The notes beneath the pieces were generated by a model. It saw nothing but the letters and a program-made list of their open reading frames with translations, was not told the origin of the DNA and made no database searches. A DNA stretch of 64,000 nt. Origin: an uncultured Bacillota bacterium. Lineage in GTDB: Bacteria; Bacillota_I; Bacilli_A; RF39; UBA660. Below are positions 1 through 64,000 of this stretch, one piece after another. The stretch is taken from positions 37,153 to 101,152 of the forward strand of contig CAUAFL010000001.1 in NCBI GenBank assembly GCA_958428295.1, written 5' to 3'. How positions within the stretch are numbered: position 1 is the first letter of the stretch; the number at the start of each line of letters is the position of its first letter. Position numbers and translations under genes: made by a program.

Positions 1-1
1 T

Positions 2-148
2 TGGACAAATATTCTTGGTGACATTTTTTCTAACTGGACGAGTTCTCAAACAATTAGAGTAGCTGGTACTTGTGCTAGTAAGAATTATGAATCAGGATGG
101 AGTGGGCAAGCAATTGTTATTTGGTTAGATGAGCCAAATGGTTGTTAA
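2..148 (+). CDS. C-terminal fragment of an unidentified upstream protein (partial; ...GTCASKNYESGWSGQAIVIWLDEPNGC*)
   Basis: Open frame runs from the window edge to a TAA at 146-148. No start codon lies inside the window. I do not recognise a domain. Confidence 0.25.
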   Translation, partial: WTNILGDIFSNWTSSQTIRVAGTCASKNYESGWSGQAIVIWLDEPNGC

Positions 149-280
149 TGATTTAAAAATAAGATCATTGGAAGAAGTTGTTCCAATGATTTTTCTTTTT
201 GTCAATTTTTAGGGGGCGACTTTTCTTGTCAGAGGAAATTTTAAAGAATTACAATAGTAGTAGATGGGAGAGATAATTAG

Positions 281-2581
281 ATGTTTTCAAAGTTTAGTGA
301 AGAGGCTCAAAAAGCTCTTATTTTAGCGAGAAAGGAAATGCAGGAGTTGCATCATCCTTATGTGGGGAGTGAGCATTTATTGTTAGCTATTTTATCGATG
401 AAACAATTAAATTTAGCTGATCGATTGGCGCAATATGGGTTAACTTACGAATTGTTTCGTGAGGAATTAGTGAAAGTTGTTGGTGTTGGTAAAGATAGTA
501 ATGATTGGTTTTTGTATACTCCTTTACTGAAGAGAGTGATTGAAACTGCTATTTTAAATAGTAAAGAGAGTAATGAACCTGAGGTAAGTGTGACACAGTT
601 GTTTTTGTCATTACTAGAAGAGGGCGAAGGAATTGCTATTCGTCTATTAATTGGAATGAATATTGATGTTGATGAGGTGTATCAGGAGTTTTCAGGGTCT
701 TTTACCGAAAAGAAAAGCTGTTTACATAAGAAATTATTGATCGAAGAGTTTTCGGTGAATTTAAATAAGAAAGCTTCAGCAAATGAGATAGATCCTGTGA
801 TCGGTAGAGAGGAAGAGTTAAATCGTTTAATTGAGATTTTATGTCGTCGAACAAAAAATAATCCTTTGCTTTTGGGAGAGGCCGGAGTTGGCAAGACGGC
901 GATTGTCGAAGAACTAGCGCGGCGTATTGTTTTAGATAATGTTCCTAAAGCTTTACGGGGGAAAACAATTTTGTCTTTATCCATGGCAGGATTGGTAGCA
1001 GGTACTAAATACCGAGGAGAGTTTGAAGAACGGGTTGGGAAAATTTTAAAGGAAGTGGAAGAAAATGATGATATATTAGTATTTATCGATGAAATTCATA
1101 CGCTTGTCGGTGCTGGTGGGGCGGAAGGCGCTATTGATGCTTCTAATATTATTAAGCCAGCCTTAGCAAGAGGTGCTTTACATTTAATTGGGGCGACGAC
1201 AGTAGCTGAATATCATGAATTTATTGAAAAAGATAAAGCTTTAAATCGACGTTTTCAAATTATTATGGTGGAAGAGCCCACCAAAGAAAAAACCCGGGAG
1301 ATATTATATAAGTTAAAGCCCTTATATGAAGCTTATCATTCCACTATTATCAGTGATGAAATTTTAGATTTGATTGTAGATCTTTCTAATACTTATATTT
1401 ATGATTATTATCAACCGGATAAAGCGATTGATATTTTAGATGAAGTATGTGCCAAAGCTAGTTTGAAGCAAGATAAAAAAGATATTGCTTTGTTAAAACT
1501 AAATCAATCGTTGCAGCAGGTAATGCGCGATAAGAAACAGGCAATTGTCGATCAAGATTTTAAGAAGGCATCAGCTTTAAAACAAAAGGAGAAGGAATTA
1601 GCTAGTGAAAAAAATAATTTAGAGTTAAGCCTTATGGGTAAGCGAAAACCGAAGAGAATTACCAAAGAGATGGTGGCAGAAGTGATTTATTTAAAGACAA
1701 AAATACCAGTTTATGAAATTGTTGAGGCTAATCAGAAAACTTTGCAAAATTTAGAGAGTGAGTTGCTAGATGAGGTTATTGGTCAAGAAGAAATTATTCA
1801 TGATTTATGTAATCATACGAAAAAGGTTCAACTGGGATTTCAGGAAAAGCCACATATCCACTCTTTTCTATTAAGTGGTCCGACGGGTGTAGGGAAGACA
1901 TTGTTGGTCAAGGAGTTTGCGAAACATTTATATGGTCCTGATAATTTTATTCGTTTGGATATGAGTGAATTTAAAGAAGCTCACTCTGTAAGCAAGATTA
2001 TTGGGGCCCCTCCTGGTTATGTGGGGTTTGATAATCATTTAACGATTTTGGATACCATTCGTATGCATCCCCATTCAGTTATTTTACTAGATGAAATTGA
2101 AAAAGCTAGTATAGAAGTTCTTAAATTATTTTTACAAGTGTTGGATGAAGGATATTTAAAAGATGCTCGAGGACGAAAGGTCCGTTTTGACAATGTTTTC
2201 TTATTTATGACTTCTAATTTGGGAAGCAACCGGAAAGAGGTTGGTTTCACCCCTTCATTAGGCAGGAAACAAGTGAATGAAGCACTCGAGGATTTCTTAG
2301 GTGTTGAGTTTGTTAATCGAATTGGGAAAATTTATGTATTTCAAGAATTGAAAAAGGAGAGTATTCAAAAAATAATAAGTCATAAAATTCAGTTATTACA
2401 AACTGCTTTTCATAAAAAAGGAATAGAAGTACAGGTGTCTTTTAATGTAGTGGAAGAAATTGTTACGAAATGTCAATATGAAAAGTTTGGTGCCCGTCAA
2501 ATAGATAAAGTGATTGATGACTTGGTTACTCCACTTATTGTTGATGCTTGGTATAAAGGTCTTAAGGAAGTTTGTATTTAA
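281..2581 (+). CDS. clpC: ATP-dependent Clp protease ATP-binding subunit ClpC (class III stress ATPase)
   Basis: 766 aa with N-terminal Clp_N repeats and two AAA+ modules (GEAGVGKTA and GPTGVGKT Walker A motifs), plus a short middle domain. The GGGAGAG RBS lies 12 nt upstream. Confidence 0.85.
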
Positions 2582-2587
2582 TATAAG

Positions 2588-2611
2588 GTAGCTTAAGGCT
2601 ACTTTTCTTTT
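2588..2611 (+). terminator. rho-independent terminator after clpC
   Basis: Hairpin gtagcTTAAGgctac followed by ttttctttt. Confidence 0.6.
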
Positions 2612-2638
2612 ACTTTCAGGTCTTCTTCGTGGTATAAT
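2610..2638 (+). promoter_or_regulatory. sigma-A type promoter for cysS with an extended -10 (tgGTATAAT)
   Basis: TGnTATAAT at 2630-2638. The -35 is weak (ttactt) at 17-nt spacing. Confidence 0.45.
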
Positions 2639-2689
2639 ACCGATAACGACGTATAGATTGTCATATACTATTGTAGAAAGGAGTTAACT

Positions 2690-4099
2690 ATGAAATTATA
2701 TAATACTTTAACCAAACAAGTAGAAGTGTTTACACCCCATGAAAAAGGGAAAGTAACTATGTATACCTGTGGTCCGACAGTTTATCACTACGCACATATT
2801 GGTAATTTACGAACTTATATTTCTGAAGATGTCTTGGAAAAAGGGTTACTATTTTTAGGTTATCAAGTGAAAAGGGTAATGAATATTACGGATGTGGGAC
2901 ACTTAGTAGGAGATGGTGATACTGGAGAAGATAAGATGGCCGTAGCGGCTAAAAGAGAACATAAATCTTCTTTAGAAATTGCAAAATTTTATACGGATTG
3001 TTTTTTTGAAGATTGTCAGAAATTAGGGATTACTAAGCCAGCACAGATATCCTTTGCTACGGATAACATTCCGATGTATTTACAGATAATTGAGAAATTA
3101 TTAGCGACCGGGTATGCCTATATGAAAGATGGTAATGTCTACTATGATACTTCTAAATTTACAAATTATTATCAATTGTCAGGTCGTAATCAAGATGATT
3201 TATTGGTAGCAGCTCGTGATGATATTACGGTAGATACGGCCAAGCGACATCCTTTTGACTTTGGCTTATGGTTTACTAATTCTAAATTTAATGATCAAGA
3301 GTTACAGTGGGATTCTCCTTGGGGCAGAGGCTATCCTGGTTGGCATATTGAATGTTCAGGAATTGCCATTAAATATTTAGGAGAATATTTAGATATTCAT
3401 TGTGGTGCTGAAGATGCTGTTTTTCCTCATCATACTAATGAAATAGCGCAAAGTGAAGCCTATTTAGGACATCCTTGGTGTCGGTATTGGATTCATTGTG
3501 GTTTTTTAAATGATAAAAGTGGTAAAATGAGTAAATCAAAGGGAGAGTTTTTAACTGTTTCTCTACTAGAAGAGAAAGGTTATGATCCGTTAAGTTATCG
3601 TTACTTATGTTTGAATTCATATTATCATCGTCAGTTAACGTTTAGTTATGAAATTTTAGATGGCGCGCAACAGGCATATTTTAAATTAAAAAAACGAGTT
3701 GCTTGTTTAAATCCTGATACTGTGTTAGAAGAAGAAAAGATGGATCCTTATATCACTTCTTTTAAAGAAGCTATTATGGATGATTTAAATACTTCTAATA
3801 TGCTTACCTTAGTGTATGATGTATTAAAAGATAAACAGTTAAGTGATCATACCAAGCTTGCTTTAATTGCTAAGTTTGATTCGGTGTTATCACTATCGTT
3901 AATTGAGGATCAAGAAAGTTCTTTGGCCACAGAAGATGCTTATATTCAACAACAGATTTTATTGCGGCAACAGGCGAAAGAGAAAAAAGATTATCAAACG
4001 GCTGATGCTATTCGCGATTCGTTATTAGCTCAGGGTATTCGTTTGATAGATGGTCGTGATCAAACAACGTATACTACTATTGTTTCCAAGAGGAGGTAG
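2690..4099 (+). CDS. cysS: cysteine--tRNA ligase
   Basis: Class I aaRS with a HIGH-like motif (HYAHIGN) and KMSKS, plus a CysRS-typical N-terminus (TCGPTVY). Confidence 0.9.
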   Translation: MKLYNTLTKQVEVFTPHEKGKVTMYTCGPTVYHYAHIGNLRTYISEDVLEKGLLFLGYQVKRVMNITDVGHLVGDGDTGEDKMAVAAKREHKSSLEIAKFYTDCFFEDCQKLGITKPAQISFATDNIPMYLQIIEKLLATGYAYMKDGNVYYDTSKFTNYYQLSGRNQDDLLVAARDDITVDTAKRHPFDFGLWFTNSKFNDQELQWDSPWGRGYPGWHIECSGIAIKYLGEYLDIHCGAEDAVFPHHTNEIAQSEAYLGHPWCRYWIHCGFLNDKSGKMSKSKGEFLTVSLLEEKGYDPLSYRYLCLNSYYHRQLTFSYEILDGAQQAYFKLKKRVACLNPDTVLEEEKMDPYITSFKEAIMDDLNTSNMLTLVYDVLKDKQLSDHTKLALIAKFDSVLSLSLIEDQESSLATEDAYIQQQILLRQQAKEKKDYQTADAIRDSLLAQGIRLIDGRDQTTYTTIVSKRR

Positions 4100-4102
4100 A
4101 GA

Positions 4103-4792
4103 ATGGGAATTTATGAATTAATCGGTTATTTAATGATTTTGTTTGCTTTTATTGTCACAATTGCTGCTGATATTATGTTGCAGAGTCGTTATCGTAAGTA
4201 TAAAAAAGTAAAAGTTACTAGTGGTATGACGGGTGCCGAAGCTGCCCGGCAAATTCTTGCTAGTCAGGGTCTTGAAAAAGTATATGTTGTGGAAACAAAA
4301 GGTGTTTTAAGTGATCATTATGATCCTTTACAAAAAGTGGTTCGTCTTTCTAAGGATATTTATCGTGGGGATTCAATTGCGGCTGTATCAGTAGCTGCCC
4401 ATGAGTGTGGGCACGCAGTTCAGGATAAAGAAAATTATATATTATTGCGAATTCGCTCTTTTTTAGTTCCCTTTGTTAACTTTGGGACGCGTTTTGGGTA
4501 TATTGCCGTGTTAATTGGTTTATTATTCAGTGCCCCTAATATTGCCTGGATTGGAATTGCCTTATTAGTATTTATTCTATTGTTTCAGTTGGTGACATTA
4601 CCTGTGGAAATTGATGCTAGTGATCGTGCTAAAAAGTTCTTAGAAAAGGAACAAATTATTACAAAAAAGGAACGGCTAGATTCCAAAAAAATGTTGGGTG
4701 CTGCTGCAATGACTTATGTTGCTTCCTTAATTAGTACAGTGGCTGATTTGTTGCGCTTAGTGTTAATTGTGCTTGCGAATGATCGTGATTAA
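4103..4792 (+). CDS. YugP-like membrane zinc metallopeptidase (putative neutral zinc metallopeptidase family)
   Basis: HECGHA zinc-binding motif and transmembrane segments at both ends. It resembles B. subtilis YugP (GMTGAE...DHYDP...SVAAHE). Confidence 0.7.
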   Translation: MGIYELIGYLMILFAFIVTIAADIMLQSRYRKYKKVKVTSGMTGAEAARQILASQGLEKVYVVETKGVLSDHYDPLQKVVRLSKDIYRGDSIAAVSVAAHECGHAVQDKENYILLRIRSFLVPFVNFGTRFGYIAVLIGLLFSAPNIAWIGIALLVFILLFQLVTLPVEIDASDRAKKFLEKEQIITKKERLDSKKMLGAAAMTYVASLISTVADLLRLVLIVLANDRD

Positions 4793-4825
4793 GGCATCAA
4801 TTGCCTTTTTGTTTGGAGGAAAAAT

Positions 4826-5212
4826 ATGACAACTATGGAAATCAATCCTTTAGTATTAGCTTATTTGGGTGATAGTATTTATGAAGTATATATTCGTAAA
4901 TTTTTAATTAGTCAATCAATCACCAAAGTCAAAGATTTACAAAAAACGGCTGTTTGTTATGTATCTGCAACGAAACAGGCGGTATTTTTAAATGATTTAA
5001 TCACTAAAAATTTTTTTACAGTTTCTGAAATGGCACTTTTGAGACGAGCACGTAATACAAAGAGTCATAGTCATCCTAAAGGGTGTACGATGATAGAATA
5101 TAAGCAAGCTACGGCATTGGAAGCTTTGATTGGTTATTTGACTCTTGAAGGGCAACATGAAAGGGTGGCAGAAATTATGAATGAAATTATTAAGCAGGAA
5201 GGGAAGAAGTAA
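4826..5212 (+). CDS. mrnC: Mini-ribonuclease 3 (Mini-III, 23S rRNA maturation)
   Basis: 128 aa with the LAYLGDSIYEVYIR RNase III-like signature. Its position after cysS matches the B. subtilis cysS-mrnC-rlmB-sigH order. Confidence 0.8.
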   Translation: MTTMEINPLVLAYLGDSIYEVYIRKFLISQSITKVKDLQKTAVCYVSATKQAVFLNDLITKNFFTVSEMALLRRARNTKSHSHPKGCTMIEYKQATALEALIGYLTLEGQHERVAEIMNEIIKQEGKK

Positions 5213-5214
5213 AG

Positions 5215-5919
5215 ATGAGAGTATATGGAAAAAATGTTGCTCAAGCTATTTTTGAGAGACCAGTGCTATTTTCAAAATTGCAAAAAATTTATATTGTACC
5301 AGATTTTGAACGAAAAAATAAAAATTTCCTACCAGAAAAATTAAAAAATTTGATACAAGTTATAGAAAAACGGGAAATGGATCGTTTGGCAGAAGGATTA
5401 CATCAAGGTATAATGCTAGACATGGAGGATTATCATTATCATAATTTCTATGAATTATTAAGAAAAGAGCCTAACTTTATTGTCCTTTTAGATCATTTGG
5501 AGGATCCTCATAATCTAGGAGCTATTATCCGTACTTGTTCTGCTGCAGGAGTAGATGCCATTATCTTGCCCCATAACCGGCAGGTGGGTGTTTCTCCTAC
5601 GGTGATGAAGACGAGTGCAGGGACCTTATTTGATGTGGCAATTTGTGAAGTTACGAATTTACGTAATACCATAGAAACCTTAAAAAAAGAGGGGTTTTGG
5701 ATTGTCGGAAGTGCCATGGAAGGAACTTGCTATACTACCATTGATTATCATGGTAAAATTGCGCTTGTCATTGGCAATGAGGGAAAGGGAATGGGTTCTT
5801 TAGTTCATAGCTGTTGTGATTATATTGCTAGTATTCCCATGGTGGGGACTTTAGATAGTTTGAATGCTTCTGTTGCTGCGGGAATTTTAATTTATGAGGT
5901 AGTCCGAAATAGAAAGTAG
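5215..5919 (+). CDS. rlmB: TrmH/SpoU-family 23S rRNA 2'-O-ribose methyltransferase (RlmB/YacO-like)
   Basis: SPOUT-family motifs (NLGAIIRT...VALVIGNEGKG) and conserved synteny. Confidence 0.75.
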   Translation: MRVYGKNVAQAIFERPVLFSKLQKIYIVPDFERKNKNFLPEKLKNLIQVIEKREMDRLAEGLHQGIMLDMEDYHYHNFYELLRKEPNFIVLLDHLEDPHNLGAIIRTCSAAGVDAIILPHNRQVGVSPTVMKTSAGTLFDVAICEVTNLRNTIETLKKEGFWIVGSAMEGTCYTTIDYHGKIALVIGNEGKGMGSLVHSCCDYIASIPMVGTLDSLNASVAAGILIYEVVRNRK

Positions 5920-5924
5920 GGATT

Positions 5925-6530
5925 ATGGGTTATAAAGATTTCAATGACTACGAATTACTATATTATGTGGATTTAGAGGATGATGATGCCAAAGAAATAT
6001 TATTAGTGAAGTACATGCCTTTAATTGTTAAGCAAGCAAAGTTATATATAGAGTATTTGAAGCAGCGTGAAGTTCATGAAGTGAGTTTAGGGGATCTTAT
6101 TATGATTGGACAAGAGGCTTTATTAGAGACAATTAGAAAATATGATGAACGACGTAATGTTTTGTTTTATTCCTATTTTTTATTATGCTTGACAAGTAAA
6201 TATCGTAGTTATAGTCGCAGTTTTTTTACTAAGAATAGGATGGTTTCTCTTTCTTATGACGAATTTTCTTATGAAGTAGAAGATAGTGCTTCTTTGATAG
6301 CTCCTACTGATTATCATGGTTTTGGTTTTGTTGAATTACAGCAAATTCTAAAACAGGAAGCAGCACAGTTTTCTACTATTGAACGGATGGTGTTAAAAAT
6401 GAAAATGGCTGGTTATCGTCATAAGGAAATCGCTCAGTTATTAGCTTTGGATCTTCAAAAAGTAAATCGAATGGTTTATGTCACGCGTCATAAATTACGG
6501 AAAATTATGTTTGGTTCTGGTGAGATTTAA
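5925..6530 (+). CDS. sigH: sigma-70 family RNA polymerase sigma factor, SigH-like
   Basis: About 200 aa with sigma region 2 and region 4 (HTH) features. Its position after rlmB mirrors the sigH locus of bacilli and clostridia. Sequence similarity is weak. Confidence 0.55.
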   Translation: MGYKDFNDYELLYYVDLEDDDAKEILLVKYMPLIVKQAKLYIEYLKQREVHEVSLGDLIMIGQEALLETIRKYDERRNVLFYSYFLLCLTSKYRSYSRSFFTKNRMVSLSYDEFSYEVEDSASLIAPTDYHGFGFVELQQILKQEAAQFSTIERMVLKMKMAGYRHKEIAQLLALDLQKVNRMVYVTRHKLRKIMFGSGEI

Positions 6531-6666
6531 AAATTTTAGGAAGGGTGAATAGAAGTCTTTTTTAACTTGTGTGTTTCACAGGTTTTCATTAAGCCACAGA
6601 TGAATGTAAAAAATTATCATTGAAAAAAATGTCTTTTTGAGATATGATGAAAATAGGGTGAGTGCG

Positions 6667-7299
6667 ATGGAAGAAACACTTGAAGAGTGGAAAGAAAAGT
6701 ATCATTCCCAGGATGAAATGCAACAAACATTTTATCAAATGGATGAAACGATGAAGTATATTCATCAAAATTCTTATCATATTACCAGTTTTCATCCATC
6801 TAAGATTACTTTGGGTAAGACGGAAAATGGTCAATCTTATGTTTCTTATCATGAGTTGCAACCCTTTGGGAACAATCCCGTAGAAGAGATGAATCAAAAT
6901 ATTTATAATTTAGCGTATTTACAGGTAGGTATTTATTCTGATACCTTACAATATTTGAAACCGGAATTTTTGAAAGAAGATTTCCAATCTTTTAAAGTTT
7001 TTCTTCCTGAAGAGGATAGTAGTTATTATGAGCGAGTATTGACACAGAAAGCGTATTTTTATTATAGCGATTATCGTAAGGCTAAGAATGAACAATTAAT
7101 TGATAAACTTCACGAAGACTTGCCTCTAGGCAAGGGCACTAGTCGTAGTCTAGCAAAGAAAACAGCTGCTGGAAAATTATATAACTTTGAGGATGATAAT
7201 CATATAGCAGCTTTTGTGCAACACTATCTATTACCGTTTATCATTTTATCTTTAAGTTTATTAATTCCTTTGTTTGCTTGGTTTATAGCCCTTTCATAA
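6667..7299 (+). CDS. hypothetical protein with a C-terminal transmembrane anchor (tail-anchored)
   Basis: The ORF-track start is a TTG at 6637. An ATG at 6667 with an AGGGTGAG RBS is preferred. A hydrophobic helix spans the last ~30 aa. No domain recognised. Confidence 0.45.
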   Translation: MEETLEEWKEKYHSQDEMQQTFYQMDETMKYIHQNSYHITSFHPSKITLGKTENGQSYVSYHELQPFGNNPVEEMNQNIYNLAYLQVGIYSDTLQYLKPEFLKEDFQSFKVFLPEEDSSYYERVLTQKAYFYYSDYRKAKNEQLIDKLHEDLPLGKGTSRSLAKKTAAGKLYNFEDDNHIAAFVQHYLLPFIILSLSLLIPLFAWFIALS

Positions 7300-7324
7300 A
7301 CTTCTTTTTGAGAAGTTTTTTTGT

Positions 7325-7338
7325 CGAAAAAACGTTTG
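7325..7338 (+). promoter_or_regulatory. possible LexA (Cheo-box-like) operator, CGAAaaaaaCGTTtG, overlapping the uvrA -35
   Basis: 12 of 14 positions match the Gram-positive SOS box CGAACnnnnGTTCG, with symmetric mismatches. uvrA is a classic SOS gene. Confidence 0.3.
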
Positions 7339-7364
7339 ACTAGTACTTTTGTTTGTGATATAGT
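7336..7364 (+). promoter_or_regulatory. sigma-A promoter of uvrA (TTGACT-17-TATAGT)
   Basis: Near-consensus -35 and -10 with a 17-nt spacer, about 80 nt upstream of the GTG start. Confidence 0.55.
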
Positions 7365-7445
7365 AAGAACGAGAAATAGAGTTCATCGTTCTATTTTTTT
7401 TAAAATGTGGTATACTAAGAAACAGAAATTTGAGGAAGTGGTATT

Positions 7446-10259
7446 GTGGATAAAATTATTGTGAAAGGTGCAAGAGAAAACAACCTAAAAAACATTGATA
7501 TTGAGTTACCAAAGAATAAACTGATTGTTATGACTGGTGTTAGTGGCAGTGGAAAGAGTAGTTTGGCTTTTGATACAATCTATGCAGAAGGGCAACGACG
7601 ATATGTAGAAAGTCTGTCTGCTTACGCACGGCAGTTTTTAGGTGGTAGTGAAAAGCCAGAAGTTGATTCTATTGAAGGATTGAGTCCAGCGATTAGTATT
7701 GATCAGAAGACAACTAGCAAAAATCCCCGAAGTACTGTGGGTACAGTGACGGAGATTTATGATTATTTACGACTTTTATATGCGCGGATAGGGATCCCTT
7801 ATTGTCCTATTCATCATATTCCAATTACGAATCAAAGTATTGAAGAGATGGCTAATAAGCTATTAGAATATTCCGTAGGAACAAAAATGGTGATTATGGC
7901 GCCGGCAGTACATGGTGAAAAGGGTACCCATAAAGAATTATTAGCAGAGTTACAAAAAGAAGGCTATGTGCGAGTTCGTGTTAATGGTCAAATGTATGAT
8001 TTAAATGATGAAATTTTGCTAGAAAAAAATAAGAAGGACAATATTGATGTAGTGATTGATCGCATTGTTTTGAAGGAAGATAGTCGTAGTCGGTTAACAG
8101 AATCATTGGAAGCTGCTACTAAATTAGGGCATGGTAAAGTAGTCATTGATATATTAGGAGAAAAGGAGATAATTTTCTCTGAGGATTTTGCTTGTCCTTA
8201 TTGTGATTTTTCTTTACCGGAGTTAGAACCTAGAATTTTTAGTTTCAATGCACCATATGGAGCTTGTCCTGATTGTAAAGGATTAGGGATTAAGCTTCAA
8301 ATTGATCCTGATTTAGTCATTCCTAATCCTGATCTTAGCTTGCAAGAAGGTTGTATAGTAACTTTGGGAGATGATCAAGAGGGAATTTATTTTAAGAAGT
8401 TAGAATGTGTTTGTAAACATTATAAAATCAGTATGAAAAAGCCTTTTAAAAAATTAACGGCCCAAGAGAAGGATTTGATTTTATATGGTAGTGATGAACT
8501 AGTTCATTTTAATTATCAATCAAAAAGTGGGAATGTCTTTAATCAAACAGAGTATTATGAAGGGATTATTCGTAATTTGGAACGTCGTTATATGGAAACG
8601 ACCAGTGCTTGGATTCGAGAATGGTTAGAAAAGTTTATGGTTGAACATACTTGCGAGACTTGTGCGGGGGCTAGATTGCAGGATAAGGTGTTAGCTGTTT
8701 TCGTTGGTAATAAAAATATTTATGAGATCACTTGCATGAGTATTAAAGAATTACTGCCATTTTTCAATTCTTTAGTATTGACTAAAGAACAAATGCAGAT
8801 TGCCGATTTAATATTAAAAGAAATTAAATCACGTTTGTTGTTTTTAAAAAATGTTGGTTTAGAGTATTTGACACTGGCTCGTAGTGCGGGTACTTTATCA
8901 GGTGGTGAGGCTCAACGTATTCGTTTAGCGACACAAATTGGTTCTCGTTTAACAGGAGTTTTATATGTTCTTGATGAACCTAGTATTGGACTACACCAGC
9001 GGGATAATGATCGTTTAATTCATTCATTATTAGAGATGCGTGATTTAGGAAATACATTAATTGTCGTTGAGCATGATACGGATACGATGCGTGCTGCTGA
9101 TTATTTGGTAGACGTTGGTCCAAGAGCTGGTGATGCTGGGGGAGAAATTGTGGCAGAAGGAACACCTCAGGAGGTAATGGAAAATCCGGCTAGTTTAACA
9201 GGACGTTATTTAAGTGGTAAAGAGTGTATTGATATCCCTAAAATTAGAAGAAAAGGCAGTGGTAAATTTCTTACTATTCAAAAAGCAGCGGCAAATAATT
9301 TGCAAAATATTAGTGTTAAAATTCCGTTAGGAACCTTTACTTGTGTAACGGGTGTTAGTGGCAGTGGAAAGAGTAGTTTAATTAACGAAATTTTGGTAAA
9401 GGCAGTTGCCAATTTCTTATATCGCAGTAAAGATAAACCTGGAAAGTATCACAAAATTTTAGGGTTAGAACATATAGATAAACTAGTAGCTATCTCTCAA
9501 AATCCAATTGGTAGGACTCCTCGTAGTAATCCAGCTACTTACACTGGTGTCTTTGATGATATTCGCGATTTGTTTACAAATACGAAAGAAGCGAAAATGT
9601 TTGGTTATGAGAAAAATCGTTTTTCTTTTAATGTTAAAGGTGGTCGTTGTGAAGCGTGTCGGGGGGATGGTGTTAAGAAAATTGAAATGCACTTTTTGCC
9701 AGACGTTTATGTGCCTTGTGAAGTTTGTCATGGAACAAGATATAATCAAGAAACTTTGAATATATATTATAAAGGCAAGAATATTGCTGATGTATTAGAT
9801 ATGCGTGTCAGTGAAGCATTCACTTTTTTTGAGAATGTGCCCAAGATAAAAAATAAATTGCAAGTACTAGAAGAGGTAGGACTTGGATATATTAAATTAG
9901 GACAAAGTGCTCCTACTTTATCAGGTGGTGAGGCGGAAAGGGTAAAATTAGCGAAAGAGTTGCAGAAGAGAGCGACAGGAAAGACTTTGTTTGTCTTAGA
10001 TGAGCCCACTACTGGTCTTCATACAGATGATATTAAGCGTTTACTTGCAATTTTGCAGAAAATAGTAGATAATAAAGATACAGTCATTGTTATTGAACAT
10101 AACTTAGATATGATAAAGTGTGCTGATTATCTTATTGATTTGGGTCCTGAAGGTGGCGATGGAGGCGGAATGATCGTTGCTACTGGTACCCCAGAAGAAG
10201 TGTGTGAGGTAACTGCGTCTTATACTGGCCAGTTTTTGAAAAAAGAATTAAGGAGATGA
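7446..10259 (+). CDS. uvrA: excinuclease ABC subunit A
   Basis: 937 aa with two ABC ATPase modules (GVSGSGKSS twice), zinc-finger Cys clusters and LSGGE signatures. GTG start with a GAGGAAG RBS. Confidence 0.92.
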   Translation: MDKIIVKGARENNLKNIDIELPKNKLIVMTGVSGSGKSSLAFDTIYAEGQRRYVESLSAYARQFLGGSEKPEVDSIEGLSPAISIDQKTTSKNPRSTVGTVTEIYDYLRLLYARIGIPYCPIHHIPITNQSIEEMANKLLEYSVGTKMVIMAPAVHGEKGTHKELLAELQKEGYVRVRVNGQMYDLNDEILLEKNKKDNIDVVIDRIVLKEDSRSRLTESLEAATKLGHGKVVIDILGEKEIIFSEDFACPYCDFSLPELEPRIFSFNAPYGACPDCKGLGIKLQIDPDLVIPNPDLSLQEGCIVTLGDDQEGIYFKKLECVCKHYKISMKKPFKKLTAQEKDLILYGSDELVHFNYQSKSGNVFNQTEYYEGIIRNLERRYMETTSAWIREWLEKFMVEHTCETCAGARLQDKVLAVFVGNKNIYEITCMSIKELLPFFNSLVLTKEQMQIADLILKEIKSRLLFLKNVGLEYLTLARSAGTLSGGEAQRIRLATQIGSRLTGVLYVLDEPSIGLHQRDNDRLIHSLLEMRDLGNTLIVVEHDTDTMRAADYLVDVGPRAGDAGGEIVAEGTPQEVMENPASLTGRYLSGKECIDIPKIRRKGSGKFLTIQKAAANNLQNISVKIPLGTFTCVTGVSGSGKSSLINEILVKAVANFLYRSKDKPGKYHKILGLEHIDKLVAISQNPIGRTPRSNPATYTGVFDDIRDLFTNTKEAKMFGYEKNRFSFNVKGGRCEACRGDGVKKIEMHFLPDVYVPCEVCHGTRYNQETLNIYYKGKNIADVLDMRVSEAFTFFENVPKIKNKLQVLEEVGLGYIKLGQSAPTLSGGEAERVKLAKELQKRATGKTLFVLDEPTTGLHTDDIKRLLAILQKIVDNKDTVIVIEHNLDMIKCADYLIDLGPEGGDGGGMIVATGTPEEVCEVTASYTGQFLKKELRR

Positions 10260-10263
10260 GGAT

Positions 10264-10692
10264 ATGAAAGTTGTTGTCTCAAGCAGGGGAAAAGAGCGCT
10301 TAAATCGACTTTTGGAATGGTTTTTGTATTTTATTGGTTACTTAATTGTCTTTTATGTAGTATCTAAAATGTTTCACTCTTTTTATTTAGATCGTGAACA
10401 TCCCTTCTTTTATTGCTTGTTGGCAACCTTTATCCTGTATGTATTAAATAAGACCGTTAAACCCTTATTAGTGTCCTTGACTATTCCCATTACGGGACTT
10501 ACCTTAGGCTTATTTTATCCTTTTATTAATTTGTTTGTCTTAAAATTAACAGATTGGATTTTAGGAAGCCATTTTAATTTATTAGATATTTGGGTTGCGT
10601 TAGTAATTTCTCTTTTAATTTCAGTGATGAATTTTTTAATGGAGGGGCTTGTTGTCAAACCTATTATTAGGAGAGTACAAAATCATGGATAG
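10264..10692 (+). CDS. YvlD/DUF360-type small membrane protein (phage-holin-4 superfamily)
   Basis: Four predicted TM helices. The core VKPLLVSLTIPITGLTLGLF resembles B. subtilis YvlD. Confidence 0.55.
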   Translation: MKVVVSSRGKERLNRLLEWFLYFIGYLIVFYVVSKMFHSFYLDREHPFFYCLLATFILYVLNKTVKPLLVSLTIPITGLTLGLFYPFINLFVLKLTDWILGSHFNLLDIWVALVISLLISVMNFLMEGLVVKPIIRRVQNHG

Positions 10693-11497
10693 GGTCGCAT
10701 TTGATTTAGGATTTATCCAAATTTACTGGTATTCTCTTTTTATTTTTTTAGGTGTCATAGCAGGTAGTTTAGTGATTTATCAAGAGGCTAAGAAACAGTC
10801 TTTGGCTCTTGATGACTTTGTTGATTTAGTATTTTATACGGTAATTGTAGCGATTATTGGAGCGCGTTTGTATTATGTTGCCTTTAATTTAACCTATTAT
10901 TTACAAAATCCTGTCGAAATTTTTGAAGTTTGGCATGGTGGTTTGGCCATTCATGGGGCCATTTTAGCGGGATGCTTATTTTTGTGGTTTTATACGAAGA
11001 AGAAGCATTTAAATCTTGGAAAATTATTAGACATATTAGTAGTAGGATTGATTTTGGGTCAGGTAATTGGTCGCTGGGGTAACTTTTTTAATAGGGAAGC
11101 CTTTGGTGCTATTACAACGAAAGCAGCTTTAGTACGACAAGGATTACCGGACTTTATTATTCAGGGAATGTATGTAAATGGTGCTTATCATCAACCTACT
11201 TTTTTATATGAATCTTTTTTCAATTTCCTTGGTTTTTTTGTTCTAATTGGAGTAAGACGTTATCGTTACTTAAAGGTTTTGCAGCTAACGGGTGTGTATT
11301 TAATGTGGTATTCGAGTATACGTTTTGTGGTTGAAGGGTTACGCTTAGATAGTTTAATGTTAGGACCTATTCGTATTGCCCAACTTGTCTCCCTTCTTTT
11401 ATTTATTCTGGGAGTTTACTTGGTTTTTATTCGTCATTTAAAACAGCCTAAATTAGCTAATTTATATGCAAAGGAGAGTCTATATGAAAGAGTATAA
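10685..11497 (+). CDS. lgt: prolipoprotein diacylglyceryl transferase
   Basis: Lgt signature (HGGLAIHGA, GRWGNFFNRE) and a polytopic membrane layout. The start was moved to the ATG at 10685 with a GGAGAG RBS; the ORF-track start is 10649. Confidence 0.85.
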   Translation: MDRVAFDLGFIQIYWYSLFIFLGVIAGSLVIYQEAKKQSLALDDFVDLVFYTVIVAIIGARLYYVAFNLTYYLQNPVEIFEVWHGGLAIHGAILAGCLFLWFYTKKKHLNLGKLLDILVVGLILGQVIGRWGNFFNREAFGAITTKAALVRQGLPDFIIQGMYVNGAYHQPTFLYESFFNFLGFFVLIGVRRYRYLKVLQLTGVYLMWYSSIRFVVEGLRLDSLMLGPIRIAQLVSLLLFILGVYLVFIRHLKQPKLANLYAKESLYERV

Positions 11498-12380
11498 GGT
11501 AGTCATTATTGGTGCAGGTGTAGCTGGCCTAACGGCGGCAATTTATTTGAAAAGAGCGGGTATCTCTTGTTGTATTTTGGAAGGAAGAATACCGGGGGGT
11601 CAAATTATTGATAATGGAACGATTGAGAATTATCCTGGTTTTTCTAAAATAAGTGGTAGTGATTTGACTCTTGCCATTTTAAAACAGATTAAATCTTTAG
11701 AAGTACCTATATTTTATCAAGAGGTTAGTTCCATTTCACTTACAAAGACTTGTAAAAAGGTCCTGACACCTAAAAATGTTTTTTCTTGTCAAAATGTGAT
11801 TATGGCGACAGGACGATCTCCTCGTAAATTAGCATTAGCTAATGAGGATAAGTTATTAGGAAAGGGACTTAGCTATTGTGCTATTTGTGATGGAAGTCTT
11901 TATAAAGATCAAGAAGTTTTAATAGTAGGTGGAGGCGATAGTGCTTTTGAGGCGGCGTCTTATCTTAGCAATTTGGCCTCTTCTGTGACACTTATTCATC
12001 GACGGCAAGAATATCGGGCTAGTCAGTATTTGCAGGATAAAGTTAAGTCTCTTTCGAATGTTACCTATGTAACTGCCCAAGTTGTTGAGTTATTAGTAAC
12101 AGATGGTATTTTTAGTGGAGTAGTATTAGATAATGGGCAAAGGATTGTGGCCAAGGCTTTGTTTATCTATGTAGGGCAGTTGCCTAATACGGCGTTAGTA
12201 GCACCTTTTTCTATCACTGATGCTGCTGGTTATATTTCAGTGGATGATACATTTGCTACTAAAATAGAAGGTTTGTATGCAATTGGAGATTGTGTAGCCA
12301 AGTCTACTTATCAAATTATTACGGCGATGGCGGATGCGGCAGTCTGTGCATTAACAATCAGTAGGAGGGGAAATGAATAA
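11484..12380 (+). CDS. trxB: thioredoxin-disulfide reductase
   Basis: FAD-binding GxGxxG (IIGAGVAG) and the redox-active CAICDG motif. The start was moved to the ATG at 11484 with an AAGGAGAG RBS. Confidence 0.8.
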   Translation: MKEYKVVIIGAGVAGLTAAIYLKRAGISCCILEGRIPGGQIIDNGTIENYPGFSKISGSDLTLAILKQIKSLEVPIFYQEVSSISLTKTCKKVLTPKNVFSCQNVIMATGRSPRKLALANEDKLLGKGLSYCAICDGSLYKDQEVLIVGGGDSAFEAASYLSNLASSVTLIHRRQEYRASQYLQDKVKSLSNVTYVTAQVVELLVTDGIFSGVVLDNGQRIVAKALFIYVGQLPNTALVAPFSITDAAGYISVDDTFATKIEGLYAIGDCVAKSTYQIITAMADAAVCALTISRRGNE

Positions 12381-13323
12381 GAAAGTACTAGTCTTTGGGG
12401 GTGGAACAGGTCTTTCTTATTTATTGAAGGGATTGAAAGACTTTCCATTAGATATTACAGCTGTTATTACTGTCTCTGACAATGGGCAAAGTACTGGAAA
12501 GTTACGAGAAGAATTTCATGTTCCTGCTGTGGGCGATGTTAGAAAGGTCTTAACTAGTTTGTCTCCAATAAATCAAAAGTTGAAGCAGATGTTAGAATAC
12601 CGTTTCCAAACTAGTAGTGATTTGAATGGTCATGCGTTAGGAAATCTGATGTTAATTTCACTGTTAAATATTACCGGCAGTTTTAGAACTTCAATTTGTG
12701 AGTTGAGTAAACTACTGAATATATCGGCTAAGGTTTTACCACTATCTGAAGATCCTTCTATTACTTTGATGGCTGAAAGTACGGATGGGGTCGTCATTGA
12801 AGGAGAAGAGAACATTACTAAAAGTCATCATAAAATTAAAAGAATGTACTATAAAGAAGAGCCTCAGGTGTTATTAGAAGTGTTACAAGCGATACGAGAA
12901 GCTGATTTAATTCTGTTGAGTATGGGTAGTATTTATACCTCTATTTTACCTCATTTATTAGCAAAACAGGTGATTGTGGAGTTAGATAAAACGAAAGCGC
13001 CGTTATTATATCTTTGCAATATTGTAACGCAGCCAGGAGAGACGGATGATTTTGCTGTTAGTGATCATGTGCAGTTATTAAATTCCTATCTAGGTATTCA
13101 TAAATTAGATGCTGTCATTGCTTCCAATTCTCATATCTCCGAGGAAATGGTCCAAAAATATGCCACAGAGGAGCAAAAAGACCCGGTTAAAATCGATTAT
13201 CCGGTGTTAGCAAAAAGTGATGTTGAATTAATTGAGGCAGATTTATTGACGGTTTCTGATCAAACCCTGAAGCATCATAGTCAGAAGTTAAGTGCCTTAA
13301 TTTTTTCTTATTTAATGAGGTGA
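12373..13323 (+). CDS. yvcK: gluconeogenesis factor YvcK (UPF0052/CofD-like)
   Basis: VFGGGTGLS N-terminal motif. Position between trxB and whiA matches the Firmicutes arrangement. Confidence 0.8.
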   Translation: MNKKVLVFGGGTGLSYLLKGLKDFPLDITAVITVSDNGQSTGKLREEFHVPAVGDVRKVLTSLSPINQKLKQMLEYRFQTSSDLNGHALGNLMLISLLNITGSFRTSICELSKLLNISAKVLPLSEDPSITLMAESTDGVVIEGEENITKSHHKIKRMYYKEEPQVLLEVLQAIREADLILLSMGSIYTSILPHLLAKQVIVELDKTKAPLLYLCNIVTQPGETDDFAVSDHVQLLNSYLGIHKLDAVIASNSHISEEMVQKYATEEQKDPVKIDYPVLAKSDVELIEADLLTVSDQTLKHHSQKLSALIFSYLMR

Positions 13324-13327
13324 TAGG

Positions 13328-14248
13328 ATGTCATTTACAACCCAAATTAAAGATGAATTAACTACTTTATCGTTAACGGAAACGGAGAAAATCGCATTAT
13401 TATCCGGTTTTTTTCGTAATAATGCCGTAGTTCAAGAGGGACATTTAATTTTAACTAGTGAAAATTCTTTAATTGTTGAATATTTAACTATGTTATTAAA
13501 TGCATACGAAAAGGTAAAATATGTAGTGAGCTTAGGTGAAAATAATAATTTTAGTAAACGGCAATTGTATTTGATTGATGTATATGACAATATTGCTTAT
13601 TTGACAGAACTATTATGTTTGTTTACAGAAGTACCTGATCATTATTTAGTAGCAGGAATAGAAGAACAGAAAGGGTACTTACGAGGTGTTTTTTTAACCT
13701 CAGGTAGTATCAATGATCCTAAGACTTCGCGTTATCATATGGAAATATTTATGAATCATCCTCAAGAGGCCGTCTTTGTACAAAAAATTTTAAATTGTTT
13801 TGATTTAAATGCCAAGTTATTAAATCGTGATAAAGGTTATATGGTGTATTTGAAAGAAGCAGAAAAAATTAGTGATTTTTTAAAACTGATAGGAGCGATG
13901 AAGGCCGTTTTATATTTTGAAACCATTCGTGTTTATCATGAAAAGAAAAATCAAACTAATCGACTTAATAATTGCGAGCAGGCGAATACGGATCGTGTTA
14001 TTGAAACTGCTACGCAGCAATTGCATTATATCGATATTTTACGGGAAAATTTGGCGGTAGAGTTATTAGATGATAAGACCAAAGAAGCTCTTATTTATCG
14101 AGAAAAATATCCAGAAGCCTCTTTAAAAGAATTAAGTGAAATTATTAGTTTGGAAACAGGGAAGGCTCTTTCTAAATCTGGTTTGAATCACCGTTTTCGG
14201 AAGATCAAGGCTTTGGCTAGTAAATTTGTGGAGAATGATAATTCATGA
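13328..14248 (+). CDS. whiA: DNA-binding sporulation/cell-division regulator WhiA
   Basis: 306 aa with a C-terminal HTH. Sits downstream of yvcK as in bacilli and clostridia. Confidence 0.8.
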   Translation: MSFTTQIKDELTTLSLTETEKIALLSGFFRNNAVVQEGHLILTSENSLIVEYLTMLLNAYEKVKYVVSLGENNNFSKRQLYLIDVYDNIAYLTELLCLFTEVPDHYLVAGIEEQKGYLRGVFLTSGSINDPKTSRYHMEIFMNHPQEAVFVQKILNCFDLNAKLLNRDKGYMVYLKEAEKISDFLKLIGAMKAVLYFETIRVYHEKKNQTNRLNNCEQANTDRVIETATQQLHYIDILRENLAVELLDDKTKEALIYREKYPEASLKELSEIISLETGKALSKSGLNHRFRKIKALASKFVENDNS

Positions 14249-15369
14249 AACAATGGTTGCAAAAAGGGATTTTTATTATTATGTTTGTTTTTATTTGTGG
14301 TTGTCAAAGAACTAAGCAAACAGCAAAACCTGTGGTATCATCGGAGTTGTTTGGAGCTTATTATGAGCAAGCAGAAGCCCAACTGGAAAAGATGACGTTG
14401 GAGGAAAAAATTGGCCAATTATTTCTTATTCGCTTTAGTGAAGAGGGGATAGCAAAAGATTTAGAGACGGTAGTTCCAGCAGGGTATGTGTTGTTTGCCA
14501 AAGATATAGAAGATCAAACAAAGGATAGTCTTCGTCAAAAGCTTGCTGCCTATCAACAACAAAGTTCTATTCCACTTATCTTTACGGTGGATGAGGAAGG
14601 AGGCATAGTGACTAGAATTAGTCGTTATTCTTCTTTTCGTGATCAAAGGTTTGAAAGCGTAAGAGATTACTATTTAAGTGGAGGAATTCCCAAATTAGTA
14701 GCAATAGAGGAAGAGAAAGACCAGTTATTAGCAGATTTAGGGATTCAACTTAACTTGGCTCCTGTTGCAGATGTGTCTTTAAATCCTGAAGATTTTATTT
14801 ATAATAGAACTTTGGGAGAGAAGGTTAACATTGTGGCTTCCTATATTCAAGCAATTGTCGAGAAGGCCAATCATTTATCTTTTGCGGTTACGTTAAAACA
14901 TTTTCCTGGCTATGGAGGTAGTTTGGATACACATCGGGGTGTTAGTGTTGACTCAAGAAGTAGTAAGGAATTAAGAGAACAAAGTTTACCGCCTTTTATT
15001 GCTGGTATTAAGGCTAAGGTGCCGGTAATTATGGTGTCACATAATATCGTGCAAAGTTATGACGAAAATAGGCCTGCTTCTTTGTCTAAGGCGGTTCATA
15101 AAATATTACGTGAGTTAGGCTTTGAGGGTCTTATTGTGACTGATGACTTAGATATGACAGCGATTCAAGATAGTCTCAAGGGAGAGAATGAAGCTGTGGT
15201 GGCCTTAGAATCAGGCAATGACTTACTAATGACCTCTCAATATCAAGAAGATAGACAAGCTTTAGTAGATGCTATCAAGACGGGTAGAATTACGATATCT
15301 ACTTTGAATGAGCGAGTTAAGCGTATTTTAGCTTTTAAATATCAATATGGCATAATAAAAGAAACGTAG
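14245..15369 (+). CDS. glycoside hydrolase family 3 lipoprotein (NagZ-like beta-N-acetylhexosaminidase)
   Basis: Lipoprotein signal peptide with a lipobox Cys (FICGC) and a GH3 N-terminal catalytic domain. Confidence 0.7.
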   Translation: MKQWLQKGIFIIMFVFICGCQRTKQTAKPVVSSELFGAYYEQAEAQLEKMTLEEKIGQLFLIRFSEEGIAKDLETVVPAGYVLFAKDIEDQTKDSLRQKLAAYQQQSSIPLIFTVDEEGGIVTRISRYSSFRDQRFESVRDYYLSGGIPKLVAIEEEKDQLLADLGIQLNLAPVADVSLNPEDFIYNRTLGEKVNIVASYIQAIVEKANHLSFAVTLKHFPGYGGSLDTHRGVSVDSRSSKELREQSLPPFIAGIKAKVPVIMVSHNIVQSYDENRPASLSKAVHKILRELGFEGLIVTDDLDMTAIQDSLKGENEAVVALESGNDLLMTSQYQEDRQALVDAIKTGRITISTLNERVKRILAFKYQYGIIKET

Positions 15370-15951
15370 TTACGCTTCTTTTTCTAATATTTTATCAATA
15401 AGTCCATATTGTTTTGCCATTCTTGGATCCATAAAATTATCGCGGTCTGTATCCTGTTCTACCTCTTTTAGTGGTTTTCCGGTATTTTTGGCTAGGATCT
15501 CATTTAATTTATGCTTGGTTTTTAAAATATGTTCAGCGGCAATTTTTATTTCAGTTGCTTGTCCTTTAGCGCCTCCTAGCGGTTGGTGAATCATCACTTC
15601 ACTGTTAGGAAGACAATATCGTTTTTTCTTCTTTCCACTGGAAAGGAGAAAAGCGGCCATCGATGCAGCCATTCCAAGACAGATCGTCGAAACATCGCTT
15701 TTAATAAAATTCATGGTGTCGTAAATGGCCATTCCTGCTGTAACACTTCCGCCTGGAGAGTTAATATATAAAGAGATATCTTCATGATTTAAAGAATCTA
15801 GATATAGTAGTTCTGCCACCACCGTATTAGCTAGCAGATCGTCAATTTCTCCCGTTAATAAAATAATTCTATTTTTTAATAATCTTGAGAAAATATCATA
15901 ACTTCTTTCACCATTTGTTTCTTTATCGACAATCATTGGTACTAAGTTCAT
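15370..15951 (-). CDS. clpP: ATP-dependent Clp protease proteolytic subunit
   Basis: Ser-His-Asp ClpP signatures ([17 protein letters not shown]). The likely start is MNLVPMIV, as in B. subtilis ClpP; the ORF track extends six codons further to 15969. Confidence 0.9.
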
Positions 15952-16085
15952 ATTTATCATTATCATCACCTAATTCTACTATATCCATTGTCTAAAGAAT
16001 TTATACAAGTCTTATTTCGCTAAAATTATTAGACATTACTCCTCGGTTTTGATATACTTAACTTAGAATAAAAGAGGGTGTGACC

Positions 16086-17741
16086 ATGATTGAGACAATT
16101 GAAGTGGTAATGAATGGCCATAAAACGGCTGTTCCTTCAGGGACCACTTTATTACAGCTTAGTAAAGAGGTAGCGAAAGAGTATCGTTTTCCCATTATTA
16201 TTGCTACTGTCAATGGTAGTTATAAAGAGCTTAGTTATGTAGTCAACGATTCTTGTACGGTTGATTTTTTCGATTTGAATTCAAAAGTCGGAAATCGCAC
16301 CCATATTGCCGGACTTACCTTTTTATTGTTAGTAGCCGTTAAAGAGTTATATGGAGAAAAAGCGAATATTATTGTCCAGCATTCTCTAGATAAAGGTCTT
16401 TATATAGAAACAACTTTTCCAATAAGTACAACTTTAGTTAAATCCATTGGTAAGAAAATGTTACAATTGGTAGAGATGGATTTGTCGATTGCCAAGGTGA
16501 GTGTAGAACGGGTTTCTGCCATTCATTATTTTGAAAGTATAGAAGATATGGCCAAGGCCAATATTATGAAATATAATACCAATACTTTTGTCACTCTCTA
16601 TCGATTGAGTAATTATTATAATTACTTTTATCACCAAATGCCGCCTTCTACCTCAGTATTAAAAGATTTCAAACTCACTTATTTACATGATAATGGTTTT
16701 ATCTTGCAATTTCCAACGATTTATTCTAATAATCGAATTAAAGAATACGAACATCACCCCCATATGTTCCAAGTGTTTAAGGAATGCCATGACTGGGCAA
16801 AATTGATGAAAATAGAAAATTTGTCTGATTTAAATAGTATTGTATCACAAGGCAAAATTGATGATTTGATCCGTATTGATGAGACTTTACAAAGTAATCG
16901 TCTATTAGAGGTAGCGAAAAAAATTGTTGCTAAAAAAGATACTTTGAAAGTTATTTTGTTGGCAGGACCTTCTTCGTCTGGTAAGACGACGACTACTACT
17001 AAGTTATGTATGTACTTACAAAGTTTTGGTTTGCATCCTAAGATGCTTAGTATGGATGACTATTTTGTAGAACGCCAAGAAACACCGCTTAATGAAGAAG
17101 GACAGCCTGACTATGAGTGTTTTGAGGCTGTTGATACGAAGATGATGGCGGAGCAGATTGCTTTATTGTTAAAAGGTGAAACCGTTGTTGTGCCTGTTTA
17201 TAATTTTATTGAGGGAAAAAAGAATTTTGTTAAAGAACTTTTTCTTTTAGAAGATGATATTTTGTTAATTGAAGGAATTCATGCTTTAAACCCTGCTGTT
17301 TTAGATTCTATTCCCGCGATTCATAAGTTTAAAATTTATTTGTCGGCTTTAACGGAATTAAATATTGATAGTCATAACCGTTTCTCTACTACTGATAATC
17401 GTTTATTACGTCGGATGATTCGTGATAATCGTACTAGGGGGTATACCCCTGAAGATACGCTTAAGGTTTGGCCCAATGTTCGTACTGGGGAGGAAAAATT
17501 TATTTTTCCTTATCAAGATGAAGCAGATGTGACGATTAATACTGCTTTAATTTATGAACTAGGTGTGTTAAAAACATATGTTGAACCTTTATTATTTTCG
17601 GTTTCAGAAAATTCTCAGTATTATGAAGAAGCGAAACGCTTGTTAAATTTATTGCGTCTTATTTTACCTATTCCTAGTGAAGCTATTCCAGATGATTCTA
17701 TTATTCGAGAGTTTATTGGTGGTAGTTGTTTTCATGAATAA
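16086..17741 (+). CDS. TGS-domain / uridine-kinase-family nucleoside kinase fusion protein
   Basis: N-terminal ThrRS-like TGS domain and C-terminal P-loop kinase (LLAGPSSSGKTTTT) of the PRK/uridine kinase family. The ATG at 16086 follows an AAAGAGGG RBS. Confidence 0.65.
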   Translation: MIETIEVVMNGHKTAVPSGTTLLQLSKEVAKEYRFPIIIATVNGSYKELSYVVNDSCTVDFFDLNSKVGNRTHIAGLTFLLLVAVKELYGEKANIIVQHSLDKGLYIETTFPISTTLVKSIGKKMLQLVEMDLSIAKVSVERVSAIHYFESIEDMAKANIMKYNTNTFVTLYRLSNYYNYFYHQMPPSTSVLKDFKLTYLHDNGFILQFPTIYSNNRIKEYEHHPHMFQVFKECHDWAKLMKIENLSDLNSIVSQGKIDDLIRIDETLQSNRLLEVAKKIVAKKDTLKVILLAGPSSSGKTTTTTKLCMYLQSFGLHPKMLSMDDYFVERQETPLNEEGQPDYECFEAVDTKMMAEQIALLLKGETVVVPVYNFIEGKKNFVKELFLLEDDILLIEGIHALNPAVLDSIPAIHKFKIYLSALTELNIDSHNRFSTTDNRLLRRMIRDNRTRGYTPEDTLKVWPNVRTGEEKFIFPYQDEADVTINTALIYELGVLKTYVEPLLFSVSENSQYYEEAKRLLNLLRLILPIPSEAIPDDSIIREFIGGSCFHE

Positions 17742-17751
17742 AAAACAAGTT

Positions 17752-18279
17752 CTATTGGTTAGATCTTGTTTTTTTGGTAAATTTATTTAAATAGTATTGA
17801 AATATTTGTAAATGAATTTGTTCATCTTCAATAATTCTAGTTAGCAAATTTTGAATATAAATATCTCGAATAAGGTGACGATGTTGTTGGTATTGATTGA
17901 TGGCAGCAGTTTCTTTTTCGATGTCAGTTTTTAGTAAGGCAACAATGTTTTTTTCATAGGTAACAAAGTTTGCGTTCCAATATTTTTCTTGTCGAGTTTT
18001 TAAGTCAATGGTTCGGTATTTGGGATCAACACCTAATAAAGAAATTGTCTCTCCTAATAACTGTAAGTGGTGCATTTCTACTTCTGAAATATGATGAAGT
18101 GCCATAGCAATTTCTTGGTATTGTTGATTTTGTGTTAAATATTGATATAAGTATAAATGTATAGCTGTCTCTTCACTGACAGTACCAGCATAGTCTTCTA
18201 GTAATAATACCGCATAATAAGGGTTTTTTGCTTCTACTCGTGGACTGGGGTAGGGTAACTTAGCTTGATAATCCATCAA
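17752..18279 (-). CDS. ferritin-like manganese-catalase family protein, CotJC-like
   Basis: 175 aa. N-terminal KLPYPSP...NPYYA and repeated E..H metal-ligand motifs resemble spore coat protein CotJC. No cotJA or cotJB is adjacent. Confidence 0.55.
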   Translation of the reverse strand: MMDYQAKLPYPSPRVEAKNPYYAVLLLEDYAGTVSEETAIHLYLYQYLTQNQQYQEIAMALHHISEVEMHHLQLLGETISLLGVDPKYRTIDLKTRQEKYWNANFVTYEKNIVALLKTDIEKETAAINQYQQHRHLIRDIYIQNLLTRIIEDEQIHLQIFQYYLNKFTKKTRSNQ

Positions 18280-18356
18280 AATGCTCCTTTCTTTATACTA
18301 TATTCGTAAAAAAAGGAAATTAGAAGGTAGCGTCTTGATAAAAACAAATAAAACGA

Positions 18357-18385
18357 TTGACTTTCACATAGACTAATGATATATT
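18357..18385 (+). promoter_or_regulatory. sigma-A promoter of the str operon (TTGACT-17-TATATT)
   Basis: Consensus-like hexamers about 100 nt upstream of rpsL. Confidence 0.5.
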
Positions 18386-18486
18386 ATGTTTGCTGATTAA
18401 ATTTTGTTTTGCGCCTAACGCAAAACTTTATTTAGAAGTTAAAATGATACACCCGGATATGTGTAAAGAAAGGAGATATATTTTAT

Positions 18487-18897
18487 ATGACTACAATTAA
18501 CCAGTTAGTCCGTAAAGGAAGAGGAAAAAAGGTACGTAAGAGTAAAGCACCAGTTTTAAATGTTGGTGTTAATACTATTAGAAGAAAACAAACTAATAAT
18601 TCATCTCCCCAGAAACGTGGCGTATGTACCCGTGTGGGAACGAAGACACCTAAGAAACCAAACTCAGCATTACGGAAGTATGCCCGTGTTCGTTTAAGTA
18701 ATGGTAAGGAAGTAGATACTTACATTCCTGGTATTGGACATAACTTACAAGAACATAGTGTGGTACTTGTGCGTGGTGGACGTGTAAAGGACTTAATCGG
18801 AGTTCGTTATCATATCGTTCGCGGAGCGCTTGATACTGCCGGAGTCAAAGATAGAAAACAAGGTCGTAGTAAATACGGCGCTAAAAGACCTAAGTAG
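18487..18897 (+). CDS. rpsL: 30S ribosomal protein S12
   Basis: Highly conserved sequence ([10 protein letters not shown]...[10 protein letters not shown]). Confidence 0.95.
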
Positions 18898-18926
18898 AAT
18901 TATTTTTTGGAAGGAGGAAATAGAAT

Positions 18927-19394
18927 ATGCGTAAACGTCGTGCTGTAAAAAGAGATGTATTGCCAGATCCTATCTATAAATCTAAAACAGTTACTAAACT
19001 TGTGAATACAATTATGTTAGATGGAAAAAAGGGAACGGCACAAACACTTTTGTATGAAGCATTTGATACAATTAAAAATAAAACAGGAAAAGATCCATTA
19101 GAAGTGTTTACTGAAGCGATGGATAATATTCGTCCTACTGTCGAAGTTAAGTCACGTCGAGTAGGGGGGAGTAATTATCAGGTACCAGTAGAAGTAACAC
19201 CAGCTCGTGCGGAAGCGTTAGCGCTTCGTTGGTTAGTGAAATTTTCAAGAAGCCGTGGTGGTCGTGGAATGGCTGATAATTTGGCGAATGAAATTATGGA
19301 TGCCGCTAATGGTACAGGAGCAGCAGTGAAAAAACGAGAAGATACTCATCGGATGGCAGAAGCCAATAAAGCTTATGCTCATTATCGTTGGTAG
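18927..19394 (+). CDS. rpsG: 30S ribosomal protein S7
   Basis: Conserved S7 sequence and position after rpsL. Confidence 0.95.
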
Positions 19395-19406
19395 AAAGGA
19401 GAACCT

Positions 19407-21476
19407 ATGGCAAGAGATACGTCTTTAGAAAAGACAAGAAATTTTGGAATTATGGCTCATATTGATGCTGGTAAGACTACTTGTACAGAACGTATTTTGT
19501 ATCATACTGGTAAAATCCATAAAATAGGTGAGACACATGAAGGGGCTGCCCAAATGGACTGGATGGAGCAAGAAAAAGAGCGTGGTATTACCATTACCTC
19601 AGCAGCTACAACAGCTCATTGGAAAGGCTATCGCTATAATATTATCGATACACCAGGACACGTCGATTTTACGATCGAAGTTAGTCGTAGTTTACGAGTA
19701 CTGGATGGGTCTGTGGCATTACTTGATGCTCAGGCTGGTGTTGAGTCGCAGATGGAGACTGTTTGGCGACAAGCGGATGAGTTTAAAGTACCTAGAATTA
19801 TTTTTGCAAATAAAATGGATAAAATGGGTGCTAATTTTGAATACAGTTTGAAAACAATTAAGGATCGTCTTGGTGTTAATGCGAAGCCAATTGAATGGCC
19901 TATCGGGGCAGAAGATAATTTTAAAGGGGTAATTGATTTAGTTACCATGAAAGCTTATCAATTCGATGGTAAACCAGAAGAAGAGGCTGAAGAAATTGAG
20001 ATTCCAGCTGATTTAAAAGCGTTGGCAGAAGAAAAGCATGCGGATTTAATTGAGGCGGTGGCTGAGTTTGATGATGAAATGATGGAAAAATATCTCGAAG
20101 GAGAAGATATTTCTGTTGAGATGTTAAAATCGGCAATTCGTAAAGGGTGTTTAAAAGCTGCATTTTTCCCTGTTATGTGTGGTACAGCACTAGGAAATAA
20201 GGGAATTAAGCCACTTTTAAATGCAGTTATTGATTATTTACCAAGCCCTGTTGATACAGAGGCAATTACGGGACATAATTTAAAAGGGGAAGAAGAGCTT
20301 CGTCATCCAAATGATAATGAACCATTTAGTGCGTTAGCTTTTAAAGTGATGACCGATCCATTTGTAGGACGTCTTACATTCTTCCGTGTTTATTCAGGAC
20401 ATTTGAGTAGTGGTAGTTATGTTTTAAATTCTACCAAAGATAGTAAAGAGCGGATTGGTCGTATTTTACAGATGCATGCGAATAATCGAAATGAAATTAC
20501 GGATGTTTATACAGGGGATATTGCGGCAGCAGTAGGTCTTAAGAATACCACAACGGGAGATACCTTATGTGATGAGAAGAAGCCAATTATTTTAGAAAAG
20601 CTTAGTGTACCGGAACCAGTTATTCAGTTAGCTGTGGAACCTAAATCAAAGGCTGATCAAGATAAGATGGGAATCGCTTTACAAAAATTAGCAGAAGAAG
20701 ATCCTACTTTTAAAGTTCATACGGATCATGAGACTGGTCAAACGGTAATTGCAGGAATGGGTGAGTTACATCTTGATGTTTTAGTTGATCGAATGAAGCG
20801 GGAATTTCATGTAGAAGCCAATGTTGGAGCGCCGCAAGTGTCTTATCGTGAAACAATTAAACAAAGTGCTGAATGTGAAGGTAAGTATATCAAACAATCT
20901 GGTGGACGTGGTCAATATGGTCATGTTTGGATTAAGTTTGAGCCAAATAAAGATAAAGGATATGAATTTGTTGACAGTATTGTTGGTGGTGTTGTACCTC
21001 GAGAATATATTCCTGTCGTTGATAAAGGATTACAAGAAGCTATGCAGACTGGTATTTTAGCTGGCTATCCAATGATTGATGTGAAAGCAACTCTTTATGA
21101 TGGTTCCTATCATGATGTTGATTCTAATGAAATGGCCTTTAAAATTGCTGCCAGTCTTGCTTTGAAAGAAGCGAAGAATAAGTGTCAAGCTGTATTGTTA
21201 GAACCAATTATGAAAGTTGAAGTCACTACTCCAGATGAGTATTTTGGTAATGTTATGGGAGATTTGACGAGTCGTCGTGGTCGTCCTTTAGGCCAAGAAA
21301 GTATGGGAAATGCAGTAAAACTTTCAGCAATGGTTCCCCTTTCAGAAATGTTTGGGTATGCTACTAATTTAAGAAGTAATACGCAGGGTCGTGGAAACTT
21401 TGTGATGACTTTTGATCATTATGAAGAAGTACCTAAAAATATTGCCGAAGAAATTATTAAAAAGAGTGGTAATTAA
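19407..21476 (+). CDS. fusA: elongation factor G
   Basis: GTPase motifs ([21 protein letters not shown]) and EF-G domains, in the str operon. Confidence 0.95.
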
Positions 21477-21565
21477 AAACTCTTTACTAAAAAAGTTCTA
21501 AACAGTTGCAAAAAAATCAATTGTTAGATAAAATATAAGTTGTAAATAAAAAAGGAGGAAATATT

Positions 21566-22756
21566 ATGGCAAAAGAAAAATTTGACCGTTCAAAACCACA
21601 TGTTAACATTGGTACAATTGGACACGTAGATCATGGTAAAACTACTTTAACAGCAGCAATTACTAAATGTCTACATGATAAGAATTCTGCTTGGGCTGAT
21701 TTCACTGATTATGCAAATATCGATAAGGCTCCAGAAGAAAGAGAACGTGGTATTACGATTAATACTTCACACGTTGAATATCAAACAGAAAAGCGTCATT
21801 ATGCACATGTTGACTGTCCAGGACATGCTGACTATGTAAAGAATATGATTACAGGTGCAGCTCAGATGGATGGAGCAATTCTTGTAATTGCAGCAACCGA
21901 TGGTGCTATGGCTCAAACTCGTGAACATATCTTATTATCACGTCAAGTTGGGGTACCTCGTATGGTTGTCTTCTTAAATAAATGTGATATGGTTGATGAT
22001 GAAGAGTTAATTGATTTAGTAGAAATGGAAGTTCGTGACTTATTAAATGAATATGGTTACGAAGGTGATGATACACCAGTTATTAAGGGTTCTGCTCTTA
22101 AGGCTCTTGAAGGAGAAGAAAAATATGTTAACGCTATCTATGAACTTATGGATGCTGTTGATGAATGGATCCCAACTCCTGAACGTGATACTGATAAACC
22201 ATTCTTAATGAGTATTGAAGACGTTTTCACTATTACTGGTCGTGGTACAGTTGTTACAGGACGTGTTGAACGTGGACAATTAAAACTTAATGATGAAGTT
22301 GAAATTATTGGTATTCGTGATACGCAAAAGACAGTTGTTACAGGAATTGAAATGTTCCGTAAACAATTAGATTTTGCTGAAGCTGGTGATAATGCTGGTG
22401 TACTTCTTCGTGGTATTTCTCGGGAACAAGTAGAACGTGGACAAGTTCTTGCGAAACCAGGAAGTGTTCATCCACATTGCAAATTTAAGGCAGAAGTATA
22501 CGTTCTAAGCAAAGAAGAAGGCGGACGTCATACACCATTCTTCTCAAATTATCGTCCACAATTTTATTTTAGAACAACAGATGTTACTGGTGTAGTTACC
22601 TTACCTGAAGGGGTAGAAATGGTAATGCCAGGAGATAACATTACTATGGAAGTTGAATTGATTCACCCAATTGCTATTGAAAAGGGTACAAAATTCTCTA
22701 TTCGTGAAGGTGGCCGTACGGTTGGTGCCGGTGTTGTTTCAGAAATTGTTGAATAA
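21566..22756 (+). CDS. tuf: elongation factor Tu
   Basis: [17 protein letters not shown] and NKCD motifs. 396 aa. Confidence 0.95.
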
Positions 22757-22765
22757 AGATGAAAA

Positions 22766-22789
22766 AGGAAGCCATTGCTTCTTTTTTTT
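22766..22789 (+). terminator. rho-independent terminator after tuf
   Basis: Hairpin ggaagc-cattg-cttct followed by a T8 run. Confidence 0.55.
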
Positions 22790-22805
22790 GATATAATTTT
22801 AATAG

Positions 22806-23432
22806 GTGATAAAAATGCGTTCTTTAAAAAACACAATTCTTGGACTTATCGGTATTTGTTTTCTTGTCGGTGGTGCCTATTTGGTAGCTAATCTTATTAA
22901 TGAGCAAAATCGTGCGAAACTATCGCCGTCTGAAAAAGTATTAAAAATTGGTACTGAGGTAGTAGACTGGAAACTTTATCGTGTTAATCAGGCTTTTTTT
23001 ATTAAGATTCCTAAACAATTTGTTAAATTGGATGAAGCCACTTTAAAAGTTAAGTATCCGGCTAATGATCGTCCAGAACTGGTTTTTCAAAGTAGTGATG
23101 ATCAAACCCATGTTTTTGTTACCGTATCTAATATTGTTATTTCCGATAGTGATTTAGCTACCTACATTGAAAATACTAAAAATTCTTTAACTGGTTTTAA
23201 GGTAACAGAAGCTGTCACTTATCAAAAATATGATAAGACTTTTGCTAAATTGGTAGCGACTGATCAACAGGAATTGGGAAATTATTATGATATTCGTTAT
23301 TTTACAATTAATCAAAAGTTAGTTAAGGTTGAATTTCATACACCTAAACAGAAGGTTGAAGAGCTGGAAGAAGTTTCAAAAATATTATTAGACAGTATCT
23401 GTTTTCGAGAAGAGGATACAAAAAAAGAATAG
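22806..23432 (+). CDS. hypothetical membrane-anchored protein (N-terminal TM helix)
   Basis: Hydrophobic N-terminus (ILGLIGICFLVGGAYLV). No recognisable domain. An alternative start is the ATG at 22815. Confidence 0.45.
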   Translation: MIKMRSLKNTILGLIGICFLVGGAYLVANLINEQNRAKLSPSEKVLKIGTEVVDWKLYRVNQAFFIKIPKQFVKLDEATLKVKYPANDRPELVFQSSDDQTHVFVTVSNIVISDSDLATYIENTKNSLTGFKVTEAVTYQKYDKTFAKLVATDQQELGNYYDIRYFTINQKLVKVEFHTPKQKVEELEEVSKILLDSICFREEDTKKE

Positions 23433-23440
23433 TAAGAGTA

Positions 23441-24688
23441 CTATTTCTTTTTGTCTTTGTTTAAATTTTTGTAGAGATTATAAGGAAGCTGACTGATAAT
23501 ATAATCAAATTCACCAATATATTCTGTGATAACACTATGAAATCCTAATTTCATTTCATTTAATCCAGAATAGTTATTAGCTTGTTGAAATTCACCACTA
23601 ACAGCATTTAGATTAATATACTTAAAGTTCCTTTTTTTGTAGTTGTTTATCATTTCCCATTTGATAAGATAGTTGGGATTGAGGGTTTTAAACTTGGAAT
23701 CAAAACCTTCGATGACAAGAAAGGCAGCGTTGTCATAGCAGATGATAAAGGCGCCTCCGATGATCAATCCCTTTGGATACTGTTTTAATAAATTTGTTGC
23801 CCAGACTAAATTTTTTTTGTAGATATTAATTAGTTTATCAGATTCTATTTTTTCATTGATTAATTTTTTTCTAGTTGCAATATTGTTTTGTGATTTTTGA
23901 ATTTGCTGAGCTAAATTATCATTGTTATCTAATTCCTTTTCATAGAGTTGTTTACTAGAGATGACAAATGTTTCTGTATTTAATTTGGCAAGAAATAATT
24001 CTGATTGTTTATCAAAATTTTGATATAGCTCTTGATAATAGGTTAAGGGTCGATCGTGTTTTCGTTTTACGAATTCGAAAAAAGTCGGTAGATCATTTTC
24101 TGTGCCTCGGTAGATCTCTACCCCGGAACGAATTGCCTTTTTAATTTTATAGCGTACTCGCTTTTCAAAATGATGATAAATTTCTTTTATATCTTGCTGT
24201 AACGTGATCAAAGCTTCAAAACGGGGTTTTTCGGTTTCAAAAAATAAAGTTTGTCCATGATACTGTAAGTTGAGATTTTTGAGATTTTCTAAGATAATTT
24301 CCGTTTCTTGATTGTGATTTAAAATTTGACCATCTTTGTTGCGTAGGTTAATGGGGATTAAAGGATCGAATTTAAGAAGCATGAATCCTTGTTTCCCTAA
24401 TAGTTTTTTTAAACGTTCTAACAGCTCTTTTAATTGAAATTGATTACTGTATTCAATGAGCATTCCGCGGGGAGCATAAGCAATTTTATAATTCATGAAA
24501 ACTTCACGGTATAACAGTAAGGTGGCTCCAATTAGGTTACCATGATCATTCATAATTCCTAGATAATGTGTATCATAGCCAAACTTTTGCATTGTTCTAC
24601 CATAGGCAGTACTTTGATAGTAACTACGATATTTATGCTTGTTAGCATATTGATCAAATTCAGTTTCCTTTAACGTTATGATCTTCAT
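23441..24688 (-). CDS. FemAB-family peptidoglycan interpeptide-bridge aminoacyltransferase
   Basis: 415 aa with the FemABX N-terminal region and a central coiled coil typical of the family. It is divergent from murD. Confidence 0.65.
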   Translation of the reverse strand: MKIITLKETEFDQYANKHKYRSYYQSTAYGRTMQKFGYDTHYLGIMNDHGNLIGATLLLYREVFMNYKIAYAPRGMLIEYSNQFQLKELLERLKKLLGKQGFMLLKFDPLIPINLRNKDGQILNHNQETEIILENLKNLNLQYHGQTLFFETEKPRFEALITLQQDIKEIYHHFEKRVRYKIKKAIRSGVEIYRGTENDLPTFFEFVKRKHDRPLTYYQELYQNFDKQSELFLAKLNTETFVISSKQLYEKELDNNDNLAQQIQKSQNNIATRKKLINEKIESDKLINIYKKNLVWATNLLKQYPKGLIIGGAFIICYDNAAFLVIEGFDSKFKTLNPNYLIKWEMINNYKKRNFKYINLNAVSGEFQQANNYSGLNEMKLGFHSVITEYIGEFDYIISQLPYNLYKNLNKDKKK

Positions 24689-24798
24689 TTTTTTGCTCCT
24701 TTGTCCATCTCATTATAGCAATAATTTCACTCTTTTTCAATGAAAAGGGTTTAAAGATGCCCCTAAAAAACGTATAATGGAAATAGGAGGGAAAATAA

Positions 24799-26154
24799 AT
24801 GTTTGAAAACAACAAGATTTTAGTCTTAGGGATGGCTCGTAGTGGCTATGAAGCTGCTAAGTTCCTTAGTAAACGAGGCAATACGATTATTTTAAATGAT
24901 GGTGGTCCCAAGGAAAAGCAAGAGGAAGCAAAGATTTTAGAGTTAGAATCTTTGGGAGTTAATCTTATTTTTGGTGAACATCCTGAAGAATTACTGGATG
25001 ACAGTTTCGATTACTTAATTAAAAACCCAGGAATTGCTATTGATCATCCTTATGTATTAAAAGCTCGACAATTAGGAATAGAGGTAATTAATGAAGCTGA
25101 GATGGCTTATCGTTTATTACCTAAGGATATTACATTGATTGGAATTACTGGTACTAATGGAAAAACTACTACCACTACACTTACTTATGAAATGATTAAG
25201 AAAAGTGGCAAAAGAGTGCATTTGGCTGGTAATATCGGTTATCCATTATGTAGTTTTTTAGAACAGCTGCTTGCGGGTGATATCATCGTAATGGAAGTAT
25301 CTTGTCAGCAACTAGAAAACTTTGTTAAATTTCGCCCTCATATTGCTTTAATCACTAATTTATCTGAAGCTCATCTTGATTTTTTAAAAACTTATGATAA
25401 TTATAAACGTGTAAAATTAAAGTTATTTGCTCAACAAGAGTCTTCAGATATTGCTATTTTAAATATTGAAAATGAAGAGGTTATGAAAGGTAGTAAAGGA
25501 ATTCTTGCAACTACTAAATATTTTTCATCCTGTCAAGAGATTAATGGTGCTTATTATAAAGATGAAGCACTTTGGTATTATGATGAGAAAATTATTGAAC
25601 GTCATAAATTCTTGTTACCAGGTAACCATAACATAGAAAATGCTTTAGGAGCTTTAATGATTGCTAAAGAGGTGGGGGTTTCTAGTGATGTTATTCGGGA
25701 AGTATTAACGACCTTTACGGGCGTTGCCCATCGGTTGGAATTTATCAAAGAAGTGGCAGGAGTTCGTTATTATAATGACACGGAAGCTACCAATACTAAG
25801 TGTACACAGATAGCTTTATCATCTTTTCAAGAAAATGTTATTCTTATTCTTGGGGGACTCGATCGTGGACAAAATTTCCATGATTTAGATGCTTATTTGG
25901 CACCTGTTAAAACAATTATTGGAATTGGTCAGTGTCGTGAACGCGTGCGTGATTATGGCGAAGAAGTAACGATTTCAACGCAGGTATTTGAGCATTTGGA
26001 ACAAGCTTTTGCTTATTTACAACAAATTGTTAAGCCAAACGATATTGTATTACTCAGTCCGGCTTCTGCTTCTTGGGATCAATATAAGCAGTGTGAGGAT
26101 CGTGGGGAACAGTTTAAAAATTTAGTAGAGGAGATAGAAATAAATGAGAATTAA
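24799..26154 (+). CDS. murD: UDP-N-acetylmuramoyl-L-alanine--D-glutamate ligase
   Basis: Mur ligase ATP-binding motif [12 protein letters not shown] in a ~450-aa architecture. Confidence 0.85.
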
Positions 26155-27367
26155 AAATATTATTGGTCGGGAAATCTTGGATTCCAGAGGAAATCCTACT
26201 GTGGAAGTAGATGTTATTTTAGAAAATGGTCTAATGGAAAGAGCATCTGTTCCTAGTGGTGCCTCCACAGGAGAACGAGAGGCTTTAGAAATGCGTGACG
26301 GTGGTGATCGCTTTCAAGGAAAGGGTGTTTTAACTGCTGTTGCTAATGTCAATGGAATTCTTCGTGAAAATTTGATTGGTATGGAAGTAGAAAACCAAGC
26401 AGAAATTGATGCTAAAATGATCGCTCTTGATGGTACTAAAACAAAATGTAATTTAGGTGCCAATGCTATTTTGGGAGTATCGATGGCATGTTTAAAGGCT
26501 GCTGCTAAGCAGGCTCAGAAACCACTTTATCAATATGTAGGTACAGGGCGTACTTTGCCTGTTCCAATGATGAACATTATTAATGGAGGAGCACATGCTG
26601 ATAATTCATTGGATTTCCAAGAATATATGATTATTCCTCAACGAAAAAACCTTCATGAGCGTGTCCGTGTGGGTGCTGAAATATTTCATACCTTAAAGAC
26701 CGTATTAAAAGAAAAAGGCTATGCTACTAGTGTTGGTGATGAAGGTGGCTTTGCACCTAATTTAAAGAGTAATCAAGAAGGATTTGAATTAATTAATGAA
26801 GCGGTAAAAAGAGCTGGTTATGTTCCTGGAGTAGATGTTTGTTATGCCATAGATGTCGCAGCCAGTGAATTCTATCAAGATGGTGCTTATCATTTAGCTG
26901 GTGAGGGCAAGGTAGTATCTACGGAGGAGCTGATTGCTTATTACCAAAGTTTAGTAGATAATTATCCTATTATTTCCATCGAAGATCCAGTTGATGAAAA
27001 TGACTGGGAAGGTTTTCGTAAAGTGACGGAGGTTTTAGGCGATAGAATTCAATTGGTGGGGGATGATTTATTTGTTACTAATAAAGAGTGTCTTCAAAAG
27101 GGGATCGATCAACACTGTGGAAATGCTATTTTATTAAAAGTAAATCAAATTGGAACGATTAGTGAAACCTTAGAAACGATTGAATTAGCTAAAAAGCATG
27201 GCTATCGAACTATTATTTCGCATCGAAGTGGGGAAACAGAGGATACGACAATTGCTGATTTAGCCGTCGGTTTAGATCTTGGCCAAATTAAGACGGGATC
27301 GATGTCACGAACAGATCGTATTTGTAAGTATAACCAATTAATGCGGATTGAAGAAGAAATTGAGTAG
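26144..27367 (+). CDS. eno: enolase (phosphopyruvate hydratase)
   Basis: Enolase N-terminus ([12 protein letters not shown]) and the active-site signatures SHRSGETED and [10 protein letters not shown]. It overlaps the murD stop by 11 nt. Confidence 0.88.
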
Positions 27368-27385
27368 GACGAAAGTCCTTTTTTT
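27365..27385 (+). terminator. rho-independent terminator after eno
   Basis: Hairpin aggac-gaaa-gtcct followed by T7. Confidence 0.6.
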
Positions 27386-27411
27386 GACGAATATAGAATT
27401 TTGTTGTATAA
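27383..27411 (+). promoter_or_regulatory. sigma-A promoter (TTGACG-17-TATAAT)
   Basis: Near-consensus hexamers about 25 nt upstream of the 27436 ORF. Confidence 0.5.
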
Positions 27412-27435
27412 TATAAAAATATTTGAGGTGAGAAG

Positions 27436-28272
27436 ATGGTAAATTATCAAAATATTGGGATTCGTATGGATCAGTTTAGTATGCATGACCCAAAATGTTT
27501 AAAGGCTATTTTGCAAGAATATTCTGTGCAAAATTTTGAACAACTAGTTGATTTATTGAATAGTGGAGAATTAAATAGTCATCCTGGGTTTTCTGAGGTT
27601 CAAAATTATATCTTAGATATGAAAAGTATGTTAGCAGATGGAAAGCATATAAATGTTAAAGAACGGGTAAAAACGTTTTCTCTTTATCAAAGTTCAAACC
27701 TTCCCATGACGACTTTAGAAAAGACAGATCATCAAAACTGTGGTGGTGTTTTAATGCTTTCTAATCCGGCTACTACTTTATATCGTGGCTTTGAACTTGC
27801 CGGTGTTGAACAAATGTCAATTGCACAGTTGAAGTATTATCTTAGTCATTGTGATTTTCATGGGGAAATGTTATTTACAAAGTGGCGTTATATAGGAACT
27901 TCTAAAGTAGATCTAGCGTTAGAGGCTTTGTCTTTATTTGAAAAACAAAATATTCGTCTTTTAAAAGAAGTAGGATCAGTTTCCGAAGAGGTAAATCTTT
28001 TTACTGTTGATCTTACTAAAAGAAAGAACATAGTTCAGGAAGAAAAAATGGAACTGTTTGATTATTTATTTGAACAGGGGGATACGTATGTTTTTGGGAC
28101 ACTAACAGACCATCAAAAAGAAATGTTGAATTCAGGACTTATCAATTCCAGCAAAGCTTCCTCTAGAAAAGCGCAACAATTACTTAACTATCTTAGTTAT
28201 TATGTGACACCAAAAGAGGCCGAAAGAGGCTTAGTAAAAAGTAAGACTTTAGATCGATTTATTGTCCAGTAA
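27436..28272 (+). CDS. hypothetical protein
   Basis: 278-aa ORF with a GAGGTGAG RBS. No domain recognised. It lies between eno and secG, where est/yvaK sits in other Firmicutes. Confidence 0.45.
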   Translation: MVNYQNIGIRMDQFSMHDPKCLKAILQEYSVQNFEQLVDLLNSGELNSHPGFSEVQNYILDMKSMLADGKHINVKERVKTFSLYQSSNLPMTTLEKTDHQNCGGVLMLSNPATTLYRGFELAGVEQMSIAQLKYYLSHCDFHGEMLFTKWRYIGTSKVDLALEALSLFEKQNIRLLKEVGSVSEEVNLFTVDLTKRKNIVQEEKMELFDYLFEQGDTYVFGTLTDHQKEMLNSGLINSSKASSRKAQQLLNYLSYYVTPKEAERGLVKSKTLDRFIVQ

Positions 28273-28335
28273 ATGCTTGATAAACTTAGCAAATTGTGAT
28301 ATGTTAATAGTATTGTTGTAAACGGAGGTGGCAAG

Positions 28336-28551
28336 ATGAAAACTTTATTGTTGATCATTTCGATTATTTTAATCGTGATTGTGTTGTTACAAAGTAGTAA
28401 AGCCGAAGGGGGAGCCCAAATCCTATCTGGAAATAGTAGTGATTTGTTTAAAAATCGTAAAGAGCGTGGTTCGGAATTAGTTATTACACGCATTACTATG
28501 TTATTGGGGCTTTCTTTCTTTATTATTTGTTTAGTACAATCTTTTATTTAG
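28336..28551 (+). CDS. secG: preprotein translocase subunit SecG
   Basis: 71 aa, two TM helices, SecG signature (VLLQSSK). The conserved secG-rnr-smpB-ssrA order supports it. Confidence 0.75.
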   Translation: MKTLLLIISIILIVIVLLQSSKAEGGAQILSGNSSDLFKNRKERGSELVITRITMLLGLSFFIICLVQSFI

Positions 28552-28650
28552 ATAATTAAAGGTGCAAATACTATTATTTGTGCTTTTTTTTGAGGGAAAT
28601 TTGTGATTTGTGGTATGATATAAATAACAAAAAGAAATGGGGTCAGTTAG

Positions 28651-30744
28651 ATGAAAGAAAGAATTATCAAAATATTAGAAAGCACTACTAGAAGTTTGAC
28701 TGTTTTTGAAATAGAGGAAGCTTTGGGAATTAGCCACTTGGAAGAGTTGTTATTGGTTTTGAAAGAAATGGAAGAAGAAGCGACCATTTATCATACGAAT
28801 AAAGATAAGTATATGCTTTTTAGCAATAGTCATTTATTTAAGGGAAAATTGCATTCTAATAAAAAAGGTTTTGGTTTTGTTCAAGTGGAAGGGATGACCG
28901 ATGATATTTATATTAAAGAAGAGAATATCAATGGTGCGCTTCATGGAGATGATGTGATTGTAGAGTTACTTTCTAAAAAGGATATTGGTCGTTTAGAAGG
29001 GCGAATTTTACGGGTATTAAAGCATGAGACGAATACTTATGTTGGCGAGATTCAATTTTCTAACAATGTGGGAGTAGTTGCGTTAGATGAGGATAAAGTT
29101 AATTTGGAGGTAATTGTATCTTTAGAAAATAGTATGAATGCTGTGGATGGTCATAAAGTAGTAGTGGAAATTACAAGACGAATTAGCAATCAAAAAGCAG
29201 AAGGAAAAGTAATTAAGATATTAGGTCATAAGAATGATCCTGGAGTGGACATTTTATCGATTGTGGAAAAATATCATATTGCCACAGAATTTCCTGAAGA
29301 AGTAATAGCTGAAGTTCAATCCTTACCTATGACAGTTGCAAAGGCTGATTGGCAGGGTCGTAGAGATTTGCGTGATGAGATGATCTTTACCATTGATGGA
29401 GATGATACGAAGGATATAGATGATGCCATTAGTATTTCGAAGTTAGCTAATGGTAATTATCAATTAGGAGTCCATATTGCTGATGTTTCCTATTATGTGA
29501 GGGAAGGTAGTGCTCTTGATAAAGAGGCAATGGAACGTGGGACATCAGTTTATTTAGTTGATCGTGTAATTCCAATGTTACCGCATGCTTTATCTAATGG
29601 TATTTGTTCCTTAAATCCTGGGGTGGATCGTTTGGCTATTTCCTGTGTTATGGAGTTTGATGAACAAGGTAAGCTCCATCATTATGAAATTTTTGAGAGT
29701 GTTATTCGGTCTAAAATTCAGATGACTTATAAAAAAGTAAATCAAATTCTTGAAAAAAATCAAGTTCCTGAAGGGTATGATCCTTACGTCGATTCACTAC
29801 GATTAATGAATATTTTGGCGGAAATTTTACGAAAAGCTAAGCTTCGTCGTGGTTATTTGGATTTTGATATTGGAGAACCTAAAATTTTAGTAGATGAAAA
29901 TGGGAAGCCAACACAAGTGGTAATGCGGACACAGGCTACGGGTGAAAATTTGATTGAAGATTTTATGATTGCTGCTAATGAGTGTGTGGCTAGTCATATT
30001 TTTAATATGGATTTACCATTTATTTATCGAATTCATGAATATCCTAAGGAGGAAAGAATTCGTACTTTTTTAGGGTTTGTTAGTAATCTGGGGTACCAAA
30101 TTCCAGGAAATATTAAAGATAATAAACCTACAACAGTACAGCGAATTTTAAACTTTCTGAAGGATAAAAAGGAAGCTAAGATTTTATCTAGTTTATTATT
30201 GCGCAGTATGCAAAAAGCTGTTTATCTACCAACTAATTTAGGTCACTATGGTCTTGCTAGTAAATGTTATACTCATTTTACTTCTCCTATTCGGCGTTAT
30301 CCAGATACTACGGTTCATCGATTGTTACATACCTATTTATTCCAACATGATTTAGCTCCGCAAACGCTTCATCATTGGCAAGAGAAATTAGTATTTATTA
30401 GTGATATTGCGTCTAGTAGAGAAAGAGCTTCCATTGATTGTGAAAGAGAAGTGGAAGATATGAAAATGGCAGAATATATGGAAGATCATATTGGTGAAGT
30501 ATATCAAGGGATGATTTCTTCCGTAATGAGTTTTGGAATGTTTGTGGAACTTGATAATATGGTAGAAGGATTAGTTCCTTTACGAAATATGAAGGATTAT
30601 TTTGTTTATGATGAAGAGAGAATGACTTTAGTGGGAGAACGGACTAAGGTGCGTTATACAATTGGTGAACGTGTTAGGATAAAAGTAGTAGCGGCTTCTA
30701 AAGAAGCTAAAACAATTGATTTTGAAATTATTGAAAAGGCGTAA
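28651..30744 (+). CDS. rnr: ribonuclease R
   Basis: N-terminal winged-helix, cold-shock/OB domains, the RNB catalytic domain (DDTKDIDDAIS) and a C-terminal S1 domain. Confidence 0.88.
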   Translation: MKERIIKILESTTRSLTVFEIEEALGISHLEELLLVLKEMEEEATIYHTNKDKYMLFSNSHLFKGKLHSNKKGFGFVQVEGMTDDIYIKEENINGALHGDDVIVELLSKKDIGRLEGRILRVLKHETNTYVGEIQFSNNVGVVALDEDKVNLEVIVSLENSMNAVDGHKVVVEITRRISNQKAEGKVIKILGHKNDPGVDILSIVEKYHIATEFPEEVIAEVQSLPMTVAKADWQGRRDLRDEMIFTIDGDDTKDIDDAISISKLANGNYQLGVHIADVSYYVREGSALDKEAMERGTSVYLVDRVIPMLPHALSNGICSLNPGVDRLAISCVMEFDEQGKLHHYEIFESVIRSKIQMTYKKVNQILEKNQVPEGYDPYVDSLRLMNILAEILRKAKLRRGYLDFDIGEPKILVDENGKPTQVVMRTQATGENLIEDFMIAANECVASHIFNMDLPFIYRIHEYPKEERIRTFLGFVSNLGYQIPGNIKDNKPTTVQRILNFLKDKKEAKILSSLLLRSMQKAVYLPTNLGHYGLASKCYTHFTSPIRRYPDTTVHRLLHTYLFQHDLAPQTLHHWQEKLVFISDIASSRERASIDCEREVEDMKMAEYMEDHIGEVYQGMISSVMSFGMFVELDNMVEGLVPLRNMKDYFVYDEERMTLVGERTKVRYTIGERVRIKVVAASKEAKTIDFEIIEKA

Positions 30745-30749
30745 ATAGT

Positions 30750-31910
30750 ATGGTAGTAAAGAAGCGAAGTAAGCCTAAGATGATTGGAATACTATTAGTT
30801 ATTCTTATTATGGTAATGATGAGTATTTATTGTTATCAAAACTTTTATGTTTCTAATAATCAACAAAATAGTGATTTGCCTGTTGTTGAGAAAGAAATAA
30901 AAAAGGAGTATCAGGCTAACCTTGTTATGGTAGGAGATGCTCTCATTCATAGTGCTATTTATCAGGATGCAAAAACAGGGATTGACAGTTATGATTTTCG
31001 TCCAATGTTAGAAAAAATTAAACCTTTAGTAGCATCCTATGACTTGGGTTATTATAACCAAGAGACAATTCTTGGTGGTAGTGAGTTAGGTTTATCTAAT
31101 TATCCTCGTTTCAACTCTCCTTATGAAGTGGGCGATGCTTTTATTGATGCTGATTTTAATTTGGTGTCTTTAGCTACTAATCATACGATGGATAAAGGCG
31201 AACAAGGAGTATTAAATTCTCTTACCTATTGGCAACAGCATAAAAATGTTTATAAAGCAGGAAGCTATGGCTCCTTTGAAGAACGTGATGAAAAGGTCAT
31301 TCGGGAAGTGAATGGAATTACTTATGCTTTTTTTTCCTATACAACTTGGACTAATGGTTTATCAACACCTAGTGGAAAAGAATATTTAAATAATGTTTAT
31401 AGTGAAGAATTAGTCAAGAATGATATTGAACGTGTACGTGATGAAGTAGACGTAGTCATTGTTGCTATGCACTGGGGGACAGAGTATTCTACTCAAGTCA
31501 GTCCTCAACAAGAACAGATTGCTACTTATCTTTCGTCTTTAGGGGTAGATATTGTTATTGGTACTCATCCACATGTAATAGAGCCTATTACCTATGTGGG
31601 AAAGACGTTAGTTTTTTATTCATTAGGAAACTTTATCTCTGATCAAGAAGGGGTAGAACGCCTAACGGGTTTGGTAGCTAGGGTTTCTATCCACAAAACT
31701 GTGGAAAAAGAGGTAACTACGATTCGTTTGGAAAATGTTGAAGCAGAGTTGCTCTATACATATTCTACTTATGGTAGAAAGCGAAACTTTGTTGTCTATC
31801 CTTATCATCAATTAAATGAAATTTTGTTACCTAAGTATCGAGAATATTATCAGAAATATCGTAGTATTGTAACATCCTTAAACAACCAAGTTGTAATGAA
31901 AGATTTATAG
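30750..31910 (+). CDS. CapA/PgsA-family metallophosphatase-like membrane-anchored protein
   Basis: N-terminal TM anchor and a PGA_cap domain (GDALIHS...GTHPHV). Confidence 0.6.
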   Translation: MVVKKRSKPKMIGILLVILIMVMMSIYCYQNFYVSNNQQNSDLPVVEKEIKKEYQANLVMVGDALIHSAIYQDAKTGIDSYDFRPMLEKIKPLVASYDLGYYNQETILGGSELGLSNYPRFNSPYEVGDAFIDADFNLVSLATNHTMDKGEQGVLNSLTYWQQHKNVYKAGSYGSFEERDEKVIREVNGITYAFFSYTTWTNGLSTPSGKEYLNNVYSEELVKNDIERVRDEVDVVIVAMHWGTEYSTQVSPQQEQIATYLSSLGVDIVIGTHPHVIEPITYVGKTLVFYSLGNFISDQEGVERLTGLVARVSIHKTVEKEVTTIRLENVEAELLYTYSTYGRKRNFVVYPYHQLNEILLPKYREYYQKYRSIVTSLNNQVVMKDL

Positions 31911-31922
31911 GAGGTATTACTT

Positions 31923-32366
31923 ATGGAAATTCTTAATCGAAAAGCAAGACATGATTATTTTATTGAACAAGAACTTGAATGTGGCATTGTTTTGACAGGT
32001 ACTGAAATAAAATCAATTCGTTCTGGTAGTGCAGCTTTAAAAGATAGTTATGCACTTATTCGTAATCATGAAGTATTTTTAGTAAATATGTTTATTGCTC
32101 CTTATAAAGAAGGAAATATTTTTAATCATGCTGAAACACGTAACCGTAAGTTACTATTACACGCTAAAGAAATTTGTCGTTTAGAAGTTAAAGTTTCTCA
32201 AGAAGGGTATACGCTAGTACCCTTAAAGTTATATTTTAAGAATGGTAAAGCTAAGATTTTATTAGGTGTTTGTCGTGGTAAAAAGAATTATGATAAGCGA
32301 GAAACTATTAAAGCTCGTGATTTAGAGCGAGAGATGCGTAAAACAGATAAATATAGAGGTAGATAA
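31923..32366 (+). CDS. smpB: SsrA-binding protein
   Basis: 147 aa with the conserved SmpB sequence (NRKARHDY...GTEIKSIR). Immediately upstream of tmRNA. Confidence 0.92.
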
Positions 32367-32411
32367 GGGCCCTTTACGAAGTATCCTTTTTGTGCTATAA
32401 TGTGCGTAGTC

Positions 32412-32794
32412 GGGGATGTTTTGGTTTCGACAGGAATAGTAGAGCATAAATGGCAAGCCGTGTTGTTTACGTTACAAACAAACTTAAATATAACTGGAAA
32501 CAGTATTAAAACAGCACTTTCTAATTTATTTGGTGGAAACCAAGAATTAGCTATGGCCTAGTTTAGACAAGGTGCACTGTTACATTCGGATTTCCTATGT
32601 TCGTTTGTGATGGTTAATTTTAATAGGATATAATTATCTGATGATTTTAGGATAATTGAACTGAAAAATCTAGAATAGTCATTTGGTTGGTAATTCTCTG
32701 AAGACTATTTGAAACCTATAAGAATTACCTAAGCTTGTAGAAGTTTATGTAGCTCTATTTTTGGACAGGAGTTCGATTCTCCTCATCTCCACCA
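32412..32794 (+). ncRNA. ssrA: transfer-messenger RNA (tmRNA, SsrA)
   Basis: 5' GGGGAUGUUUUGGUUUCGACAGG and 3' GGACAGGAGUUCGAUUCUCCUCAUCUCCACCA form a tRNA-Ala-like acceptor stem with a G3:U70 pair and a T-arm. The region CTTAAATATAACTGG upstream of the tag ORF is conserved with B. subtilis ssrA. A TGcTATAAT extended -10 lies at about 32389-32399. Confidence 0.9.
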
Positions 32795-32830
32795 GTAAGC
32801 AATCTGTCCAGACTTTTATAGTTTAGGGCT
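32771..32830 (+). repeat. copy A of the island-array direct repeat (functional tmRNA 3' end plus ~35-nt flank ...aatctgtccagacttttatagttt)
   Basis: Degenerate copies of this segment recur at 38907, 41387, 43342 and possibly 44491. Confidence 0.6.
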
Positions 32831-32903
32831 TAAATATATAAGTATCAATTTCAAATAAGAAGTTGGTACTTTTTAATTGTTTAAGCAAAGGAGGACAGAT
32901 GAA

Positions 32904-33179
32904 ATGGTAACTATTACAAAGAAAGAATTAGAAATTGATAATGAATTAAAGAACAAAATAGAATTTATATGTAGTTTTTGTAATATTACTCCAACAATTA
33001 TCAATGGTAATATTAGAAAAATTAATAAGATAAATTTAAACTACATAGAACCTCATAGGGTTATTATTAAAGGCATCACATTTCTAGTATTTAATTATTC
33101 TAATGAAATCTTTATTGAGAATTTATCTAATAGAATTAAATTATCAGATTTAGAAACCTTTATTAAGCAATTAAACTAA
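32904..33179 (+). CDS. small island-encoded protein (~91 aa, single CxxC); paralog of 41530-41805
   Basis: ATG at 32904 follows an AAGGAGGA RBS; the ORF track starts at 32877. It shares the KNKIEFICSFC...YIEPHR.IIKGITFL.FNY...IENLSN core with the 41530 ORF. Confidence 0.55.
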   Translation: MVTITKKELEIDNELKNKIEFICSFCNITPTIINGNIRKINKINLNYIEPHRVIIKGITFLVFNYSNEIFIENLSNRIKLSDLETFIKQLN

Positions 33180-33350
33180 ATATAAGTTTTGTACCAACTT
33201 TTTCTAAAATTGTCTTAAAATAGACAAAAAATGGTAAATATGTCTTGATTTTACAATAAAAGAATCTATAATAGGAAAGCAATAAAGAAGTTTTATGTTT
33301 TGTGGGGTTAATATAAAACAAATTAATAAGCAACATATTGGAATTTATGA

Positions 33351-35217
<1,867 letters not shown>

Positions 35218-35454
35218 TAAGCAGTGCTTAATATTTTATCAAAAGTCTTGTGTAGTTTTATTTCATTACGAAGTTTTGAAATAATACGAAATAAGGCAGG
35301 TGGTTTCTAAGGTTGCCTAAACCTTAGCTCCCCAGATTTTGATATGAGCGAAGTGAGATGTCAAAATCTATAGGGGGTTAGAGATTTTGTCAAGAGCAAA
35401 ATTACCCTACTATAAATAGTAGGACTCTAATATACAAAAGGGGGAATATAAAAT
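35218..35454 (+). other. candidate oriT/nic region upstream of mob (three inverted repeats)
   Basis: Inverted repeats ctaaggtt-gccta-aaccttag (about 35300-35320), tgtcaaaatct-N12-agattttgtca and cctacta-taaa-tagtagg, plus a cttgtgtagtttt run reminiscent of pMV158-family nic sites. Confidence 0.4.
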
Positions 35455-36807
35455 ATGGAAGATAAGGAAGAATTATCTTATTCATTACATTTAAGCAATG
35501 ATAAAAATAAATCTAAAAAAGCAAGAAGAAGTGTAAAAAATACTGAAACTGGAACTACTTCTCTATCTAATAATGCGATACAAAACCATCAGCAATTATC
35601 AAAAGTTAATAAACATAATTTAAGAAAATATGATGAGGAACAAGAATTAATTTGTACGATTAAAGGAACATCATCTATTGTTGAAGATACTAAAAATTTG
35701 TATTTAGATTTATTTGAAGATGCAAGAATTAAGTATAACGAAAAACAAACTAGAAATGATAGAAAAATAGAAAATTATTTTAATCATATCTCTAGTGATA
35801 ATAAAAGAGATCTTGCTTGTGAGATTATTATTGAACTTGGAGATATGGATTTTTGGGTAGATAAAGATAATAAATTTAAGAAGAAAATGACAGAAGTTTT
35901 TAAAGAACAAATAATAGATTTAGAAGAAGTTGTACCTAATTTTAGAATTGCTAATGCCACCATTCACTATGATGAATCTAGTCCACATTTACATATAGTT
36001 GGTGTCCCATTTAAAGATGGAATGAAAAATGGTATGGAAAAACAAGTTGGTAAAAGTGATGTCTTTAATAAAATAAGTTTAAAAGAAATTCAAGATAAAA
36101 TGAGAGAATATTGTGTTAATTCATTCAATAGAATTTATCACTTAAACTACACTCTTAAAGAAAAAGAAGAAGGCAGAAATGTTGATATTAATGTTGCTAA
36201 TATGAATGAATATAAAAAATTTAAACGAGAACAAGAGAAATATAAAAAACAACTTATAGGATTGAATAATAAAGCAGATGAATTACAAAATAAATCTAAT
36301 GAGATAAATGATATTATTGATAATCTAAAACCTACTATTATGAATAAAAATAACTACTCTATTTCAAGTGATGAAGTAAATAAAATTAAAAAATATATAG
36401 AGCAAACTAATGATACCACTTCTAATTTAAGAGATTCTAATGATATAAATATAGTCTTAAAAAAATATGAAGATGATTTAAGAGAACACTCTAACGAAGT
36501 TAGAAACTTAAAGAAGAAAATCAAAACTCGTGATGATAGAATTGAAGAATTAGAATATAATTTAGACAATGCCAATGACACTATTTATGAATTAGAAAAT
36601 AAGGTATCAAAATTAGAAGAAACACTAAATTACTTTAAAGAGTTATGGGATAAGTTTATTAAATTCCTACAAGACAAATTCTTCTCTAGCAATAAATATG
36701 ATGACTTAATAAATGATTTATATGATGAAGAAATACTTGATGATAATGAGTTAGATATAATACAAAATAATTCAAAAAGTAAAGAAGATTTTGATAGAAA
36801 TTTATAG
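35455..36807 (+). CDS. mob: Mob/Pre (MobV-family) plasmid recombination/mobilization relaxase
   Basis: Conserved Mob_Pre motif III HYDESSPHLHIVGVP and an N-terminal relaxase domain. The C-terminal half is a long coiled coil typical of MobM-like proteins. Confidence 0.8.
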   Translation: MEDKEELSYSLHLSNDKNKSKKARRSVKNTETGTTSLSNNAIQNHQQLSKVNKHNLRKYDEEQELICTIKGTSSIVEDTKNLYLDLFEDARIKYNEKQTRNDRKIENYFNHISSDNKRDLACEIIIELGDMDFWVDKDNKFKKKMTEVFKEQIIDLEEVVPNFRIANATIHYDESSPHLHIVGVPFKDGMKNGMEKQVGKSDVFNKISLKEIQDKMREYCVNSFNRIYHLNYTLKEKEEGRNVDINVANMNEYKKFKREQEKYKKQLIGLNNKADELQNKSNEINDIIDNLKPTIMNKNNYSISSDEVNKIKKYIEQTNDTTSNLRDSNDINIVLKKYEDDLREHSNEVRNLKKKIKTRDDRIEELEYNLDNANDTIYELENKVSKLEETLNYFKELWDKFIKFLQDKFFSSNKYDDLINDLYDEEILDDNELDIIQNNSKSKEDFDRNL

Positions 36808-36866
36808 TAAATCATATCTAAATATAAGAAAATTTGTTATAATATGAATTAAGAAGAAAACTACTT

Positions 36867-37370
36867 ATGGAGGTAATTAATATAGATTATAAAATAGAAA
36901 TGGCAAAACTAGAAGACCTAGATGCTATTGATAAATTGATATATGATAGATGCTTATGGTTTAGAGAAAAAGGTGTTAAAGGATGGAGTGTAGATTTCTA
37001 CCCTAATAAATATGACAAAAGTTATTTTATAGAACAAATGAAAATTAATAAATTATTTGTTGCAAAGTTTAATAATAAAATATGTGGTGTTATGCTTTTA
37101 AAAAATGAAGATAAAGATTATTGGAACAATGATGATACTTCTTACTATATTCATCATTTAGCAACTGATGTTAATTTAAAAGGTGTTGGTAAGGCATTGA
37201 TTAATTATGCGATTGAACAATGTAAAATAAATAATAAAAAATATTTAAGACTTGATTGTTATCAAGAAAGTAAATTTCTCAATGAACATTATGAAAAACT
37301 GGGTTTTAACAAAGTTGGAAGTGGAACAGATGAAAATTATAATTTTAATTTATGGGAGATGAAAATATAA
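36867..37370 (+). CDS. GNAT-family N-acetyltransferase
   Basis: 167 aa with an acetyl-CoA binding motif (HLATDVNLKGVGKALINYAIE). Confidence 0.7.
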   Translation: MEVINIDYKIEMAKLEDLDAIDKLIYDRCLWFREKGVKGWSVDFYPNKYDKSYFIEQMKINKLFVAKFNNKICGVMLLKNEDKDYWNNDDTSYYIHHLATDVNLKGVGKALINYAIEQCKINNKKYLRLDCYQESKFLNEHYEKLGFNKVGSGTDENYNFNLWEMKI

Positions 37371-37371
37371 T

Positions 37372-37938
37372 ATGAATACAATAGAATCAATAGAAAATAG
37401 AAGAAGTATTAGACTTTTTAAGAGTGACGATATATCAAAAGAAATAGTTGAAGATATATTAAATTGTGGGAGACTTGCTCCATCTGCAAAAAATAGACAA
37501 CCTTGGTATTTTGTAATAACAAAAGGTAAAACAAAAGATAAAATAGCAGATATGATGATAGAATATACTATAAAAAATGATGATACTATTGAAAGAAAAA
37601 ATTTAGGTTGTGCAAGTAGTGTTAATCCAACAGCAAATGTAATAAAACAAGCACCAATATTAGTTTTAATATTTAGAGAAAAAAATGATAATTGGATTAT
37701 AGGAGATAATCTATCAATAGGTGCTTGTGTAGAAAATATGTGTTTAAGAGCAACTGAGTTAAAAATAGGTACTTTATGGATTAGAGATACTGTATATGTT
37801 GCAGAAGATGTGGCTAAAATGTTGAATCACGAAAATATGGAATTAAATTGTGCTTTAGCACTTGGATATGCAAATCAAAATCCAAAGCAAAGACCTAGAA
37901 AAGAATTAAAAGATATTGTGGAGTGGTTTGATGAATAA
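37372..37938 (+). CDS. nitroreductase-family protein
   Basis: N-terminal RRSIR motif (IENRRSIRLF) and PSAKNRQPW, characteristic of the NADH oxidase/nitroreductase fold. Confidence 0.7.
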   Translation: MNTIESIENRRSIRLFKSDDISKEIVEDILNCGRLAPSAKNRQPWYFVITKGKTKDKIADMMIEYTIKNDDTIERKNLGCASSVNPTANVIKQAPILVLIFREKNDNWIIGDNLSIGACVENMCLRATELKIGTLWIRDTVYVAEDVAKMLNHENMELNCALALGYANQNPKQRPRKELKDIVEWFDE

Positions 37939-38011
37939 GAAAATATTAGATTTTTATAAGTAAACAAGTTTATATACAGATTTAGGGTTATATAAAGAAT
38001 TTGCTAAACAA

Positions 38012-38821
38012 TTGACTAATGATATAGATGAATTATGTGTACTTCAAAGAATGCAAATTATACATCCTATTGCTTATAATGATTTAGATATAAGAAAACA
38101 TAGTAAATGTTTTTGGGGAGATATGACAAAAGTTCCAATTACAAGATTAGATTATGAAGATGATTTGTTTCCTACTGCTTTAAGTATGTTACATGAATTA
38201 TTAAGAAAAGATAATGAATATCATAATGATCGAAAAGCAGAAGATAAAATTCATGTTACTTGTAGAGGATAAGCAATATTGTTAGCAAGTATATTAAAAG
38301 CAAAAGGATATTCTGTAAGAGTTAGAAGTGGTTTTGCTCCATATATCAAATATGATGGTGTTAATTATGACCATTGGATTACTGAATATTTTGATGAAAA
38401 TAAGAATAGATGGGTTTTGGTAGATGCTGATGAACATTGTCCAGATCATGAAATGGGATTTGATTTAAATGATATTCCAAGAAATAAATTTGTTTTTGGT
38501 GCTGAAGCATATTTAGGAATGAGAAATAAAAAGTATAAAGATGAAAAAATATATTATTCTTCTGATCCAGCAACTTTAGGATTAAAAGCAAGTATTCGTG
38601 GTTTGTTTTATGATTTTCATTCACTTATGAATGATGAAATAATCTTTTTACATTTACCAAAATATATTCAAGATAAAAAATTTGAGTTAAGTGAAGAAGA
38701 ATATGTAGAACTAGATAACTTGGCAGAATTATTACTAGATCCAGATAAAAATTTTGACAAAATATTAAACATTTGGAATACAAATCCTAAATTTAGAATA
38801 ATGTCAGGGGCATTAAATTAA
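38012..38821 (+). pseudogene. transglutaminase-like cysteine-peptidase-domain gene interrupted by an in-frame TAA at the conserved Tyr position
   Basis: ORFs 38012-38272 and 38279-38821 are in the same frame, separated by a TAA at 38270-38272. Read through, the sequence gives VTC-R-G-[*]-AILLASILKAKGYSVRVRSGF, matching the TGase core C-x-x-[YF]-A...LLRA.GIPAR with the stop in place of the aromatic residue. The downstream His (DHW) and Asp (WVLVDAD) of the triad are present. Confidence 0.6.
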
Positions 38822-38906
38822 TAAATTTTGATAAAACATATTTGATTATTTAATTAAATGGTTTATAATTATATTAAGAAATATTGTATTGGTTACTTAC
38901 TTTAGC

Positions 38907-38941
38907 GAAAAAAGTTTGAAATAACTTTCTTACTCGCACCA
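38907..38941 (+). repeat. copy D of the degenerate tmRNA 3'-end repeat (gaaaaaagtttgaaataactttcttactcgcacca)
   Basis: It resembles tmRNA 32738-32794 with the T-arm deleted and ends in the acceptor-like gcacca. It is followed by ttattcgaattattcgaa. Confidence 0.45.
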
Positions 38942-39120
38942 TTTAAAAATTTATTCGAATTATTCGAATTTGAAATTACTTTCAATCTTATATAAGATTG
39001 ATTTTTTTTAATCAATCATTATGTTTAATACATCTTTATCAAAAAAAGACTATCAATTTTATTTGATAATCTAATCAATAAATTATAATATATATTACTT
39101 CTTCATTTTTTACTAAATTA

Positions 39121-39879
39121 CTATTTGTCTATTTTTTTTGGACAAGTATATTTTGGTAATCCTACACTATGTTTTCCATATTCAATCGCACCGGTTGGAC
39201 AATGAGAAATGCAAGCCATACAATGTACACATCTTTTATCCCACTTTGGTTTTTTATTTTCTAGGATAATATTTTTAGTAGGGCATACTTTTTCACATTT
39301 CCCACAAGAAATACATGTGTCTTTTGCATAAAATTTTTTTGATTTTACAAATATCGGATAAAACAATACATTTACAATACTACTATTTAAGCGATCGAGT
39401 ATTGTAATTTTCTTTGCTCTTTCTTTTTCTTCATTTTTTATGATTTGTGCTGTCTGTTCTATTTTTATTTCTGATTTATCAATTATTTTTAAAGCTTCTT
39501 CTTTAGTTGGAGTAGTAAAAAGTGCTACGTAATTTTCTGGCATAACAATTTCGAGGCATCCAGAATAATTCATTTCTTTCTTTTTACATAGTTTTTTTAG
39601 ATATTTTTCTGCATTTCCGATACTACCACCACAAGTCATTACAAAATAGATGTTTTTATTTCCCGTTAATTCTGTTTTTTCTAGCCACCTTTGTAATAGT
39701 CTTGGTATTCTCCAAGCGTATGTTGGTGTAACAATTACAAATGATGTTTCTGAATTTATGCTTGCGTAATCTTTCTCCTTTATTTTTTTAAATAAATTTA
39801 TTATTTTCTCATTATTTATTTTAGCAATTCTTTTTGCTACATATGCACTGTTCCCAGTTCCAGAGAAATATAAGATCAT
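39121..39879 (-). CDS. flavodoxin-like / 2x[4Fe-4S] ferredoxin fusion protein (EFR1-type)
   Basis: N-terminal flavodoxin-like MILYFSGTGNS and two C-terminal CxxCxxCxxxCP clusters (CISCGKCEKVCP, CVHCMACISHCP). Confidence 0.7.
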   Translation of the reverse strand: MILYFSGTGNSAYVAKRIAKINNEKIINLFKKIKEKDYASINSETSFVIVTPTYAWRIPRLLQRWLEKTELTGNKNIYFVMTCGGSIGNAEKYLKKLCKKKEMNYSGCLEIVMPENYVALFTTPTKEEALKIIDKSEIKIEQTAQIIKNEEKERAKKITILDRLNSSIVNVLFYPIFVKSKKFYAKDTCISCGKCEKVCPTKNIILENKKPKWDKRCVHCMACISHCPTGAIEYGKHSVGLPKYTCPKKIDK

Positions 39880-40342
39880 ACATTTTTCCTCCTTTATTAA
39901 TTACTCTTTGTTTATAAAAAATAGTATAACATTTATCGTATTATGATGCTAGACTGTATCTATTTTCAAAATAAATAAAGTATTTAATCTAGTTAATAGA
40001 TTATTTAATACTGGAATTTATGTAAATCATCAGATTATTGATAAAATGTATTTCTTCAAGAGTTAATTGACCATAATGATTTGAATCCACAAACTTAGAA
40101 TTGGTATATCTACCAATTTCTACCGTGCTAAGATTTCATTTTTCTAATTCTTCTAAGGGAAAAACATTACAAAAAAAATTGCATCAAAAGTAGAAAAGAT
40201 TCTAGTTGTCAAATGAAGTAACTTGGTTTGCCGAAACTATTTTACTACCCTTGTATTAGGTGATTAGATGGAAAAATTAGAATAGACAAGATTAGGACAT
40301 TTATACCGTTGGAGTTATGATTCTTATAAATATGCAATTGGA

Positions 40343-40627
40343 TTGTTGATGGCTAATATTGTTGTCAATTCATTGGTTAATGAAAAAAATTTATCTAAGG
40401 AATCTAAAATTAAACCTATGAATTTTGATGTTATGTGCCAAAGATTAAAAAGTGAGAGAATAAAAGCCGACCTATCTCAAAAGCAAGTAGCCCATATTAT
40501 CGGCATTACTCAATCTCACTATGCTACTTATGAAAAAGGTAATAATACCATTCCGATAACTAGGCTCATTAAACTTTCTAAAACATATAAGGTTTCTATT
40601 GATTATTTAATGGGAAAATGTAATTAG
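40343..40627 (+). CDS. XRE-family helix-turn-helix transcriptional regulator
   Basis: HTH_3 motif (LSQKQVAHIIGITQSHYATYEKG). The start is uncertain: the ORF-track start is a TTG at 40343, with ATGs at 40349 and 40418. Confidence 0.6.
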   Translation: MLMANIVVNSLVNEKNLSKESKIKPMNFDVMCQRLKSERIKADLSQKQVAHIIGITQSHYATYEKGNNTIPITRLIKLSKTYKVSIDYLMGKCN

Positions 40628-40711
40628 AGTACAAGAAATTGTGCTTTTTCTTTTTATAAAAAAGGGCTATCAATTTCACTCGATAGCCTAGTAATTTTGA
40701 AATGTATCAGT

Positions 40712-41227
40712 TTAAGTTAGATGGAATATCATTTTTTCTATAACTTCAACAGTAGTTAAATCCATGGATACTTTACCATAATAGTCATCAGCATTACACG
40801 AGTATTCGTAGTAAATATATTTTGCATCATTTCCTAATACACGATCTAATCTACCTATACCATTATCATCTTTCAAAATCATTAAGTTACTATTTGGAGA
40901 ATAAACTTTTTCCCATTCTTAATATTATAGCCACTATTGCTATAACCTAATAAATATACCGTATTATCATTCCAAGTGATATGATGACTTTCTATATCGT
41001 AGTTATCTAATACATTAAAAGTCCATATTTTTTGATAATTTTGATATTCTGTATTTTTATACATTGAATAAACATTAGTTTCTGCCAATTCTTCTGATAA
41101 AGTTATACTCTGATATAATATTTAAATCATTTCTATTGAGATTTTCTGATTTTGAATTATCATTGTTGCTAGTGCAACCTACAACAGTAATCATTAAAAC
41201 GATAAATAATAAAATAGTTTTTTTCAT
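40712..41227 (-). pseudogene. frameshifted lipoprotein gene (N-terminus MKKTILLFIVLMITVVGCTSN...)
   Basis: The reverse strand reads as a lipoprotein signal peptide with a lipobox (VVGCT), then shifts frame twice (MAETNVYSMYK... then ...DDNGIGRLDRVLGNDAKYIYYEYSCNADDYYGK...). The three frames are contiguous. The plus-strand hairpin at 40664-40690 serves as its terminator. Confidence 0.55.
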
Positions 41228-41386
41228 AACTTTTGAACTCACTTTCGGATATTTATTTGCTATTAAAATTATTATACCGCTTTTTCCTAAACTAAAAATG
41301 TATTTTATTTGTAGTAAATGTATTTTAAAATAGTAAAAAATGTAATATAATGTAGTTAGTGATTGGTTACCATATCAATTCCTTTT

Positions 41387-41450
41387 GAAAAAGTTGTAGA
41401 TAACTTTCTCAACCGCACCAGAGAAGAATCTGCTCGAACTTTTATAGTTT
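41387..41450 (+). repeat. copy B of the degenerate tmRNA 3'-end repeat plus homologous flank (…aaccgcacca gagaagaatctgctcgaacttttatagttt)
   Basis: The flank matches the sequence downstream of ssrA (gtaagcaatctgtccagacttttatagttt), and homology continues about 40 nt toward the small paralog gene. Confidence 0.55.
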
Positions 41451-41529
41451 TGAGTTTAAAGATAAATATCAATTCTAGAAATGAAATTGATTTTTTTTGA
41501 TGTTCAAAGAAAGTGAGGAGATTCTTAAA

Positions 41530-41805
41530 ATGGTAACAATAAAAAATGAAAAAATCGAAGTGGAAGAAGCACTTAAAAATAAGATTGAATTTATTTGTAG
41601 TTTTTGTGGTACTACACCTATTATTTATAATGGAAATATAAAAATGATAGAACACACGAATTTACAATATATAGAACCCCATAGAATTATTATTAAAGGT
41701 ATTACCTTTCTAGCATTTAACTATGAGAATACTCTTTATATAGAAAACTTAAGTAATGCTATTCCACTTAACGATTTAGAACAATATATTAAATCAATCA
41801 ACTAG
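41530..41805 (+). CDS. small island-encoded protein, paralog of 32904-33179
   Basis: ATG at 41530 follows a GAGGAG RBS; the ORF track starts at 41497. It is roughly half identical to the first copy by eye and sits in the same position relative to the repeat. Confidence 0.55.
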   Translation: MVTIKNEKIEVEEALKNKIEFICSFCGTTPIIYNGNIKMIEHTNLQYIEPHRIIIKGITFLAFNYENTLYIENLSNAIPLNDLEQYIKSIN

Positions 41806-42188
41806 TAAAAGATTATCAATTCCTTTTCTACTATTTACCTATGTGTTAAACAAAGAAAAAGAAATTGCCCAAATTTCGCATACTTTTTGCACAAAATTTA
41901 CAATATATTTGCCTAGACATTGCATTATTCACTCTGTTAATATGGTAATGTAATCAATATAAATGCGATTTAGTGTACGATTTGCAACCGATTAGTTTAC
42001 TATTCGACTACTAAAAAATACAATTTAGTTTATTGTTTAAAGCAAGTCAAGATGTTATTATGGTTTTGTATATTATTTTTGTATTTATTTTAGATTATTT
42101 TTATGTTTTTGAGTAGATTTTTTACCATAAATTTCTTATAAAATTAAAAGATATTTATTAATTTAATTACGAAAGGGATGATTTTAAA

Positions 42189-43277
42189 ATGAAGATAATT
42201 AATCCAAAAGTTGGAAATATAGAAGAAATAATACAACCTATAGATGACCTAATAATTTTAGGATTATCACGAATAGCTTTTAAATGTAATAAAGAGACAG
42301 AATCTTATAATTTAAGAGATGAATTATATGCATCTAAGTATAAGCCAACTGGGTTAGAAGGAAAAGAAATAGAATTAGAAAAATTTTTACAGCAACAAAT
42401 CGGTGAAAACTTGAGAATTAAAAATCAAAATAAAGAGTATAAATGGGTGATTATTAATGAAAAAAATATAGGAGAAACCAGTCATAGGTTTTATATTGCT
42501 CCGAAACCGGAAAATATGCACGAAATTGTTTTTGAGCTTGTTAAACAGTTCGTTTCACAAAACATTCCAGTTAAATTTAAATATCAATTGACCAGTGGAA
42601 TGGGACAATGCGACAGAATGATTATTTATAGTGATTTTGATAACAAAGACAGAATTGAATCTCAAATAAAAAAAGTTTATCAACAAAATCAAAATTTATT
42701 TAGCGGATGTGAAAGATCATTAGCTTGGTTATATACAACAAGTGTTCCTGATGTGTATCTTGCACCAGAAACACCAAGTGAAGCATATAGTAATAGGTTA
42801 ACAGAAGTTATAATGACAGCTAAAAATACTTTTAATTTTCTTTATGGTATTACTAATAGTAATCAAAAAATTACTTTGGCAGGGAAAAATGCAGAAAAAG
42901 CATTAGAGTATATGAAAATGTTAATAGGCTCTTTGATGTTAAGAAAAGGAATACTGTTGTCAAAAGATGGAAAATGTATAACTATTAAAGATAAAAATGT
43001 TAAAACTTCATATGATTTTAATTCAGGAATATTAGAAAATTTTAATATGGATTCTCGTGGGTTTTATTCAGTAAAATTTTTCCCAACTGATGAAGGAAGA
43101 AATGCACTTTTAGATAATTTTTATAGTGTATCATCAATAAGCGAGCAACCTGGATTAGAAATAAAGTATTTAACACCTGAACAAAGAAAAGAGGAACTTG
43201 ATAGAATTTTTTATCCATATAAGTATATTAATCAACAAACTTCAACGCAAACAATCGATAATAGCCCAAAAAGATAA
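42189..43277 (+). CDS. hypothetical protein, 362 aa (possible nucleotidyltransferase-like motif S-G-x11-D-F-D)
   Basis: Good RBS (AAAGGGATG). No confident family assignment. The segment KFKYQLTSGMGQCDRMIIYSDFD fits the hG[GS]-x9-13-Dh[DE] pattern of polymerase-beta-fold nucleotidyltransferases. Confidence 0.45.
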   Translation: MKIINPKVGNIEEIIQPIDDLIILGLSRIAFKCNKETESYNLRDELYASKYKPTGLEGKEIELEKFLQQQIGENLRIKNQNKEYKWVIINEKNIGETSHRFYIAPKPENMHEIVFELVKQFVSQNIPVKFKYQLTSGMGQCDRMIIYSDFDNKDRIESQIKKVYQQNQNLFSGCERSLAWLYTTSVPDVYLAPETPSEAYSNRLTEVIMTAKNTFNFLYGITNSNQKITLAGKNAEKALEYMKMLIGSLMLRKGILLSKDGKCITIKDKNVKTSYDFNSGILENFNMDSRGFYSVKFFPTDEGRNALLDNFYSVSSISEQPGLEIKYLTPEQRKEELDRIFYPYKYINQQTSTQTIDNSPKR

Positions 43278-43341
43278 TTATAATTTTAGAAAATAATGGT
43301 ATAATTTAGTTAGTGACTGATTTAAACATTAATTACCTTTG

Positions 43342-43420
43342 GTAAAAAGTTGTAGATTACTCCTCATCACCACTATTGGGAAATCTGTTCGAAAAGCATG
43401 AACTTTTGATAAATAATCAA
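43342..43420 (+). repeat. copy C of the degenerate tmRNA 3'-end repeat (…gttgtagattactcctcatcaccact attgggaaatctgttcgaaaagcatgaacttttgataaat)
   Basis: It keeps the tcctcatc(a)cca(ct) acceptor-proximal segment and the aatctgYYcgaa flank. Confidence 0.5.
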
Positions 43421-43525
43421 TTAGAAATAATTGATTCAGACTGTTGACAAAGTGGTATATTCAGAAAGAATATATCGTTTTTTGTATGATAGTATGGTAT
43501 AGTAATTATGTTTAGGAGGTTATTT

Positions 43526-44404
43526 ATGGGTGTGAAGGTTGATGGTTATATTGATTTATTAAATAGATATGCTTTATATGGAGATAATGGTTATTATGTA
43601 GATCCACAAATGATACATAGAATGGTTGTTGATGAATTAAAACTATCAATGTCTTTTGAAAGTATTGAAGTGTTTGTAGAAACTTGCAAAATTACTTTAA
43701 CAGAAGAGGAAATAGAAAATTTTTTAGATAAAGTAATGGATGAGGAGAAACCAACTTTAAAAGAACAATTGAACCAACCTTATAAACCAAATTCCAAAAA
43801 TATTTTAGAGTGTACAAAAGAAGATATTCATAAAGCTGCTAGCGCATTTGGAACTGAAATTTTGAAAAGTCGTTATGTATTTGAACCATATTCGTTGCAG
43901 TATTTTAAAAAATATACCTCTATTTTAAAAGAAAAGTGTGGAACACTTCTTGAAATATTGAATGATTTGATTAAGATTAAAGATGATACTATCCAAGAAG
44001 AGGAGTGGGATCGTATTATTGATTTAGATTTCCATATAAATGAATTTGGTGATGTTTATTTTAGTGACATTGAACGTTTAACCAATGCTATTATTTATAA
44101 TGTTTCTGATTTGTATGATAAAGTTGCTAAAGGAAATAGTGTACAAACCTATTTAACATGTAAAGTTTCTAAGGATAGTATAGCGCGAGCGGGAATCTTT
44201 GAAAGTGAGATTTATCCGAGCAAAGAAGTACAAATAAAAGATTTATATTATAGTTACCGATATGAATTTATTGCATTAAGTAATAGTCAGAAGGAAACTT
44301 TAAAAAAAGAACAATTAGGTAATTTTTCTAGGATGCTTGAGCAAGATTTATTTGATGATTATGCATCACCTTCTATTCCTATGTTAGTCAAAACGAATAG
44401 ATAA
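43526..44404 (+). CDS. hypothetical protein, ~293 aa
   Basis: ATG at 43526 follows an AGGAGG RBS; the ORF track starts at 43508. No recognisable domain. One R-x6-H is the only HEPN-like feature, which is weak. Confidence 0.45.
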   Translation: MGVKVDGYIDLLNRYALYGDNGYYVDPQMIHRMVVDELKLSMSFESIEVFVETCKITLTEEEIENFLDKVMDEEKPTLKEQLNQPYKPNSKNILECTKEDIHKAASAFGTEILKSRYVFEPYSLQYFKKYTSILKEKCGTLLEILNDLIKIKDDTIQEEEWDRIIDLDFHINEFGDVYFSDIERLTNAIIYNVSDLYDKVAKGNSVQTYLTCKVSKDSIARAGIFESEIYPSKEVQIKDLYYSYRYEFIALSNSQKETLKKEQLGNFSRMLEQDLFDDYASPSIPMLVKTNR

Positions 44405-44490
44405 AGTAGAAGAAAAAGTGTCTAAGTAGTCAATAAATAATGTAGAAAATTGTTGGGTACTTAATTAAAATATCTGTGAAAGTGATCTTA

Positions 44491-44525
44491 AAATTGTAGA
44501 TGAGCATCGAGTTAATTTTTGACTA
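44491..44525 (+). repeat. possible remnant of the tmRNA segment upstream of the T-arm (aattgtagatgagcatcgagttaatttttgac)
   Basis: It resembles tmRNA 32738-32772 (gcttgtagaagtttatgtagctctatttttggac). It lies in a 440-bp noncoding AT-rich stretch. Confidence 0.3.
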
Positions 44526-44844
44526 TAGACTAGTTATAAAAACAGTATTTTTTATATTTGTTAGAGCTTAGTAATTTGTAAGTGAATAATTTGAAAAGGC
44601 ATTTTCGTTGGAAAATGATCTTTTTTTATAACCTTTTCTTAAATCGTTTATCTGTCATTTTATTTTATTTTGTAACAGGCTTCGAATATTTTCCCAAATA
44701 CGTTTTTTGGAGAATCTTGTATATTTTTATGTTTTTGTTCATCATCATTTATGAATAAAATTATCAGTATGGCTGTTTTTTTAGTGTGTCATAGTTTCAA
44801 TCCTTTTGTAATAGAATTGTTTTGAATACTAAAAGAGGTAGTGT

Positions 44845-46113
44845 ATGAAAAAATTGAAACTTTGGCATTTTGCAGTTATTCTCGGTGTGGTATTAATAAT
44901 TGTTTATATGGTGCCATATTGTTGTATTACAATTAAGGTACATGGGGATCAGATCATGGAAGTTGATTATGCTGCTAGTTACCAGGAATTGGGAGCAGAG
45001 GCATCCTTTTTTGGAAAAAAGTTGCAGGTTACTATTACCGGAAAGGTGGATACTAGTAAATTAGCTACGCAAACTGTGCAATATGCAGTAAAGAATAAAT
45101 TAGGTGTTGTTAAAAAAGAAAAACGAATAATCAAAATTGTTGATCGGGTAGCACCAAAATTAACATTACAAGGGGAAAACGTGGTGACGATTCGTCAAGG
45201 AGAGAAGTATATTGATCCGGGATATACATTAATTGATAATGTAGAAGGAGATATTTCTAAGCGAGTTGTTATTTCAGGAAAAGTAAATTCTGATAAAATT
45301 GGAACTTATGAATTAAAATATGTAGGAAAGGATAGTTTTGCGAATGCAAGTAGCGCTAAAAGAACGGTGAAAGTCATTGCTAAAGAGATAAGTTATATTG
45401 ATGCTTATGATAATATTGATAATTCGGCTCGGACTTGGTGGAGTGGCAATAAAAAAGATAATAAAATTCCTTTGGAGGGCGCCGCTGCAACAAAAGAGGA
45501 GCTTAAGAAATATCAAGCTTATTATTTAGGTCCAGATGACAAGGTAATTTATTTAACTTTTGATGAGGGAAGTAATGATACTTATGTAAAAGAGATTATG
45601 GAGGTACTTAATAACAATCAGGTCAAAGGAACATTCTTTTTCTGTGGAAATTATGTGGTAACTAATCCTGAAGTGATGAAAGCGCTTGTTAAAAGCGGCC
45701 ATTCTGTGGGAAATCACACCTACCATCATAAGTCGATGTATCAGTATGCCACTAGGGAGAGTTTTCAACAGTTCATTCAAGAAATACGTGATGTGGAAAC
45801 GGCTTTTTATGATATTACAGGAACTAATATGGATAAGGTTTATCGGGAACCTCGTGGAGATTGGAGTTATCGCGATTTACAAATTGTTAAAGATATGGGA
45901 TATAAAACTTTCTTTTGGAGTGCTGATTATTATGATTTTGCAGGAACTACGGCTAAAGAAATCGCACTTACTAGTTGGCTACAAAAATATCATAATGGTG
46001 CTATTTATTTAATCCATCCAAAAAATAAGGGTAATTATGAAGCATTAGATGATTTTATTAAAGAAATGAAAAAAAGAGGATATCGATTTGATTTAGTGAA
46101 GAATATTACGTAA
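44845..46113 (+). CDS. membrane-anchored polysaccharide deacetylase (NodB domain) with an Ig-like (DUF5011-type) domain
   Basis: N-terminal TM helix and an Ig-like domain (DRVAPKLTL...DPGYT..DNVEGDIS). The NodB catalytic motifs are present (LTFDEGSND...HSVGNHTYHH). It is PdaA/YlxY-like. Confidence 0.7.
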   Translation: MKKLKLWHFAVILGVVLIIVYMVPYCCITIKVHGDQIMEVDYAASYQELGAEASFFGKKLQVTITGKVDTSKLATQTVQYAVKNKLGVVKKEKRIIKIVDRVAPKLTLQGENVVTIRQGEKYIDPGYTLIDNVEGDISKRVVISGKVNSDKIGTYELKYVGKDSFANASSAKRTVKVIAKEISYIDAYDNIDNSARTWWSGNKKDNKIPLEGAAATKEELKKYQAYYLGPDDKVIYLTFDEGSNDTYVKEIMEVLNNNQVKGTFFFCGNYVVTNPEVMKALVKSGHSVGNHTYHHKSMYQYATRESFQQFIQEIRDVETAFYDITGTNMDKVYREPRGDWSYRDLQIVKDMGYKTFFWSADYYDFAGTTAKEIALTSWLQKYHNGAIYLIHPKNKGNYEALDDFIKEMKKRGYRFDLVKNIT

Positions 46114-46178
46114 ATATTCTTTTTTTGAGCTATATTTTTCACTATTTTGCTCATACTACAAAGGAAAGGAGAATAAAG

Positions 46179-46406
46179 ATGAATGTAAATTATCAACAAG
46201 TACCCAATATTATTTCAGGAAAAGATTTAGACTATCTATCAGATATGTTCAATTGGAATTGTGGCGCTTATAAGAAAACGAAAAATTGTGCACAGCAAAT
46301 CCAAGATCAGGATATTAAAAGTATGGTTGAGAAAGCTTCTAATGTTTTTTTGGATAATACCAATGCAGTATTGACTATTTTACAAGGAGGTAAGGTTAGT
46401 GAATAA
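46179..46406 (+). CDS. Coat F-domain spore coat protein (CotF/YhcQ-like)
   Basis: ATG at 46179 follows an AAGGAGAA RBS. It is small and alpha-helical, and the DLDYLSDMF...CAQQIQD motif resembles the Coat_F family. Confidence 0.5.
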   Translation: MNVNYQQVPNIISGKDLDYLSDMFNWNCGAYKKTKNCAQQIQDQDIKSMVEKASNVFLDNTNAVLTILQGGKVSE

Positions 46407-46713
46407 TCAAGTTTCTAATCCTAAAGTAGAAGTCCCTAGTGGAATGCAATTAAATGATAAGGATTATATCAATGATTTATTAAGTTGCTTAAAAAGTATG
46501 GAAAAAGATTATGTTGTTGCTTTAACAGAAGCTAGTAATGAGGCTTTATATCAGCAATATAAAGAGATGTTTAATCAAATTAGTCAATTGCAAAGAGAGA
46601 CTTATGAATTGATGTTTCGTTATGGCTGGTATAGTATAGAAGAGGCACCATCTGAAAAGATAAATAGTAAATACCAGATGTTATCACAAGAGTTTCAGAG
46701 TTTGGGTGAATAA
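46399..46713 (+). CDS. Coat F-domain spore coat protein (second copy)
   Basis: GTG start with an AAGGAGGTAAGG RBS. The DKDYINDLLSCLKSMEKDYVVALTEASNEALYQQY motif is typical of Coat_F proteins. Confidence 0.55.
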   Translation: MNNQVSNPKVEVPSGMQLNDKDYINDLLSCLKSMEKDYVVALTEASNEALYQQYKEMFNQISQLQRETYELMFRYGWYSIEEAPSEKINSKYQMLSQEFQSLGE

Positions 46714-46740
46714 GTTATTTGATGTTCAAATAACTTTTTC
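46712..46740 (+). terminator. rho-independent terminator (11-bp stem aagttatttga-tgt-tcaaataactt followed by a T-run)
   Basis: Perfect inverted repeat followed by ttttt. Confidence 0.65.
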
Positions 46741-46762
46741 TTTGTTATAATAAGAAAGTAAA

Positions 46763-48265
46763 GTGGGTGAACAAGTGGAAAAGGTTGTTTCAAAACAAGT
46801 CATGCAAGCTAGCATTGATGCGATTACTTCTAGAGTTTCTGTTATCACATTATTGAATCAAGTAGCCCAAGAAGTAGCTTCGCAATATCCTTTTAAAGGA
46901 AAGGTAGCTATTATTTGTGGTACAACAGATCAGGCAGGAATTGGTTATGCTTTAGCTCTTTTGTTGAAAAAACAAAAAGTTGAGGTGTCGCTATATCTTG
47001 TTTCTTTTTCCTTTACTTTTTCTAGTAAGTATTATTTTGATTTGTGTATTTCAGCTTCTATTCCTTATCAGGTGTTTACAGAAGAAGAAAGGTTTATGGA
47101 CTATGATGTGTTGGTAGATGCTATTTATGGATTGTCTTTTGCTAGTTATTTGTCTACGGAAGAAAGGTTTGTTATCCAAAGAATTAATGAGAGTAATAAG
47201 TTTGTGATTAGTATTGATATTAATAGTGGTCTTAATGCTGATAATGGTTTAACTGACTTGTGTGTTATTTCAGGTTTAACTATTTCCTTAGGCTGTTATA
47301 AACCGGGTCATTTTTTAAATATGGCGAAAGATAAGATAGGAAAATTAATTTGTTGTAGTGAAGGTCTTGACCTTGTGGGAGAAGTCTATACTAAAATGGA
47401 AGCGAAAGATTATGCTGGAGTGTTAAAACCGCGTCTTCATAATTCTCACAAGGGAACGTATCAAACCGTAGGTATTATCGGTGGTTCTATATCATATAGT
47501 GGTTCTATTAAGCTTGCCAATTTGGGTTTATCAGCTTTACGATCAGGTTGTGGTGTAGCACGTTTGATAGTCCCAGAGTCATTAACAAAGGCAGTGTTAC
47601 CTTATTTACTAGAAAGTACTTTATTTCCTATTCCGGATAAAGAGGGGCAGATGTTATTTGTTCCAGCAGCCTTTGATCATGCTTTGGATAAGGTTGCTGC
47701 TTTGTTAATTGGAATTGGGTGGGGAAAAAGTTTGGACTATGTCAAGATTTTAACTTATCTTCTTACCAATTATCACTTTTCAGTCGTGATTGATGCAGAT
47801 GGTATTAATACTCTTGCGGAAATGGATTTAGCGATTTTGAAGGAGACAGCTTGTTCGGTTGTTTTGACACCACATGTCAAAGAATTTTCACGACTTAGTG
47901 GCTATTCCGTTACTCAGATTTTCAAAGATCCTATTCATTTAGCTTGTCAATTTGCCCATAAATATGGCGTGATTATACTGTTAAAAGGGCCGACCACCAT
48001 CATTACTGACGGCAAAACAGTCCATTTAGTTGATCGTGGTAGCCCAGGGATGGCTACTTCTGGTAGTGGTGATGTGTTAGCGGGAATTTTAGTAGGCCTT
48101 TGTGGATTTAATGCGATGAATATCACTACTGTTAGTTGTGCTGCTTATATACATGGACTAGCTGGGGAGCTCAAGGAGGCCTCTTCTAATGCTATTAGTA
48201 TGATTGCTTCTGATACTGTTTCCTATGTTCCTCAAGCTATTACAGAAATATTGAAGGAGTTTTAA
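46763..48265 (+). CDS. nnr: bifunctional NAD(P)H-hydrate repair enzyme (epimerase/ADP-dependent dehydratase)
   Basis: YjeF-N domain (VAIICGTTDQAGIGYALA) fused to a carbohydrate-kinase-like YjeF-C domain (GIIGGS...GSGDVLAG). Confidence 0.8.
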   Translation: MGEQVEKVVSKQVMQASIDAITSRVSVITLLNQVAQEVASQYPFKGKVAIICGTTDQAGIGYALALLLKKQKVEVSLYLVSFSFTFSSKYYFDLCISASIPYQVFTEEERFMDYDVLVDAIYGLSFASYLSTEERFVIQRINESNKFVISIDINSGLNADNGLTDLCVISGLTISLGCYKPGHFLNMAKDKIGKLICCSEGLDLVGEVYTKMEAKDYAGVLKPRLHNSHKGTYQTVGIIGGSISYSGSIKLANLGLSALRSGCGVARLIVPESLTKAVLPYLLESTLFPIPDKEGQMLFVPAAFDHALDKVAALLIGIGWGKSLDYVKILTYLLTNYHFSVVIDADGINTLAEMDLAILKETACSVVLTPHVKEFSRLSGYSVTQIFKDPIHLACQFAHKYGVIILLKGPTTIITDGKTVHLVDRGSPGMATSGSGDVLAGILVGLCGFNAMNITTVSCAAYIHGLAGELKEASSNAISMIASDTVSYVPQAITEILKEF

Positions 48266-48266
48266 A

Positions 48267-48899
48267 ATGCAAGATATTATTATTCAATTGATGAATCAGT
48301 TTGGTTATTTGGGCGTTTTCTTTTTAATTGCTGTGGAAAATATTTTCCCCCCTATTCCTTCAGAAGTGATTTTGGCATTTGGTGGATTTATGACAACGTA
48401 TACTACGTTGAATATTCCTTTGATGCTTCTATTTTCAACATTAGGATCACTTAGTGGGGCGATTATTTTATACTATATTGGTAAACTTTTAAATAAGAGA
48501 CGTTTAATCAAATTGATCTCAGGAAGACTTGGTAAAGTTCTTCGTTTAAAGGCACAGGATATTGAAAAAGCGGATCATTGGTTTGATGAAAAGGGGAATA
48601 AAAGCGTATTTTTTTGTCGTTTTGTTCCTATTGTGCGTAGTTTAATTTCTATTCCTGCTGGTATGAGTGATATGCCTTTTGCTAAGTTTTTGTTATATAC
48701 TAGTGTTGGTTCTGCAATTTGGAATGCCGTGTTATTAATTATTGGCAATATGCTCGGTGACCATTGGGGAACGGTTGTTGCTGTTATGGATAAGTTCTCT
48801 TTGTTAGTATTAGTACTGTTGTTGATTGTTGTGTTGGGCTTTATTATCTTTTTCAGACACAAGCGCTTTTCTTCAAAGAAGGCGAGTAAAAAGTCTTAA
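48267..48899 (+). CDS. DedA/SNARE-associated family membrane protein
   Basis: Polytopic, with DedA-family motifs (ENIFPPIPSEVIL, F.RF.P..R). Confidence 0.65.
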   Translation: MQDIIIQLMNQFGYLGVFFLIAVENIFPPIPSEVILAFGGFMTTYTTLNIPLMLLFSTLGSLSGAIILYYIGKLLNKRRLIKLISGRLGKVLRLKAQDIEKADHWFDEKGNKSVFFCRFVPIVRSLISIPAGMSDMPFAKFLLYTSVGSAIWNAVLLIIGNMLGDHWGTVVAVMDKFSLLVLVLLLIVVLGFIIFFRHKRFSSKKASKKS

Positions 48900-48985
48900 A
48901 TTTCGGCAATTCTCTTTGTTGTTAAATAATTGGTCTGTTTTTGAGATCATTATGATATACTAATAACTGAAGAAAGGATGAATTG

Positions 48986-51292
48986 ATGTTAGAATTAAAA
49001 AAAATTAAGAAAAGTTATCGAACAGGTGATTTTGTTCAACATGCATTAAAGGGAGTTAGTCTTTCCTTTCGTAAAAATGAATTTGTAGCAATTTTAGGAC
49101 CATCAGGTTCAGGTAAGACAACTTTGTTAAATATTATTGGTGGTTTGGATCGTTATGATAGTGGAGATTTAGTCATTAATAATAAAAGTACTAAAAAATT
49201 TAAAACCACTGAATGGGATGCTTATCGTAATAATTGTATTGGCTTTATTTTTCAATCTTATAATTTAATTAGTCATATCAGTGTTTTAGAAAATGTTGAA
49301 ATGGCTATGACTTTAAGTGGTTATCATAAGAAGGAACGTCTTAAAAAATCCAAGGAGGCATTACAAAGAGTAGGCTTACAGGAGCATATGCATAAAAGAC
49401 CTAATCAGTTATCTGGAGGTCAAATGCAGCGGGTAGCAATTGCTCGGGCACTAGTCAATGATCCAGATATCATTTTAGCAGATGAACCAACTGGAGCGCT
49501 TGATTCGAATACTAGCAAACAGATTATGGATTTAATCAAAGAGATTGCTAAGGATAAGTTAGTAATTATGGTGACACATAATCCTGAGTTAGCACAGGCC
49601 TATGCTACCAGGATTATTGAATTTAAAGATGGTGAGATGGTCAAGGATTCTAATACGGTTACAGAAGAGGAAGATAAAAAAGGAACAGTTCATATTAGAA
49701 AGACGGTATTGAGTTATTTTTCAGCTCTACATCTATCTTTTAATAATATTAGGACTAAAAAAGGTCGAACTTTTCTCACTTCTTTTGCTGCATCGATTGG
49801 TATTATTGGTATTTCGTTGATTTTGGCACTTTCTAATGGTTTTCAAATAGAAGTAGATAATTTTGAAAAAGAATCTTTATCGCAGATGCCTATTACAATT
49901 ATGCAACAGGCAATGAAGATGGATGAAGAGACGATGGAACAACAGATGAAAGAACATCACGACAGTACCGATAAGTACACTGATAAGCAAGTTGTTAGGC
50001 CTATTGATAACTCAATTACAGCCTTAACTCATAATAATAAAATTACGACAAGTTTTATTGATTATGTTAAGAAGATGGATACATCTTTATTAGGTGGTGT
50101 TTCTTATCAAAGGGCAACAGCTTTAAATATTGTTACACAAAAGAGTGATGGTAGTTATCAGAAAGTAAGTACAGGAACAACTCAAATGGATATGTGGGGA
50201 ATTTTCCCCACTAAAGTTAGTGACAAAGAAGCATCTATTGTTGAGGATAATTATGATTTGTTGGCTGGTAAAATTGATAGTACCGAACCAGGACTTATTT
50301 TACAAATAAATTCTAAAAATGGTGTTAATAGTACACTTCTTGAAAGTTTAGGATTTGATATTTCTAAAGATGTAAGTTTTGAAGAATTGCTTGGCAAAGA
50401 ATTAAAAGTAGTTTTAAATGATGATTATTATCAAAAGATGGGATCTTTCTATTTACCTAAGACGGATATGGCAGCACTTTATCAAAGTGAAAATTCTATG
50501 TCTATTAAAATCAGCGCTATTATTCGTGGTAAAGAAGATAAAGAGATGTTAACTTCTGGTAGTGGTATGTATTATACCGGAGCATTGGTAGAAAATATTA
50601 TTGATCAAAATAAGGATTCTGCAATCGTTAAGGCGCAAGAAGAAGTAGAGTATAATATTATGACAGGTGCTAGTTTTGATGAGGAGACATCTAAGGAAAC
50701 TTTTTTATCTTACTTAGGTGCAGATACCGTCCCAGTAGCTATTTATCTTTATCCTAAGGATTTTGGTAGTAAAGATCAAATCTTAGATTATTTAGATGCT
50801 TATAATAAGGGAAAGTCTTCTGAAGATCAAGTTCTTTATACAGATATGGCTTCTATGATGAGCTCTCTTTCAGGAAATATTATGGATGCTATTACGATTG
50901 TATTAATTGCTTTTTCCTCTATTTCGTTAGTAGTTTCCTGTATTATGATTGGTATTATTACTTATATTTCAGTATTGGAACGAACGAAAGAAATTGGAAT
51001 TTTACGAGCTTTGGGTGCTAGAGGTAAGGATATTACTAGGGTGTTTAATGCCGAAACTATTATTATTGGCTTTTGCAGTGGTATGTTAGGGCTACTTATT
51101 GCTTATTTATTAACATTTCCTATTAATATTGTTATTGAAAATTTATCAGGTTTAGCAGGAGTGGCCAAATTGAATCCACTTCATGCTCTTGCATTATTAT
51201 TGATTAGTATTATTTTAACGGTTATTAGCGGCTTTATTCCTGCTACTATGGCTAGCAAAAAAGATCCAGTGATCGCTCTTAGAACAGAATAA
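48986..51292 (+). CDS. fused ABC transporter ATP-binding/permease protein (MacB/FtsX-like)
   Basis: N-terminal ABC ATPase (GPSGSGKTT, LSGGQMQRVAIARAL) and a C-terminal FtsX-type permease with a large extracytoplasmic loop. Confidence 0.8.
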   Translation: MLELKKIKKSYRTGDFVQHALKGVSLSFRKNEFVAILGPSGSGKTTLLNIIGGLDRYDSGDLVINNKSTKKFKTTEWDAYRNNCIGFIFQSYNLISHISVLENVEMAMTLSGYHKKERLKKSKEALQRVGLQEHMHKRPNQLSGGQMQRVAIARALVNDPDIILADEPTGALDSNTSKQIMDLIKEIAKDKLVIMVTHNPELAQAYATRIIEFKDGEMVKDSNTVTEEEDKKGTVHIRKTVLSYFSALHLSFNNIRTKKGRTFLTSFAASIGIIGISLILALSNGFQIEVDNFEKESLSQMPITIMQQAMKMDEETMEQQMKEHHDSTDKYTDKQVVRPIDNSITALTHNNKITTSFIDYVKKMDTSLLGGVSYQRATALNIVTQKSDGSYQKVSTGTTQMDMWGIFPTKVSDKEASIVEDNYDLLAGKIDSTEPGLILQINSKNGVNSTLLESLGFDISKDVSFEELLGKELKVVLNDDYYQKMGSFYLPKTDMAALYQSENSMSIKISAIIRGKEDKEMLTSGSGMYYTGALVENIIDQNKDSAIVKAQEEVEYNIMTGASFDEETSKETFLSYLGADTVPVAIYLYPKDFGSKDQILDYLDAYNKGKSSEDQVLYTDMASMMSSLSGNIMDAITIVLIAFSSISLVVSCIMIGIITYISVLERTKEIGILRALGARGKDITRVFNAETIIIGFCSGMLGLLIAYLLTFPINIVIENLSGLAGVAKLNPLHALALLLISIILTVISGFIPATMASKKDPVIALRTE

Positions 51293-51343
51293 TATTGAAA
51301 AATAAATAAGACTTTGCTATAATGCTAATTAGCAAAGTTAATT

Positions 51344-51419
<76 letters not shown>

Positions 51420-51429
51420 TTATGATTTT

Positions 51430-51450
51430 AACCCTTATTTTATAAGGGTT
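51430..51450 (+). terminator. hairpin after tRNA-Thr (aaccctta-tttta-taagggtt)
   Basis: 8-bp perfect stem with a weak T-tract. Confidence 0.4.
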
Positions 51451-51733
51451 TTACTATGAATTTTTGTTTTCAGGTCTTAACGAAGTCTTATTTTTTAAAT
51501 TATTCAATTTATCAACTGTGATTTTTTTCTTTTCAGGGAACATATGATAGTAAGTTTTTTCTATCATCCTTATTTTCAAAAATGATAAAAGTCGTATGGA
51601 AAGCAGTAAGACAAAAATCTGGTGGACTCTTCGTTAGAAAAGGTGTATGATAAGTTTGTCAAATAAATAGATATTTCATTTGGTTTCTTTTGAAAGATTA
51701 AAGGGGTATTCTGAAGAAAATTGTAAGAAGTGA

Positions 51734-51958
51734 GTGATTTTTATGTATTCATGGCAAATAGAAAGGTTGATTAAGTTAAGGAACGAACTTTTGGAGGCAA
51801 AGGAATATTTAGAGATTTCGGATGTAGTAAAAAATCCTCAGATTACACATATTGTCTATAATAGTGAAAGAGATATTTTTCAAATTTATACTAATGATGA
51901 TTATTGTCTAAATTTTAAAGTAAAAAAGCTTGAAAATAAAGAAACGAGAGAAAGTTAA
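51734..51958 (+). CDS. hypothetical small protein (74 aa)
   Basis: ORF only, no recognisable features, so the coding call is uncertain. Confidence 0.3.
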   Translation: MIFMYSWQIERLIKLRNELLEAKEYLEISDVVKNPQITHIVYNSERDIFQIYTNDDYCLNFKVKKLENKETRES

Positions 51959-52007
51959 ACTTTTTCTTTTTTTTTAACTGTTGTATAATGGAGGAAGGAG
52001 GAGTTTT

Positions 52008-53888
52008 ATGTTTAAAAACAAGTATTGGCAATTTTTTTTAGCTTTATTAACGTCTCTTGCCCTTTGTTTAGATAAAAAAGTAATTTATGAGAAAACAGGA
52101 GATGGTCTTGCCTTTTTTCGCTTTGATTTTTTAATGATGGCTTTTCTTTCTTTGTTGTTGTTTTGGTTTTATCGAAAATATGGTAAAGGAAAATTGCATC
52201 CTTTAAAGCAATGTTTGGCAGGTTTGTTTGCTGTCTTTATAGTTTTTGGTAATAGCTATGAACAAGTGGGTTCTTGGAATTTAATTTTTTCTACGATTCC
52301 TTTAATAATAATCAGTTGTTTTCAGGTATTTTGTTATTATTTTCTTTTCTATCATATATTTTTAGTGCTTGATCATCTTCTTGAAAAAGGTATAAAGAGT
52401 ACTTGCTCCGTTAAAAAGAATGGTTTGGTAGGACGTTATCTTACCTTGTTTAAGAAGCATCCGTTTCTTATTAGCCTAGTGACGATTATTATTTTGTGGT
52501 CATTTTATATGATTGCCTTTTATCCTTTAATCTTATCAAGAGATCCCAGTTTTCAAATTAAGCAGTTTTTTAATGTTCCTACGAAATATATTGATTATGT
52601 AATTCCTCTTGATGTTAATGTTAATTTAACGAATCATCATCCGGTGCTGCATACTTTATTACTTGGTAGTTTTATTAAAATAGGTCGTTTTATGGGAAGC
52701 GATAATCTAGGGTTATTTCTCTATGGAATTGTTCAGGCCTTAATATTAGCCGTTGCTTTATCTTCTACCGTTCATTATTTGTATAAACGTAAAGGTAATT
52801 TGAAAAGTTGCATTATTTTATTACTTATTTATGGGATTGTTCCCTTCTTTCCTCTTTATGCAATGTCAGCTGTAAAAGATACTATTTATACGGCATTATT
52901 AATTTTTTATGTTTTATTTTTATTGGAGTTAGTGGAGAGAAAACGGGAGGATAAGTTATCTTTTAAGGGGCTGTATTTCTTATTTTTATTAATTTTGTTG
53001 ATGGCATTATTTCGTAATAATGGTCTTTATGTTATTGTTTTATCTTTTCCGTTCCTTCTTTTCTATCGTCGTAAGGAATTAGGTCGATTTAGTTTAGTAT
53101 TTCTTTTGTTTTTAGGTTGTTTTTTCTGTTATGACAAGGTATTATTACCCCATTTTAAAATTCCTGCTGGTAGCAAAAGAGAAGCTTTATCTCTTCCTTT
53201 TCAACAGACAGCTCGTTATGTGAAAGAACATGGTCAAGAAGTAACTCCTACTGAAAGAATGGCCATTGACAAAGTTCTTGGTTATGATGATTTAGGACAG
53301 CGATATAATCCGGTGTTAGCTGATCCTGTTAAAAATGCTTACAATAAATATACCACCTCTTCTGAATTGAAGGAGTACTTTAAAGTTTGGTTTAGTCAAT
53401 TACAAAAGCATCCAGGTAGTTATTTAGAAGCTACTTTACATAATACGTATGGTTATTTTTATCCAGGTACTACTAATTGGTATATTTATTATCGCTATAA
53501 TGCTCTGATTACGGAGGATAATTTAGTGGATTATCATTATAATAGTTTGTCACCTCTACGTTCTATACTTAGTGGTTTTGGACTTATTTTTCCTTATCTT
53601 CCTGTATTTGGCCTACTTTGTAATATTGGCTTTAATGGTTGGTTGTTATTACTTAGTTGTGTTTATCTTTGGTCACATCGAAAGAAAAAATATTTATTAG
53701 CACTTTCTCCGTTACTGGTTAGTTTTCTAATTTGTTTTGCTAGTCCTGCTAATACTTATTTTCGTTATAGTATGCCTTATGTTTTTGCAATGCCTTTTGT
53801 GATTAGTTATCTTTATCACTTGTTGGCAATAGATAATTCTGGGTTGAAAAAAAAAGGTGATAATGGTATTATTAAAACAGAAGAATAG
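52008..53888 (+). CDS. large polytopic membrane protein (>12 TM; possible GT-C-type glycosyltransferase or DUF6020-like)
   Basis: ATG at 52008 follows an AGGAGG RBS. It is very hydrophobic with many predicted helices and one large soluble loop. No catalytic motif identified. Confidence 0.5.
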   Translation: MFKNKYWQFFLALLTSLALCLDKKVIYEKTGDGLAFFRFDFLMMAFLSLLLFWFYRKYGKGKLHPLKQCLAGLFAVFIVFGNSYEQVGSWNLIFSTIPLIIISCFQVFCYYFLFYHIFLVLDHLLEKGIKSTCSVKKNGLVGRYLTLFKKHPFLISLVTIIILWSFYMIAFYPLILSRDPSFQIKQFFNVPTKYIDYVIPLDVNVNLTNHHPVLHTLLLGSFIKIGRFMGSDNLGLFLYGIVQALILAVALSSTVHYLYKRKGNLKSCIILLLIYGIVPFFPLYAMSAVKDTIYTALLIFYVLFLLELVERKREDKLSFKGLYFLFLLILLMALFRNNGLYVIVLSFPFLLFYRRKELGRFSLVFLLFLGCFFCYDKVLLPHFKIPAGSKREALSLPFQQTARYVKEHGQEVTPTERMAIDKVLGYDDLGQRYNPVLADPVKNAYNKYTTSSELKEYFKVWFSQLQKHPGSYLEATLHNTYGYFYPGTTNWYIYYRYNALITEDNLVDYHYNSLSPLRSILSGFGLIFPYLPVFGLLCNIGFNGWLLLLSCVYLWSHRKKKYLLALSPLLVSFLICFASPANTYFRYSMPYVFAMPFVISYLYHLLAIDNSGLKKKGDNGIIKTEE

Positions 53889-53900
53889 AGGGTATGATAT

Positions 53901-54398
53901 ATGGATATGATTATTTCGTTTTTTCGGGACACCCTTAGTGGTCCCCTTTATATTGTGATTGTTGTTGTGGCTGTAATTTTGTTCTTTGCTTGTATTGGTT
54001 ATTTGGCAGAGCGGAAACTTAAATTAACGAAAGAACAAAATAAGTATGCACAAGTAGGTTCCAATGAAGTGGTATTAAGTGAGACGATTGAAGAAGTGGC
54101 ACCTACTGTAACACCACAAGTGGTAGTTAAACCACCGATTATGGAGGTACCGACGGTGGCAGCTACTACGGTTAGAGAAGTCGTAGCATCACCTACGGTT
54201 GTTACCTCCCCTGTTGTTAGTGAACCAGTAAAAGAGGAAATTCCCGTTGTGACTCCGGCAGTAACTCCTGTGGTACCAGTGGCACCTGTTTTGACGGAAT
54301 CATTAAATTCTTTTGCTGCTAGTCAGGGTGTAGTGCCAGTAGTTAGTAAAACGACTACGCAAGTACCGGCTGTGGATGTGGTTACTCCTAAGGAGTAG
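53901..54398 (+). CDS. membrane-anchored Pro/Val/Thr-rich low-complexity protein
   Basis: N-terminal TM helix, then repetitive PTV-rich sequence (VVTPAVTPVVPVAPV). Confidence 0.45.
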   Translation: MDMIISFFRDTLSGPLYIVIVVVAVILFFACIGYLAERKLKLTKEQNKYAQVGSNEVVLSETIEEVAPTVTPQVVVKPPIMEVPTVAATTVREVVASPTVVTSPVVSEPVKEEIPVVTPAVTPVVPVAPVLTESLNSFAASQGVVPVVSKTTTQVPAVDVVTPKE

Positions 54399-54453
54399 TT
54401 TTGTCAAAAGGATAAGTATTTAGTATACTAGTTAATACGTAAGGAGAAGATTT

Positions 54454-55287
54454 ATGGTTATTACAGTTACTTCGGTTATTAGCATTATTCAGAAAATTGT
54501 CGATATTTCAATTGTTTGGCTAATGTTTTATATTATTTTGAAGAACATTCGTAACAGTGTTAAATTAACGCTTTTATTTAAAGGGGTTATTATTGTTATT
54601 GTTCTTAAATTAGTCAGTGATTTTTGTGGTTTTACTACGGTTGGAGTGCTACTTGAGTATGTTATTATGTATGGTCCTTTAGCATTGATTGTTATTTTTC
54701 AACCAGAAATACGAACTATGTTAGAACAGTTAGGCCGTAGTCAATTATTAGGACGCCATAAAATTCTTACCGTTGATGAGCGTGAACATTTAGTTTATGA
54801 GTTGGTGCAGACGGTAGATTATTTACGGAAGCAGAAAATTGGAGCTATTATTGTTTTGGAGCGCGATGTTAGTTTAGGAAATTATATTGAAAAAGCAAAA
54901 AAACTGTATGCCGATTTATCAAGTGATTTATTAGTTTCTATTTTTTTTCCTAATAATCCACTTCATGATGGTGGCGTCATTATTCAAGGAGATCGTATTA
55001 CTTGTGCTGGGGCAGTGTTCCCAACTAGTAGTAGTTCAAAAATTAATAAGCGTTTAGGTACGAGGCATCGGGCTGCATTGGGCATTGCCGAAGAGACCGA
55101 TGCTATTAGTTTAGTCGTATCTGAGGAGACAGGCCGATTATCAATAGCTATTAAAGGAGAATTATTTTATAATTTATCTCTTGATGATGTTCGGATGATG
55201 TTGATAGATGAGTTAAAACCGAAAAGTGATATGGAGTATGATGAGGAAGAATTAGAAGAGGAAGAGATATATGAAGAAGATATTTAG
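54454..55287 (+). CDS. cdaA: diadenylate cyclase CdaA (c-di-AMP synthase)
   Basis: Three N-terminal TM helices and a DAC domain (HDGGVII, GTRHRAALG). Confidence 0.85.
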   Translation: MVITVTSVISIIQKIVDISIVWLMFYIILKNIRNSVKLTLLFKGVIIVIVLKLVSDFCGFTTVGVLLEYVIMYGPLALIVIFQPEIRTMLEQLGRSQLLGRHKILTVDEREHLVYELVQTVDYLRKQKIGAIIVLERDVSLGNYIEKAKKLYADLSSDLLVSIFFPNNPLHDGGVIIQGDRITCAGAVFPTSSSSKINKRLGTRHRAALGIAEETDAISLVVSEETGRLSIAIKGELFYNLSLDDVRMMLIDELKPKSDMEYDEEELEEEEIYEEDI

Positions 55288-56629
55288 AGGAATTAAAAAT
55301 TTATTTCGTCATATTGGTTCGTTTTTTGATAAATGGCTAATTACTCCTATCACTAAATTAATATTGCGAATTATTGATTTTTCAAAGTCAAATAGTAAAG
55401 GAATCGAACGTTTTTTAGGTAAAAAACAGACTCTGATTGTGGTTAGTTTGTTATTAGCTTTTGCCGTATTTTTTATTATCGATGGAGAGAAAAGTGCTAC
55501 GATTGACCAGTATGCAGAAATTCTTTATAATCAACCTGTTACGGCAACTTATAATGAAGAAGCCTATGTTGTCGAAGGATTGCCAAAGACAGTGGATATT
55601 ACTTTGGTAGGACAGAAACGACATATTTTTCTAGCTAAGCAATCTCCAAGCGGAGGCGTTAGTGTCGATCTTACTGGATTGAAGGCTGGGCAACATAAAG
55701 TTAGTCTCAAGTATACAAAACAATTAAAGTCTTTGGATTATCGGTTAGATCCATCTAATGTTACCGTAACAATTTATGATAAAGTTAGTCAAACAAAATC
55801 ACTTACTTATGATGTTTTACATAAAGATAATTTAGATAGTAAATTAAATATTGATAATGTAGAACTTGATCGTAGCGAAGTTATTGTTAAGGGAGCAGAA
55901 TATAAGTTGAAAAAGGTAGCAACAGTAAAGGCCTTAGTGGATGTTGATGAGTTTGCGAGTCCTGAAGCAGGAGAGATGAATCTTAAAAATGTTCCTCTTG
56001 TAGCCTATGATACAGATGGTAAAGTAGTCGATGTAGAAATTGTTCCTAAGACCGTTACCGCCAAGGTGACGATTACATCTCCTAGTAAAAATGTCTCTTT
56101 AAAAATTATTCCTAAAGGAGATCTTGCTTTTGGGAAAGCCATTCGCTCGTTGAGTAGTAGTGTTAGTCAGGTAACTATTTATGGTAGTGAGGAAGCGTTG
56201 GCAGCTATTGATGGCTTACCAGTGGAGATTGATGTGACAGGCTTAGAAAAGGATAAAGATTATACCGTTACATTAAAAAAACCAACCGGTGTAACATCGA
56301 TTAGTGTGAAAACTATTACAGTAAAAGTTGCCATTGATGATTCTAGTGTCAAAGAGTTTGATAATATCTCTATTGCTACTGAGAACCTAGATACTAGTAA
56401 ATATAAAGTCCAGGCTTTATCGGAAGCTGATAGTAAAGTAACCGTAGTGGTCAAGGGAAGTAAATCGATTATTGATAGTATTGATTCCTCTATTATTAAA
56501 GCATACGTCGATTTAAAAGATTTGGGTTCTGGGGAACATGAGGTTGAAGTAAAAGTAACCGGTGATGATGTTAAACTTACGTATAGCTCTAAGGTGAAAA
56601 AAGTAAAAGTAAAAATTATTGAAAAATAA
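55271..56629 (+). CDS. cdaR: CdaA regulatory protein CdaR (YbbR-domain protein)
   Basis: N-terminal anchor and repeated YbbR-like beta-rich domains. It overlaps the cdaA stop. Confidence 0.75.
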   Translation: MKKIFRGIKNLFRHIGSFFDKWLITPITKLILRIIDFSKSNSKGIERFLGKKQTLIVVSLLLAFAVFFIIDGEKSATIDQYAEILYNQPVTATYNEEAYVVEGLPKTVDITLVGQKRHIFLAKQSPSGGVSVDLTGLKAGQHKVSLKYTKQLKSLDYRLDPSNVTVTIYDKVSQTKSLTYDVLHKDNLDSKLNIDNVELDRSEVIVKGAEYKLKKVATVKALVDVDEFASPEAGEMNLKNVPLVAYDTDGKVVDVEIVPKTVTAKVTITSPSKNVSLKIIPKGDLAFGKAIRSLSSSVSQVTIYGSEEALAAIDGLPVEIDVTGLEKDKDYTVTLKKPTGVTSISVKTITVKVAIDDSSVKEFDNISIATENLDTSKYKVQALSEADSKVTVVVKGSKSIIDSIDSSIIKAYVDLKDLGSGEHEVEVKVTGDDVKLTYSSKVKKVKVKIIEK

Positions 56630-56630
56630 A

Positions 56631-56662
56631 AAACTTCCTGAAATAATTCGGGAAGTTTTTTT
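56631..56662. terminator. bidirectional rho-independent terminator (acttcc...ggaagt with U-runs on both strands)
   Basis: It lies between the convergent cdaR and the DUF378 gene. Confidence 0.6.
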
Positions 56663-56855
56663 AGTCTCTATCGAAAAGCATACTGATATCAACTAAACCA
56701 GCAATACCAATAATTATATAGATAATTCTGGCGATGATATTATCACTGCCACCAAAGATAGTTGCGACTAAGTCTAAATTAAATAAACCAACGAAAGCCC
56801 AGTTTAAGGCTCCAATAATTATTAGAACCAAACATATCTTTTTTAGTGTATCCAT
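56661..56855 (-). CDS. DUF378-family small membrane protein
   Basis: 64 aa with two TM helices and the family signature (GALNWAFVGLF...IIGIAGL). Confidence 0.6.
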   Translation of the reverse strand: MDTLKKICLVLIIIGALNWAFVGLFNLDLVATIFGGSDNIIARIIYIIIGIAGLVDISMLFDRD

Positions 56856-56962
56856 AAATTTCCTCCTTTATCTGTTCATTCATAGGATAACCAAAGATAA
56901 TGAAATTATTCACGAATATTAGCATAAAACTATCCATATAATGAAATGAGAATATAAATGAG

Positions 56963-57982
56963 GTGAAAGATTTGAAAAAAATCAGTTTAATAGTCATGAC
57001 AATTTGTTTATTGTTATTGACAGGATGTGGGAAGACTAGTGAGAGTGACATCGTGAATAAACTTTCAAAAAAGGTACAGGATAGTAAAGGATACTTGATG
57101 ACTGGCAAACTAGAAATTGTCAATAATGATGATGTTTATAATTATACTGTTGAAGCTGCTTACAAAAAAGGTGATTATTATAAAGTTAGTCTTATCAATA
57201 CTGCTAATGAGCATGAACAAATTATTTTAAAAAATGATGAGGGTGTCTACATTTTAACACCTAGTCTAAAGAAAAGTTTTAAATTTCAAAGTGATTGGCC
57301 TTATAATAATTCACAGATTTACTTGTTGCAGTCCCTTATTAATGATATAAAGAATGATAGCAAAAAGACTTTTAAACAGGAAAAAGATCAGTACTTGTTC
57401 ACTAGTACAGTTAATTATCCTAATAATCGTAATTTAGTGAAACAACAAGTTGCTTTTTCTACTAAGTTAGATCTTAAAAAGGTAATCGTCCTAACGGATA
57501 CTGATGTTCCTAAAATGACTTTAACGGTTAAGGATATTGATTATAGTCCTAGCTTTGGTAAAAAATATTTTGATTTAAATGAGGTAATGAATACAGCGAA
57601 GACAGAGGAGACGGAAACGGAACAAACGAAAGAATCTAGTAGTATTGATGATGTTATTTATCCTCTTGTTTTACCACAGGGAACGAAGCTTAAAAGTGAG
57701 GAAAAGGTCCAAAAGACAGATGGTGAAAGAGTGATTTTAACGTTTGAAGGAGAAAAGCCATTTTTACTAGTTGAAGAGACCATTAAACCTGAGAGTGAAC
57801 TGACCATTGTTCCGGTTATGGGAGAGCCGTACATGTTTATGGATACCATTGGAGCTTTATCAGAAAGTTCTCTTACTTGGACATCCAATGGTATGGAATA
57901 CTATTTAGTTAGTGATGTGATGAACCAGGATGAATTAGTAGAAATTGCTAGTTCAGTAAATGTACTACCTACTATGAAATAA
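56963..57982 (+). CDS. lipoprotein (possibly LolA-like/DUF4367 fold)
   Basis: Signal peptide with a lipobox (LLLTGCG). GTG start after an AATGAGG RBS. The domain assignment is tentative. Confidence 0.5.
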   Translation: MKDLKKISLIVMTICLLLLTGCGKTSESDIVNKLSKKVQDSKGYLMTGKLEIVNNDDVYNYTVEAAYKKGDYYKVSLINTANEHEQIILKNDEGVYILTPSLKKSFKFQSDWPYNNSQIYLLQSLINDIKNDSKKTFKQEKDQYLFTSTVNYPNNRNLVKQQVAFSTKLDLKKVIVLTDTDVPKMTLTVKDIDYSPSFGKKYFDLNEVMNTAKTEETETEQTKESSSIDDVIYPLVLPQGTKLKSEEKVQKTDGERVILTFEGEKPFLLVEETIKPESELTIVPVMGEPYMFMDTIGALSESSLTWTSNGMEYYLVSDVMNQDELVEIASSVNVLPTMK

Positions 57983-58040
57983 GCACGAAAGTGTTTATTT
58001 TTTATAGTTGCTATGATACAATATTAGTGGTGAATAAGAA

Positions 58041-58550
58041 ATGAAAAAAACAACTAATTATAATAAAAGATCATTGACAAATAATCAAGGGTTAAAAGAT
58101 ACAACCAAAAAAGGTTTTCTTATTATTCTATGTATTGTATTATTTATGGGGTTTATGTATTTTTTAACGACGAGAATTTTACAGAAGAAGCAAATGGGAG
58201 CGAAGGATACACCGGTGGAGTCTGTCATCCAATATGATAAAATTTTAGCTGGGGAAGTATTTGATCAAAAAGACGACGACTATTATGTGGTTTTTTATGA
58301 TAGTGATGATGAGTATTCCACTCTTGCTTCGTATATTAGTAGCTATCAAAGTAAAAATGATGTCACACGCCTTTATAGTGTTGATTTGCATGACGGTATG
58401 AATGCTAAGTATGTAACAGAAGAAGTGGTAGTGGCAGATAATATTGCTGTTTTAAAGGTTAAAGCACCAACCCTGCTCCATTTTAAAGATCATCGTGTTG
58501 TGGAAGTTATCACCGATGAAAGTGCTATTCATGATTTTTTTACAAAATGA
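58041..58550 (+). CDS. hypothetical membrane-anchored protein
   Basis: N-terminal TM helix (FLIILCIVLFMGFMYFL) and a soluble C-terminal domain of unknown function. Confidence 0.45.
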   Translation: MKKTTNYNKRSLTNNQGLKDTTKKGFLIILCIVLFMGFMYFLTTRILQKKQMGAKDTPVESVIQYDKILAGEVFDQKDDDYYVVFYDSDDEYSTLASYISSYQSKNDVTRLYSVDLHDGMNAKYVTEEVVVADNIAVLKVKAPTLLHFKDHRVVEVITDESAIHDFFTK

Positions 58551-58556
58551 TAATCT

Positions 58557-58584
58557 AACAGCTTTTTATAGGCTGTTTTTCTTT
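58557..58584 (+). terminator. rho-independent terminator (aacagc-tttttatag-gctgtt followed by a T-run)
   Basis: Hairpin followed by tttttcttt. Confidence 0.6.
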
Positions 58585-58655
58585 GTCAACTAAGCTTCAA
58601 ATTATTTAGTAATTGCTTGATTTATGATACAATAGATAATAGATGAGGTGACGCT

Positions 58656-59894
58656 ATGCCAAAAGAAAAGGATGTATCAGAAGAAGAAAAAGAAGTGCGA
58701 GAAGTGATTGTAGAGAAGAAAAGTGGTTTTAATTATCCTGAGATGGTTATCATTATGATCATCGCCTTACTATTTGGTTTTCTTCTTGGAAATATTGTTA
58801 ATTTTTCTAAAGGGTTAACTACGACTGATGTTCCTAGTGAACTTCAAGAATTAGTTTCTACCTATCAAGATATTGTGAGTAATTATTATGATAGTGTAGA
58901 TAAGGAAAAGTTAGTGGATGCGGGTATTAAGGGAATGATTGAATATTTGGATGATCCATATGCTACTTATTTCGAAGGAAGTAGCAGTGAAGCTTTTAAT
59001 CAATCTTTAGAAGGAAGATATAATGGTATTGGTATTCAAGTTACGAAAAGGGAAACAGGGGCTGTTATTACGACGGTATTTGCTAATAGTCCTGCCTTTG
59101 AGGCTGGTTTACAAGTGGATGATCAATTACTTAAGGTGGCAGGAGAAGATGTTACGAATAAAGAGTTAGCAGATATTGTGGCTTTAATTAAAGGAGAAAA
59201 TAAAACTTATGTTGATATTACGGTCCTTCGCCAAGGTAACGAAGTAACGGTTGCAGTTATGCGTGATCGTGTAGATATGCCTTTAGTGACCAGTAAACTT
59301 TATGAACAGGATGGCCAAAAGATCGGTTATTTGAAATTCGAAATTTTTTCGTCTAATATAGCCCAACAGTTTAAAAATGGTTTAAAGGAATTAGAAAAGC
59401 AGGGAGCGGATCGTTTAGTAATTGATGTACGAGATAATCCAGGTGGTTATTTAACACAAGTGACGGAGATTTTATCGTTGTTTATGGATAAGAAACAAGT
59501 ACTGTATCAGTTACAGACTAAGGATAAAAAAGAAAAAATCTATGGAACAGCAAAGAGTGTCGCGCGTGAGTATCCTGTGGTTGTTATCATTAATGAGGAA
59601 AGTGCTTCTGCATCAGAGATTTTAGCGGCTGCATTTAAAGAAAGTTATGGTGCCTCTATTGTAGGCGTTAATTCTTATGGTAAGGGTACTGTTCAGAAAA
59701 CAGAAGATTTAAAAAATGGGGATACGATTAAGTATACATTTCAAAAGTGGTTAACGCCTAAAGGAAAGTGGATTAATAAGACGGGTGTAACACCTACTGA
59801 TAAAGTTGAACTTTCTTTGAAAGAAGGCGAAGTATTAACGGAGGATAAAGATCTTCAGTTGCAAAGAGCTTTGACACTTCTTTCTAAAAAATAG
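58656..59894 (+). CDS. ctpA: S41-family C-terminal processing peptidase (CtpA-like)
   Basis: N-terminal TM anchor, PDZ domain (GIGIQV) and the S41 catalytic region (SASASEI...K). Confidence 0.8.
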   Translation: MPKEKDVSEEEKEVREVIVEKKSGFNYPEMVIIMIIALLFGFLLGNIVNFSKGLTTTDVPSELQELVSTYQDIVSNYYDSVDKEKLVDAGIKGMIEYLDDPYATYFEGSSSEAFNQSLEGRYNGIGIQVTKRETGAVITTVFANSPAFEAGLQVDDQLLKVAGEDVTNKELADIVALIKGENKTYVDITVLRQGNEVTVAVMRDRVDMPLVTSKLYEQDGQKIGYLKFEIFSSNIAQQFKNGLKELEKQGADRLVIDVRDNPGGYLTQVTEILSLFMDKKQVLYQLQTKDKKEKIYGTAKSVAREYPVVVIINEESASASEILAAAFKESYGASIVGVNSYGKGTVQKTEDLKNGDTIKYTFQKWLTPKGKWINKTGVTPTDKVELSLKEGEVLTEDKDLQLQRALTLLSKK

Positions 59895-59986
59895 TTATTT
59901 CCCTTCGATTGTTTAGTAATTGAAAATTATCTTTTCATATGGTATGATGTTTATATATTAATGGAAGAAAGCTATGGTGGGTGCGA

Positions 59987-60532
59987 ATGAATAAAAGGAA
60001 GCAGAAAGTAGCCATATTAAGTTTGATGATTTTAATTTTAATTGTTGGTATTTCTTATGCTTTTTTTAGTACTACCCTTGCTGGTAATAAGGAAAACGTG
60101 ATTAAAGTTGGGAAGTTAGACTTAGTTTTGGATGAAAGTATGAGTAATGGCATTACCATTAGCAAAGGAGTAGCTGTGACGGATGCTGTCGGTCTTGCTA
60201 GTACGCCTTCTAGTTTCTCTTTAGTAAATAATAGTAGTGTAAAAATTGCTTATTCTATTTATTTGACAGATTTACCACTAACATCTGGTACTCGTATTGC
60301 TGATAAGTATATTAAATATAGTTTAGATAAGGGAACTACGGTAGGAAGTGCAAAAGTCTTAATGAAGGTTAGTAATGATAACAGTGATCGTTTGTTAGAT
60401 AGTGGTGTGATTAATGGGAAGGAAACGATTAATTTCAAATTGAGACTGTGGCTTAATAGTGCTGAAAATGCCAATTATTCTAATCAGATATTTAGTGCTG
60501 AGTTACGAGTGGATGCTACGCAGAGTAGTTAG
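59987..60532 (+). CDS. camelysin/TasA-family protein with a SipW-cognate-type signal peptide
   Basis: N-terminal K-rich n-region, hydrophobic core and an AFFST motif followed by GKLDLVL. This resembles TasA/CalY signal regions (AFFSD...GTLDLTL). ATG at 59987. Confidence 0.55.
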   Translation: MNKRKQKVAILSLMILILIVGISYAFFSTTLAGNKENVIKVGKLDLVLDESMSNGITISKGVAVTDAVGLASTPSSFSLVNNSSVKIAYSIYLTDLPLTSGTRIADKYIKYSLDKGTTVGSAKVLMKVSNDNSDRLLDSGVINGKETINFKLRLWLNSAENANYSNQIFSAELRVDATQSS

Positions 60533-60577
60533 TAAAAAAGAGTATAATTATCTTTGGATAATTTTTTTTGAAATATT

Positions 60578-60604
60578 TTAGCACTCTATATTGACAAGTG
60601 CTAA
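60578..60604 (+). promoter_or_regulatory. CIRCE-like HrcA operator (TTAGCACTC-N9-AAGTGCTAA) overlapping the clpB promoter
   Basis: 27-nt element with 9-9-9 geometry that matches the CIRCE consensus TTAGCACTC-N9-GAGTGCTAA at 17 of 18 positions. The -35 TTGACA (60591-60596) lies in its spacer, and the -10 TATAAT is at 60613-60618. Confidence 0.7.
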
Positions 60605-60641
60605 TAACGGTGTATAATAGTGGTAATAAAGGAGGGATTGT

Positions 60642-62741
60642 ATGTATCAAAATAATCCAGAAGCAGAAGAAAAAGTATTAGAAAAGTATGGTCGTAATAT
60701 TAATGAAGCAGTAAAACTAGGGAAGATTGATCCTGTCATTGGTCGTGATGAGGAAATTCGCAGTATTACCCGTATTTTATCACGTAAAACTAAAAATAAT
60801 CCGGTATTAATTGGCGAACCAGGGGTTGGAAAAACAGCGATTGTGGAAGGATTAGCGTTACGTATTGTTAAAGGAGATGTGCCCGCTAGTCTTAAAAATA
60901 AAATTGTTTGGGAGTTAGATATGGCTTCTTTAATTGCTGGTGCTAAGTATCGTGGGGAGTTTGAGGAACGTCTTAAAAATGTTTTGAATGAGGTAAAGAA
61001 AAGCGAAGGCACGATTATTATGTTTATTGATGAAATTCATACAATTGTTGGCTCTGGTAATATGGAAGGGGCGATGGATACTTCTAATATTTTAAAACCA
61101 ATGTTGGCTCGTGGAGAAATTCATGTTATTGGCGCTACTACCTTAAATGAGTATCGTAAGTATATTGAAAAAGATGGTGCTTTAGAAAGACGTTTTCAAA
61201 AGATAAAGGTTAGTGAACCAACAGTAGAGGACACCATCACAATTTTACGTGGCTTAAAAGAGCGTTTTGAAATTCATCATGGGGTAACGATTCAAGATAA
61301 GGCGATTATTGCGGCGGCTACGTTATCTAATCGTTATATTACAGATCGCTTTTTACCCGATAAAGCTATTGATTTAGTTGATGAAGCTTGTGCAACGATT
61401 CGGGTACAAATGGATTCAGTACCTAATGAGTTAGATGCTCTTACTAGAAAAATTATGCGTTTGGAAATTGAGCGTCAAGCAATTAAAAAAGAAAAAGATC
61501 AATTGTCTTTAAAACGGAAAGAAGAAATAGATTCTCAGTTAACGCAGTTAAAAGAGGAGGAACGACGCTATAAAGATGCTTGGGAAAATGAAAAAACTTT
61601 AAATGATCGGGTTCAAGCTAAGAAAAAGGAATTGGAAAAGGCACGTTTTGATTTGGAACAGGCTGAAAATGCTTATGATTTAGAAAGTGCTGCTCGCCTT
61701 CGGCACGGCGAAATTCCTACCTTGGAAAAAGAATTACAAGAATTGAAAACTAAAAATGATAATAAGTTATTAAGTGACACAGTTAGCGAAGAAGATATTG
61801 CCGGAATCATTTCTAAGTGGACCAATATTCCTCTTAGTAAATTAGTTAGTAGTGAAAAGGAAAAGTTGTTACAGTTAGAGGATCATATGAAGTTGCGTGT
61901 AATGGGACAGGACGAAGCTTTACATTTAGTGAGTGAAGCCATCATTAAGTCACGTAGTGGGATTAAAGATCCTAACCGTCCTATTGGCTCCTTTATCTTT
62001 TTAGGACCAACGGGTGTTGGTAAAACAGAGGTAGCAAGAACCTTGGCAAGTGAATTGTTTGATGACGAGAAGCATATGGTGCGTATTGATATGAGCGAGT
62101 ATATGGAAAAGTTTAGTGTTTCGCGTCTAATTGGTTCGCCACCTGGATATGTGGGTTATGAAGAAGGTGGTCAGTTGACAGAAGCTGTTCGCCGTAATCC
62201 ATATAGTATTGTTTTGTTTGATGAAATCGAGAAGGCTCATCCAGAAGTGTTAAATCTATTGTTACAAATTTTGGATGATGGCCGTATTACAGATTCTAAT
62301 GGACGAACAGTTGATTTTAAAAATACAATTATTATTATGACTTCTAATCTTGGTAGTGAACATATTTTAGAAGGAGATACCAGTCAAGTATTAAGTGAGT
62401 TGCGTTCTACTTTTCGGCCAGAATTCATTAATCGTATTGATGAAGTTATTGTTTTTAAACCACTTTCTAAAGCAGTTATTTATCAAATTCTAGACAAGAT
62501 TATCCTAGAGATAGAAAAACGTTTACAGAGCGAGGATATTCATCTTCAATTAACATCTGCTGCGAAAGATTATTTAGTGACGCAAGGTTATGATGTCAAT
62601 TATGGAGCTCGTCCTTTGAAAAGAGAGGTTAGTAAGACCATTGAAAGTCTATTAGCTCATGAATTAATCAAAGGTGATATTGTCTATGGCACGACATTTA
62701 CTTTTGATGTTAAAAACGAAAATATTTACATTAAGAAATAG
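60642..62741 (+). CDS. clpB: ATP-dependent chaperone ClpB lacking the N-terminal domain
   Basis: Two AAA+ modules with a long coiled-coil M-domain inserted in NBD1, which is ClpB-specific. It starts directly at the region equivalent to E. coli ClpB residue ~150 ([11 protein letters not shown]...IGRDEEIRR). Confidence 0.8.
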
Positions 62742-62766
62742 CCATTATTGATTATCAATAAAGTGA

Positions 62767-62805
62767 AAAGAGCATTTAGAATAAAATGGCTCTTTTTATT
62801 TTTGT
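62767..62805 (+). terminator. rho-independent terminator after clpB
   Basis: aaagagc...gctcttt stem with a 15-nt loop, followed by tttatttttg. Confidence 0.45.
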
Positions 62806-62840
62806 GCAGTAAGAAAGATAGTAGCAATCTATATTTATCT

Positions 62841-63425
62841 TTATTTCTCTATATTACTGATGATAACTAGTTGTTTATCTTTATGCTGTTTACTGCATGT
62901 TGTTAATATCAATTGATCGGTTGTATTTTGTGGTAATTGAATGCTACCTTTTTTTACTTGTTCTTCAATTTTTACGATCTTGTAAGTATAGATTTCGTTT
63001 TGGTAGTTTAAAATTAGTTTGTCTTTTAATTGTAATTTGTCTAGTTCATTAAAGAGAGCTTTATCTCCTGTTCCAGAGTGAGCGGCTAGAAAAACAATAC
63101 TGTTTTTAGTTCCTGGTAAAATAGATCCTTGAAGAATGGTCACATTCTCCTCGACATTATTATGCTTACTCTCAAAAGGATAGATAGATTGATTTAGGTT
63201 AATTTTGGGAATACTGAGTGTGGCCAGGATTTGTTCTTGTGAAATTTTGGAGGTAGATATTTTTGCTTGTGTAGGGGCAATATTTTGATTAGTATGATTA
63301 GTAGCTGTTGCAATAGACGTGTTAATGGTCTTTGAGGAAATAGGAGGCTTTTGATGATAGATGAGAAAACAACTGGTTAAATATCCTCCTATGATTAACA
63401 AATTAGGCCATTTTATTTTTGACAT
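62841..63425 (-). CDS. sortase-family transpeptidase
   Basis: N-terminal anchor, a conserved His region (LAAHSG) and a TLxTC-type Cys motif (LILTTCS). Confidence 0.6.
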   Translation of the reverse strand: MSKIKWPNLLIIGGYLTSCFLIYHQKPPISSKTINTSIATATNHTNQNIAPTQAKISTSKISQEQILATLSIPKINLNQSIYPFESKHNNVEENVTILQGSILPGTKNSIVFLAAHSGTGDKALFNELDKLQLKDKLILNYQNEIYTYKIVKIEEQVKKGSIQLPQNTTDQLILTTCSKQHKDKQLVIISNIEK

Positions 63426-63990
63426 AGAAACCTCCTAGGGCTAGGCATAACTCTAACAGTGAAAAATAACTAGCCTTTTTACTATGACTTGCTGTATTAG
63501 GTACTGGGACTTCGATTATTTTTTTCTGTTCTTGGTAGTCGTATACTTTGTAATGATAATTTTTATCCATGCTCTCAATGAAAATGTTGAAAGGTTTTGT
63601 TTTTGTATAACCTTCTGTGGTTGTGAGTTGTTCTATGATATAGTGCCCATATGGCAGAATAATCTCGGCTTGTCCATTTTTATCAGTGGTGATTTTATTA
63701 ATGAGTTGTTGTTGCTGATTGTATATAGCAAAGGTTATATTTGCTTCTGCGGTCATTACTTGATGATTACCATAACTTTTTTCGATCACTACCTTTTGTT
63801 TTATTACTTCGTTTGACACTTGTAAATGTGTTTTGGGTGTTTCCTTGGTAATATTGATAGTATAAGTTTTATTATTTGGTTGGTAACCAATTCCTGTTGT
63901 TGTCTCTTGTAAGTAGTAAGTACCAAATGAAATTAATGGTTGTTCCCCGGTTCCTATGATTTTAGCAGTCATGTTGGCATTTAGGGCCAC
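63403..63990 (-). CDS. cell-wall-sorted surface protein with a Cna-B/prealbumin-like domain (partial; the N-terminus probably lies beyond the window)
   Basis: C-terminal sorting signal VPNTAS, a hydrophobic stretch and a KNK tail. The repeat TDKNGQAEIILPYGHYIIEQLTTTEGY is typical of Cna-B/SpaA folds. The ORF runs to within 10 nt of the window end. Confidence 0.5.
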   Translation of the reverse strand: MALNANMTAKIIGTGEQPLISFGTYYLQETTTGIGYQPNNKTYTINITKETPKTHLQVSNEVIKQKVVIEKSYGNHQVMTAEANITFAIYNQQQQLINKITTDKNGQAEIILPYGHYIIEQLTTTEGYTKTKPFNIFIESMDKNYHYKVYDYQEQKKIIEVPVPNTASHSKKASYFSLLELCLALGGFYVKNKMA

Positions 63991-64000
63991 ATCGGTTATT

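Follow-up and report, generated by a model that had tools for sequence, protein, structure and literature searches.

A 91-residue protein at the left end of tandem serine-recombinase elements behind tmRNA and tRNA genes: a candidate accessory protein of the recombination module

The stretch of DNA analysed here (the window) comprises 64,000 nucleotides from an uncultured Bacillota bacterium. Genes for RNase R, a CapA-like protein, SmpB and tmRNA (32412-32794) are followed by an array of about four tandem elements, E1-E4, of which E1 alone is complete. The G + C content drops 3' of the tmRNA gene, from about 0.34 to 0.23-0.28, and the low stretch reaches to about 45 kb; the tmRNA was the sole Rfam match across the island. 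An earlier, sequence-only reading of this DNA had divided the island into two segments. However, junctions formed by an NCCA-ending arm are also present at 38941 and about 43375, and the array therefore consists of about four elements, not two. Positions 45010-45035 were considered as the right end of the array and rejected, since they lie inside a core gene and matched with E=0.095 only. The features of the locus are as follows.

32412..32794, plus strand: ssrA, the tmRNA gene (ARAGORN; Rfam RF00023, 149.9 bits)
32790-32794: left junction of the array, the tmRNA 3' CACCA
32795-38941: E1, complete, ~6.1 kb; left leader and right arm as at the ends of homologous elements elsewhere
32795..32903, plus strand: left-end leader of E1 (sequence, terminator scan, alignment of 47 leaders)
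32904..33179, plus strand: p91 copy 1, 91 aa, first gene of E1 (ORF, family, AF2 model, dN/dS)
33191..33200, plus strand: motif Z (GTACCAACTT), just past the p91 stop codon
33245..33388, plus strand: control region of the E1 recombinase
33424..35217, plus strand: large serine recombinase (LSR) of E1 (Pfam Resolvase, Recombinase, Zn_ribbon_recom)
35455..36807, plus strand: MobV/Mob_Pre relaxase of E1 (Pfam PF01076, 5e-16; NCBIfam MobV)
36867..38821, plus strand: E1 cargo, a 167-aa ORF, a 188-aa ORF and a split gene (38012-38272 and 38279-38821)
38856..38941, plus strand: right-end arm of E1, ending ...TTACTCGCACCA (nhmmer 1e-14; aligned with the arms of L001, L009, L011, L016 and L019)
38942..41420, plus strand: E2, decayed, a leader remnant without p91, recombinase or relaxase
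41337-41420: right-end arm of E2, with an outward promoter-like site at 41324-41351
41421..41529, plus strand: left-end leader of E3 (arm GAGAAGAATCTGCTCGAAC, hairpin, T-run, ribosome-binding site)
41530..41805, plus strand: p91 copy 2, 91 aa, intact, in the recombinase-less E3
42189..43377, plus strand: E3 cargo (362-aa ORF) and right-end arm (43291-43377, carrying TGGTATAAT)
43378..~44500, plus strand: E4, a further remnant without p91, with a 298-aa ORF (the low G + C content ends near 45000)

Because E1 is bounded by att sites and encodes both an LSR and its own MobV relaxase, we regard it as an integrative mobilizable element (IME); its ORFs leave no space for a type IV secretion system. 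Two of its cargo ORFs are, from sequence inspection alone, presumably GNAT acetyltransferase-like (167 aa) and nitroreductase-like (188 aa). Neither ORF of the split gene had a significant Pfam match; an intact 297-aa ORF bearing its motif occurs at another locus (L040). The cargo of E2 includes an HTH protein and a minus-strand 252-aa ORF. In E3 the 362-aa ORF gave a weak, below-threshold match to Gad1, and no recombinase was found among its ORFs, in agreement with the earlier reading of this segment. The left end of E4, (TA)TTGGGAAATCTGTTCGAA, is leader-like.

A conserved right-end arm of ~85 nt, present in the window at 38856-38941, 41337-41420 and 43291-43377, forms the right boundary of elements in many genomes. 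A TATAAT box, often with an extended -10, is followed in this arm by two hairpins, the second of them T-arm-like (AAAGTT, 7 nt, AACTTT; the loop is TGAAATA in E1), and then by an acceptor-strand-like heptamer and N-CCA. It had been claimed that each p91 copy lies immediately downstream of a copy of the tmRNA 3' end. For copy 1 this is correct, as the gene begins 109 nt past position 32794. Copy 2, however, is preceded by the right-end arm of the previous element (...CAACCGCACCA, ending at 41420), which shares with the tmRNA only the T-arm-like hairpin and CACCA (66% identity over 29 nt). BLASTN of the tmRNA 3' region against the downstream sequence gave matches of 13-14 nt only and no extended repeat; what the junctions share is ...CACCA.

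The 91-aa ORFs at 32904-33179 and 41530-41805, whose product we call p91, had been described as paralogues. This was confirmed: copies 1 and 2 are 65% identical, with 91 of 91 residues aligned without gaps (BLASTP E=5e-43). The dN/dS ratio was 0.20 between the two copies and 0.05-0.39 in comparisons with relatives; for copy 1 it was 0.09-0.2 and for copy 2 against its relatives 0.10-0.39. Given these low ratios both copies are genuine coding genes and not chance ORFs. The family yielded 1870 matches in a protein collection clustered at 90%, with 751 representatives at 50% identity. All 1870 records are labelled "hypothetical protein" at most and none has a Pfam domain. No significant match to p91 was obtained in Pfam, PHROGs, NCBIfam or PADLOC; hmmscan against Pfam at E values up to 0.1 gave no family for copy 1 and only a sub-threshold CoiA_N match for copy 2, and tblastn against plasmid and phage collections found no homolog. 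The family, which had not been recognised from the sequence either, thus has no annotation in any library searched.

A p91 profile gave no significant match to PDB sequences, the best one being a 22-residue segment of the U1A RNA-recognition motif (RNP2/helix-1) at a sub-significant E=0.14-0.16. An AF2 model based on a 25-sequence alignment was confident (pLDDT 90.6) and predicts the order strand, helix, seven short strands, helix; a Foldseek search with this model gave nothing below E=0.1 in either PDB or BFVD. In an alignment of diverse members the near-invariant positions were F25, N34, G35, T43, N44, Y47, F63 and N73. The designation as CxxC proteins holds for both window copies, but the motif does not define the family: each protein has a single CxxC, the second Cys is replaced in most members (S, T, A and N are among the usual substitutes), and in some members the first one varies as well. 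Because the Cys residues are not conserved across the family, p91 is not considered zinc-binding, and its candidacy as a zinc-ribbon or CxxC metal-binding protein was rejected; four conserved Cys/His ligands are absent. Longer family members were examined as possible domain fusions and discarded as gene-calling chimeras with IS or permease fragments. p91 is a large family, structurally unassigned, that occupies a very specific genomic niche.

This niche was surveyed from two sides; all loci were selected via p91 or the LSR, and most of them are from metagenome-assembled genomes or metagenome contigs. On the p91 side, 80 loci on one-genome-per-species contigs and the earlier loci together gave 85 distinct copies. 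Nearly all of these contigs belong to metagenome-assembled genomes of uncultured gut Bacilli, Erysipelotrichaceae or "Tenericutes". Fifty-seven of the 85 copies begin 98-142 nt past a tRNA or tmRNA gene and 25 sit behind the ...NCCA arm of another element, i.e. in a tandem array; the upstream context of the other 3 was ambiguous. The proposal that p91 is an element-specific gene tied to att is therefore strongly supported, since essentially all 85 copies lie ~100 nt past ...NCCA. The targets on this side comprised 15 tRNA species (Thr x3, Leu x4, Gly x2, Phe, Arg, Cys, His, Val). Restricting the count to the 70 copies with enough downstream sequence, a cognate LSR was present within 1.7 kb downstream of p91 in 46 and absent in 24.

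The LSR side was an independent sample of 80 metagenome loci picked by their recombinase (58-88% identity). Of the 70 loci with at least 700 nt of upstream sequence, 67 have p91 ahead of the LSR at a distance of no more than 1.8 kb; of the remaining three, one has p91 further upstream and two have disrupted 5' regions. Directly behind a tRNA or tmRNA gene were 53 of 65 testable loci, adding tRNA-Met and tRNA-Leu(taa) and bringing the total to 17 tRNA species plus tmRNA. The expectation that p91 homologs accompany a serine recombinase next to ssrA was therefore borne out as regards the recombinase, but the link to ssrA is not exclusive, as many tRNA genes are also used. The homologs were not scattered away from recombinases and att sites, and none carried an unrelated annotation.

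The order within the elements is fixed: a conserved terminator hairpin, ribosome-binding site, p91, LSR and then usually a MobV relaxase. Close homologs (95% identity) have the same trio of p91, LSR and Mob_Pre behind tRNA-Thr(ggt) or tRNA-Leu(tag), not behind tmRNA, and in these loci the element starts with an identical GTAAGCAATCTGTCC right after CCA. Small derivatives retain p91 and both ends; in one of them (L027) the right arm begins ~165 nt past the p91 stop. Two elements (L001 and L002) carry PF23023, Anti-Pycsar Apyc1, as cargo. A locus with a recombinase directly upstream of p91 (L080) was considered as an independent gene order and rejected, since a different element that targets ssrA adjoins there in tandem.

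Joining cognate right arms to leaders allowed the attP core to be reconstructed. It would read CTTACTCG-CA-CCAGTAAG, an 18-bp near-palindrome whose centre appears to be the last acceptor base together with the discriminator, so that the putative crossover dinucleotide is CA at 32790-32791 in the window and C72-N73 in general. The joined core of a further lineage (L066) is CGACAATGG-CA-CCATTGACG. At tRNA-Cys the element arms terminate in CTCCA, in agreement with U73 as the discriminator of both tRNA-Cys and tRNA-Gly; right arms of elements at tRNA-His or tRNA-Gly were looked for and not found. Crossover at C72-N73 would explain how one element type, with LSRs 88-94% identical, is present at tRNA-Thr(ggt), tRNA-Leu(tag) and tmRNA, and also the near-identical left ends after tRNA-Phe and tRNA-Leu(gag). 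A search of metagenome_contigs for the exact cognate attP junction, as expected of excised circles, did not find it.

p91 and the LSR behave as one module. Across 32 complete elements, pairwise identity of p91 correlated with that of the LSR (Pearson 0.77) more closely than with that of Mob (0.41), and in some pairs p91 is 96-99% and the LSR 92-97% identical while Mob is only 44% identical. A distant LSR, 38-41% identical to that of the window (L014, 1153-2886), retains a diverged p91 homolog, which lies between the LSR and a terminator hairpin behind the tRNA-CCA; no Mob match was found in this element, nor in L011 before its right arm, where p91 and LSR are both present. An even more distant LSR (L071, 139-1941, minus strand), whose downstream side ends at the contig end, has a diverged p91 in the same slot. 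p91 was intact in all 41 copies accompanied by an LSR. Among the 24 LSR-less copies 19 were intact and 5 truncated or interrupted by stops (one-sided hypergeometric ~0.005), so damaged copies were seen only where the LSR is gone; the LSR-less pair of window copy 2 and L053 had a dN/dS of 0.10. A crude domain-wise distance correlation over 106 p91-LSR pairs gave the highest partial values for the N-terminal LSR domains, which lie genetically nearest to p91; this is the pattern that plain linkage by proximity predicts. For the zinc-ribbon/coiled-coil region, to which the known directionality factors bind, no additional coupling was seen. By these sequence comparisons, p91 is tied to the recombination module and co-inherited with the LSR, not with the relaxase.

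The leaders preceding the two window copies had been described as homologous over ~60 bp, and are indeed 74% identical over 57 nt (32782-32838 against 41408-41464). The E1 leader contains a conserved recombinase-side arm, GTAAGCAATCTGTCCAGAC (32795-32813), hairpin 1, and a terminator-like structure, T1, in which GTATCAATTTC (32842-32852) pairs with GAAGTTGGTAC (32859-32869) and is followed by a T-run (32870-32874); the ribosome-binding site of p91, AAGGAGG, lies at 32888-32894. In the E3 leader ATCAATT (41468-41474) pairs with AATTGAT (41485-41491) ahead of a T-run at 41492-41498, and leaders of this type also precede complete elements after tmRNA (L049) and tRNA-Thr (L071). The general order is junction arm NNNNNNAATCTGYYCGAAC, hairpin 1, an AT-rich stretch and T1 with its T-run, with a strong ribosome-binding site 10-45 nt past the T-run; this architecture is common to 15 tRNA species and tmRNA. 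In the alignment of 47 leaders, T1 has 12 pairs, 5 of them with compensatory double changes, and a conserved T-run. Many of the pairs are G.U, and T1 is therefore read as an RNA structure on the coding strand. No convincing sigma-70 promoter was found between T1 and the p91 ribosome-binding site.

Two further motifs are complementary to T1. Motif Y, the segment just past the -10 box of the right arm, is, in at least two sequence classes among the complete elements, the exact complement of the T1 5' arm (GAAATTGATAC against GTATCAATTTC in class 1 and TGATTGATTCT against AGAATCAATCA in class 2). The Y:T1 duplex is predicted at -13 kcal/mol (z about -6 versus shuffles) and T1 itself at -10 to -11. 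In the window, the right arm of E1 has a 10-nt deletion relative to its relatives that removes motif Y. Motif Z, located 10-20 nt past the p91 stop in many lineages, is the exact complement of the T1 3' arm; an exact complement of 8-11 nt was present in 27 of 65 distinct loci, against a mean of 3-4 nt in shuffled controls, and its sequence co-varies with that of T1. The Y and Z motifs could serve as a trans-acting small RNA, as a device for pairing mRNA ends, or as an antiterminator that requires joined ends.

The LSR has a control region of its own. In the window a promoter-like site, TTGATT-16-TATAAT (33245-33272, 10/12 match), is followed by a short leader ORF (33295-33366) that starts with T and G homopolymer tracts and runs into a terminator, T2 (33349-33388, 16 pairs), behind which lie the ribosome-binding site and ATG (33424) of the recombinase. 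The same layout was found in 51 distinct p91-LSR spacers, with a near-consensus TTGACT/TTGACA-17-TATAAT. The leader ORF starts with the pattern ATG-T(4-5)-G(T)G(4-5), in a frame that differs between lineages, and runs into a strong GC-rich T2 in many of them. Judged by these signals, the LSR is a separate, attenuated transcription unit with its own promoter. The LSR probably starts with MNEEKK at 33424, a start picked by homolog alignment; a longer ORF, from 33373, begins inside T2. The protein has a C-terminal extension of ~120-145 residues, and its matches to NCBIfam XisF and CcrB were below their cut-offs.

We tentatively propose that p91 is a dedicated accessory protein of the LSR integration/excision module of IMEs residing at tRNA and tmRNA ends, an explanation that appears quite possible although still short of probable. 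An LSR-based element needs some means of excision, and p91 would most likely act on the LSR, setting the direction or the efficiency of recombination. It may do so as a classical recombination directionality factor (RDF), a protein that activates attL x attR and inhibits attP x attB, which by itself is somewhat unlikely; other kinds of recombinase cofactor, e.g. one made from the circle and promoting integration, are rather unlikely. Since p91 has no recognisable promoter of its own and sits directly behind T1, its transcription is expected to enter from outside the left end. In the integrated state the source would be read-through from the tRNA or tmRNA promoter, and with the ends joined, in a circle or a tandem array, it would be the outward promoter of the right-end arm; p91 dosage would then report the state of the junction. 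That p91 lacks homology to a known RDF is not counter-evidence, because the known RDFs of LSRs are small and have no common fold (PMC12286644).

Some observations run against p91 as a recombinase cofactor. The distance correlation between p91 and the LSR domains shows no more than linkage would predict. No LSR accompanies about one third of the p91 copies, and the majority of these LSR-less copies are intact and have a low dN/dS; they could have a recombinase-independent function. Long C-terminal LSR extensions, as present here, may block the RDF site, and recombinases that bear them may lack an RDF (PMC12286644); the recombinase of Tn4451, which has a low target specificity, works without an RDF (PMC5704250). 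The RNA motifs bear on timing: if Y acts in the circle as an antiterminator of T1, p91 synthesis would coincide with the need for integration, which is the wrong time for a classical RDF. In a more specific alternative, which we consider quite improbable, an RNA switch detects joined ends and has p91 as its output, the protein serving as an integration-side directionality factor or target-capture cofactor. The transcript from the outward promoter of the right arm would start with motif Y, complementary to the T1 5' arm, so that transcripts across the joined attP would escape T1 and make p91, and read-through from the tRNA would stop. The partner LSR would recognise a generic tRNA 3' end (T-arm, acceptor strand, discriminator and CCA). 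To our knowledge, such an integration-side cofactor has not been described for serine recombinases.

The conserved signals around the gene could also mean that p91 regulates expression of the element, either as an RNA-binding protein acting at T1 or T2 or as a DNA-binding repressor at the ends. The gene is flanked by two conserved terminators with the LSR directly behind T2, a regulator-before-target order would fit, and co-varying motifs of 8-11 nt surround it (Y in the right arm, X and X' in T1, Z past the stop). The motifs, however, vary among lineages and the conserved p91 residues do not. The weak resemblance to U1A RNP2/helix-1 falls short of significance and is confined to the C-terminal strand and helix, no fold match to a known RNA- or DNA-binding domain was obtained, and basic residues are in slight excess only (12 Lys/Arg against 10 Asp/Glu, counted on the sequence). 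We give a regulatory role a rather low probability. Improbable in our view is a selfish or establishment function (anti-defence, addiction or host-modulating) in the first-expressed slot, independent of recombination chemistry. Such a function would account for the intact state of 19 of 24 LSR-less copies with their low dN/dS, and for very small derivatives such as L027 that keep p91 and both ends, and it would go with the anti-defence-like cargo of other elements (PF23023 in L001 and L002, weak Gad1 in E3). Yet p91 matched nothing in PADLOC, PHROG or Pfam and has no plasmid or phage homolog, which is unusual for a general anti-defence gene; its position and its pairing with one LSR clade are invariant whereas cargo, and even the relaxase, is exchanged; and it is damaged only after loss of the LSR.

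The co-occurrence of p91 and MobV in most complete elements could point to a relaxosome or oriT accessory protein working with the relaxase. This is highly improbable: the relaxase is swapped between elements (44% Mob against 96-99% p91 identity), L014 and L011 have p91 and LSR with no Mob match, and p91 and mob lie at opposite ends of the LSR gene. A dedicated accessory protein of the LSR module remains the explanation that we prefer.

LSRs are leading tools for genome engineering, and reversal of their reaction needs the cognate directionality factor. Such factors are hard to find, as they have no common sequence, fold or synteny. p91 is a candidate LSR partner in a fixed position across hundreds of variants and, should the proposed function be true, these would constitute a ready-made library of LSR/cofactor pairs. 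Insertion at the terminal bases of tmRNA and of many different tRNA genes is unusual. The elements are abundant in uncultured gut Bacilli, where they form tandem arrays, some with cargo annotated as anti-defence. Their terminators, outward promoter and co-varying complementary motifs suggest an RNA-based circuit controlling mobility. If p91 is no recombinase cofactor, it still represents a large family without structural relative in a very specific niche.

Like the RDFs SPbeta SprB, TP901-1 Orf7, Bxb1 gp47 and phiC31 gp3, p91 is small, element-encoded and tied to one LSR. It has no sequence or fold homology to a characterised RDF (Pfam, PHROG, NCBIfam, PDB, BFVD); being unrelated in sequence and fold to anything else is itself typical of RDFs (PMC12286644). 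The RDFs of phages are generally without synteny to the integrase (PMC12286644). In contrast, p91 is strictly syntenic, as the first gene at the left junction and upstream of the LSR; it belongs to mobilizable islands, and its expression would depend on transcription across the att junction.

The Dehalococcoides ssrA islands (DsiB/DsiA, PMC3146451) are likewise tandem arrays downstream of ssrA, made by an LSR and with an integration module beside attL; those without a recombinase have been read as cis-mobilizable or as fixed remnants (PMC3146451). They differ in that insertion is in the tmRNA T-loop with a 20-bp direct repeat, whereas here it is at the last acceptor base/discriminator and only CCA is shared. 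Their integration module consists of six reverse-strand genes without p91, and the present elements use many tRNA genes besides ssrA. E2-E4 also resemble the cis-mobilizable elements and accretion described at tRNA genes (PMC5704250), being att-bounded, tandem and without recombinase or relaxase; those systems mostly involve tyrosine integrases, and here an LSR is involved. According to a 2017 review of IMEs, serine-recombinase IMEs integrate inside protein-coding genes, and no RDF has been proposed for them (PMC5704250). Our literature searches found no report of serine-recombinase IMEs that target tRNA or tmRNA ends, and the mobilizable islands with this target apparently form a large, undescribed family.

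Tn4451 and Tn4453 (TnpX LSR, TnpZ Mob/Pre, TnpV, TnpW) are similar in being small mobilizable elements of Firmicutes that combine an LSR bearing a C-terminal extension with a Mob_Pre relaxase; no TnpV or TnpW model was matched by p91 (Pfam, E up to 0.1). Expression in Tn4451 is linked to the joined ends of the circular form, and by analogy an expression linked to end-joining is possible for the p91 elements. Unlike Tn4451, the p91 elements have a precise target, the ...C-N-CCA end of tRNA and tmRNA genes, and here the LSR appears to have its own promoter, so that p91 would be the junction-dependent gene.

The insertion point of this family of integrative mobilizable elements (IMEs) was the exact ...C-N-CCA end of the tmRNA and of 17 different tRNA species (loci L001-L168, homologous loci numbered in their own coordinates), and near-identical elements were hosted by different RNA genes. 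Examples of the insertion are:
Window, 32790-32794
L001, 9814-9887
L002, 9804-9887
L044
L056

We infer that the attP core of the family reads almost as a palindrome, with its centre at the last acceptor base and the discriminator. In the literature searched, we found no serine recombinase described as targeting the ...C-N-CCA end of tRNA or tmRNA genes. The window also carries a tRNA-Thr(cgt) gene (51344-51419) that has no element inserted and has its native terminator downstream. Elsewhere (L058, L064, L066, L071 and L014) members of the family occupy the same tRNA; the window copy is therefore a candidate empty attB.

Downstream of ssrA, the low G + C region at 32795-44500 consists of about four elements in tandem (E1-E4), of which only the first contains a recombinase and a relaxase. 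Comparable tandem arrays were present in L040, L053, L047, L012 and L050. The junctions of the window array are:
32794
38941
41420
About 43375

The right end of the elements is formed by a conserved arm of approximately 85 nt, which comprises an extended -10 promoter directed outward, together with a hairpin, a mimic of the tRNA T-arm and an acceptor-like ...NCCA. The final 12 nt of this arm in the L001-type element match the 3' end of tRNA-Leu(tag) exactly. Copies of the arm are found at:
Window, 38856-38941
Window, 41337-41420
Window, 43291-43377
L001, 16038-16126

The p91 gene, the first gene of the island, is surrounded by three co-varying complementary motifs, located at:
Window, 32842-32869 and 33191-33200
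L001, 16053-16063
L068, 12024-12034

Motif Y is part of the right arm and falls close to where the transcript is predicted to start; X pairs with X' to form T1, the terminator in front of p91, and motif Z follows the p91 stop codon. Perfect Watson-Crick duplexes are formed by Y with X and by X' with Z, whereas G.U pairs occur in the local hairpins. These motifs may constitute an antitermination or mRNA end-pairing device. Compared to the arms of L001, L009, L011, L016 and L019, the right arm of E1 has a 10-nt deletion (window 38880-38890) that removes motif Y, so that E1, otherwise complete, may be impaired in whatever this motif does.

The leader of the large serine recombinase (LSR) contains a short ORF with the start ATG-T(4-5)-G(T)G(4-5), found at:
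Window, 33295-33388
p91-LSR spacers of L002, L010, L014, L059 and L044

Its frame varies by lineage, and the ORF therefore either stops after 5-7 codons or is read into T2, the terminator preceding the LSR gene. This could represent translation-coupled attenuation, perhaps phase-variable through homopolymer slippage.

In five loci, p91 is closely followed by the gene of an unrelated LSR (26-30% identical), which lies on the other strand:
L021, 4084-5565, minus strand
L029, 6554-8311, minus strand
L035, 1119-2981, minus strand
L050, 2697-4529, minus strand
L052, 1474-3252, minus strand

The recurrence of this gene at the same spot suggests that a second element targets the IME there; in L035 it sits between p91 and the cognate recombinase. 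Other element types also abut the ...NCCA junctions in these arrays:
L080, 3752-5985
L018 and L043, right flanks (GATTGATAGAAAACTCGAACTTTTCGAG...)
L014, 347-420
L068, 12087-12150

One of these types has a different serine recombinase (520 aa) at its right end, and others have left-end leaders of their own, which are found again in unrelated genomes. In these bacteria, several element families appear to use the ends of tRNA and tmRNA genes as common landing pads.

Cargo differs among otherwise near-identical elements. In E1 it includes two adjacent ORFs (window 38012-38272 and 38279-38821), which look like a single gene that a frameshift or stop has divided; L040 has an uninterrupted 297-aa ORF (9020-9913) that shares the motif ELCVLQR with them. 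The E3 cargo (window 42189-43277) encodes a protein of 362 aa whose match to the anti-Gabija protein Gad1 is weak and sub-threshold (E=0.002), and that of L001 (15246-16007) and L002 (14229-14990) includes a metallo-beta-lactamase-fold protein annotated with the anti-Pycsar Apyc1 family (PF23023).
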